IMG/VR virus record: IMGVR_UViG_3300005805_000161
Span: 1 to 42,260 of that record
From: a virus
Taxonomy: Duplodnaviria; Caudoviricetes
Reading direction: 5' to 3' (one strand)
DNA length: 42,260 bases
Shown here in pieces: positions 1-42,260 of this stretch (positions are counted from its first letter, which is position 1; every line of letters begins with the position of its first letter). The translations under genes were made by a program, and so were the position numbers. The notes beneath the pieces are model-generated. The model saw only the letters and a program-made list of their open reading frames with translations. It had not been told where the DNA came from and did no database searches.

Positions 1-80
1 GGGCTAGGTCAAATGATGCTGGGCTGACACCCAACAACTTGGTGGCGCAGACTACGGTCGCAAACGTGACCATAAACTAG
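1..80 (+). CDS. 3' end of a truncated hypothetical (probably virion) gene
   Basis: Open frame from base 3 (...ARSNDAGLTPNNLVAQTTVANVTIN) to TAG at 78-80, overlapping the next RBS (AGGAG). Confidence 0.55.
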   Translation, partial: ARSNDAGLTPNNLVAQTTVANVTIN

Positions 81-89
81 GAGTGAAAA

Positions 90-239
90 ATGGAACGTAA
101 GGATGTCAAAAAGATCGCGTCTCAGGAGGTCAAAGCCCACGAGAAGCGTATGCACAAAGGCATGAAAAAGGGTGGCGTAACTACGTCCGATCTGAAAAAA
201 TACGGTCGGAACATGGCCCGCATCAAGAACCAAGGCTAA
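90..239 (+). CDS. small basic hypothetical protein (49 aa)
   Basis: AGGAG RBS and ATG at 90; MERKDVKKIASQEVKAHEKRMHKGMKKGG...; below the ORF-track cutoff, translated by hand. Confidence 0.75.
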   Translation: MERKDVKKIASQEVKAHEKRMHKGMKKGGVTTSDLKKYGRNMARIKNQG

Positions 240-248
240 GGAGCTGTC

Positions 249-524
249 ATGGCAAAGTATTCTATGAAGAAAGGCGGCAAGGAAGTTGGACCTGCCTCTG
301 TATACGCAGCTCCACATACCATGACTGGCAAGCCAGTAGTTGCCAAGCTTAAGAAAATGGAAGATCCGAACAACATCGCTGTGGACAAGCTTGGGCCAAG
401 AACGGCTGTGCAGCGCGTGTCTGCCGGCGATCCTGGCCGTGAGGACACGAAGACTACCGGTATCAAGATTCGTGGCACTGGCGCAGCTACCAAGGGTGTT
501 ATGGCTAGGGGGCCGATGGCATGA
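249..524 (+). CDS. small basic phage hypothetical protein
   Basis: AAGGAG RBS; Lys/Gly-rich ending IKIRGTGAATKG; ATGA overlap with the next gene. Confidence 0.8.
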   Translation: MAKYSMKKGGKEVGPASVYAAPHTMTGKPVVAKLKKMEDPNNIAVDKLGPRTAVQRVSAGDPGREDTKTTGIKIRGTGAATKGVMARGPMA

Positions 525-1204
525 CGTACACGGAGCTGGTTGCGGCTATCCAGTCGTACACGGAAAACTACGAACAGGAGTTTGTCTCCTACATTCCGAC
601 GTTCATCCGTCAGACGGAAACTCGCGTCTATAACACCGTCCAGCTCCCGTCCCTGCGTGCCAATAAGACTGGAGTCCTGTCTTCTGGCAATAAGTATCTA
701 TCTGCGCCAGGAGATTTCTTGGCGGTGTATTCTCTTGCAGTGATACAGAACTATGGAACCTCGAATGAGGTGTTCCATTACCTGCTGAACAAGGATGTTA
801 ACTACATCAGGGAAGCATATCCAACCCCTGCGGATACAGGGTTGCCTCTGTACTACGCTATTTTCGGGCCATCCGTTTCCGGGAATACGGTAACAGACGA
901 GCTAACTTTTATCTTAGGCCCGACCCCTGATGCCGCATACTATGCGGAGTTGCACTACTACTATTACCCAGAGTCCATAACTACTGCCGCAGATGGCCGC
1001 ACATGGCTCGGTGATAACTACGACCCAGTGCTTTTGTATGGCGCTCTGCGTGAGGCATACCTGTACATGAAGGGTGAGCAGGATTTGATCGCCAACGTTG
1101 AAGCAAAGTACAACGAAGCTATGGGTCAACTGAAGCGTCTGGGAGATGGTATGGAGCGTCAGGACGCATACCGTAGCGGCCAAGTTAGGGTGAAAGTCAC
1201 ATGA
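521..1204 (+). CDS. putative head-tail adaptor / tail tubular protein A-like
   Basis: 227 aa; N-terminal MTYTELVAAI..FIRQTE and C-terminal LLYGALREAY pattern typical of phage adaptors; operon position. Confidence 0.6.
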   Translation: MTYTELVAAIQSYTENYEQEFVSYIPTFIRQTETRVYNTVQLPSLRANKTGVLSSGNKYLSAPGDFLAVYSLAVIQNYGTSNEVFHYLLNKDVNYIREAYPTPADTGLPLYYAIFGPSVSGNTVTDELTFILGPTPDAAYYAELHYYYYPESITTAADGRTWLGDNYDPVLLYGALREAYLYMKGEQDLIANVEAKYNEAMGQLKRLGDGMERQDAYRSGQVRVKVT

Positions 1205-1626
1205 CGATTTACCAAGGTTTGACTACTAGCTTCAAGGTGGACATCTTGAATGGCCGCCAGAACATTGCGTCGGATTCGTTGAAGATGGCTTTGTACAACG
1301 GGTATGCTGATCTAAACGAGGGTACGGCGGCATACACCACGACCAATGAAATATCTGGCACTGGTTATTCCGCAGGTGGAAACACGCTGGCGAACGTGAC
1401 CATCAACTCAACAAGTAACGGTATTGTCTATGTAAGTTTTGACAATGTTGTTTGGAATCCGGCACAGTTTACGGCGCGAGGTGCGTTGATTTACAACTCA
1501 ACCAGAAGCAATGCGTCTATAGCGACGCTAGATTTTGGTTCTGATAAAACTCAGTCTGGGAATAATACATTTACCGTGACGCTGCCGCCTGATACGCCAT
1601 CAAGTGCGCTGATTCGAATTAACTAA
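1201..1626 (+). CDS. putative tail/virion structural protein
   Basis: 141 aa, beta-rich, with the NEISGTGYSAGG..ARGALIYN..LDFG pattern seen in phage tail regions. Confidence 0.7.
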   Translation: MTIYQGLTTSFKVDILNGRQNIASDSLKMALYNGYADLNEGTAAYTTTNEISGTGYSAGGNTLANVTINSTSNGIVYVSFDNVVWNPAQFTARGALIYNSTRSNASIATLDFGSDKTQSGNNTFTVTLPPDTPSSALIRIN

Positions 1627-1635
1627 GGAGTCATC

Positions 1636-2214
1636 ATGGATTTTCAAAATCGTTCCAAGTCCAGCGATAACGTCGGCGGAAACGTTGAGCGTGCTGGTAA
1701 TAATACCGATGGCTTGACTGCCGGCGGTGTCTTTACTGTCGAGTGCTTCGACCAAGAGGGCAACGCAAAGTGGGTAGACATCATGCCAAACTTGGTTGTC
1801 AACACTGGTCTTCAGGACATGAACACTAGGTACTTCACTGGCAGCGGTTACACGGCGGCTTGGTTTATTGGTCTAGTAAATGATGTGGCTGCAAACGTGA
1901 CATATTCTGGCGGTGATACTTTGGCTGTACATCCAGGTTGGACTGAAAACACTGGCTATACCGGGAATCGAAAGGCAGCCACTTTTGGCTCGGCCACGTT
2001 GGCGGACCCGTCAAATATTAACAACAGCTCATCTACAGCAACATTTACGATGAACGCAAACGCAACTATTTGCGGAGCTTTCTTAGCAAATGTTGCTACT
2101 GGGACTTCCGGTCTTTTGTTTTCCGTTGCCAATTTTCAGTCCCCAGGAAACAGAACTGTTGTTAGCGGTGACGTTCTGAGCATTACCTACTCCTTCAACC
2201 TTGACGCCGCCTAA
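1636..2214 (+). CDS. putative tail/virion structural protein
   Basis: AAGGAG RBS; 192 aa, Asn/Thr/Gly-rich; NLVVNTG and GDVLSITY motifs. Confidence 0.7.
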   Translation: MDFQNRSKSSDNVGGNVERAGNNTDGLTAGGVFTVECFDQEGNAKWVDIMPNLVVNTGLQDMNTRYFTGSGYTAAWFIGLVNDVAANVTYSGGDTLAVHPGWTENTGYTGNRKAATFGSATLADPSNINNSSSTATFTMNANATICGAFLANVATGTSGLLFSVANFQSPGNRTVVSGDVLSITYSFNLDAA

Positions 2215-2225
2215 AGGGGAAATTC

Positions 2226-2405
2226 ATGACAGCTTTCAAAAAAGGTGATGTTGTAAAGGTGAAGGTGGTTGTTCCTCAAGGGCCGGTTACAAAGTTGCGC
2301 ATGGATGAGGATGGAACAATTTGGTATTTGGTTGAATGGCTAAACGGTGATGGGACTGTAGTTGAGCGCTGGTTCACAGAAGATCAAATTGAAACTGCGG
2401 GGTAA
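2226..2405 (+). CDS. small SH3-like/YodC-like hypothetical protein (59 aa)
   Basis: Hand-translated MTAFKKGDVVKV...VERWFTEDQIE; AAGGGG RBS; fills the gap between neighbours. Confidence 0.7.
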   Translation: MTAFKKGDVVKVKVVVPQGPVTKLRMDEDGTIWYLVEWLNGDGTVVERWFTEDQIETAG

Positions 2406-2408
2406 ATT

Positions 2409-3254
2409 GTGGCAGATGGAGGCTGGAGTTCTGGCACTTGGGGGCAAGCAGGCTGGGGACTTTCTGTCTACGACCGGTCTACCTCGGACACTGCCGCAGC
2501 TTCTGACGCGCCAAGATCCTCGGTAGTATTGCAGGCATCAACAAGTGATAATGCATCTGCCGCAGAAACATTTAGTTATTTTGTAATTGTATCAAGAAGT
2601 GTTTCTGAATCATCTGTAGCACAAGACAGTTTTGTTGCTAATGTTACTTTTGGCTGTGTTGTTTCAGAGGTATCGTCTTTGGCAGATGTTGTATCTGCCG
2701 CAGGAACCGAAGAAGCTGATGTGCATGAGGACGCTGCGGCAATAAGTATAGTTTCTACCAATATCAGCGTCTTTAGTTCTGTAGAAGAGAGCGCTCAGGC
2801 TAGTGATGAAACTAGGGCTGGGCAGGTAGCAAATAGGTCGATTGCAGAGACAAGTTCTATTTCTGATGTTGACAGTGGATTAGTTACATTTGCAACGTCT
2901 GTTGTTGAAACATGTTCCGCAAGTGATATTGAGTCCGCGCTTGCTTCGTTCAACGGGCAAATAGATGAAACTGTATATGCTGAAGATCAGCAGTCTTGTT
3001 TAGCGAATTTTGCTACATCTGTTGTTGAAGAAGTTGCTTCTCAAGATTCACCAAGTGCTCTTGCTACATTTTTCTCATCTGTTGTTGAAAATGCTAATGC
3101 TTCAGATGCGGCATTCAGGAGATTCTTGTGGGAACTTATTGACGATGAGGAAGTGGCAAACTGGACAAACATATCTGCAAACTCTAATGTTTCTTGGAGT
3201 TTGATAAACGCAGACCAAGAAGCAACATGGCAAAGTATTAACACGAATGTGTAA
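2409..3254 (+). CDS. acidic Ser/Ala-rich repetitive virion protein
   Basis: 281 aa; N-terminal GGWSSGTWGQAGWG; degenerate ~20-aa repeats such as FATSVVE..ASD. Confidence 0.75.
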   Translation: MADGGWSSGTWGQAGWGLSVYDRSTSDTAAASDAPRSSVVLQASTSDNASAAETFSYFVIVSRSVSESSVAQDSFVANVTFGCVVSEVSSLADVVSAAGTEEADVHEDAAAISIVSTNISVFSSVEESAQASDETRAGQVANRSIAETSSISDVDSGLVTFATSVVETCSASDIESALASFNGQIDETVYAEDQQSCLANFATSVVEEVASQDSPSALATFFSSVVENANASDAAFRRFLWELIDDEEVANWTNISANSNVSWSLINADQEATWQSINTNV

Positions 3255-3263
3255 GGACATATC

Positions 3264-4238
3264 ATGGCAAGCACATATTCCCAGCTAAAGATTGAGCTTA
3301 TTGGTACTGGAGACCAGGCTGGCACTTGGGGTAACACAACAAACGTTAACCTTGGGACTGCGATTGAAGAGGCGATTACTGGGTCGGCAAACGTAACATT
3401 TGCCAGCTCAAATGCTGCTATCGCTCTCACAGACTCAAACCTTACGCAAACAGCGCGAAACCTGCGACTCAATCTTGTGGGGACAATTACAAACATTCAG
3501 ACTCTGTTTGTTCCTGCGATAGAAAAGCAGTACATCATAAGCAACACCTTATCGAACTCAGTAAGAATTTCGAACGGGTCAAATGCTTCGCCATCTGGAA
3601 CGGCATTTACCATCCCGGCTGGCAGAACTTCCATCGTTTTTAACGACGGAACAAACATCAATGATGTTGTTACTTATGTTTCATCTCTTGCGAACCTAAG
3701 TATCAGCGGCGCAAGTATCAACAACAGCACGTCAAATGCCTCTACGTTTAGCAACGTAAGCATCATCAGCGGCACCATCAATAACATAACATCTAACGCT
3801 TCTACATTTACTAATGCAACAATTACAACGGCAACGGTAAACGGCGGGACGTCAAATGGAGTTTCTTCTAGCAACGTAATCATCAACAGTGGAACTGTTG
3901 GCAACGTTACGGTTAATGCGTATACAGAAGGCATTACTACTGGTTATGTGAATACTGGCAGTGCTTACACTATCAATATTGCAAACAGCACAATCATTAC
4001 TGCCAATCTTTCTGCTACTTGTACGTTTACGATGCCTTCTAATACGGCAGGCAAGTCATTTATTTTGTTCCTAAAGACAGGGGCGGGAACCAACACAGCA
4101 ACGTTTACAGGTGTGAAATGGGTTGGTAATACTGCTCCCACTATTACCACCACAGCAAACCGCATGGACATTCTGACGTTTACCGCAGATGGCACAAACT
4201 GGTACGGCAACTATGCCCAGAACTACAATCCAAACTGA
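3264..4238 (+). CDS. putative tail fibre / fibre-associated protein
   Basis: MASTYS..IGTGDQAGTWG N-terminus; Asn/Thr repeats; C-terminal VKW...APTITT..MDILTF..DGTNWYG domain. Confidence 0.7.
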   Translation: MASTYSQLKIELIGTGDQAGTWGNTTNVNLGTAIEEAITGSANVTFASSNAAIALTDSNLTQTARNLRLNLVGTITNIQTLFVPAIEKQYIISNTLSNSVRISNGSNASPSGTAFTIPAGRTSIVFNDGTNINDVVTYVSSLANLSISGASINNSTSNASTFSNVSIISGTINNITSNASTFTNATITTATVNGGTSNGVSSSNVIINSGTVGNVTVNAYTEGITTGYVNTGSAYTINIANSTIITANLSATCTFTMPSNTAGKSFILFLKTGAGTNTATFTGVKWVGNTAPTITTTANRMDILTFTADGTNWYGNYAQNYNPN

Positions 4239-4247
4239 GGTTAAGTA

Positions 4248-5894
4248 ATGTTTGCTTACACCAAGATAATGCAAGCGCTTTCCGGTGTTTCGGTTGGCAG
4301 CCTATCTATTACGCAAATTTTTACATCATCAAGCACTTGGATTTGCCCATCTGGAGTTACAACTGTCGATTATCTTGTCGTTGGGGGCGGCGGGTCTGGC
4401 GGTAGTAATTCTTCTGCTCCAGCAAACATAATCGCTGGAGCTGGTGGTGCTGGCGGGTTTCGAATTGGAACAAATTTTTCTGTTACTCCAGGACAAAGTT
4501 ATCTAATTACTGTTGGTGCTGGTGGTGCCGGTGGATTAGCAACACCCGGGAATAATGGTGCCAATTCTTCTTTTTCTACAATAACTTCAACTGGCGGTGG
4601 AGGTGGAGCTGGAGGAACTGGGCCAGGAACTCCGGCGCGAGTTGGTGGTTCTGGTGGTGGAGGCAGCGTAGGATTTTCATCTGGGTTTTTACCAGGAGCA
4701 AATGGAAATACGCCAGCACAAACTTCAGACGGTGGGTATGATGCTCCAGCTTCGCCGGCACAAGGAAGCAATGGTGGAAATGCTGCGCCAGGAGTGTCGC
4801 CTGGCGCAGGCAGGGCTAGTGGTGGCGGCGGCGGATCTGGTTTTAAAGGGCTAGATGGTTCTCCCGGCCAATCAGGAAATGGAGGAAACGGAACCACTAC
4901 TACAATTTCTGGCGTTTCAGTTTCCTATTCTGGAGGAGGTGGTGGTGGTGGTGGGCCTGGCGCAATTCTTGGAATAAAAGGATTGGGCGGTGGAGGTAAC
5001 GGCGGAAGACCAACAACTGGCAATGCGGCAGAAAATGGGGTTGCCAATTCTGGCGGCGGCGGTGGTGGTGCAGGTGGGCCTATTTCTACCAATTCTGGAA
5101 GTGGTGGAAGTGGAATAGTAATTCTTAAATACACCATTCAAAACCCAACTTTTGTTGAATTTTTCGCATCAACAGATTTTGTTATACCGACTGGCGTGAC
5201 CGCGATAGATTATTTGATAATTGGTGGCGGAGGTGGTGGCGGAGCTGGCATAAGAGGTGTTGGTGGTGGTGGCGGTGGTGGATTTTTAGTTGGAACGTCA
5301 TATCCAGTAACGGCTGGTAGCAATTATGTGATTACCGTGGGTGGCGGAGGAGCGGCGGCCACAAGAGGTGGAAATTCTTCGTTCGGCCCAGCATTAAATT
5401 CTGTTGGCGGTGGATTTGGATCGCCTGGATCAGTTGTGGCTGGCAACGGTGGTTCTGGCGGTGGTGGTTCTGGCGGTGGTCCGGCAGCAATTACTGGCGG
5501 AAACGGAACTGTAAATCAAGGAAATAATGGCGGTGCCGGGTTTTCAGTTGCTGCTCCTGCTCAAGCCAATTCTGGTGGCGGCGGTGGCGGTGGGGCAGGA
5601 CAAATTGGTTTTTCTGCACCTGGGGCAACATCCGTAGCAGGAAATGGCGGCGCAGGCTCTGCCTCATCTATTACGGGAATTTCTATAACCTACGCAGCGG
5701 GCGGAGGAGGTTCAACTAATTCTGTTGGAACTAATGGAGTTGGCGGATCAAGTCCTATTGGGGGTAATGGAGGAAGACCAGCTGGAGAAAACGGCAGCGG
5801 AGGAAGAGGAGGAGGCGGTGGTGGCGGGGCAGCACCTGCCGGTGCAATTGGCGGATCAGGCGGATCTGGGATAGTGATTATTAAATTTCGTTGA
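4248..5894 (+). CDS. glycine-rich domain protein with two tandem copies (putative tail/fibre protein)
   Basis: Duplicated module W/F..P.GVT..DYL..GGGG...GSGIVI(L/I)K(Y/F). Confidence 0.85.
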   Translation: MFAYTKIMQALSGVSVGSLSITQIFTSSSTWICPSGVTTVDYLVVGGGGSGGSNSSAPANIIAGAGGAGGFRIGTNFSVTPGQSYLITVGAGGAGGLATPGNNGANSSFSTITSTGGGGGAGGTGPGTPARVGGSGGGGSVGFSSGFLPGANGNTPAQTSDGGYDAPASPAQGSNGGNAAPGVSPGAGRASGGGGGSGFKGLDGSPGQSGNGGNGTTTTISGVSVSYSGGGGGGGGPGAILGIKGLGGGGNGGRPTTGNAAENGVANSGGGGGGAGGPISTNSGSGGSGIVILKYTIQNPTFVEFFASTDFVIPTGVTAIDYLIIGGGGGGGAGIRGVGGGGGGGFLVGTSYPVTAGSNYVITVGGGGAAATRGGNSSFGPALNSVGGGFGSPGSVVAGNGGSGGGGSGGGPAAITGGNGTVNQGNNGGAGFSVAAPAQANSGGGGGGGAGQIGFSAPGATSVAGNGGAGSASSITGISITYAAGGGGSTNSVGTNGVGGSSPIGGNGGRPAGENGSGGRGGGGGGGAAPAGAIGGSGGSGIVIIKFR

Positions 5895-5903
5895 GGAGGG
5901 TAA

Positions 5904-6158
5904 ATGGAGAACAAAATTTATAGATTATATGGAATTGATACAGCCATGCACTTGCTGCGCCCTGAAGCTAGATGGGAAATCAATAACAACAAAATTACGT
6001 TATGGGATGATCCTAGGCCATGCCCAACATGGGAAGAAATTGAGTACACCATGGAAAAAATATTGGAATTCGAAAATTGCATACCAACAATTTGGACTGA
6101 CGATCAAATAAAAAAAATGCAAAAAGATAAAGAAAGAATTGAAAAGGCCATTTCATGA
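5904..6158 (+). CDS. XkdW-like phage tail-associated small protein
   Basis: GAGG RBS; LRPEARWEI...WDDPRPCPTWEE motif; follows a fibre-like gene. Confidence 0.6.
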   Translation: MENKIYRLYGIDTAMHLLRPEARWEINNNKITLWDDPRPCPTWEEIEYTMEKILEFENCIPTIWTDDQIKKMQKDKERIEKAIS

Positions 6159-6754
6159 ATGTGCATAATCTTTTTCCAACGCCTGTTGCTTTTTTTAATT
6201 TCGGAAGAAATCTTACTGAAAAAGAATTTTTATTTATAAAAAATCTTGAAAGAAAAAACAATCATGGGAATTTTACAAGCGTAATATCTGATATTTTTGA
6301 CAATGAAGAAATGCAGGATATTTTTGCATTTGTAAAAGAAAAATTAAAATTTTATTTTCAGGACATTTATAGCCCAGCTAACGAAGTTGATGCGTACGTT
6401 ACACAATCATGGGCAAATTACACACAGAATGGTCAGCATCATCATAAACATCGGCATCCAAATAGTTTTATCTCTGGTGTTTTTTATGTAAGCGCCAACA
6501 AGGAAAAAGACAGAATAAAATTTTTTACGCACCGCGACCCGCAAATAGAAATTCCAACCAACAACTACAATCAGTACAACTCTGAATCTTGGTGGTTGAG
6601 TGTTAGTTCTGGAGAACTTGTTTTGTTTCCATCCACCCTTTGGCACATGGTAGACACGGTAGATTCAGATGAAGAAAGAATTAGTATTGCTTTTAATACG
6701 TTTTTGAAAGGGTATATTGGCGACAAAGAATCTATGACAGGACTTTGTTTATGA
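6155..6754 (+). CDS. putative 2OG-Fe(II) oxygenase (TIGR02466-like)
   Basis: QSWAN..HHKHRHPNSFISGVFY..LFPSTLWHMV..ERISIAFN signature. Confidence 0.88.
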   Translation: MNVHNLFPTPVAFFNFGRNLTEKEFLFIKNLERKNNHGNFTSVISDIFDNEEMQDIFAFVKEKLKFYFQDIYSPANEVDAYVTQSWANYTQNGQHHHKHRHPNSFISGVFYVSANKEKDRIKFFTHRDPQIEIPTNNYNQYNSESWWLSVSSGELVLFPSTLWHMVDTVDSDEERISIAFNTFLKGYIGDKESMTGLCL

Positions 6755-7326
6755 AAATCAGTGATAGTGTAAAGTCTTATGTTTCTATATACAAAAATTT
6801 TATACCTAAAGACTTGTTAAAAAATACTTTGATTTGTTTGGATGATGCAAATTGGGATATACATACTTATTATGATCCATCAACTGGAAACACGAGATCA
6901 AATTCTTATGACCTATCTGTAAGTTCGTCAAATGTGTATGGCAAGCAGCAAATACAAGACAGTTTTTGGCACGCTATTAATAAATATATTTCAGAGGATC
7001 ACAAAGAACTTAATTTATGGTTCAGCTCGTGGAATGGTTATTCAGAATTACGGTTTAACAAATATGTTGCAGGAACATCGATGGATATTCATTGCGATCA
7101 TATACAAAGTATGTTTGACGGGAAAAGAAAAGGAATACCAATCCTTACTATTCTTGGCGCTTTAAATGATGAATATGAGGGCGGAGAGTTTGTAATGTGG
7201 GGCGATGAAGTAATAGATTTTCCGGCAGGGGCTGTTATGGTTTTTCCAAGTAATTTTTTGTACCCGCATCAAGTGAAGTCGGTTATTTCTGGCGTTAGAT
7301 ACAGTTGTGTATCTTGGGTTTGGTAA
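6751..7326 (+). CDS. 2OG-Fe(II) oxygenase, prolyl-4-hydroxylase-like
   Basis: HCD..LNDEYEGGEF..FPSNFLYPHQVKSVISGVRYS; start placed at ATG 6751 (ATGA overlap). Confidence 0.88.
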   Translation: MKISDSVKSYVSIYKNFIPKDLLKNTLICLDDANWDIHTYYDPSTGNTRSNSYDLSVSSSNVYGKQQIQDSFWHAINKYISEDHKELNLWFSSWNGYSELRFNKYVAGTSMDIHCDHIQSMFDGKRKGIPILTILGALNDEYEGGEFVMWGDEVIDFPAGAVMVFPSNFLYPHQVKSVISGVRYSCVSWVW

Positions 7327-7338
7327 CAGGAGAAAGTG

Positions 7339-7710
7339 ATGGCGCATTTTGCACAACTTGATGAAAACAATGTTGTTGTTAATGTGGTTGTTATAAGCAA
7401 CAGAGATACCTCTGACGCGAGCGGCGAGGAAAGGGAATACATAGGCGCATCATATTGCGAAAAACTGTTTGGCGGGCGTTGGGTTCAAACCAGTTATAAC
7501 AAAACATTTCGCAAGAATTACGCTGGTGTTGGTTATACATACGACGAGCAGCTTGATGCTTTTATTCCGCCAAAACCTTTTCCAAGCTGGGTATTAAACC
7601 AAGATACTTTTTCTTGGGATCCGCCTATACCTTACTTGCCGCCTGATGAAAATGTGCAACATAGATGGGATGAGCCTACTTTGTCTTGGGTTGTGGTTTC
7701 TCAAGAGTAA
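7339..7710 (+). CDS. conserved phage tail-region hypothetical protein
   Basis: MAHFAQLDENNVV..WVQTSYN..FRKNYAGVGYTYD..DAFIPPKPFPSW; AGGAG RBS. Confidence 0.8.
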   Translation: MAHFAQLDENNVVVNVVVISNRDTSDASGEEREYIGASYCEKLFGGRWVQTSYNKTFRKNYAGVGYTYDEQLDAFIPPKPFPSWVLNQDTFSWDPPIPYLPPDENVQHRWDEPTLSWVVVSQE

Positions 7711-7727
7711 ATAGCTTTTGACACGAT

Positions 7728-8432
7728 GTGGATCCCCTGACTATTGCTGCGTGTTTCAAGGCCGCAACTACAGCGATCGACCTCGCCAAGCAAGGGATAA
7801 AGTTTTACAAGGATGTAAAGGGAACGGCCGGCGAGGTCGGCGGAATACTGAAGGATTTGAGGGATCAATATCACAGGCTTGTTGATCCGACCCCAGAGCA
7901 GACGAAGCAGTTCAACGAAGAAGTAAAGCGGGTGCAGGAGGTAGGGAAGACCCACCCGCAGGATGCACTGAACAACATCTGGGATCAGTTAGGTGTGTTC
8001 ATAGATGAGTATGACAAGCTGGCCAAGGCTTTTATAGAAGAAGAAGCTAATGCCAGGAAGCTGTACAAGGGGGACGAATCACTAGCCCGACGGGCGCTGC
8101 GCAGGATACAGATTAGGACGCAGTTAGATTCTATGCTCTCAGAGGTACGCGAGATGATGGTGTACCAGACGCCGCCAGAGTTATCTAACGTGTACACACG
8201 GTGGGAGAAAGCTTGGCAGGAGATAGTGCAAGAGCAAAATGCTGCTCTGGCTGACGAACTGAGGAAGAATCAGATTGCATCATGGCGACGCAGAAGGGCG
8301 GTAAACCAGATAAAAAATCTGGCAACTTGGATTGGGGCAATCCTCTTCGTGGGAGTATGGATGTGGGCCGTCCTAATACTGATAAGGATGAGTCACACGT
8401 ATCGGTCATTATCATCATATGTCTGGCAATAA
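7728..8432 (+). CDS. coiled-coil protein with C-terminal TM segment (lysis-module associated)
   Basis: 234 aa, helical, with C-terminal hydrophobic stretch WIGAILFVGVWMWAVLILI. Confidence 0.75.
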   Translation: MDPLTIAACFKAATTAIDLAKQGIKFYKDVKGTAGEVGGILKDLRDQYHRLVDPTPEQTKQFNEEVKRVQEVGKTHPQDALNNIWDQLGVFIDEYDKLAKAFIEEEANARKLYKGDESLARRALRRIQIRTQLDSMLSEVREMMVYQTPPELSNVYTRWEKAWQEIVQEQNAALADELRKNQIASWRRRRAVNQIKNLATWIGAILFVGVWMWAVLILIRMSHTYRSLSSYVWQ

Positions 8433-8575
8433 TGGCTTTGACCTTTGTAGTAGCAATACCGTTGATTGGGATAGCGCTGATGGATGCGCACAATGCGACG
8501 ACGGTAGCGGTGGAAGAAATAAAGAAAATGCGTGAGCTACGGCTCAAGATGATGTTGATGATGCAGGGGGACTGA
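8357..8575 (+). CDS. small membrane protein overlapping the previous gene
   Basis: GGGAG RBS before ATG 8357; long hydrophobic segment; stop abuts the next ATG. Confidence 0.55.
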   Translation: MDVGRPNTDKDESHVSVIIIICLAIMALTFVVAIPLIGIALMDAHNATTVAVEEIKKMRELRLKMMLMMQGD

Positions 8576-8576
8576 G

Positions 8577-9074
8577 ATGTTACCTATTGTAGCTGGTATT
8601 GTTTCCAACCTGATCCAGAACGGGATGCACAAGGTTGCAGACCAAGTGATCGAGAAAGGTGTGGATGCGGTTCAGGAAAAGCTTGGGATGGAGCTGAAGC
8701 CTGAAGGAGAAGCCACCCCTGAGTACAACGCCAAGCTGCAAGAAGAGGCTAACCGCCACGCCGAGTTTATGGCGGAGCTGGACGAGAAGTCTACCCAGCG
8801 GGCAACAGACATGCAGATGGAAGCCATGAAATCCACAGACCCCATCATCCGCCGGCATGTATATCTTTACGGCTGGTTCATCACGATTGTCTCGTTCCTG
8901 TACTTCTTCATGGTGTCGTTCATGCCTATCGAGAACAAGAACAGGGACTTCATCAACATCATCCTTGGTTTCCTGATTGGTACGGCTATCAACAGCCTGA
9001 TACGTTTCTGGTACGGATCTTCCAACAAGTCCCAGGAAGACACTGACAAGAAGATGAAGGAGATTGCAAAGTGA
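8577..9074 (+). CDS. putative holin
   Basis: Two TM helices and a FWYGSS C-terminal motif; directly upstream of the endolysin. Confidence 0.6.
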   Translation: MLPIVAGIVSNLIQNGMHKVADQVIEKGVDAVQEKLGMELKPEGEATPEYNAKLQEEANRHAEFMAELDEKSTQRATDMQMEAMKSTDPIIRRHVYLYGWFITIVSFLYFFMVSFMPIENKNRDFINIILGFLIGTAINSLIRFWYGSSNKSQEDTDKKMKEIAK

Positions 9075-9730
9075 ACCCGACTAGCCCGTTGCTGGTTGCG
9101 GCCAAGATCAAGGATCCCGACAAGTGGTTGCAGCCCCTGATTGAGACCTGTGTTGAGTTTGAGATCAACAATGAGCGGCGGGTGGCCGCTTTTCTAGCCC
9201 AGACTTCCCACGAGTCTGGCGGCTACACCATGCTGACGGAGAACCTGAACTACCGGGCTGCCACGCTGGCGGCCTGCTGGCCTAACAGGTTTGCTGAGAT
9301 GGGTCCCAACAAGAAGCCCAAGCGCGATGCCAAAGGTGCGCTGATACCTACCAAGGTGGCGCACTCCATCGCTGGGAAGCCAGAGCTGATAGCTAACTTG
9401 GTCTATAGCTCACGAATGGGTAATGGCCCACCTCAATCGGGCGAGGGTTGGAAGTACCGGGGAAGGGGTGCCAAACAGTTAACTGGCAAGGATAATTACA
9501 AGCGGTGCGGAGAAGCGCTGGGCGTGGACCTAGTGGCCAATCCTGACTTGCTGTTGGAGCCTATATATGCCGCCCGTTCTGCCGGCTGGTTTTGGAAGAC
9601 TAACAACCTATCGCCACTGGCGGATGCTTCTGATATAAAGAGCATGACCAAGAAGATTAACGGGGGCTTTATAGGGCTTGAAGCTCGCCAAGCTTTGTAC
9701 GACAAAATCATGGCTGCAATTGGTAACTGA
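9071..9730 (+). CDS. endolysin, glycoside hydrolase family 19
   Basis: AAFLAQTSHESGG..ENLNY..GWKYRGRGAKQLTGKDNY..SAGWFW..TKKINGG motifs. Confidence 0.93.
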   Translation: MNPTSPLLVAAKIKDPDKWLQPLIETCVEFEINNERRVAAFLAQTSHESGGYTMLTENLNYRAATLAACWPNRFAEMGPNKKPKRDAKGALIPTKVAHSIAGKPELIANLVYSSRMGNGPPQSGEGWKYRGRGAKQLTGKDNYKRCGEALGVDLVANPDLLLEPIYAARSAGWFWKTNNLSPLADASDIKSMTKKINGGFIGLEARQALYDKIMAAIGN

Positions 9731-9745
9731 AATAGGTGAACAAAA

Positions 9746-11881
9746 GTGCCGTTACAGAAACTGCAACTACGCCCTGGAGTAAACCGTGAGGGCACTTCAC
9801 TTGCCAACGAGGGAGGTTGGTTTGAGTGCGACAAGGTTAGGTTCCGGTCTGGGTATCCGCAGAAGCTAGGCGGCTGGCAGCCTATTTCCAACAGCACCTA
9901 TGAAGGTTTCGCAAGGTCATTGTGGAATTGGGTAACGCTACGTGGTTACAACATCATGGGCGTTGGAACCAACGTCAAATATTACATAGAAAGCGGTGGT
10001 TCATATAACAATGTCACGCCTATCCGCGCAACGGAAACTTTAACAGATCCTTTTACCACAACCATAGGATCTCCTGTTGTTACGGTATCTGCTCCAGGTC
10101 ATGGCGCAATTCAAGGCGACTATGTAACTTTTTCTGGCGCTACTGCGGTAGGTGGATTAACGCTGAACGGCGAATACACGATTACTTATATATCGTCGAG
10201 CGCTTATTCAATCACTGCAAGTTCAAATGCTACGTCTAGCGCGACCGGCGGTGGAACGGTAACAGCGACTTATCAGATAAATGTTGGTCAAGCAATTTTC
10301 AGCTACACGACTGGATGGAGCGCTGGTTTGTGGGGCGGAGTTATTGACAACGCTGGTCAGACAACTCTTTCAAGCGCACTTGACGCAAGCAATTCAACAA
10401 TCGCTGTTGTTTCTACCACTGGCTTTACCAGTGGCAACGGAACAATTTTGATTGACCAAGAGCTGTCTACATACACTGGCAATACTTCTGTAACTTTTAC
10501 CGGCGCTTCGCGAGGATCCAACGGAACAATTGCGACTACGCATTCCAACGGAAGCATAGTTTATAACGCAACGTCATTTACCGGATGGGGGCAATCTGTT
10601 GCCTCGGTACCGCAACAATTGCGCTTGTGGTCTGAAACAAACTTTGGTGATTATTTAATTATCAACCCTAGAGGCGGTAGTTTGTATATGTGGGTACCTG
10701 CGTACTCACCATCTGGAAGCTTGCTGTTTTCCACTCCCGCAACACTGCTCTCCAACTCTAGCTCTGGCATTTATCAGACAGACACAAGTTGCCCGTCTGT
10801 CTGTAACTTTGTGATGGTTTCTGACTCAAGCCGATTTGTCATAGCATTTGGCTGTAACGATGTTGGTGAAACAACGATTGACCCAATGTTGGTTCGCTGG
10901 TCTGATCAAGAAAACTATCAAACATGGGTGTTGAACGACATAACCAAACAGTCTGGAAGTTTCCGCCTGTCTTCTGGATCTATGATTGTCACGGCTCAAC
11001 AGACTCGTCAGGAGATACTAGTATTTACAGATGCGGCGGTGTTCTCAATGCAATATGTTGGAGCCCCGTATGTATGGAGCTTTAATATTCTTTCGGACAA
11101 CATCTCAATAGTTGGCCCGAATGCTGTTGCTACCGCAAACAATATTACGTACTGGATGGGTGTAGACAAGTTTTACGCCTACACCGGGCGTGTGGAAACA
11201 TTACCATGTAGCCTTCGTCAATTTGTTTACAGCGACATCAACCTTGATCAGGCGTATCAGTTCTTTGCTGGAACAAATGAGGGATACAGCGAGATTTGGT
11301 GGTTCTACTGCTCGGCCAACTCGACTGTCATTGACCGATATGTTGTGTACAACTATCTGGATCAGGTCTGGTATTACGGCACGCTTGGCCGCACGGCATG
11401 GCTAGATAGTCCTCTTCGTAATTATCCGATGGGCGCAACTTACAGCCGCACGGTTGTGTACCACGAGAACGGTAATGATGACATTGAGGTAAATGGCCAA
11501 GTCAACCCGATAAGCGCATACATCCAATCATCTGACTTTGATATTGGAGATGGTCACAACTTTGGGTTTGTCTGGCGGATGATTCCTGATATCACGTTCG
11601 ACGGATCAAGCACGCCGTCCCCGAACAAGCCAGAGGTAACGTTTACGGTTAGACCCCGGCAGAACCCTGGCGCTCCCTACGGCACCGCAGATGCACCGAC
11701 GGTGGCATCTACCCAGTCTTATAACGGGGCTAAGTACTACACGGTTCAGCAGTTCACCCAGATTGTGTACACAAGGCTACGTGGCCGCCAGATGGCGTTC
11801 AAGGTCAGCTCTGACCAGCTTGGTTGTGCGTGGCAGTTAGGTGCGCCGCGAATTGATGTTCGTGCGGACGGAAGACGGTAA
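9746..11881 (+). CDS. tail tubular B / P22 gp10-like DNA-stabilisation protein
   Basis: 711 aa, beta-rich; MPLQKLQLRPGVNRE start, VRWSDQE, RLRGRQMAFK..DGRR end; precedes ejection-like genes. Confidence 0.7.
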   Translation: MPLQKLQLRPGVNREGTSLANEGGWFECDKVRFRSGYPQKLGGWQPISNSTYEGFARSLWNWVTLRGYNIMGVGTNVKYYIESGGSYNNVTPIRATETLTDPFTTTIGSPVVTVSAPGHGAIQGDYVTFSGATAVGGLTLNGEYTITYISSSAYSITASSNATSSATGGGTVTATYQINVGQAIFSYTTGWSAGLWGGVIDNAGQTTLSSALDASNSTIAVVSTTGFTSGNGTILIDQELSTYTGNTSVTFTGASRGSNGTIATTHSNGSIVYNATSFTGWGQSVASVPQQLRLWSETNFGDYLIINPRGGSLYMWVPAYSPSGSLLFSTPATLLSNSSSGIYQTDTSCPSVCNFVMVSDSSRFVIAFGCNDVGETTIDPMLVRWSDQENYQTWVLNDITKQSGSFRLSSGSMIVTAQQTRQEILVFTDAAVFSMQYVGAPYVWSFNILSDNISIVGPNAVATANNITYWMGVDKFYAYTGRVETLPCSLRQFVYSDINLDQAYQFFAGTNEGYSEIWWFYCSANSTVIDRYVVYNYLDQVWYYGTLGRTAWLDSPLRNYPMGATYSRTVVYHENGNDDIEVNGQVNPISAYIQSSDFDIGDGHNFGFVWRMIPDITFDGSSTPSPNKPEVTFTVRPRQNPGAPYGTADAPTVASTQSYNGAKYYTVQQFTQIVYTRLRGRQMAFKVSSDQLGCAWQLGAPRIDVRADGRR

Positions 11882-12540
11882 TGGCTAACGTTACCGTTAC
11901 TAACAAGATACAGACTCCGGCGGTTCCTTTTTTGCCGCTGGGTCCGGTAAATTACAACCGACAGTATCAAGATCAGCTGAACAGGGTTTTGCGCCTGTAC
12001 TTTCAGCAGCTCAACGGCGCCGTATCAACGTTCTTGGCCAACTCCGGCGGCAGGTTTGTTAGCATTCCTTGCGGTTCATTTTTTTCGAATGTGACCCAGA
12101 ATGCTTCTGCAAATGTGGCAACAGTAATAACGCTAAACAATACTGATAGCAACGGAACCATTTCAACAGCCCTATCCAATGGTAGCGTTCAGGTGTCATA
12201 TCCAGGCATTTACAACTATCAGTTCAGCGCCCAACTCGTAAACACAGATACTAAGGACTGGAACGTAGACATTTGGTTGCGCGTAGATGGAACAGATGTT
12301 TACGAATCAGCAACAACCATCACTGTCCCAAGTAAGCATGGCCAAGGCAATGGCGCGGCGGTGGCGGCTTGGAACTTTTTTGCCGTTGCAACTGCCAATA
12401 GTGTTATTGATTTGGTATGGGCTACGCCAAGCGCGACTGTATATCTTGACCATCAGGTTTCTCAGTCCAGCCCGTACGTTCGGCCATCGATTCCCTCTTT
12501 AATCAGCACAGTAACCTTTGTTTCGAGGTTGCCTGCGTGA
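11881..12540 (+). CDS. virion protein with C1q/BclA-like C-terminal beta domain
   Basis: 219 aa; N-terminal LRLYFQQL helix and GIYNYQFSAQL motif. Confidence 0.65.
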   Translation: MANVTVTNKIQTPAVPFLPLGPVNYNRQYQDQLNRVLRLYFQQLNGAVSTFLANSGGRFVSIPCGSFFSNVTQNASANVATVITLNNTDSNGTISTALSNGSVQVSYPGIYNYQFSAQLVNTDTKDWNVDIWLRVDGTDVYESATTITVPSKHGQGNGAAVAAWNFFAVATANSVIDLVWATPSATVYLDHQVSQSSPYVRPSIPSLISTVTFVSRLPA

Positions 12541-12571
12541 TACGATTGACAAAATTTCTCAAAGGTGCGTT

Positions 12572-15500
12572 ATGAGTCTGCACACCCTAGCCCAACATCT
12601 TCAGAGCGCCGGCAGAGGCGATGACAAAGTACTTGTCCATATGACTCCAGGCGAGGTCGGCGGCTTGCAGTCTCTGGCCATGGCGCATGGTGGAAGTCTT
12701 ACCATCAACCCTGAGACTGGCCTGCCGGAAGCGGGCTTTCTGTCGTCCATCCTCCCGATGGTGGCCGGTGCTGCGCTGACTGTTGCCAGCGGCGGCGCAA
12801 TCAATCCGCTTACTGCTGGGCTTATCACTGGTGCTGCTGGCACTGTCGCCACTGGTAGCTTGAGCAAGGGCCTGATGATGGGGCTGGGCGCTTATGGCGG
12901 CGCTGGTTTGGCTGGCGGTTTGGGTGGTGCTGCTGCCGCTGGATCTGCTGCTGCAAGTGCGGCTCCAACTGCTACTGCTGCTGCGGCTCCCATTCAAGGA
13001 TACACAGGATCGTTGTTACCAGCAGGAGCACCGGCTACGGTAGGCGCTGCTTCAACTGTTCCAGTAGGTTTGCAGGCAGCTACTTCTGGCACTGGCATTG
13101 CCGCACAACCTGTTGTGTCGCAGCCCGCAGGATTGGCCGGTGTTCAAGGTGGAACAACTGCTCTGTCTCCGCCGGTCGTATCTACAGCTCCTGCCACGCC
13201 CGCATCTGCGCCAAGCGTAGAGGCCGCAACGTCAATGTCCGACAGATTCAAAACCATGGGCGGAAACATCGGCAAGCTTTTTGGTTCATCGGAAGAGGAC
13301 AAAGCCTATCGTGATGCATTCTTAAAAGAGAACAAGATGCCGCTGATTGCTGGCGGTTTATCTGCGCTGTCACTGTCCCGCGAAGAGCCAAAAATGCAGC
13401 AAGAGCGTGGCGGATACACACTGTTTAATCCTACTTACAACCGCATCGCCCAGTCTGGCGGCCAGTATCAAGCAGGCGCATATCCCAGCGCGACGGGCGA
13501 GCGCAGGTATTTTGCTGATGGCGGCTTGGCAGATCTTCCGGTTGAACAGATGTCCCAACAGGCATCCACCGGCCAAAACACTAACTACCCGATGGCCAAC
13601 ATCCGTCCGTACGGCTATGCGGTTCCTCGCAACACTCCAATTTCTGAGAACGTGTTCAAGCCGATGGACTACCAGAATGTGGACCCGTACACAGGCGAAC
13701 AGAAACTTGCTGGTGGCGGTTTAGCATCTCTGGTAAGTATGGCTACTGGTGGGTTTGTTTCTCAACTGAAGGCAGTAAACAAGCCTGCAGAGCCAAAGCC
13801 ACAGCTCAAGAGCACGGCTGCACTGGAAAAGCAAATTGCAAACCTTGAGAAATACAGCAATGTTGATGAGATATACGGTCAGCGCGACAGTATCAAGGCG
13901 CAGATCAACGATCTGAAGGCAAGCAAAGCCAGCAAAGATGCAGAGGCAAAACAGGCCAAGATTGACCTTGATAAATTTATCGCTGAAACAAACAAAGAAA
14001 AAGCTGGTCAGCTAAAGAGCATCAACAGCGATTACTCTGCAACTATCAAGAGATTCCAAGATGATAAAAGTTTGACTCCGCAAGAGCGTAGTCGAATGAT
14101 TGCCGACGTTCAGAAAGAGCAGAAGGACGCGCAAGCCAGAATCAATAATGATTATGGTGGGATGATCAAAAACAGGCAGAGTGAGTATTCTGCCTTTACC
14201 AAAGATCTTGGTGGGTTCAATACGGATTACACCAAGCAGCTCAACGCTCTCAATACTGATCTTGGGAAAACCAACAACGTTGCCAACTTTGCCAAGCAAT
14301 ATCAGACCGCCGTTGCTAACCGTGACAAGCTGATTGCAGAGAACGAAAAGATTACTGGCACTGCACAACAGAAGTTTGAAGCAGACATGGCCAAGTACAA
14401 CGAGTACCAAGACAAGCTCTCGGCAGAAAAACAAGCATGGCAGGAAGAGACTGGTCGCAAGGCTACTGGCATCCAAGCTATTCGTCCGCAAACCACTACG
14501 ACTACTCTTGGTAGAGCAGATCCTGCAAAGCTAGCAGAGTTGCAGAGGAATCTTGAAAACACTCCGTACTGGGATACAAACGGTAAGGCGTATATACAAA
14601 AACAGATTGATGAACTAAAAGCTGGTTCTTCTTCTGGTTATACGCCCGCATACATCAAGGATCCAAAAACCGGTAGGCTCATCCCATCTTCTGAAGCTCC
14701 TCCTATTACAGAATTCAAGCCGTTCACAAAGGTGCCGGGTTACGACACGACTCGCCGCTTGATGGAAGAGAAGGACATTACGGCTGTGTTTGAGGACGTG
14801 GCTGGCCGTCGCCCGACAGCAGCAGAGATGCAGAAATTCTTGGGCACGCAGACAACTGACGCTGCGCTGGCCCAGTTTGCAATGAACCAGCCAGATGTAA
14901 AGGCAACCGTTCAGTACACGGATGATGATTTCCGTGAGAACTTCCAGTACTACAATGGCCGTGAGCCTACGTCTGGCGAGATGGCGGCCATGAAAAAGGC
15001 CAACATCAAGAACTTCAACCAGATGCGCAACTTCCTGCAACAGCAGCCTGCGTACCTGAAGAACTTGAACACTGTAGCCCAGCAGGCATTCCAGTCGCAG
15101 CAGAAGTCTGCCGAGGAAGCTATGGCCGAGCAAGCGCGTATGTCAGCTTCGCTTACCCCAGAGCAAGTAGCCACGGCATACCAAGACGTTCTTGGCCGCA
15201 CGCCCACTATGGAAGAGCTGCGTCAGTACATGGGTGCACAGCAGACGCAAGAAGGATTGGCAGGCGTCCTAAAAGGTTCTGAAGAATATTTGCAGAAGTT
15301 GACCCAGCCTTTGGTTCCGGGATTATCTGGCGGTAAGTACGCTCCGGGAACAGTTCTTGAATACACGCCGCAGCAACAAGCGCCAACTGGATTGGGAGCG
15401 ATTACCTCTGGGTTGCAGCCTACACCATCGGGCTTGCAGGCTCCGATGACGCGTGGCGCAGTATCAATAGAAGGGGCGCTGCCACTGAATCCCACGTTCC

Positions 15501-16060
15501 AAGAGCAGATGGGCCTGCAAACCTTGGCAACTCAAGCTGCCGAGCAAGCTCCAGCTCTCCAGACCGGATTAAAATTTGAGGCGCAGCAACCACAGAACAT
15601 ATTTGGTTTCCAGCCATATGCGGCAAATCAATTACCGCAAATTCAGCCATATCCTCCGGCAAATCAATCACCGCAAAGCATAGAGGCTGTTTTGGCCGCT
15701 CTGCGTGAGCAACAGTTGAGAGCTATGCCACAAGCAACCGGTATGGCAGAGGGTGGTTATGCTGGTGGCGGGTATCACTTGGGCGATTACTCAGACGGTG
15801 GACGTTTATTGAAAGGGCCTGGCGATGGAGTATCTGATTCAATCCCTGCTTCTATTGGGGGCAGGCAGCCTGCTCGTCTTGCTGATGGTGAATTTGTAAT
15901 CCCGGCTCGGATTGTGTCAGAGCTTGGCAACGGCTCCACGGATGCTGGTGCCCGCAAGCTGTACGCAATGATGGAAAGAGTTCAGCGCGCCCGCCGCAAG
16001 TCGGTTGGAAGAGACAAGGTAGCGGTAGATAGTAAGGCAGAGAAGCTTCTGCCTGCATGA
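12572..16060 (+). CDS. large internal virion (putative ejection) protein
   Basis: Start moved to ATG 12572; GRGDD..LVHMTPGE..LTINPETGLPEA N-terminus, hydrophobic Gly/Ala stretch, coiled coil, C-terminal GPGDGVSDSIPA..LADGEFV domain. Confidence 0.8.
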   Translation: MSLHTLAQHLQSAGRGDDKVLVHMTPGEVGGLQSLAMAHGGSLTINPETGLPEAGFLSSILPMVAGAALTVASGGAINPLTAGLITGAAGTVATGSLSKGLMMGLGAYGGAGLAGGLGGAAAAGSAAASAAPTATAAAAPIQGYTGSLLPAGAPATVGAASTVPVGLQAATSGTGIAAQPVVSQPAGLAGVQGGTTALSPPVVSTAPATPASAPSVEAATSMSDRFKTMGGNIGKLFGSSEEDKAYRDAFLKENKMPLIAGGLSALSLSREEPKMQQERGGYTLFNPTYNRIAQSGGQYQAGAYPSATGERRYFADGGLADLPVEQMSQQASTGQNTNYPMANIRPYGYAVPRNTPISENVFKPMDYQNVDPYTGEQKLAGGGLASLVSMATGGFVSQLKAVNKPAEPKPQLKSTAALEKQIANLEKYSNVDEIYGQRDSIKAQINDLKASKASKDAEAKQAKIDLDKFIAETNKEKAGQLKSINSDYSATIKRFQDDKSLTPQERSRMIADVQKEQKDAQARINNDYGGMIKNRQSEYSAFTKDLGGFNTDYTKQLNALNTDLGKTNNVANFAKQYQTAVANRDKLIAENEKITGTAQQKFEADMAKYNEYQDKLSAEKQAWQEETGRKATGIQAIRPQTTTTTLGRADPAKLAELQRNLENTPYWDTNGKAYIQKQIDELKAGSSSGYTPAYIKDPKTGRLIPSSEAPPITEFKPFTKVPGYDTTRRLMEEKDITAVFEDVAGRRPTAAEMQKFLGTQTTDAALAQFAMNQPDVKATVQYTDDDFRENFQYYNGREPTSGEMAAMKKANIKNFNQMRNFLQQQPAYLKNLNTVAQQAFQSQQKSAEEAMAEQARMSASLTPEQVATAYQDVLGRTPTMEELRQYMGAQQTQEGLAGVLKGSEEYLQKLTQPLVPGLSGGKYAPGTVLEYTPQQQAPTGLGAITSGLQPTPSGLQAPMTRGAVSIEGALPLNPTFQEQMGLQTLATQAAEQAPALQTGLKFEAQQPQNIFGFQPYAANQLPQIQPYPPANQSPQSIEAVLAALREQQLRAMPQATGMAEGGYAGGGYHLGDYSDGGRLLKGPGDGVSDSIPASIGGRQPARLADGEFVIPARIVSELGNGSTDAGARKLYAMMERVQRARRKSVGRDKVAVDSKAEKLLPA

Positions 16061-16488
16061 AGCTCGATATTGCGCTGATACCGTACGGTAGGATTGCTGG
16101 AACTATCCCGGCAATCTTGCCATACCTGATGGAGTCGGCAGAGCGCAGTCGTGGCAGGGCAACCGTAGACGATATCCTGCGGTTCTTGTTCAGCGGCGAG
16201 ATGGCTTTATGGGTTGTGTTTGATGCAGAGACCAACGAGGCGCACGGTCACTTCATCACAGAGGTCAAGCAGTACCCGCAGTGCAAGATGCTGGTAATCC
16301 AGTACGCAGCTATGACGCCGAACTACATGGCTGAGATTGAGGATCTGATGCAGCAGTACGCCGAGGAGTATGCGCGGCAGGTGGGTTGCAGGGGCATAGA
16401 GTTTGTAGGAAGGCCGGGCTGGAAGAAGCACGCCGAACGTTACGGGTACAAAGCACAGAGCGTGATGTACCAAAGATTTTTTGAGTAG
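16057..16488 (+). CDS. GNAT-like hypothetical protein
   Basis: YARQVGCRGIEFVGRPGWKK motif typical of phage acetyltransferase-like proteins among internal virion genes. Confidence 0.65.
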   Translation: MKLDIALIPYGRIAGTIPAILPYLMESAERSRGRATVDDILRFLFSGEMALWVVFDAETNEAHGHFITEVKQYPQCKMLVIQYAAMTPNYMAEIEDLMQQYAEEYARQVGCRGIEFVGRPGWKKHAERYGYKAQSVMYQRFFE

Positions 16489-16496
16489 GGGCTACC

Positions 16497-17597
16497 ATGA
16501 GCCGTATATCTTTTGGAATGATGGAAGCTGGGTTTATCCCCGGTGACTTGGGCGCTTTCAAGGCAGAGGGCGGGAAAATCAAGCTGTATGACAGTGGTGG
16601 CGGCAGTCAGCCTAGTGCGCAGACTGTCACGAACCTTTCATACCCTGAAGAGTTCAGGCCCATGGTTATGGAGACGGCCCAGCGTGCTATGGCAGAGGCA
16701 TCGGCTCCATATACGGCATATAAAGGCCAAAGGATTGCTGGTTTTGACCCGTTCCAGCTCACCGCCCAGCAGGCAGTAGCAAACCTTGCTCCGTCACAAC
16801 AGTTGGGCACTGCGTCTCAATTTGCTACTTCTGCCGGCTTGAAGGCTGGAGATGTGCAGTACTCGCCGCAACAGTTCGGCACGGCAAGCTTTACCACTCC
16901 GGGTCTAGCTGGTCTGTACATGTCGCCCTACGCCCAGAACGTAATTGATATTCAGCAGCGTGAGGCGCAGCGTCAGGCAGACATTTCCGGACAGCAACTG
17001 AAGTCTCAGGCGGTAATGCGTGGCGCTTATGGCGGATCACGTCAAGCGGTTCTTGAGGCCGAGGCGGCAAGGAATCTAGCGCAGCAGAAGGGCGATATCC
17101 AGAAGGCTGGCTTGCAGGCCGCGTACGAACAGGCTCAAAACCTCTACGGTACAGAGGCTGCAAGAGCACTACAGGCACAGCAAGCAGGCGAGCAGTCCCG
17201 TCAGTACGGCGCTGGCCTGACTATGCAAGGATTGCAGACACAGCTACAGGCGGCGCAAGGTCTGGGCGCTCTTGGGCAGGAGCAAATGCAACAACAGCAG
17301 TCAATTATCAACGCCCTACAAGCAGCAGGTCAGCAACGGCAGGCGCTCCAGCAGGCGCAGCTCACGCAGCAATACGAAGATTTCTTGCGCCAGAAACAGC
17401 ATCCTTATCAGCAGCTTGCGTTCATGCAGGAAATGCTGAAAGGTGTGCCGCAGCAGACCACGCAGGCTATCTATCAGGCACCTCCGTCCACCACGGCACA
17501 GTTGGCCGGTATGGGTACGGCGCTGTACGGCGCGAGCAAGCTGTTTGCTGGCGGCGGTCTGGCAGATCTGGCAGTTGAACATCTCTCGAAAGGTTGA
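16497..17597 (+). CDS. Gln/Ala-rich DNA-transfer/ejection protein
   Basis: YMSPY..GAYGGSRQ motif; helical and Q-rich. Confidence 0.75.
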   Translation: MSRISFGMMEAGFIPGDLGAFKAEGGKIKLYDSGGGSQPSAQTVTNLSYPEEFRPMVMETAQRAMAEASAPYTAYKGQRIAGFDPFQLTAQQAVANLAPSQQLGTASQFATSAGLKAGDVQYSPQQFGTASFTTPGLAGLYMSPYAQNVIDIQQREAQRQADISGQQLKSQAVMRGAYGGSRQAVLEAEAARNLAQQKGDIQKAGLQAAYEQAQNLYGTEAARALQAQQAGEQSRQYGAGLTMQGLQTQLQAAQGLGALGQEQMQQQQSIINALQAAGQQRQALQQAQLTQQYEDFLRQKQHPYQQLAFMQEMLKGVPQQTTQAIYQAPPSTTAQLAGMGTALYGASKLFAGGGLADLAVEHLSKG

Positions 17598-17599
17598 TC

Positions 17600-18946
17600 A
17601 TGAAGCGCGATGACTTCGGGATGCGGATAGATGAAGTCCGCGAGCTGGCTACAAAGTACAGCAAGCAGGATCTTGCTCGGATGGTGAAGATGGGCATGCT
17701 GGATCCGCAGCGCGCGCTGATGGCCGGCATGATGATCGATCGAATTGCCAAGTCAGCGATGCAGCCTCCGCAGACTACGGTGGCCGAGGATGTGCTGGCA
17801 CCACAGCAACCTACAACCGCACAGGCAGGAATCATGGCGGCTCCGGGTGCTCCACAGCCTAGCCCGGGCGTAGCAGGGCTTCCGTCAGGGTTGCAGAACA
17901 TGGCAGGCGGCGGCATCGTTGCGTTTGCAGACGGCGGCACGCCAGAGGATATGATCCGCGCCAACCGCGAGGCCAACGCTGCGCTGGCAGGGATGGGCAG
18001 AGATGATGGCCTTACTTTGCCCGGTGGCTTCAGGTTCCGTCAGTACGACATGCCCAAGCCTACGGACATCAAGTCTGAGATGGCGTTGCAGCGTGAGGCA
18101 GAGCGCGAGGCTGGTGTAGACACGGATCTGTACAAGCGTATGCGTGAGGAAGAGGCTGGCCGTCGTGATGAGCTAAAGGCTCGGCGCGAGGAAGCCAAAG
18201 GTGAAGCGCTATTGATGGCTGGTCTCGGTCTCATGGGTGCGCGCAGGGGTCAGGAGTTTGAGACTTTGGCTGGTGTTGGCCGTCAGGCGGTGCAGCAGTA
18301 CAGCGGCGCTCTGCGTGAGATCCGTGATACCGAGAAGGACATCAAGAAGACAGAGCGTGAGTTGATGTTTGCAGAAGATCGCGCCAAGCGTGATGCCTCC
18401 GGCAAGGCTCTGGGTCGAGTTCAGGCCAAGCAGGACAAGCTGGATGAACTGCAAATGCGCCAGACTGACCAGTACAACAAGGCTGCTGAGAAGGCATCTG
18501 ACTTGTTTATCACCAAGTACGGCATCGACGAGAACGCAAAGAGATCGTTGGAAGTTGCCAAGACTAGCGGCGAGTATCAACTGGCGGCAGCCCGTATTCA
18601 TGCCATGTCAGCCAATCGGCCGGGTGAAACTGAGCGACTGCTTGGCAGATATCACGACATCTTGGCTAAACAAGGTCCGGAGGCTGCCGCTAAATTTATG
18701 GGAGAGCTTGAGGCCGTTCGTGGTGGTCCTAAGCCTCAGAACGTGATGTCATACGAAGAGGCGTTCAAGATCATCGCAAACGACCCCATGAATGCCGCCA
18801 AGTCGATAGAAGAAAAGAAACGACTGGCGTTGGATATGATGGCATCTGATCCAAGGGCTACGGTCAAGGCTCCAACATCGACGCCCAACCCATTCAAACT
18901 TAGCCCAGAAGCACAGAAAGCACTGCAACAGTACGGCGGACGATAA
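17600..18946 (+). CDS. putative internal virion/ejection protein (coiled coil)
   Basis: ~448 aa helical; MAGGGIVAFADGG motif; abuts the large protein gene. Confidence 0.75.
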   Translation: MKRDDFGMRIDEVRELATKYSKQDLARMVKMGMLDPQRALMAGMMIDRIAKSAMQPPQTTVAEDVLAPQQPTTAQAGIMAAPGAPQPSPGVAGLPSGLQNMAGGGIVAFADGGTPEDMIRANREANAALAGMGRDDGLTLPGGFRFRQYDMPKPTDIKSEMALQREAEREAGVDTDLYKRMREEEAGRRDELKARREEAKGEALLMAGLGLMGARRGQEFETLAGVGRQAVQQYSGALREIRDTEKDIKKTERELMFAEDRAKRDASGKALGRVQAKQDKLDELQMRQTDQYNKAAEKASDLFITKYGIDENAKRSLEVAKTSGEYQLAAARIHAMSANRPGETERLLGRYHDILAKQGPEAAAKFMGELEAVRGGPKPQNVMSYEEAFKIIANDPMNAAKSIEEKKRLALDMMASDPRATVKAPTSTPNPFKLSPEAQKALQQYGGR

Positions 18947-21900
18947 ATGGCAACAGTACAAGAGCTTGAGCGAGCCTTTCTAAACGCACACAACGCGGGA
19001 GATGCACAGGCCGCCCAGGCTCTGGCTGATGCTCTCCGTCAGGCCATGGCCACCCAGCCTGCGCCACAGCCTGCTGCCGCCCCCAAAGAACGCACGATGC
19101 TGGGGGCTGCCAAGGACATTGCCAAGGACATTGGTGCTGGCGCGGTATCTGGCGTGGGTGCGCTTGCCCAGCTTCCCGGTCAACTGTACGGCCTAGCCAC
19201 CGGCGACTTCTCTGACACTGGACTGACCAAGATCGGGCGTGAGCTGCGCGAGACCGGCGAGGGCATGAAGTCCGAAGCCTTGAAGCAGCGTGAGGCAGAG
19301 CGTGCGGCCAAGATCGCAGAAGCCAGCAAAGAAGGCCAAGTATCTGCTGGCGTCACGGCGTTCATGGAGACCATTAAGGATCCGGCGCTGCTGTCCAACT
19401 TCATCGCAGAGCAAGCTCCCAACCTTATTCCCGGTTTTGCCGTTGCCCGTGGCTTAAGTCTTGCTGGCGCGGGCGCGCGCACGGCCTTGGCAGGTGCTAT
19501 CGGCACGGGTGCTACACAGCAGGGTGCAGATATTGGTGCGGAAACGTTCAAGGAGATGCACAAGAAGCTGGTAGACCAAGGCATGTCTCCAGAAGAAGCT
19601 ACGGGCCGTGTGCTTGGCTACGCTCGTGCTGCTGGTTTAGGGGCTGCCGTTATATCTGTGGGGGCGCAAATACTGCCGGGCGGTCGCGCCATCGAAGAAG
19701 CTATGGCCAAAGTGCCAATCAAACCCGGCAAGTTTGGAAAGTTTGGAGTTGTTGCCAAGGGTGGCGCTGGCGAAACCGTCAGCGAGATGATCGAAGAGGG
19801 CGGCGGCAAAGTAGCACAGAATTATCAAATACAGAAGATAGACCCCACCCGTAGCCTGACAGAAGGGCTGGGCGAAACCATGGGTATGGCTGCTGTTGGC
19901 GGCCTTGGTCTTGGTACGGCCGCTGGGCTGTCCCGTCGGCAACAGGTAGAAACGTTACCACCTTCTGAGGAAGCGCCGATAAAACCAACGGTAACAGAGC
20001 CATCGCCATTGGAAGGCGCAGCTCAACCAACTTCGCCTGTTGAGCCAGCCCTGCCGACAGAGCCGGGTGTGCAGCAGCCTCGGTCGCCAGCAGGCTTTGC
20101 GCCGCCATCAGATGATGCGGTCAACGCTATGCAAAACTACTGGCAGGGTAAGCCAGAAGACTTTGGTATGTCATTCGCTGATATCCAAAACCGTGACCGC
20201 TCGCGTCCCGCGTCGATTCAGCAGATGAACAACATCGCGCAGCAGCCGGATTACAACCGCCTGTCTGTGTCCAGAGACTTTGGCGCTGGCGCGCCTGTGG
20301 TGATTAGCGACATACAGATTGATGACAACAGGCTTGGCCGTATTGATACCGTATCGGCCTCTGACGGTACGCAAATTCCTGTGCAGTATGCTGTATTGGA
20401 TGCGCGGCAGATCACGCCTAGCAACCGTTCTGACGGAAGCCTTGTGGCTGAATACGCAGCACCAGACTTCGAGGGCATCCGTCCTGTCGCTGGTAACGGG
20501 CGCGTGGCAGGCATCCAGAAGATGTACAACGAAGGCCCGTACGGCGCTTACGTAGATGCGCTGATGAATGATCCTGCGCACGGCATTAGCTCAGACGCTA
20601 TCTCCCAGATTGAGCAGCCAGTGCTGGTGCGGATTATGCCCAAGTCATCACTTACCCCTGATATTGCTGACAAGAGCAACGTCGGCGGTCAGCTTGGCAT
20701 GTCACCAACAGAGCAGGCAAAGATTGACATGGGCAGGTTTGACTTGCAGGGCATTCAGTTCCTTGCAGATGGCAGCCCGTCGCTTAACTCTGTGCGGCAG
20801 TTTGTTGCCGCTATGCCAAAAGAAGAACAGGCCAACTTGATCAACAAGCAGGGGCAGCCCACGCCGCTGGCAAAAATGCGTCTGGCTAATGCGTTGTTTG
20901 CTAGGGCATACGCGAATGATGCGCTGATTGATCTGTATGCAGAGACCACTGATCCAGAAGCAAAGCAGATCCTGAACGGGATGTCGATTGCTGCACCAGC
21001 CATGTCAAACCTTGAGGGCGCTGGCAACTATGACATCCGGCAATACGTTGCCAAGGCTGCCGAGCTGGCAGTCAACGCACGTCGCGCAGGCACAGACTTA
21101 GCGACGTATGTGGATCAGGGTGACATCGAGATGGACCCGCTGACCCGCGAAGTGGTCAGCATGTTTTCCGTTAACAAAAACGCACCACGCAGGATCGGTG
21201 ATTCTCTTAGCACGTTGGCAGCAGAAGCACGGAAAGCAGCAGAACAGGCAACAGCAGAGCCGGATATGTTTGGTAATGTTGCCGTTAGTCGTCCACTAGA
21301 AGATGTGTTTGCCGTCCTGCGATCAGAGCCAACTACTAAAGCTCCTATTGCAGAAGAAGAAAAGTCAAAAGAATTAAAAGGCACTGCCGCCGAAAAAGAA
21401 CGGTTTGTTATCAACAAAGACCCTGAGCACGAGCGCATAGAGAAAGAGCTGACCGGCAAGTCCATGTTGCAGGTAGCGCAGTGGGCTGTTGATAACGCAC
21501 CCAACCAGTTTGCCAAGGCTATTGCGCAGAAGGTGTCGAACCGCTTGAACGGCATGGCCAAGCGCGGCATCAAGATGGAGTTTGATGTTGCATCTGGGCA
21601 GCAGCGTCCGGTAAAGATGTACAACGCTCGCGGCTTGGTTGAGTTTGACTTTGGCCGTCCGGGTGAGGGCAAGCAGCCGGCATTCAAGATGACCATCAAC
21701 GGCGCTGCTGTCATGGACAATCAGGGCGGCTATCCTCCGGGTGCGCGATATATCACGGTCTTGCACGAGCTGTTGCACGTAGCTACTGTCGGCCAGATCA
21801 ATGTCTTGAAGGGCAGCGATCCGCTGGTCAAGGATCTGCGCGACCTGTTCAACAAGGTGGTAACGCATTTCAACAATGAGGTGCGCGCCGGCCGTCTTAC

Positions 21901-24900
21901 TCCGATCATGGAGAAGATGTACGCCCAAGAAATCAACGCGCTGTCTAGCCCGGACGAGCTACTGGCGTGGGGTATCGCTGACAAGGAGATGCAGGAGTTC
22001 CTAAGCGAGATCAAGGTTGGTGATCAGACCATCATGGACAAGCTTGTGGAGTTGATCCGCAAGATCCTGAACGTTACCAAGCCGTACCTGACGGCCCTAG
22101 ACCAGCTAGTCAAGACCACAGAGTCTATCTTGGATGAGGATGTGGACGTAGTTGGCGACAAGATCATAGCCAAGCAGTACAGCTTTGGCGTCAAGCCAGG
22201 AATGGGCGAGGCCGTACAAGGTAGCCTGTTCGAGCAAGCCGGTAAGCCTAGCCGTATTGAGCGAGCCAAGCAAGCGGCCAAGGCTGCTATCCAGCCGCGC
22301 AAGCTGCCAAAGAGCCAGTTCGAGGGTGTGTCTGACGAGTACTACGATGCGCTAAAGCCTATCTTTGCTCCCGAGAAGAAGACTGTCGTGGACAAGATTG
22401 ACGGTATGCGCGATGACTTCTGGCGCAAGCTGGCGCAGGGTATCGCTGACCAGTACCGCACGATTAAAGACTACAGCGAAGAAGCGTACATGAAAGCCCG
22501 CATGTCGAAGACGATCGACGGCGCGCTGGAGGGCATCCTGTTCAACGGTGAGGTCAAGCTGACGGACGGTGCGCTGGATATCGCCAAAGACACCAAAGGC
22601 TTGATGAAGGTTCTGGAGCCTGTGGGTGGCGAGGTTGACCGTTACCAGATTTGGGTGGCACTGAACCGTGATGCGCAGCTTGTGCGCCAAGGCAAAGCTC
22701 CGTCTGTCAGTAAAGAAGTGGTAGCCCGTCGCAACGAGTTGGCTGCCGGCAAGATCGGCAACAAGTCGCGGTTGGAGGTCTACCAGCAGGTTCAGCAAGA
22801 CATGAACAAGCTGAACCGCTCTGTCCTCAAGATTGCCTACCAGCAGGGCATCATCGACAAGGAAGCCTACAAGGTCTACGCCAGAGACATCAACTACATC
22901 CCGTTCTACAAGGTCATGGATGAGAACGGCGACGTTCAGTCTGCGGCAACGAAGTCAGGGCTGGTCAGTCAGTACTTCTCAAAGGCGCTGAAGGGTGGAG
23001 AAAAGCCATTCGGTGATCTGATGGAGAACACCTTGCGCAACTGGAGTCACATCCTGTCTGCGTCGATGAAGAACGAGGCTGCCAATGCCACCGTGCGTGC
23101 GGCGCTAGACATGGGTGCTGCGTATCCGAACCTGAAGGTTGGATTCATGTGGCGCGATGGCAAGGTTTACAGCACCAAGTCTGGCCAACTGGTCAACGGC
23201 GGCAAGCTCAAGCCAGAGTTCACGACCAGCGGCAAGGGCATGATCAAGACCATGATCGACGGCAAGCCAGCTTACTTTGATGTGGTAGATCCGCTGCTGC
23301 TTGAGTCCATCATGTCGATCGGCTACATGGGGCCGAAGTCCAAGTTCTTGGATATGGCGCGAGACTTTAAGAACATGCTTCAGTTTGGCGTTACTCTTGC
23401 CCCTGGATTTAAAGTGCGCAACCTTATCAGGGATTCCGGTCAGGCTGCTGCTGTATCCGGCCTAAGCCTGAACTTGCCGGGTAATGTGTTGACTGGTCTT
23501 CGCGCTACCGACAAGAACAATCCTGAATATATTTCGGCGCTGGCTGGCGGTGCCGTCTTTAACTTTGGCACTGCGTACGAGGGCGATCAGTCCAAGATGG
23601 TGAAGCGGCTAATCAAACAGGGCGTAAACCCAGACAATATCCTGGACACGAAAGAAAAAATAAAAAAAGGTCTATCGTTGGCTTGGGATAAATACCAAGA
23701 ATGGGGAAATAAATCTGAAGCGGCCAACCGTATGGCGTTGTACATGCAGCTTAAGAAAAAAGGTTACAGCCACCTTGAGGCATCATTCCATGCCCGCGAT
23801 CTTCTTGATTTTTCAATGCAAGGTGCATGGCCAGCTTTCCGTCTAGTTACGCAGGTCGTGCCGTTCTTAAACGCCCGCGTGCAGGGTCTGTATAAGCTTG
23901 GCCGCGACGGCATTATCCCAACCAGTCGAGTTATCTATAACAGCGTCACTGGCAAACCTATTGAAGCCACAGATAAACAACGCGCCCAACAGTTTTCGGT
24001 TGTCACTGGAGCTGTAGTCTTGGCATCGATGATGCTGTATATGGCGTTTAAAGACGATGAGGAGTTCAAAAAACGTGAGCAGTGGGATCGGGATAACTTC
24101 TGGTGGTTCAAGCTGCCAGGCATGGATTCAGCACTTCGCATACCTAAACCGTTTGAGATAGGTGCATTCGGCACATTAGCAGAACGCCTTATGGAACAGA
24201 TGATTGATAAAGGCGCAGAGGGTAAAGTGTTTGAGCAGAGCATGAAGCGTATGCTGACTGATACCTTTGCCATCAACCCTATCCCGCAGATGATCAAACC
24301 GCTGGTGGATCTGTACGCCAACAAGGACAGCTTTACTGGCGCGCCGATTGAGACTGCCGGCATGGAGCGCCTGTCCAAAGAACAGCGTATCGCAGAAAGA
24401 ACTAGTCCGTTGGCCATCGCTCTGTCCAAAACATCAAATGTCTTCTTGCCTGAAAGCACCGAGGTCTCCCCTGTGCAGGTTGACTATGCCATCAAAGCGT
24501 ATCTTGGTTGGTTGGGCGGCACCATTTCTTGGTCGTCGCATTACGCTGTGCAACCGTTTTCCAAGTCTGCATACCCGGATAACAACTGGAAAGAAACTTT
24601 TTCTATGGGGTTCATCAAGTCCCTGCCGGCCACGCAGTCCAAGTACGTCACGGCGTTCTACGAGAACAACAAGGAGATCAGCCAGGCTTATGCTGACATG
24701 CGCCACTTCGCCCAGCTAGGTCAGGCAGATAAGGTGCAAGAGATCCTAAAGGAGAAGGGCGACAAGATTGCCATGGCCAAGTTCTACGACAATGCGTCCA
24801 AGGATATGGCCAAGGTACGGCAGGCGATCCAGGCTATCCGCAACGATGAGCAGATGTCTGGTGCTCAGAAGAAGGAAGAGATTGACCGGCTGAAGGTGTT

Positions 24901-24970
24901 GATCGGTGAGATTGCCCGCCAGATGGAGGAGGCTAGGCTGATGGTCAAGAAGAGTTATGCCGCTCAATAG
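18947..24970 (+). CDS. large polyvalent protein (DdrB-like ParB domain, HExxH zincin-like motif, LPD38-like C-terminus)
   Basis: 2007 aa; VAGNGRVAGI (ParB/DdrB-like), LHELLH...DELLAW, and C-terminal DNFWWF..LRIPKPFEIG. Confidence 0.8.
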   Translation: MATVQELERAFLNAHNAGDAQAAQALADALRQAMATQPAPQPAAAPKERTMLGAAKDIAKDIGAGAVSGVGALAQLPGQLYGLATGDFSDTGLTKIGRELRETGEGMKSEALKQREAERAAKIAEASKEGQVSAGVTAFMETIKDPALLSNFIAEQAPNLIPGFAVARGLSLAGAGARTALAGAIGTGATQQGADIGAETFKEMHKKLVDQGMSPEEATGRVLGYARAAGLGAAVISVGAQILPGGRAIEEAMAKVPIKPGKFGKFGVVAKGGAGETVSEMIEEGGGKVAQNYQIQKIDPTRSLTEGLGETMGMAAVGGLGLGTAAGLSRRQQVETLPPSEEAPIKPTVTEPSPLEGAAQPTSPVEPALPTEPGVQQPRSPAGFAPPSDDAVNAMQNYWQGKPEDFGMSFADIQNRDRSRPASIQQMNNIAQQPDYNRLSVSRDFGAGAPVVISDIQIDDNRLGRIDTVSASDGTQIPVQYAVLDARQITPSNRSDGSLVAEYAAPDFEGIRPVAGNGRVAGIQKMYNEGPYGAYVDALMNDPAHGISSDAISQIEQPVLVRIMPKSSLTPDIADKSNVGGQLGMSPTEQAKIDMGRFDLQGIQFLADGSPSLNSVRQFVAAMPKEEQANLINKQGQPTPLAKMRLANALFARAYANDALIDLYAETTDPEAKQILNGMSIAAPAMSNLEGAGNYDIRQYVAKAAELAVNARRAGTDLATYVDQGDIEMDPLTREVVSMFSVNKNAPRRIGDSLSTLAAEARKAAEQATAEPDMFGNVAVSRPLEDVFAVLRSEPTTKAPIAEEEKSKELKGTAAEKERFVINKDPEHERIEKELTGKSMLQVAQWAVDNAPNQFAKAIAQKVSNRLNGMAKRGIKMEFDVASGQQRPVKMYNARGLVEFDFGRPGEGKQPAFKMTINGAAVMDNQGGYPPGARYITVLHELLHVATVGQINVLKGSDPLVKDLRDLFNKVVTHFNNEVRAGRLTPIMEKMYAQEINALSSPDELLAWGIADKEMQEFLSEIKVGDQTIMDKLVELIRKILNVTKPYLTALDQLVKTTESILDEDVDVVGDKIIAKQYSFGVKPGMGEAVQGSLFEQAGKPSRIERAKQAAKAAIQPRKLPKSQFEGVSDEYYDALKPIFAPEKKTVVDKIDGMRDDFWRKLAQGIADQYRTIKDYSEEAYMKARMSKTIDGALEGILFNGEVKLTDGALDIAKDTKGLMKVLEPVGGEVDRYQIWVALNRDAQLVRQGKAPSVSKEVVARRNELAAGKIGNKSRLEVYQQVQQDMNKLNRSVLKIAYQQGIIDKEAYKVYARDINYIPFYKVMDENGDVQSAATKSGLVSQYFSKALKGGEKPFGDLMENTLRNWSHILSASMKNEAANATVRAALDMGAAYPNLKVGFMWRDGKVYSTKSGQLVNGGKLKPEFTTSGKGMIKTMIDGKPAYFDVVDPLLLESIMSIGYMGPKSKFLDMARDFKNMLQFGVTLAPGFKVRNLIRDSGQAAAVSGLSLNLPGNVLTGLRATDKNNPEYISALAGGAVFNFGTAYEGDQSKMVKRLIKQGVNPDNILDTKEKIKKGLSLAWDKYQEWGNKSEAANRMALYMQLKKKGYSHLEASFHARDLLDFSMQGAWPAFRLVTQVVPFLNARVQGLYKLGRDGIIPTSRVIYNSVTGKPIEATDKQRAQQFSVVTGAVVLASMMLYMAFKDDEEFKKREQWDRDNFWWFKLPGMDSALRIPKPFEIGAFGTLAERLMEQMIDKGAEGKVFEQSMKRMLTDTFAINPIPQMIKPLVDLYANKDSFTGAPIETAGMERLSKEQRIAERTSPLAIALSKTSNVFLPESTEVSPVQVDYAIKAYLGWLGGTISWSSHYAVQPFSKSAYPDNNWKETFSMGFIKSLPATQSKYVTAFYENNKEISQAYADMRHFAQLGQADKVQEILKEKGDKIAMAKFYDNASKDMAKVRQAIQAIRNDEQMSGAQKKEEIDRLKVLIGEIARQMEEARLMVKKSYAAQ

Positions 24971-25226
24971 TCATGGCCATGAGATCCCACTCTGTGAGCT
25001 TGTAGCGTGTATAAAACCCTCTGCTTCCTAACCCATGGTAGCCTGACTTTCCAACGTGATGTTCAGGGCAGAGGGGTATCACCAGCCAGTCCGAAGCCTT
25101 CTGCGCCCCGCCTGCTGCGTCCCGAGGATGGTGGAGAACGGCAGGCGTGTAGCCGAGATCAAGGTGATGACACATCACGCAACCGATCTGCGCTACTTCG
25201 TTCATGTACTCCTTAAGGCTCTTCAC
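24945..25226 (-). CDS. Ref-like / HNH-like zinc nuclease
   Basis: GCVMC..HHPR..G..KASDW.VIPLCPEHH motif. Confidence 0.8.
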   Translation of the reverse strand: MKSLKEYMNEVAQIGCVMCHHLDLGYTPAVLHHPRDAAGGAQKASDWLVIPLCPEHHVGKSGYHGLGSRGFYTRYKLTEWDLMAMTIERHNSS

Positions 25227-25446
25227 TGTTGCCCCTTGCGCGGATCATGTGCGATGCAAGCCAATAATCATCCTCCTCAAGCGCTTTTGCGCAAGCTTCT
25301 CTCTCAATTGCAATGATCTTTTCTACTATTTTTTTACGTTGCAAATCTTCAATTTCATATTGATATCTATCGTGGTAATCCACTAGCTCCGCATGCGCTT
25401 CTGCGATTGATTTCTTCCAAATTAAATCTATCTCATCTTTAGTCAT
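25213..25446 (-). CDS. small hypothetical protein (EREACAK family)
   Basis: Start moved to ATG 25446 (ATGA overlap); IEREACAKAL..IRARG. Confidence 0.7.
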   Translation of the reverse strand: MTKDEIDLIWKKSIAEAHAELVDYHDRYQYEIEDLQRKKIVEKIIAIEREACAKALEEDDYWLASHMIRARGNSEEP

Positions 25447-25661
25447 CCCTGCCCCCTTGCGCGAATTTCTGCTGCAATCTCCGCCATCTCTGGCTCGCTT
25501 GATGGGCCGTCGTGCCATCGGTCAACAATCTTCGCGCATTCTTCGCGCTCTGCTGCAAGCATTCGGCCAAGATCGTCAGAATTGACGATAAACACACCCT
25601 CAGATAATGTCTCTGGAAGCCCTTGCTCCCGCGCCATGCGGATAATGTCATCCCTGTTCAT
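25443..25661 (-). CDS. small hypothetical protein (EREECAK family)
   Basis: MNRDDIIRMARE..AAEREECAKI..IRARG. Confidence 0.75.
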   Translation of the reverse strand: MNRDDIIRMAREQGLPETLSEGVFIVNSDDLGRMLAAEREECAKIVDRWHDGPSSEPEMAEIAAEIRARGQG

Positions 25662-25854
25662 CTTCGCTCCTATATTTTTTCGGTAATCGGTAGTGCTTCT
25701 CCCATGTCTCCTGCGGTATCTCGATGGACATCATCTTGAAGTCGCACTCCTTGCAGACGCGCTGACGCTGCACGAAGTCAAACGTGTTGGATATGTCCCG
25801 ATACCTTCTGGTGTCAGTGACTAGGGTCTTCTTGTCGCAGGATGGGCACCACAT
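25648..25854 (-). CDS. NrdR-like N-terminal zinc-ribbon protein
   Basis: CPSC..VTDTR..RQRVCKEC; no ATP-cone domain. Confidence 0.75.
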   Translation of the reverse strand: MWCPSCDKKTLVTDTRRYRDISNTFDFVQRQRVCKECDFKMMSIEIPQETWEKHYRLPKKYRSEDEQG

Positions 25855-26765
25855 TATTTTAAGATCTTGTCGGTTGCGAGAAAGATAGTTTCCAGCGATG
25901 TCAGTGTAGGCCGGTATCCCAGCGCGTACGCCGCTGTGTTCACAGAGTAATACTTCTCCTTAACGCCGGTTGATGGCAACCCTACTTGATGTCCGACAGT
26001 CTCATACTCCAGCCCGTACCTGTGCGCCATCTTTTCCAGTAGGGTGTCCTTGCTGACTGGCTGTCGGCTGTAGCAGTCGATGGCAGTGTTGATGTTGTCC
26101 GTGGTCAGCAGCACGTTGATCATCTGGTAGAAGTCCAGCGGGCCGATGTAGTCACGCATGATGGGTGTGCGGTCAGCCTTGAAGATAGTCTTCTCCTGTA
26201 TTGCCCGGATAATATCTGTGATCATGAACCGGTGCTTTAGGCTCATGGTGTGGCTGAAGTAGTTGAACAAACGCAGGTCGATGATGTTCCTGCCGCTCAT
26301 GCGGTGCCGCACCTCCGCCATCGCCTTGGCCAGACCGTAGTAGTTCTCTGGCTGGATGTTATTGATAGGGAAGACAGCGTGTTTCTGGGTATCTGCGGGC
26401 GTTTGGAAGTTGTCACCGAAAGCAGCACCGCTGGACAAGAAGATATACAGGCAGTTCCTGTTCTCCTCCAGATACTCCATTGCCATGCGGTCAAAGGTCT
26501 CGGTGATGTTGAAGATGTTGGCACCCATCTTCTTCACACGCTCAGGGTTGCCTGCGCCTACGAAGTTAATGATGGCATCTACGCCCCTGACTGCCGGGAA
26601 GTCGAAGTACGTTCGGCTGTGGTAATTGTTCAGGTTATGTTCAACCATCCACCTGCCCATGGCTGTAGCCTCGCGGGAGAATAGTTCCAGCTCGTGCTCG
26701 TCGCTGAAGGACAGGATCAGGTCTTTGGCGATCTGGCTGGTAGCTCCAAGGATGGCGATCTTCAT
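25854..26765 (-). CDS. NAD-dependent epimerase/dehydratase/reductase (extended SDR)
   Basis: ILGATSQIA Rossmann motif, FLSSGA, catalytic YGLAK, RDYI. Confidence 0.9.
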   Translation of the reverse strand: MKIAILGATSQIAKDLILSFSDEHELELFSREATAMGRWMVEHNLNNYHSRTYFDFPAVRGVDAIINFVGAGNPERVKKMGANIFNITETFDRMAMEYLEENRNCLYIFLSSGAAFGDNFQTPADTQKHAVFPINNIQPENYYGLAKAMAEVRHRMSGRNIIDLRLFNYFSHTMSLKHRFMITDIIRAIQEKTIFKADRTPIMRDYIGPLDFYQMINVLLTTDNINTAIDCYSRQPVSKDTLLEKMAHRYGLEYETVGHQVGLPSTGVKEKYYSVNTAAYALGYRPTLTSLETIFLATDKILK

Positions 26766-27496
26766 GCCTGCACCACCATTTCTGCGGCCAGCTCTTCGTC
26801 AGATAGGAACGGAGCCATGTTGTGCAGTGGCATTTGCTTGCCATCCTTTAGCCCTTGTGATGGGAAAAGCTGCTGGTTTTGTGTGCACTGGACATTAATC
26901 AATACTGGTTTTTCCATGCACAGTATTTCTTTAAAGAATTTGAACTGTGCAACTGTGTGCACATACCTGCTGGATATGCCAAATGTTGATGCTAGTTGCT
27001 CAAAGTCAGGGAACCACAATCCTGTTTCTTTATTCACGCCATACACCCTGCCGTTGTAAAACTTGGATTGAGTGTTCTTGATGCTGAGATAGCCTTTGTT
27101 GTTCAGAACTATGATCTTGATTGGCAGGTTGTGATTGAGGATTACCGCCAACTCCTGCACATTAGACATGAAGCTTCCATCTCCAACGATGCAGATAACA
27201 TTCTTTGCCCCCGCCATGGCCACGCCGATGGAGGCGGGCAGCGCCCAGCCCATGTCGCCCTGCGATTGACTCATGACAATTCGCTGCTGTGCCCGGATGC
27301 GCGCAGCCTGCGGGAGCGTGTAGTAAGCGGTGCCTGCATCTGCCATCAACACAGCATCGTCTGGCGCGTGGCGGAAAATAGCGTCCAGTACGGCGTAGAT
27401 GTTCAAGCCATGCGTGTCATCCAGATACTCCGGCTGCATGACAGGCCATTTATGTTTCCAATGCTGGCACTTGTTTATCCATTGTTGTCTGGTCAT
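26762..27496 (-). CDS. ThDP-dependent enzyme, C-terminal ThDP-binding part (AHAS/YerE-like)
   Basis: GDMGWALPASIG and the GDGSF..(x)..NN ThDP motif. Confidence 0.88.
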   Translation of the reverse strand: MTRQQWINKCQHWKHKWPVMQPEYLDDTHGLNIYAVLDAIFRHAPDDAVLMADAGTAYYTLPQAARIRAQQRIVMSQSQGDMGWALPASIGVAMAGAKNVICIVGDGSFMSNVQELAVILNHNLPIKIIVLNNKGYLSIKNTQSKFYNGRVYGVNKETGLWFPDFEQLASTFGISSRYVHTVAQFKFFKEILCMEKPVLINVQCTQNQQLFPSQGLKDGKQMPLHNMAPFLSDEELAAEMVVQA

Positions 27497-28512
27497 AGCA
27501 TGGCTCCGAAGAATTGTTCTAACGGTATGTTGATCTTGTGGTCTACCGGCACGATGTCCTTGGCCAGCTCGTTGGCATCTATGTCCACGTAGATCTTGCG
27601 GCTCTTAGGGCTGAACTGCTTGGGGTCGTAGCCAATCACGCCAGCGTTCATGGAAGATCCAAGAATCAGCAGGAGGTCAGCGTTCTGCATGGCAAAGTTT
27701 CCAAACCTAGTGCCACGCGAGCCTACGGTTCCCATGTTTAGCGGGTGGTCGTACGGCAGGTAATCTTGTGCGCCATAGCTGGTGACAAATGGGATCTCGT
27801 ACTTGGTGACAAACTGGACAAACTGCTCCACGCAGCCAGACTGCCGGATACCCATGCCTGCCAAGATGATTGGGCGGTTGGCATTCTTCATGTCGTGCCA
27901 GATGGTCATAGGGTTGAAGTCATACTCAAGTTCGGCATTTGTTGGTATGTGGCAATAATGAACAGGGATCTCCGGCATCTCTGCCTGCTGGATATCTATG
28001 GGAATGTCTATCCATACAGGCCCCGGCCTCCCTAATGTTGCGTGATGTACTGCGGCTTCCAGCGCGATACTGACAAAATTAACATCGGAAACGAAAATTG
28101 ATAGCTTGGTCATCGACCTCACGGTTGTGGTGATGTCGTGTTCTTGCAATCCGTAGTGACGCAGCGACAAGTTTTTTTCTTTGTTGATATGCGCCGTGCA
28201 TGTGTCCTTGCGCACGTTGCCTGACAGGAACAGCACCGGCACTCCGTCCTGCCAAGCGTTCAGCACACTGGTAGCGCAGTTTGTTCCCCCGCACCCGGTG
28301 GTAGGGTTGACCACGGCCAGCTTGCCTGTGTACTTAGCCTCGCCTATGGCTGCGTGGCCAGCGCCCTGCTCGTGGTGGTAACAGATGTACTCTATGCCGC
28401 CGTGCTTGATGAAGCCGTCGTTTAACCCTGCCGCTCCGCCACCCATCAGCCCATGCACCCGGCGCACGCCTATGCTGTGCAGGTACTCTGCAATCCAGTC
28501 GGCTACTCTCAT
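27493..28512 (-). CDS. ThDP-dependent enzyme, N-terminal and middle domains (AHAS/YerE-like)
   Basis: MRVADWI..HHEQGAGHAA (catalytic Glu), GRPGPVWIDIP; GGAGAG RBS before ATG 28512. Confidence 0.9.
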   Translation of the reverse strand: MRVADWIAEYLHSIGVRRVHGLMGGGAAGLNDGFIKHGGIEYICYHHEQGAGHAAIGEAKYTGKLAVVNPTTGCGGTNCATSVLNAWQDGVPVLFLSGNVRKDTCTAHINKEKNLSLRHYGLQEHDITTTVRSMTKLSIFVSDVNFVSIALEAAVHHATLGRPGPVWIDIPIDIQQAEMPEIPVHYCHIPTNAELEYDFNPMTIWHDMKNANRPIILAGMGIRQSGCVEQFVQFVTKYEIPFVTSYGAQDYLPYDHPLNMGTVGSRGTRFGNFAMQNADLLLILGSSMNAGVIGYDPKQFSPKSRKIYVDIDANELAKDIVPVDHKINIPLEQFFGAML

Positions 28513-28526
28513 ATCACTCTCCAAAA

Positions 28527-29045
28527 TTATCGTGCGTTGAATGCTATAACTGTTTTTCTGCCAGACTGGTTTGGTTTTGATTCATGCTCAAACGCTCCAG
28601 GGAATGAAAGTATTTGACCTTCTTTTACAGGAACAGAAAACTCTTTTCCAAACAAATGAAATGTTGTCAAAGAACTTCCGGTCGGTAATTCAACATAGTA
28701 AATACAAGAAAAACATGAATGATGTCTATGTGGCCCATGATAGTCTCCAATTTCATATTGCTGAAACCAATAATTATCTAAACTAAGATTTGGCGGATTG
28801 TGATATTTAATGACTTCTGATAATTTATTTAAATATTTTTCAAATATGTTTCCAACAACATCCATGTATGGGCGATGAATATCGCTTGCTATAAGCCAAT
28901 CTGTTTTTGAAATCAATTCACAGTCTGTTTTTATGTCTGTATTTGGGCAAACATTTATTTGTTCTAAAACTTTTTCTTTTATTTCTAAATGATTAGGAAC
29001 GGAATCTACAAACATAGGGAACTTGTGCTCCAAAATTTCTATCAT
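28527..29045 (-). CDS. putative 2OG-Fe(II) oxygenase (AT-rich)
   Basis: WFQQY..DYHGPHRH..CIYYVELP..FPG..HES..RKTVIAFN; start at 29045 by ATGA overlap. Confidence 0.8.
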   Translation of the reverse strand: MIEILEHKFPMFVDSVPNHLEIKEKVLEQINVCPNTDIKTDCELISKTDWLIASDIHRPYMDVVGNIFEKYLNKLSEVIKYHNPPNLSLDNYWFQQYEIGDYHGPHRHHSCFSCIYYVELPTGSSLTTFHLFGKEFSVPVKEGQILSFPGAFEHESKPNQSGRKTVIAFNAR

Positions 29046-30283
29046 CGGTACTCCTTCATGAACTTGTCGATGGTGTCGCACACGTAGTCCAGCATGGGCT
29101 GTGTCAGCGATGGCTGTACGCCCAGCCAGAAGGTGTTGTGCATTACATAGTCTGTCTGCTCTAGGCTGCCGTGCACGCGGTAGTTCTGACCCTTCAGGAA
29201 CGGCTGCTTGGTAGCGTTACCAGCAAACAGCAGGCGGGTGCCGATGTTGTGGCTGTTCAGGTACAGGATCAACTCCTGCCGCTTGAACTTGACGTCCGGG
29301 GCGAGCGTGATCGGGAACCCGAACCAGCTAGGGTGTGCGTCTGGGTAGACCGTCGGCAGCCACAGCTCCTCGTAGTTCGACAGTCGGTTAGCCAGATAGG
29401 AGTAGTTGCTGCGGCGCATGGAGATGAAGTAGTCCAGCTTCTCCAACTGAGCCACGCCACACGCGGCCTGCATCTCCGTGATCTTCAGGTTGTAGCCCAC
29501 ATGCGTGAACACGTACTTGTGGTCATAGCCGTAGGGCAGCCCCTCGAACTCTTGGCAGTACCGCTGCTTGCAGGTATTGTCCTTGCCAGGCTCGCACCAG
29601 CAGTCCCTGCCCCAGTCGCGGAAGGATTCCACCAGCCGGGTGAGCTTGGTGTTGTTGATGATCACTGCCCCGCCTTCGCCCATCGTGATGTGATGCGCAG
29701 GGAAGAAGGACAGGGTAGCCAAGTCTCCGAAGGTGCCGACGTTCTGGTTGCGCCATCGTGCGCCCAGTGCGTCACAGCAGTCCTCGATCAGCCACAGGTT
29801 GTGCTTCTTGGCCAAGGCTGCGATCTCTTCCAGATTGAACGGGTTGCCCATGGTGTGGGCTATGAAGATCGCCTTGGTCTTCTCTGTGATGGCCGACTCC
29901 AGATCCTTGGTGTCGATGTTCAAGGTCGTGTTGATGTCCAAGAACACTGGCACGGCACCGGCTTGGATGATGGGGTTGATCGTCGTGGGGAACCCGCAGG
30001 CCACGCTGATCACCTCATCGCCCTTCTTGATGGCCCTCTCCCCCAGCTTGGGGGAGGTCAGTGCCATGAAGGCTACAAGGTTGGCAGAGCTGCCACTGTT
30101 GACAGTCCTGACAGCTTTGCTGCCGATCCAGCGGGTGAGCGTGTCCTCGAACTCGCGGTTGAAGGTACTGGCGGTCAGCCAGCCCTTGTCCACGGCCTTG
30201 TGCATCAGCTCCTTCTCCCGCTCTCCGATCACCTGACCGGAGGCTGGGATGAAGGTGTCACCGGGTGTGAAGGCTAGGGTCAT
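29042..30283 (-). CDS. rfbH: CDP-6-deoxy-4-keto-glucose 3-dehydrase (E1, RfbH/DdhC)
   Basis: VNSGSSANL, IEDCCDALG, SFFPAHHITMGEGG (His in place of the PLP Lys), RDWGRDCWC..NTC Fe-S motif, YDHKY; start at 30283. Confidence 0.9.
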   Translation of the reverse strand: MTLAFTPGDTFIPASGQVIGEREKELMHKAVDKGWLTASTFNREFEDTLTRWIGSKAVRTVNSGSSANLVAFMALTSPKLGERAIKKGDEVISVACGFPTTINPIIQAGAVPVFLDINTTLNIDTKDLESAITEKTKAIFIAHTMGNPFNLEEIAALAKKHNLWLIEDCCDALGARWRNQNVGTFGDLATLSFFPAHHITMGEGGAVIINNTKLTRLVESFRDWGRDCWCEPGKDNTCKQRYCQEFEGLPYGYDHKYVFTHVGYNLKITEMQAACGVAQLEKLDYFISMRRSNYSYLANRLSNYEELWLPTVYPDAHPSWFGFPITLAPDVKFKRQELILYLNSHNIGTRLLFAGNATKQPFLKGQNYRVHGSLEQTDYVMHNTFWLGVQPSLTQPMLDYVCDTIDKFMKEYR

Positions 30284-31050
30284 ACTTCCTCGGCTTTGGG
30301 TTGGGGTAGCTGCGGTTTCTCTGTCAGGATGCCGTCGAACTTGTGGGTACCGATATGGGCTAGTTGTGCCCACGGTGCCGCCCAGACTGTGCCCTCGCAC
30401 TTGTCACGCCAGACCTTGCAGAAGTGGTAGTCCTCAGACAGCAGGCGCTCTCCCAGCGGCTCGATGCTGGTGGCGAAGAACTCATGGATGCGCTCGTTAC
30501 CGATAGCGCCGCTCAAGTCATGGGTATCGTTGATGTAGCTGGGCACATGGTCCTTGAGCTGCTCGAAGACCTCGCGCTTGATCAGCATGAAGCCGGTACC
30601 GCCATTCCAGATTTCCACGGGCTGGCCAATCTCCACGCGCTGCTCGCCGGCATACTCCTTCAGGTTGACCACGAAGGATCCGCTGTACTTGCGCAGCTCA
30701 TGCGGGGGCACGCCTGCTAGGGCGGCTGCGTGGATCTGTGACCAGTTGATTTCCTTCTTGGGGTAGATACCGCAGATGATCGGCTTGTCTGCCAGCAGCA
30801 TTGGGAGAACGTCCTGCGGGTTGAAGTGGATGTCTGCGTCGATGAACATCAGGTGGGTGAAGTCTGTCTTCAGAAACCCGTGGACCAAGGCGTTACGCGC
30901 CCGCTGGATCAGCGACTCGTTGAACAGGAAGCTGGCAGCCATGTCCACCTTGTTGTCTCGCAGGATGTTCTGTAGCTGCATCAGGGACTGCGTGTAGTAA
31001 CCGGCGCAAAGCCCACCATACATCGGGGTAGCTACAAAAAGTTTTGCCAT
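30280..31050 (-). CDS. GT-A fold glycosyltransferase-like protein
   Basis: VATPMYGG..ESLIQRARN..MFIDAD..GTGFMLI..LSEDYHFC. Confidence 0.85.
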   Translation of the reverse strand: MAKLFVATPMYGGLCAGYYTQSLMQLQNILRDNKVDMAASFLFNESLIQRARNALVHGFLKTDFTHLMFIDADIHFNPQDVLPMLLADKPIICGIYPKKEINWSQIHAAALAGVPPHELRKYSGSFVVNLKEYAGEQRVEIGQPVEIWNGGTGFMLIKREVFEQLKDHVPSYINDTHDLSGAIGNERIHEFFATSIEPLGERLLSEDYHFCKVWRDKCEGTVWAAPWAQLAHIGTHKFDGILTEKPQLPQPKAEEV

Positions 31051-31060
31051 GTGAATCTCC

Positions 31061-31771
31061 TCAAAAAGTAAAGACTTGGCGCTTGGTCCAAGGGAAGTCA
31101 GTAAATCTGCTGCTCATAAAGTTGTTGTTATCCATGAACATCTGCGGCGTCATGCCACCAGTCCCATCGTGGGACAAGCGGTAGTTCGTGCTGTGCTTGC
31201 CGGTGGTGCCGCACCTGATCCTGTTGCGCATCAGCTCTGCTTGGAAGTTGCGGTCTGACACAATGGGCACGTACCAGGCGTAGCCATACCTGCGGGCAAC
31301 GTCCGTGCGTACGGCATAGCAGGAGTTGTCCACGAGGTAGTGACCAGCGGCGTTGGGCTGGCAGCCGAGCGACTCGCAGTTGTCGTCACAGATCCAGTTG
31401 CCCTCGTTGTCCACGATCTTGCGCAGGCTGTACGCCCAGCCGAGGTCGTTCTGTTCTATCAGGCTGGCCAGTGACTCGATGTGGTCAGGCTCGAACCAGT
31501 TATCGTCATCGAGGTAGAAGATGATGTCTTCGTCGATCACGTAAGGAGCCAGAGCATAAACAGGAGCCATGCCGTAACCACCCCCACCGTTAGCCCGAGG
31601 TAGGTGAACGGCGACCGTATCATCCGATAGATGAGGGATGGTCTTGTCGGAATAGTCTGCACCATGGATGAATACGTAATGCGTAGCCTGCCTAGTTTGA
31701 TCCTGAACACTTTTGATTGCCCTCTTTATGGTTGGTCTGCCTTGTGTGCTGGTGACTACTGCTATCCTCAT
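31061..31771 (-). CDS. glycosyltransferase family 2-like
   Basis: GRPTIKRAIKSV..QT..FYLDDDNW. Confidence 0.85.
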   Translation of the reverse strand: MRIAVVTSTQGRPTIKRAIKSVQDQTRQATHYVFIHGADYSDKTIPHLSDDTVAVHLPRANGGGGYGMAPVYALAPYVIDEDIIFYLDDDNWFEPDHIESLASLIEQNDLGWAYSLRKIVDNEGNWICDDNCESLGCQPNAAGHYLVDNSCYAVRTDVARRYGYAWYVPIVSDRNFQAELMRNRIRCGTTGKHSTNYRLSHDGTGGMTPQMFMDNNNFMSSRFTDFPWTKRQVFTF

Positions 31772-32712
31772 CGATGCTCCTCTATCAGCCGGTAAAGCTG
31801 TTTCACTTCCTCATCGTTGTCAAACTGGTTGGCCTTGTCTGACCGGATGAAACTGTCTATCGCCTCCAGGTATCCGCAGTACGTCGTGTAATCCATCTCC
31901 CGCAGGAAGTTGTACAACTCCTTGTACGACTTGAACTCCCGCATGTCGATGTAGCACTCGGGCGGGATGTGGTTGTGAATGTTGGGCGCACCCCAGTACA
32001 CAGGGACAGTGCCGGCCATAAAGGCGTCGAGGATCTTCTCGCTGATATATCCCACCGCCGTATCCGTGTTCTCGAACGTGATGGCGAACCGGTAGTTGGC
32101 GTACGTCGCCAGCTTGTTGCTGGTGGTGCCTTTGTAGAACGGGACATGTCTGATATCCCAGCCGCGTCCGTACAGGTCGAAGTCAAAGATGGCGTTGTCC
32201 TTGAACCACTGGATCAGCTCGATGCGCTTTTCGTACAGGCTGCCGGGTATGTTCTTGGCGGTCTGGATCATGACTGCCAGCTTGTTGGTAAAGAAGTCTC
32301 CCCGCGAGCACTCGCACGGCAGGCGTTCTTTCCAGTCCACGGTGAAGTTGTGCTTGTCGTATTTCTTCTTGATGGTCAGCCTGTCATCCCATGTCAGCAC
32401 CCGGCTGAACTGATCGTGGTACGCCTCGTCCCAGTTCTCCGGCAGGATCAGTGGCGGCTCGTACAGGATCAGGACTTTGCTGGCACCTGGTACGTCAGGC
32501 TCCACGCGAGGGCGATCCATGTAGATCACGAGGTCCACGATGTGCGGGTCTACCTGATCGAGGGTGTACAGCTCGATGCCGGTGGACTTGCACAGTTTGT
32601 ACAGGTCATTCCAAGACTGAAGCAGGTTGTGGCCGATGTCGCTGTTCTGGTTCTTGAACAGGTAGCCATCGGTCGTGATGAACTCGTAGTGATTGTGGAC
32701 TGCTACTCTCAT
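31768..32712 (-). CDS. glycosyltransferase family 10 (alpha-1,3-fucosyltransferase-like)
   Basis: YRFAITFEN..GYISEKI.DA..AGTVPVYWG motif. Confidence 0.9.
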   Translation of the reverse strand: MRVAVHNHYEFITTDGYLFKNQNSDIGHNLLQSWNDLYKLCKSTGIELYTLDQVDPHIVDLVIYMDRPRVEPDVPGASKVLILYEPPLILPENWDEAYHDQFSRVLTWDDRLTIKKKYDKHNFTVDWKERLPCECSRGDFFTNKLAVMIQTAKNIPGSLYEKRIELIQWFKDNAIFDFDLYGRGWDIRHVPFYKGTTSNKLATYANYRFAITFENTDTAVGYISEKILDAFMAGTVPVYWGAPNIHNHIPPECYIDMREFKSYKELYNFLREMDYTTYCGYLEAIDSFIRSDKANQFDNDEEVKQLYRLIEEHR

Positions 32713-32909
32713 TCCTCTCCTCTCCTGATGGCCGCCGCTATGTCTGGGCTGCCCATCTCCTCACATAATGCTGCGCACCGCTCGCGCTCCTGTGTTGCTA
32801 CCATCTTTGCAAATCTGCGCATCCAAGCCATGGCTGCCGAGTCAGGGGCATAGATCAGCTCTTCTTCCTCGGCGGCCTGGTTTGCCATCTCGAACAGCTT
32901 GCGGCTCAT
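32709..32909 (-). CDS. small hypothetical protein (ERERCA family)
   Basis: QERERCAALCEE..AAAIRR; ATGA overlaps on both sides. Confidence 0.7.
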   Translation of the reverse strand: MSRKLFEMANQAAEEEELIYAPDSAAMAWMRRFAKMVATQERERCAALCEEMGSPDIAAAIRRGEE

Positions 32910-33148
32910 CTAACGAGCCAGTCATACAGCGCTCTCACAACGGTTAGGCCGACGCCGATAGCCGCGTAGAACAGGACAATCCACGCGCCCACTTCCACGG
33001 AACTCAGGTACTTCTCGTACACGCTGCCCCAGCGGCTGCTGTACTGAACGGTAGGTATCTCGTCACTCACAGTCTTGTAGAACTGCGGCACGTACGCAGA
33101 GCCAATCTTGGGCGGCTCTTCCTTAATGAACTTTCCATCTCTCAGCAT
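32906..33148 (-). CDS. small membrane hypothetical protein
   Basis: AGGAGG RBS; C-terminal TM segment. Confidence 0.7.
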   Translation of the reverse strand: MLRDGKFIKEEPPKIGSAYVPQFYKTVSDEIPTVQYSSRWGSVYEKYLSSVEVGAWIVLFYAAIGVGLTVVRALYDWLVR

Positions 33149-33156
33149 GTTTCCTC

Positions 33157-33921
33157 CTACGTGTTATTCCTACCAGCCCGCATCAGGTCGCCGGCATATA
33201 CGTGTTGACCGACATGACGTAGCTCGATTGTCGGATCGGCAAAGATTTTACCGCCCTCCTTCTTCCACAGCTCGCAGAAGTGATAATCCTCTGACAACAG
33301 CAATCCAAGCTCAGTAATGCTGAGGCCGAAGAACTCGCGGGTAAGCGGTGCAAGAAACTGACCGTTTGCCGGGTTGGTAATCAGGCTGGTGCGGTACGTA
33401 GGAACCTTGAAACGCAGTGCCTTGAACACATCCCGGTGGATCAGCATGAACCCTGTGCCGCCGTGCAGGACTTCCACCAAGCCGTTCTCGCCCAGCGGAA
33501 CCTTGTCTCCATCATCAGCCACGGCGTTCAGGACGTAGCTACAACCGAAGTTCTCGATGTCTTTCTCCCCGCGCAGGGCAGCTTCACGGATTCGATCCCA
33601 GAACAGGAACTTCTTGGGGTAGATCCCGCAGACCATTTCCTTCTCGTGCTGGAGCAGCTTGTAGATACCGTCAGTCGGGAACCAGATGTCAGCATCGATG
33701 AACATCAGGTAATCGTCCTGAGTCTCATCCAAAAAGTACCGGGCAATCTCGTTACGGGCACGGGTGATCAGGGCTTCTTTGTTCATGAACTGCCAGCGGG
33801 TGCGGATACCCTTCTGCTCAAGGAAGGACAGGTTCCGGGCTAGGCTGTCTACGTACTCCATGAACATGGCTCCGCCGTAGGCAGGAGTGCCAATCATGAT
33901 GGTTGGTTTGCCGTCAATCAT
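33157..33921 (-). CDS. GT-A fold glycosyltransferase-like protein (paralog of 30280-31050)
   Basis: IGTPAYGG..EALITRARN..MFIDAD..GTGFMLI..LSEDYHFC; start at 33921 with GGAGG RBS. Confidence 0.85.
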   Translation of the reverse strand: MIDGKPTIMIGTPAYGGAMFMEYVDSLARNLSFLEQKGIRTRWQFMNKEALITRARNEIARYFLDETQDDYLMFIDADIWFPTDGIYKLLQHEKEMVCGIYPKKFLFWDRIREAALRGEKDIENFGCSYVLNAVADDGDKVPLGENGLVEVLHGGTGFMLIHRDVFKALRFKVPTYRTSLITNPANGQFLAPLTREFFGLSITELGLLLSEDYHFCELWKKEGGKIFADPTIELRHVGQHVYAGDLMRAGRNNT

Positions 33922-34091
33922 GGTTTTACCTCCACCCATTCGCCGGGCTTTACCATCAACTGAGGCAAGGTCACACACTGTATGACCAATGCGTTCTGTT
34001 TGATGATCTGCTCGTTCATTTCAAGAACCCGCTTCAGTATGGCAACGTATTCATCCGACGGGAGGATGGCTTTCACGGTTGGATCACTCAT
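33918..34091 (-). CDS. small hypothetical protein (57 aa)
   Basis: Hand-translated MSDPTVKAILPSDEY...EWVEVKP; overlaps both neighbours and fills the gap. Confidence 0.6.
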   Translation of the reverse strand: MSDPTVKAILPSDEYVAILKRVLEMNEQIIKQNALVIQCVTLPQLMVKPGEWVEVKP

Positions 34092-34368
34092 CGATTAGCC
34101 CCTCCATTTGGTCAATCAGGTGGTCTGCGATCCGCTTGTCATGGACTGCCACCGTGCCGGCCAGCTCATCCTTGTGGACGATATCCATAGCATCCCGCAC
34201 GCCCTTGCGGTAGCCGCTGGTGAACTGATCTGTGCCTTCCAGGATCATGGTGATGGCATCCCGCACGACCTTGCTGGCCTGCCGGGACTTCGCCTTCTCC
34301 TTCAGCGCGGTGTAGGTCTCTTGCGACAGGTACAGGCTGTACGGTACTAATCTGCCCGAGCTTTCCAT
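34084..34368 (-). CDS. putative ribbon-helix-helix DNA-binding protein
   Basis: VPYSLYL (strand), SQETYTALKEKAK (helix), ASKVVRDAI (helix); GGAG RBS before ATG 34368. Confidence 0.6.
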   Translation of the reverse strand: MESSGRLVPYSLYLSQETYTALKEKAKSRQASKVVRDAITMILEGTDQFTSGYRKGVRDAMDIVHKDELAGTVAVHDKRIADHLIDQMEGLIDE

Positions 34369-34769
34369 GACGCGAACTCCTGCTTTAGACCGAGCATCTT
34401 CTCGACCGCTTGCTGACTTTTTGCGATGTCCGCTCGGCTTTCCACCTTCAGGTACGTCTTTAACCATGTCGTTGCTTCCTTTTCTGTCTTATCAATAATC
34501 TCGCCCGACTCACCCAAGAACTCCCAGAACTTCGGGTCCCGGCACAGCATCCCGCTTACCCGCACCATGTCCTTGGATAACTCTGCCTCCCGGTTCATAG
34601 GCCGCTCGTCCTCGGTCAGTCGCACCATCACGGTCATGTACCGGCTGCCAACAAAGTCACGGGCGATGACATCTGGTATCTCGTCCGGGTGTATGCGTAG
34701 CGTCAGGATGTAGCCGGAGCTGTCCTGCTTTAGCCCTACCTTGATCGCCTCGAACTGGCTAGTCTCCAT
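34347..34769 (-). CDS. conserved phage hypothetical protein
   Basis: 140 aa, operon-embedded; LCRDPKFWEFL..VESRADI. Confidence 0.75.
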   Translation of the reverse strand: METSQFEAIKVGLKQDSSGYILTLRIHPDEIPDVIARDFVGSRYMTVMVRLTEDERPMNREAELSKDMVRVSGMLCRDPKFWEFLGESGEIIDKTEKEATTWLKTYLKVESRADIAKSQQAVEKMLGLKQEFASWKARAD

Positions 34770-34995
34770 CTGTTACCCCAATCAGATCCTTGTATTTCCC
34801 GTCTGCGTAGATAAACCTGACGCCGATCAACTTGTCATCCTTGTCGTAGTAACAGCAGAACATGTTGCCATCTACCCACGGCGCTCTTGGGTGCAGAGAT
34901 GCGCTGGTCTGTGTCTCGGGCACAAGATAGTGAACCGCCAAGGCATAGCTTGGATGTGGGTTCTTCTGATAGTCATATAGTTTTATGTCCGGCAT
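34759..34995 (-). CDS. hypothetical protein
   Basis: 78 aa with overlapping start/stop junctions. Confidence 0.65.
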   Translation of the reverse strand: MPDIKLYDYQKNPHPSYALAVHYLVPETQTSASLHPRAPWVDGNMFCCYYDKDDKLIGVRFIYADGKYKDLIGVTDGD

Positions 34996-35315
34996 CAGCT
35001 AATATCCTCCACTCTCAATACGTACCTACCATTGGCTGCTTTGCGCCAGCCGTGCACAACGATCCGCACGCCAGCCTCCCGCGCCTTCGGCAGCAGGTCG
35101 GAGTCCTTGATCTTCTTGATCCTGGCAGATATGTTGTCCCCGCTAGTTGTCTGCACGGCCAGCACCTCATCCCGCTTGATAGCCAAAATATCTGCAAAGC
35201 CCCACAGGTCGTGCCTGCGCTTCGTGAAGCTGTTGAACCGCTCGACTACCTCCGGGTGGTAGCCCTGTTCCCGGAGATACTCTAGGCTGCGCTGGGTGGG
35301 TGATTTAGTTGCCAT
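34995..35315 (-). CDS. small PD-(D/E)XK nuclease (resolvase/VRR-NUC-like)
   Basis: LREQGY..DLWGFADILAI..LAVQTTS. Confidence 0.7.
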   Translation of the reverse strand: MATKSPTQRSLEYLREQGYHPEVVERFNSFTKRRHDLWGFADILAIKRDEVLAVQTTSGDNISARIKKIKDSDLLPKAREAGVRIVVHGWRKAANGRYVLRVEDIS

Positions 35316-35316
35316 T

Positions 35317-35607
35317 CTAGAAAGGAATATCCTCGTCGTTCACCGGCGAGGGCGCAGGAGCCGGGGCGGTAACGTTTCCATCTGGCTTCTTGTACGTGTT
35401 CACCTTGATGCTGAAGTACGTGCCGTACTGGCCATCGTTCTGCCAAGCGTCCAGCTTGATAGGGATATCGTCCTCGTCTGTCTGCTCCATCAGATCCTTC
35501 AGGAACTTGCGGTCAAGGACCAGCTCACCGTACAGGTCGGGCGACTTTGGGTGAACCTTGCGCTGGCTGTAGTTCAGGCGGCCAGAGTTGGGAAACTTAG
35601 TTGCCAT
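35317..35607 (-). CDS. putative ssDNA-binding protein
   Basis: SPDLYGE..LDAW..YFSIKV and an acidic DEDIPF tail; adjacent to ERF. Confidence 0.65.
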   Translation of the reverse strand: MATKFPNSGRLNYSQRKVHPKSPDLYGELVLDRKFLKDLMEQTDEDDIPIKLDAWQNDGQYGTYFSIKVNTYKKPDGNVTAPAPAPSPVNDEDIPF

Positions 35608-36295
35608 CAAAGCTCTCCTTGTAAGTCTTGAACGTGGCGGTCAGCTCTGCGTAGGCATCGGGTGCGCTTTGCTCGATGATCTTGTAGATGTTGGCGTTCG
35701 TGCGCCAGATGTTCATGACATCATCCTTGCTTCCCGCTGTATCCAGTGCCGTAACCGTAAGTTCAACCACCACCGTGAGCCAATCCTCGAAGTTGGTGTC
35801 TGGCTCTGTCGAGACCTTGAGCTGCCACTCTTTATCCTGTCCCTCCACCTTCTTAGGAGTCGCAACGGGTGGTTTCGGCGGTGCGGGCGGCGTTGCTTTA
35901 GGAGCCGCTTTCGGCGGCGCAGACGCTGTTGCTGCGTTGCCATCATCATCCTCCGGGGCGATAGAGCAGGCAGCCATCAGGCTGTACCTGCGGGCGTAAG
36001 ACAGGGCGCTCGCAAACCCCTGGGGGTCATGCTTGGCTGCTGGCATGTAAAGGGATCCGCCGGATATCTGCTCGCCAGACTCATGGACAAAGACGGTGGA
36101 AACTTTTACACCGTTCTCATGCTCATCGGTTAGCTGCATCAGGTAGATGCCGTTGTTGTTCAGGGCGTCCATGACTGCTTCCACGCAGGCCGAGAGGTCA
36201 GCGTACTTGCTCCTGAAGTGTGGGTTGGTGGAGGTCTTAAGCGCAGGTCCAAACTCCTTCTGCGCTTTGACCAGTGCCGAGGCGATTGCTTTCAT
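35597..36295 (-). CDS. erf: ERF-family ssDNA annealing protein
   Basis: NPHFRSKYADL..HESGE..QGFASALSYARRYSL..EDDDG signature. Confidence 0.92.
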   Translation of the reverse strand: MKAIASALVKAQKEFGPALKTSTNPHFRSKYADLSACVEAVMDALNNNGIYLMQLTDEHENGVKVSTVFVHESGEQISGGSLYMPAAKHDPQGFASALSYARRYSLMAACSIAPEDDDGNAATASAPPKAAPKATPPAPPKPPVATPKKVEGQDKEWQLKVSTEPDTNFEDWLTVVVELTVTALDTAGSKDDVMNIWRTNANIYKIIEQSAPDAYAELTATFKTYKESFDGN

Positions 36296-36594
36296 TATTT
36301 CTCCTTCTTCTGTATCCCAGTAGGTTTACGTGGTGTTCCGTCCATCCTGTAGCCGTACGGGGCTTCGGGCGTCCTGGTGTTAGCCATCTTAAGAGCCTTC
36401 TTGCTCCACACGCGCTTCTTAGATTTTGATTTCTGTGCTGCTGGTTTTTGTTGTTGACGCACGACCTGTTTTTGCGCCTGCTGTAACTCCACCTTGAGTT
36501 TGGAATTAAGCGCGTCCGTTAACAGTTTCATAATTGCGTTGACGAACGCTATCTCAGCGGGAGTCGCGTACGATATGCGGTACATGATCTCCAT
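36295..36594 (-). CDS. hypothetical protein
   Basis: Start moved to ATG 36594 because the upstream part is occupied by another ORF; basic C-terminus EAPYGY..DGTPRK. Confidence 0.65.
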   Translation of the reverse strand: MEIMYRISYATPAEIAFVNAIMKLLTDALNSKLKVELQQAQKQVVRQQQKPAAQKSKSKKRVWSKKALKMANTRTPEAPYGYRMDGTPRKPTGIQKKEK

Positions 36595-36601
36595 GGCAAC
36601 C

Positions 36602-36751
36602 TTAGAAACAGTTGGTGTTGCAGTTTCCAGCGTAGTCACAGCAGGTGGTGCATGTAATGAAGCGGCCATTCTGCTGGTAGGTATGGGTGGTGCAGGCTGC
36701 GTATGCCATGCTGGCGGTCATCATTGCCCAGATTGCGATTGCGTATTTCAT
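36602..36751 (-). CDS. small Cys-rich secreted peptide (49 aa)
   Basis: Hand-translated MKYAIAIWAMMTASMAYAACTTHTYQQNGRFITCTTCCDYAGNCNTNCF; AAGGAGG RBS, ATGA overlap, AYA signal-peptidase site, 6 Cys. Confidence 0.75.
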   Translation of the reverse strand: MKYAIAIWAMMTASMAYAACTTHTYQQNGRFITCTTCCDYAGNCNTNCF

Positions 36752-37623
36752 AGTTCCTCCTTACGGTAGTTTTTCCACTGATCGCAGAACGATGCAACCT
36801 GACAGAAGCTTTCGCATCTCGTCCTGCCGCCCTCTCTGGTCTCAATAAAGTGCGCCCCTTTCTGTTCGGCCAGGAACGCTTCGGCCTGCTGCTTGATCAT
36901 GAATACTTTCTTCGCCCGCTTGCCGCCCTCTTTCATGACGGCATAGGTCGTTGGCTTCTCCCACATCTCATCGCTTGTGCATTCGGGCATCTGGCCGCTG
37001 ACGACTGCGAAGTTGGCTTCGTTGTGCAGGTTCAGACGAGTGCGCACGAACTGCTCGCGGGTGTCGTGGTCCCACAGTGGGATATCCAGCACCACGATAG
37101 GTGCCTGAGGGTAGCCTTCCTTGTTGGCTGCATCTCTGCGGCTCCAGTCCCGGACGATGCCGACGATCTGTAGGCCGGAGACAGACACTGACTTCGTGGT
37201 TTCAATCAGCCATGCGTAGAGATTCAACTGGTCTACCCACTCTGTCTTCTCCTGCTGGACTGCCCAGGCTGACGTGACCTTGTAGTCGCTGATAACTAGC
37301 GTGCCGTCGGGCTGGATCTCCTGAAGGTCTATCTGGCCGGAGATACGCCAGCCCTCGAACGTGGTGAACAGCCGCTCCTCGACGATGTGGTTGCTATCTG
37401 CGCCGTGCTGAAGGATGTTGTGGCAGGCTGATCCGAACAAAGACCAGACACGGTCTGCTGCATCTTCCTCGATATCCTCGGCGTGCCGGCGGCGTAGCTG
37501 TACCAGCTGAGGCGGTGAAAGGATCTCTGTGACGCTGATCTCACTGTCGCCACGGCTGTACGTAGGCCGCTGGATGACGTTGACGAACGTCTGAGGCAGG
37601 TTGAATTTGTTGGTTAGTTTCAT
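36748..37623 (-). CDS. PD-(D/E)XK (Cas4/RecB-like) phage exonuclease
   Basis: GSACH..ISGQID..ISDYKVT..QLNLY and C-terminal RCESFCQVASFC; in the same operon as ERF. Confidence 0.85.
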   Translation of the reverse strand: MKLTNKFNLPQTFVNVIQRPTYSRGDSEISVTEILSPPQLVQLRRRHAEDIEEDAADRVWSLFGSACHNILQHGADSNHIVEERLFTTFEGWRISGQIDLQEIQPDGTLVISDYKVTSAWAVQQEKTEWVDQLNLYAWLIETTKSVSVSGLQIVGIVRDWSRRDAANKEGYPQAPIVVLDIPLWDHDTREQFVRTRLNLHNEANFAVVSGQMPECTSDEMWEKPTTYAVMKEGGKRAKKVFMIKQQAEAFLAEQKGAHFIETREGGRTRCESFCQVASFCDQWKNYRKEEL

Positions 37624-37632
37624 CTCTCCTCC

Positions 37633-37666
37633 CTAGATGTAGAAGGTATACTATCCCCAGATGTAG
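37633..37666. promoter_or_regulatory. two operator-like boxes (CTAGATGTAG, CCAGATGTAG)
   Basis: Pseudo-palindrome CTAnATnTAG at 37633 and 37657, 24 bp apart. Confidence 0.6.
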
Positions 37667-37676
37667 GAAACGTCAA
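37648..37676 (-). promoter_or_regulatory. leftward sigma70-type promoter
   Basis: On the minus strand TTGACG-17 bp-TAGTAT, followed by GGGAGGAG RBS and ATG 37623. Confidence 0.75.
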
Positions 37677-37776
37677 CAGATAATTTGCAACAGGAACCAT
37701 GTGTTGCATTAGCAACTACTTGGAAACATTTCCACATGTACTTGCAGTCTGCGGTGGATGTGGTAGTGTTTTGTCA

Positions 37777-37907
37777 GGGGAAAGCCTGGCCATCACTCTC
37801 CTTCCGTGAATCTCCTCGGCTGGGTGAGTACCCCCTGATTTCTCGCAAGTCTGGCTTTTGAGGCGAGCCAGCGACTTTCCCCGGTCTCCGTGCCGGGGTC
37901 TTTTTTT
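37777..37907 (+). ncRNA. candidate small RNA with two anti-SD segments
   Basis: Upstream TGG-TAGTGT -10; closing stem GGGGAAAG/CTTTCCCC; hairpin CTGGCT/AGCCAG; ends at a terminator. Confidence 0.45.
37879..37907 (+). terminator. rho-independent terminator
   Basis: CCCCGG-8 nt-CCGGGG followed by TCTTTTTTT. Confidence 0.7.
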
Positions 37908-37935
37908 GCAACTGTCTGTTCCTGTATAATTGCAA

Positions 37936-38182
37936 TAGCTAGGCGCTGGTCAGCCGAACGCACCACGGCTACGAGAGAAAGCCGGTGTCCTAGCTCCAAG
38001 ACGCATGACCATTGCTGGACGCGAGAGCGCAAAGCGGACTAACCCAGAACCGGAAAGCCAAGGAGCACGCGGCCACCTTGGTAGGCAAGACGGGGAAAGT
38101 GCAGTGGTCAGCCGTGTTGATGTAACCGAGTGTGGATGCACGGCGCTACGTCGATGACACCCCGGAAAGACGGGGACTTGCA
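37936..38182 (+). ncRNA. candidate structured ncRNA (~250 nt)
   Basis: TATAAT at 37925-37930; helices AGCTAGG/CCTAGCT, TGACCATTGC/GCAGTGGTCA, CCAAGG/CCTTGG, GCCGTG/CACGGC, CCCCG/CGGGG. Confidence 0.5.
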
Positions 38183-38256
38183 TAGATTCTGTTCCTGTCC
38201 TATCATTCGGGCTGTCAGAGGTGGCACTCTGTCATGCCTTGTCAGGGCAAATAAGT

Positions 38257-38400
38257 AACCCCAGTCAGTTTAGGTGGGGCATGTGTAGTTCAGTCGTATG
38301 TTCTCTGCACAACAGTAGAGATAAGTCCCTGACAGGATATGACTGAGTTGCCCATGCCAACGGGCCATGCCCCACCTAAGTTGTCTGGGGTTTTTCTTTT
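38257..38400 (+). repeat. long inverted repeat ending in a U-tract (structured RNA/terminator)
   Basis: TTAGGTGGGGCATG (38270-38283) / CATGCCCCACCTAA (38366-38379), extended by AACCCCAG/CTGGGGTT and then TTTCTTTT. Confidence 0.7.
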
Positions 38401-38717
38401 GGTGCTCTGACCGCACCTACCGCGATAGTCAGAGAGCCTGCATGGGCTGCCGTAGAGAGAACACTGGCCGAGGTCTCACCCGCCTGCGCGCCACGCCACC
38501 TGTCAGTGAGGGATGGCACAAGAGGGAAGGGCCAGTGGTGAGACATACCTTCCATCGAGATAATCGCTGCCTTCTGGGACAGCTAGGCCGCTGGGCACGA
38601 TCAGCAGGCTGGGCAGGGCAGATACCCCATCGAGTGCTTCGCATAGGTGGTGGGCTATCACCCATGGGGAACCTAAGAGCGGGGATGTGTTGCATAGCTG
38701 TTGACGGGAACAATGTA

Positions 38718-38746
38718 TTGACATATCCTAGATGTAGAGGTACAGT
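38718..38746 (+). promoter_or_regulatory. rightward sigma70-type promoter
   Basis: TTGACA-17 bp-TACAGT, then GGAGG RBS and ATG 38770. Confidence 0.8.
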
Positions 38747-38761
38747 GGAATCTAGATATAG
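38728..38761. promoter_or_regulatory. two operator-like boxes (CTAGATGTAG, CTAGATATAG)
   Basis: Same motif and 24-bp spacing as at the leftward promoter. Confidence 0.6.
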
Positions 38762-38769
38762 GAGGGGGT

Positions 38770-38961
38770 ATGGACTACGAACCACCAATGTGGGCAGAGG
38801 CAAGGGCAAACCGGAATATTTATGTGACCGAGGATCTGGCAAGGGCGGCAGAGCTGGAGGCATTGCGTGTTCATGAGCGCGAGCGGGCGGCCATGATTTG
38901 CCACGCTTGCAGGGATTTACCGCCGGAGGAGATTGCGGAAAGAATTTTGGGTAGGAACTAA
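38770..38961 (+). CDS. small hypothetical protein (ERERAA family)
   Basis: First gene after the promoter; strong RBS. Confidence 0.75.
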   Translation: MDYEPPMWAEARANRNIYVTEDLARAAELEALRVHERERAAMICHACRDLPPEEIAERILGRN

Positions 38962-38963
38962 TC

Positions 38964-39018
38964 GGCTGGGCGAGCTTAGGCGAGCAGAGGTAAGGCCGGG
39001 TAGGGTGTGGTGTGGTTT
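38964..39018 (+). repeat. orphan GGY-NN pentamer unit (11 pentamers)
   Basis: ggctg ggcga gctta ggcga gcaga ggtaa ggccg ggtag ggtgt ggtgt ggttt; 9 of 11 begin with GGY. Confidence 0.8.
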
Positions 39019-39039
39019 TTTTAACTTAGGAGAGTGATC

Positions 39040-39705
39040 ATGGATATGAAGGTCAAGGAAACATCAGTAGTTATTTCAGCGCCCAAGTTCAACACCGTGG
39101 AGGTGCTGCTGCGCGGCACTGCGCCGTTGGTGGTGGCACGGTTTTCCAAGAAGGCAGAGCTGATGGCCAAGATGGCTGAAGGCAGCAGCGCCAAGAGCAA
39201 GAAAGAGCGCATCGCTCGTGACTATGACAAAGAGGCAGAGGCTGCTCGCTACCGCGCACCAGAGGGCTGGGAAGGTGTCAATGCCGCGGCCTTCCGTGCT
39301 GGCATGATCAGCGCCTGCCGACTGGTGGGATTCAAGATGACGCTGGCCAAGCTGTCAGTTTTCATCGAAGCCGATGGTTTTGATCTCCAGGATGGCATCC
39401 CGCTTGTGCGCGTGTACGGCAAGTCAGAGACCTTCACGGCACACACCCGCAACGCAACTGGCGTGGTGGATGTACGCAGCCGCCCGATGTACCGGGACTG
39501 GGCTATCAAGCTGCGCGTTCGGTTTGATGCTGACCAGTTCAACGCACAGGATGTGTACAACCTGATCGCCCGTGTCGGTGGCCAGGTCGGTCTGTGCGAG
39601 GGCCGTCCCGATTCCAAGTCCAGCGCAGGCTGCGGCTTCGGTACGTTCGAGGTTGTTCCTAACGACGAACAGAAGGAAGTGTTCAAGAAGTTCGGCATCA
39701 AGTAA
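39040..39705 (+). CDS. solo RAMP/Cas7-like RNA-binding protein (Vipr-like)
   Basis: N-terminal V.LRGTAPL strand, AAAFRAGM helix, RP...W...L.V.F and C-terminal Gly-rich loop VGLCEGRP...GFGTFEV; AGGAGAG RBS; no other cas genes nearby. Confidence 0.75.
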   Translation: MDMKVKETSVVISAPKFNTVEVLLRGTAPLVVARFSKKAELMAKMAEGSSAKSKKERIARDYDKEAEAARYRAPEGWEGVNAAAFRAGMISACRLVGFKMTLAKLSVFIEADGFDLQDGIPLVRVYGKSETFTAHTRNATGVVDVRSRPMYRDWAIKLRVRFDADQFNAQDVYNLIARVGGQVGLCEGRPDSKSSAGCGFGTFEVVPNDEQKEVFKKFGIK

Positions 39706-39708
39706 CCA

Positions 39709-40195
39709 GGCAGGTATCGTCCGGCTGGGCGGCGCACGGCGCCGTTCGGCACGGTGTGGCATGGCAGGTCCGTCTGGGCAGCGCTGGGCCAGGCTTGATT
39801 GGGTGTGTTTTGGTACGGCAGGTTTGGCGCGGACCGGCGTGTTCTGGCCGCATCCGGCCCGGCTGGGCAAGGTATGGCAGGTAAGGCACGGATCGTTCAG
39901 CACCGGTTGCGTACGGTCTGGTGAGGCAGGTCGGGAGGGGCTTGGTAGGCTCGGGAAGGGTCTGGTGAGGCAGGTATGGTGTGGACTCGTGTGCATCGGT
40001 TCGATGGGGCTGGGCAGCGCAGGTCAGCTCAGGCGAGGTTTGTCGGAGTATGGTGCGGAGCGGCAGGTATGTTTGGGCCTGGTGTGCTTCGGTGCGGAGG
40101 GTTGGGCAGGTGAGGCGTGTTGGGGCTTGGTAACGCAAGGTAAGGTGTCGCAGGAGTGGTTTGGAATCGTGGGTGTGGACAGGTAACGCAGGTAA
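39709..40195 (+). ncRNA. GGY-NN pentamer array of 10 units (putative guide-RNA array, VIPR-like)
   Basis: (G/C)GCA-GG delimiters at 39709, 39763, 39817, 39876, 39925, 39969, 40018, 40062, 40105, 40149, 40187, with 5-nt periodicity between them. Confidence 0.85.
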
Positions 40196-40211
40196 CTTTT
40201 AAGGAGAGATC

Positions 40212-40703
40212 ATGGAGATTCAAAAGGCAGAGCAGTACGCAGCGGAGCGGGCGATATTGGAAAAGCTGGCCAAGCAGAATGATGGATTGCTGCTGGTCGA
40301 TGCAGTGCTGGAGGAGGCAAAGGATCCCAGGTCAGTCCTGCACAAACATTTCCAGTGGGATGATGACAAGGCCGCAGAAGCCTATCGCAAGCATCAGGCA
40401 CGGCAACTGATCCAGAAGTGCACAGTCACGGTAGAGAAAGCCCCTGACGTAGCTATCCGCGCGTTCGTCAGCCTGTCCACAGATCAGTACGAGGGCGGCG
40501 GGTATCGCATGACGGCAACAGTCCTGTCAGATGACAACCTCAAAGCCCAGCTCCTGCACGACATGCAACTAGCCATCGTCAAGTGGAAGAAGCAAGTCAA
40601 CTTACTGGACACAGAGACAGAGGAAGTGCTCAACAGACTGGAAGACATTGTGACTAGGAATGTCAGCGACCGCAGGAAGAAACATGATCAGCAGGTGGCG
40701 TAA
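40212..40703 (+). CDS. hypothetical protein, candidate accessory of the RAMP/array locus
   Basis: AAGGAGAG RBS right after the array; V.EEAKDPRSVLHKHFQWDDDKAAEAYR..QARQLI. Confidence 0.8.
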   Translation: MEIQKAEQYAAERAILEKLAKQNDGLLLVDAVLEEAKDPRSVLHKHFQWDDDKAAEAYRKHQARQLIQKCTVTVEKAPDVAIRAFVSLSTDQYEGGGYRMTATVLSDDNLKAQLLHDMQLAIVKWKKQVNLLDTETEEVLNRLEDIVTRNVSDRRKKHDQQVA

Positions 40704-41818
40704 TGATCCAGTTCAACAGATACAGATTGCCCGACGAGACCGATGACTTCCACATCCGGTTCATCGCGTTAGTCAACAGCATCATCCATGAGCTGCCGGG
40801 CGACATGAAGGGCAGCATGGACAAGCTGCGTGAGCTGTCACACAGATACCCGCTGAACGACCGGCTGCCAGCGGTGGCGGCCAGGCTATTCTTCTGGGGC
40901 AAGGTGGCATGGGATGACATCAAGGACATCCTGCCGGCAGAACTACCGGCCACGTTCTTTTACAAGCAGGAGATCGTCGGCTGCTTGGGATACGAGCGGG
41001 CATGGCGCAGGTACGGGATAGGTGAAGACCAGTGGAATCTTTACCAAGGCATGGATACCTACCTACCCCACGGTCATCAACCCAGCAGCGTGGTCTGTTA
41101 CCAGCCGCGCAGCAGCGGGTTCTTCTCTGTCATCGAGAACATCATCGCCGCTGACATTGCCGCCAGCATCGAGGGCTACGAGATGATCATCGACTTGTCC
41201 GGCAACTGGTGGGGATATGACGAGCCGTTCGAGGACATCTTCGGCGACCTGTTCCAGTACACCAAGGACGGCGTGCTGCCCAAGATGAACTTCGATGCCA
41301 TGCGCAAGATCTGGATGACGCCGACAGACACCACGGCAGCCTTGTTGTCCACCATGAAAGCCAACTGGTACAACCATATCTACCAGTCGATCGCAGCCTA
41401 CGCGCCCGAGGTCAAGGGCATAGATAACTGCGGCGTGGTGTTTGTACGCGGCGGTGACAAGCTACAGACAGAGACCATCATGTCGCCTACCGGCCTGATC
41501 AGGCGGGACGTAAAGATGATGGAGCGGCTATGCCAGCAGAGATATGTACTGTCCGATGACAAGGACGTAGGTGAGCGTATCGCAGGGCTGGATGGGTACT
41601 TGATCGACCGCAGCCATCAGGTTGAGGGCGGGTATCATCATCAGCCCGGCCGCAAGACCAGTTGCATGAACATCCTCGGCAACTATTTGGCCATGGTCGA
41701 GGCCAAGATTAACTTCTCTTGCCCGTCAGCCAACCTTGTCAACGCGGCACAGTGGACGCGCAACGATGACGAGAACTACAGCCAAGCCAACCCTGTCTAT
41801 AGGTATCTGCTGATATGA
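40703..41818 (+). CDS. fucosyltransferase-like protein (GT23/NodZ-type GT-B)
   Basis: GFFSVIENI; VFVRGGDK (cf. motif I H-I-R-R-G-D-K); YVLSDD (motif II); CPSAN (motif III-like). Confidence 0.6.
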   Translation: MIQFNRYRLPDETDDFHIRFIALVNSIIHELPGDMKGSMDKLRELSHRYPLNDRLPAVAARLFFWGKVAWDDIKDILPAELPATFFYKQEIVGCLGYERAWRRYGIGEDQWNLYQGMDTYLPHGHQPSSVVCYQPRSSGFFSVIENIIAADIAASIEGYEMIIDLSGNWWGYDEPFEDIFGDLFQYTKDGVLPKMNFDAMRKIWMTPTDTTAALLSTMKANWYNHIYQSIAAYAPEVKGIDNCGVVFVRGGDKLQTETIMSPTGLIRRDVKMMERLCQQRYVLSDDKDVGERIAGLDGYLIDRSHQVEGGYHHQPGRKTSCMNILGNYLAMVEAKINFSCPSANLVNAAQWTRNDDENYSQANPVYRYLLI

Positions 41819-41925
41819 GCTTCATTATCCATACCAAATCTTTCCTGCTGGGCATGGTGTTCGCGTGGGTCGCCAGCTATGCGTTAGCAGCTTTGTATGA
41901 ACTGATAACGGGGAACGACAAATGA
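41815..41925 (+). CDS. tiny membrane peptide (36 aa)
   Basis: ATGA overlaps at both ends; hydrophobic core. Confidence 0.5.
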   Translation: MSFIIHTKSFLLGMVFAWVASYALAALYELITGNDK

Positions 41926-42185
41926 GCAAATGGATTGTTCACACAAAAGGCGGGTACACAACAGATTATTTTGAGATTTGCGTATTGCTGTCAGACAACA
42001 AACACGGCAAACAATCTTACGGTTGGTACGGCGAAGACAAAATCTATATCAGTGATTCTGGTGGTCCATGTCATCACAAGATTGCAAGCAAGATGATATG
42101 GGATGGGTTAGTTGAGTTGGCGCACAAAGTGGCAGATAAGATGAATGAGGAAACCAAACTTAGGGGAAAGAATGGAAACCTTTGA
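41922..42185 (+). CDS. hypothetical protein
   Basis: 87-aa ORF in the operon. Confidence 0.7.
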   Translation: MSKWIVHTKGGYTTDYFEICVLLSDNKHGKQSYGWYGEDKIYISDSGGPCHHKIASKMIWDGLVELAHKVADKMNEETKLRGKNGNL

Positions 42186-42260
42186 GCTACTTACATTTGT
42201 CGGTGGCCTACTCATCGGCATGGGTACGTTGTTATTTATCTTCGCGGCAGCAGTCGCATA
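42172..42260 (+). CDS. 5' part of a truncated membrane protein
   Basis: METFELLTFVGGLLIGMGTLLFIFAAAV... is open to the window end. Confidence 0.55.
   Translation, partial: METFELLTFVGGLLIGMGTLLFIFAAAVA

What the first reader, a model, noticed from the sequence alone, without database searches (positions are those of the whole stretch)
39709..40195. Array grammar: 4-nt delimiter plus an integer number of pentamers
Unit lengths counted by hand are 54, 54, 59, 49, 44, 49, 44, 43, 44, 38 nt; eight of ten equal 4+5n (n = 8-11). Each unit begins GGCA or CGCA, almost always followed by GGT. In units 1-7, 40 of 65 pentamers start with exact GGY and most others are near-variants (CGY, GGA, GTT, GCT), while the last two bases vary freely. 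This fits neither codon structure nor slippage. The phase-shifting GGCA may be a processing site that yields separate guides.
Basis: seen in the sequence. Interest (0 to 1): 0.85.

Follow-up and report, generated by a model that had tools for sequence, protein, structure and literature searches.

The report
Phage VIPR staggered guide-RNA array
This repeat is the guide array of a phage VIPR system, an RNA-guided gene-silencing system described in 2026, and its units match conserved genes of integrated mobile islands and rival phages, which the phage likely silences after the array RNA is likely cut into separate guides.

Summary
Unit lengths, 40 of 65 exact GGY pentamers and the 5-nt period all hold against 2000 shuffles. 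In relatives, 533 of 568 unique spacings equal 4+5n. The array lies between a RAMP-fold gene whose only PDB sequence match is SUSP1 Vipr and an accessory gene, with the same order in 80 of 80 relatives. This is a VIPR system. The 4+5n grammar equals the published 'staggered array' with 1-nt overlap (Fig. S18 legend of 10.64898/2026.04.26.720920). Read with the 1-nt-skip code, unit 3 matches HGGxSTG genes, unit 7 a PolA motif and unit 1 an integrase motif, all in integrative islands. Unit 4 matches Sak4 recombinases of other phages. Only skip 1 is enriched in independently chosen loci (17 vs 1.3). The skipped base is the wobble position in 24 of 26 target clusters. The delimiter and usually the last pentamer are not read. 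RNA cleavage is untested. Side lead in relatives only: a conserved guide matches host moaC. Verdict: new member of a known kind.

The parts
38718..38746 (+). sigma70-like promoter candidate (TTGACA-17-TACAGT, 10 of 12) upstream of the operon
   Evidence: consensus match only
38770..38961 (+). 63-aa ORF of unknown function, first gene after the promoter candidate
   Evidence: weak phrog_2575 match E 0.006
38964..39018 (+). upstream single tract of 11 in-register GGY/NN-like pentamers ending in a T run; candidate extra vrRNA, no target found
39040..39705 (+). vipr gene (RAMP-fold protein, 221 aa from the ATG at 39040; longest ORF starts 39034)
   Evidence: only PDB sequence match is SUSP1 Vipr 36pp (E 0.0023; profile E 3.6e-4); AF2 model pLDDT 78 matches Csm3/Cmr RAMPs, Z 9.3, rmsd 3.3, 145 aligned
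39709..39762 (+). guide unit 1; predicted target is the tyrosine-integrase motif VPHGFRS, antisense
   Evidence: 16 of 18 bases in L302; relatives' versions 14 of 14; core passes threshold
39763..39816 (+). guide unit 2; possibly the HGGxSTG gene just upstream of the unit 3 site (weak)
   Evidence: 15 of 18 in L275, within null; a related guide of L043 gives 17 of 20 there; exact 16-base viral scan gave no convergent target
39817..39875 (+). guide unit 3; predicted target is the HGGxSTG gene ([FL]HGGRSTGAK), antisense
   Evidence: 18 of 19 exact 20-base metagenome hits lie in frame in this gene family; 19 of 20 in an HMM-chosen locus
39876..39924 (+). guide unit 4; predicted target is the Sak4-like recombinase (AAA_24) of other phages, sense, one mismatch
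   Evidence: 58 of 58 viral hits in this family at 17 of 18 bases, pattern loosened at one base after a first hit
39925..40017 (+). guide units 5 (39925-39968) and 6 (39969-40017); targets unresolved, weak candidates in the gene upstream of PolA
   Evidence: best scores within shuffle range
40018..40061 (+). guide unit 7; predicted target is PolA motif QQEFGIAA of integrative islands, sense
   Evidence: 5 of 47 exact viral hits; 14 of 14 in an independently chosen locus L305; relatives' longer guides extend the match to 24 of 24
40062..40186 (+). guide units 8 (43 nt), 9 (44 nt) and 10 (38 nt); 8 and 10 are one base short; no target found
40187..40195 (+). terminal delimiter CGCA-GGTAA closing the array just before the ribosome-binding site of the next gene
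   Evidence: same ending in relatives
40212..40703 (+). candidate vap accessory gene (163 aa, phrog_15946), mostly helical, function unknown
   Evidence: homolog follows the array in 80 of 80 relatives; fold search uninformative

Best explanation
The array is the guide (vrRNA) array of a phage VIPR system, and each 4+5n unit is likely a separate guide that directs the neighbouring Vipr protein to DNA of integrative islands and rival phages, likely to silence their genes. Shown here: the sequence grammar, the gene order vipr-array-vap, the RAMP fold, and matches of the variable dinucleotides to conserved genes under a two-read, one-skipped code. Taken from published work on the distant SUSP1 system: one Vipr subunit binds each pentamer, holds the GGY and presents the NN for pairing, and binding represses transcription. 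Inferred: the operon is transcribed as one RNA; the 4-nt delimiter breaks the 5-nt register so that a filament cannot run from one unit into the next; the unprotected, A-rich junction (typically GGYAA-GGCA-GGY) is cut, most likely by a host RNase or by Vipr/Vap; the last pentamer plus delimiter take the place of the structured 3' tail of SUSP1 guides. The islands (integrase, AlpA, PolA or primase-helicase, HGGxSTG gene, sometimes P27-type small terminase) are likely phage satellites that would parasitise this phage.
For: Grammar; 533 of 568 unique spacings are 4 mod 5 in 75 arrays. Protein; SUSP1 R138 and R179 align with R150 and R191, both invariant in 41 sequences. Synteny 80 of 80. NN conserved while scaffold triplets vary between phages, e.g. 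unit 7 vs L012 unit 5, 8 of 8 dinucleotides. Code test on 18 loci chosen by HMM only: 17 of 439 guides reach 93% or more with skip 1 vs 1.3 shuffled; skip 0, 2, 3 give 0, 1, 0. On 20 loci around unit 3 hits: 21 of 475 at 90% or more vs 0.7; skip 0 and 2 give 0. On 90 PolA loci: 9 of 475 at 95% or more vs 0. Wobble frame in 24 of 26 target clusters vs 51 of 150 shuffled best hits; first pentamer fully matched in 20 of 26, last in 5 of 26; bases flanking the match equal the delimiter's CA or AG in 2 of 26 upstream and 3 of 26 downstream. Units 3 and 7 hit one 5.1-kb contig, L268 (20 of 20 and 15 of 16). Best self-matches are only 72-79%, and the phage encodes Erf, not Sak4.
Against: Sequence similarity to SUSP1 Vipr is weak and covers about 50-65 residues; SUSP1 D177 and W178 align with E189 and G190. 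Units 2, 5, 6, 8, 9, 10 and the upstream tract have no target above the shuffle range. Unit 1 alone scores 16 of 18, which 2 of 40 shuffles reach. The PolA loci were fetched with a peptide pattern that overlaps unit 7's site and L264-L282 with unit 3's pattern, so those two hits in those sets are circular. The unit 4 pattern was loosened after a first hit, has no 18 of 18 match, and in 121 genomes it scored 3 against a similar control count. Cleavage, binding, silencing and the satellite nature of the islands were not tested. The host is not identified.
Confidence: 0.9

Rival explanations
1. Same VIPR guides, but the array RNA is not cut: the delimiter only resets the register, so several Vipr filaments sit side by side on one long RNA and each searches for its own target.
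For: No nuclease was identified in the locus. The array has no stable fold that would mark a cut site (z -0.32). The invariant junction is only about 7 nt.
Against: The Fig. S18 legend of 10.64898/2026.04.26.720920 draws staggered arrays as individual processed vrRNAs, although the text names sRNA-seq support only for the ribozyme and single-guide architectures. A closing delimiter after the last unit resembles the n+1 repeats of arrays that are cut.
Confidence: 0.2
2. The tract is a functionless slippage-derived repeat or a low-complexity protein-coding region.
For: It is G-rich (219 of 487) and open frames cross it on both strands.
Against: Positions 4-5 carry no information while 1-3 do; dinucleotide strings are conserved between phages while scaffold letters change; unit lengths shift frame; only the 1-nt skip finds targets, in wobble frame.
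Confidence: 0.01
3. The guides act on RNA or recruit a nuclease (target destruction) and do not simply silence transcription by sitting on DNA.
For: Vipr is a Cas7/Csm3-like fold; the Vap has invariant histidines H44 and H46; some VIPR types carry predicted nucleases.
Against: Targets fall on both strands (16 antisense-frame and 8 sense-frame clusters of 26), which points to double-stranded DNA; no nuclease family matched the Vap.
Confidence: 0.08

Closest known systems
VIPR systems, staggered vrRNA arrays (10.64898/2026.04.26.720920, Fig. S18 legend)
   Same: Phage RAMP gene plus one accessory gene; GGY/NN pentamers; 1-nt skip code with the skip at the wobble position; consecutive guides overlapping by 1 nt, which gives unit lengths 5(n+1)-1 = 4+5n.
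   Different: The figure itself and Data S3/S4 could not be seen, so the junction sequence, type number and published targets could not be compared. The text read gives no junction motif (GGCA: 0 occurrences in the supplement text) and no sRNA-seq for staggered arrays.
Type II VIPR of phage SUSP1 (10.64898/2026.04.26.720927; 10.64898/2026.10.15.759431)
   Same: Only PDB sequence match of the protein; guides aimed at integrated satellite-like elements, including their recombinase.
   Different: SUSP1 has four ~100-nt guides, each with a ~40-nt pseudoknot tail. Here ten tail-less 38-59-nt units lie between vipr and vap, the scaffold is looser (GGA, GTT, CGY), and targets are PolA, HGGxSTG, integrase and Sak4 genes. 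SUSP1 was not among the phage records matched by either gene.
Cyanophage Cy-LDV1 (BK059895) g34-array-g33 locus
   Same: 55% identical Vipr, a Vap homolog and four GGCA-delimited units of 44, 39, 49, 49 nt between them.
   Different: Shorter array; both genes are annotated only as hypothetical.
Class 1 CRISPR-Cas (Cas7/Csm3 filaments, Cas6-processed arrays)
   Same: RAMP fold; multi-guide array with a closing delimiter after the last unit.
   Different: No long direct repeat, no contiguous spacer, no cas genes found among the neighbouring ORFs tested.

Membership tests
VIPR | RAMP-fold Vipr protein outside a CRISPR locus | tested here: met
   SUSP1 Vipr is the only match; Csm3/Cmr top, Z 9.3, rmsd 3.3, 145 aligned
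VIPR | minimal locus of vipr plus one vap gene in a phage | tested here: met
   80 of 80 relatives; virion, tail, endolysin genes in the window
VIPR | noncoding tract of alternating conserved GGY and variable NN | tested here: met
VIPR | NN read with a 1-nt skip, skip mostly at codon wobble, targets on both strands, no self-targets | tested here: met
   (computational)
VIPR | vrRNA expressed, bound by Vipr, and repressing the target | not testable with these tools
   no RNA run listed
VIPR staggered-array architecture | consecutive guides overlap by 1 nt | tested here: met
   533 of 568 unique spacings are 4 mod 5; equals the wording of the Fig. S18 legend
VIPR staggered-array architecture | same junction sequence and Vipr clade as the published type | not testable with these tools
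   figure and data files are not held
Type II (SUSP1-like) VIPR | each guide ends in a ~40-nt structured tail | tested here: not met
   units abut with only a 4-nt delimiter; array fold z -0.32
CRISPR array | long near-identical direct repeats separated by contiguous spacers | tested here: not met
   no such repeat; invariant junction about 7 nt

The most novel reading that the evidence does not exclude
This widespread clade of tail-less staggered VIPR arrays makes its guides by a register-break cut at a 9-nt unread junction, and aims them not only at satellite-like islands and rival phages but also at a core host gene: a guide kept in 23 of 80 related phages spells the conserved LLTIYDM motif of moaC, so the phage would silence host molybdenum-cofactor synthesis or block an island that integrates there.
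Probability: 0.4. Interest if true: 0.65.

Novelty: new member of a known kind. Interest (0 to 1): 0.36.

Why it matters
The system and its 1-nt-overlap grammar are already in print, so the finding itself is not new. It adds a large natural test of the code in a tail-less array type: targets at catalytic or conserved motifs of island integrases, polymerases and HGGxSTG genes and of rival phage recombinases, and a definition of which bases are read (first to next-to-last pentamer). A 4-nt delimiter that separates ten or more guides would be a very compact way to multiplex guides, and how it is processed is an open, directly testable question. The moaC lead, if real, would extend VIPR from conflict between mobile elements to control of host metabolism.

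Tried and rejected
Pfam and NCBIfam gave no family for vipr or vap. Rfam gave nothing above threshold over 37600-40800. No RNA holder was listed for the locus. Guides against the window and the 80 VIPR loci: no enrichment for skip 0, 1 or 2 (skip 1, 90% or more: 2 vs 3 shuffled; skip 3 only finds the arrays themselves). Exact 16-base viral scans for units 1 and 2 gave 18 and 20 hits with no convincing target. A 16-base viral scan for unit 3 gave 6 hits, 1 in an HGGxSTG gene. One of the 19 metagenome hits for unit 3 (L264, 22 of 22) is not in an HGGxSTG gene and is probably chance. Idea that pentamer position 3 copies the skipped target base: rejected, chi-square p 0.49 on 39 pairs. Idea that the delimiter is read as a pentamer: rejected. 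Units 6 and 9 in 121 genomes: 8 and 2 genomes hit, no common gene. Upstream tract: no target above shuffles. Vap fold: low-confidence model (pLDDT 66), only generic helical-hairpin matches. No attachment-site repeat of 16 nt or more around the island next to moaC in L273/L274. Earlier findings of this scan: none returned. Paper searches: 'HGGxSTG' 0 papers; moaC with phage terms gave 19 papers, none of the 12 listed on this topic by title or abstract start; 'moaC', 'integrase', 'polymerase' 0 occurrences in the VIPR supplement text. The paper's Data S3 target tables could not be seen and may already hold some of these targets.

Full report
Observation. The sequence at 39709-40195 splits at [GC]GCAGG into units of 54, 54, 59, 49, 44, 49, 44, 43, 44 and 38 nt, followed by a closing delimiter. 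Units 1-7 contain 65 pentamers, 40 with exact GGY, 22 with one difference and 3 with two; information per position is 1.39, 1.02, 0.61, 0.00 and 0.05 bits. GGY pairs at lags 5, 10, 15 and at the shifted lags 9, 14, 19 exceed all 2000 dinucleotide shuffles.

Context. The window is a 42-kb phage contig with virion, tail, endolysin, Erf and exonuclease genes. The array starts three bases after the stop of a 221-223 aa ORF and ends at the ribosome-binding site of a 163-aa ORF. The first protein has 4991 homologs at E 0.001 or better. Its only PDB sequence match is SUSP1 Vipr (E 0.0023; profile E 3.6e-4). Its model (pLDDT 78) matches Csm3/Cmr-type RAMPs (best Z 9.3). SUSP1 R138 and R179 align with invariant R150 and R191; D177 and W178 do not carry over. 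In 80 of 80 related viral loci (68-95% identical Vipr) a homolog of the second gene follows. My parser found a directly adjoining array in 74 of 80; the other six have one after a short insert. Over the 75 parsed arrays, 533 of 568 unique spacings are 4 mod 5; delimiters are GGCA 505, CGCA 36, TGCA 14, AGCA 13.

What is known. I read the whole held text of 10.64898/2026.04.26.720920, including supplementary legends, and searched its supplement PDF text; figures and data files were not visible. It defines VIPR: a RAMP protein, GGY/NN RNAs, a 1-nt-skip code, transcriptional silencing. Its Fig. S18 legend describes staggered arrays in which guides come from 1-nt overlapping positions. A last pentamer GGCAG sharing its G with the next GGY gives exactly 4+5n. 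I read parts 1-2 of 6 of the structure paper 10.64898/2026.04.26.720927 (one subunit per pentamer), parts 1-3 of 8 and a term search of 10.64898/2026.10.15.759431 (SUSP1 VIPR silences a satellite recombinase), and passages of 10.64898/2026.10.21.760802. Three paper searches found no other VIPR papers.

Decoding the guides. Related phages keep the same dinucleotide strings while scaffold letters change. Unit 7 read with a 1-nt skip had 47 exact viral hits, 5 of them in frame on one PolA motif, QQEFGIAA. Longer guides of relatives continue the match into ALS(N/K), up to 24 of 24. Unit 3 was predicted to spell an HGGxSTG motif on the antisense strand; 18 of 19 exact 20-base metagenome hits lie in frame in such genes (family named by NCBIfam for a homolog). 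In the unselected flanks of those hits, 21 of 475 guides reach 90% with skip 1 against 0.7 shuffled, and none with skip 0 or 2 (this count includes unit 3 itself). One 5.1-kb contig, L268, carries integrase, AlpA, PolA and the HGGxSTG gene and is hit by both unit 3 and unit 7. As an independent test I took 18 loci chosen only by the HGGxSTG HMM from 401 genomes: 17 of 439 guides reach 93% with skip 1 against 1.3 shuffled, and 0, 1, 0 for skips 0, 2, 3. There unit 7 scores 14 of 14, unit 3 19 of 20, and unit 1 16 of 18 on the integrase motif VPHGFRS, where relatives' versions score 14 of 14. Unit 4 first hit a prophage ATPase at 15 of 16. A pattern loosened at that one base then gave 58 viral hits, all 58 in this family at 17 of 18, identified as AAA_24 / Sak4-like. 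This is post hoc and the 121-genome tally was not above control. Units 2, 5, 6, 8, 9, 10 and the upstream tract stay unresolved. Self-matches of the eight clean units are 72-79%.

What the grammar means. I selected guide-target pairs on the inner pentamers only (46 of 336 guides against 3.0 shuffled, 26 clusters, 127 loci; two clusters are circular by the way loci were fetched). The skipped base is the wobble position in 24 of 26 clusters against 51 of 150 shuffled best hits. The first pentamer matches fully in 20 of 26, the last in only 5 of 26, and flanking target bases rarely equal the delimiter's. The last pentamer is A-rich (AA 183, AC 93, AT 59, GA 56 of 525); the commonest junction is GGCAA-GGCA (74 of 519). 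So the working unit is n-1 read pentamers plus an unread junction of about 9 nt. Scaffold position 3 does not record the skipped base (p 0.49). The array has no unusual fold (z -0.32).

Mechanism. Shown: grammar, gene order, fold, target matches on both strands. From published SUSP1 work: filament assembly and silencing. Inferred: one transcript from the promoter candidate at 38718; the delimiter breaks the 5-nt register and leaves a junction to be cut; the targets are satellite-like islands, several next to tRNA genes and one with P27-type small terminase genes, plus rival temperate phages. Cleavage is the least certain step; an uncut RNA with side-by-side filaments remains possible.

Side lead. 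A guide family present in 23 of 80 relatives but not in the window, often last or next to last in the array, decodes to LLTIYDM of host moaC. Its 14-base pattern hits 63 of 151 genomes against 0 for the reversed control (one of the 63, G031, is unpublished), and 19 of 20 loci read are moaC. The tally shows only that the motif is conserved. Most family members have 12 read bases, and the hit was noticed after the fact among 268 families, so chance is not excluded.

Verdict. A new member of a known kind: a staggered-array VIPR system. Interest 0.36, for the decoded targets and the open processing question.

Noticed in passing
L003:4294, L011:4010, L012:1807 and 20 more of L001-L080; target L273:5588, L310-L329: A guide family kept in 23 of 80 related phages decodes, antisense and in wobble frame, to the conserved LLTIYDM motif of host moaC; pattern present in 63 of 151 genomes vs 0 for the control. 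In L273/L274 an island integrase lies next to the 3' end of moaC.
   Followed up: partly
window 38964-39018: Eleven in-register pentamers without a delimiter upstream of vipr, ending in a T run; relatives show no such GGY-dense tract in the 400 nt upstream. Candidate extra or remnant guide; no target found.
   Followed up: partly
L007, L008, L009, L019, L040, L067 just after vipr: An insert of about 150-300 nt separates vipr from the array; in L007 and L008 it is noncoding-looking with a shared purine/pyrimidine-complementary stretch before the first delimiter.
   Followed up: no
L268, L273, L276, L198, L201, L170: Family of small integrative islands (integrase, AlpA, PolA or primase-helicase, HTH-like gene, HGGxSTG gene, sometimes P27 small terminase), several beside tRNA genes; likely phage satellites. 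'HGGxSTG' gave 0 papers.
   Followed up: partly
L309:1100-1350 (Mycobacterium phage Pippy, KY965064): 27 mycobacteriophage records carry adjacent vipr and vap homologs; in Pippy a GGY-periodic tract lies upstream, annotated as small hypothetical gene 47.
   Followed up: partly
window 38226-38401: Two nested inverted repeats (36-nt and 22-nt arms) inside the long noncoding stretch 37624-38769 between the divergent gene blocks; possible structured RNA or origin.
   Followed up: no
window 25854-33978: Cluster of sugar-nucleotide and glycosyltransferase-like genes (epimerase, aminotransferase matches), probably for virion or DNA glycosylation.
   Followed up: no
window 39915-39928 and 39959-39972: Units 4 and 5 end in the same 10 nt plus delimiter (D11), a possible trace of duplication or recombination during array growth.
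   Followed up: no
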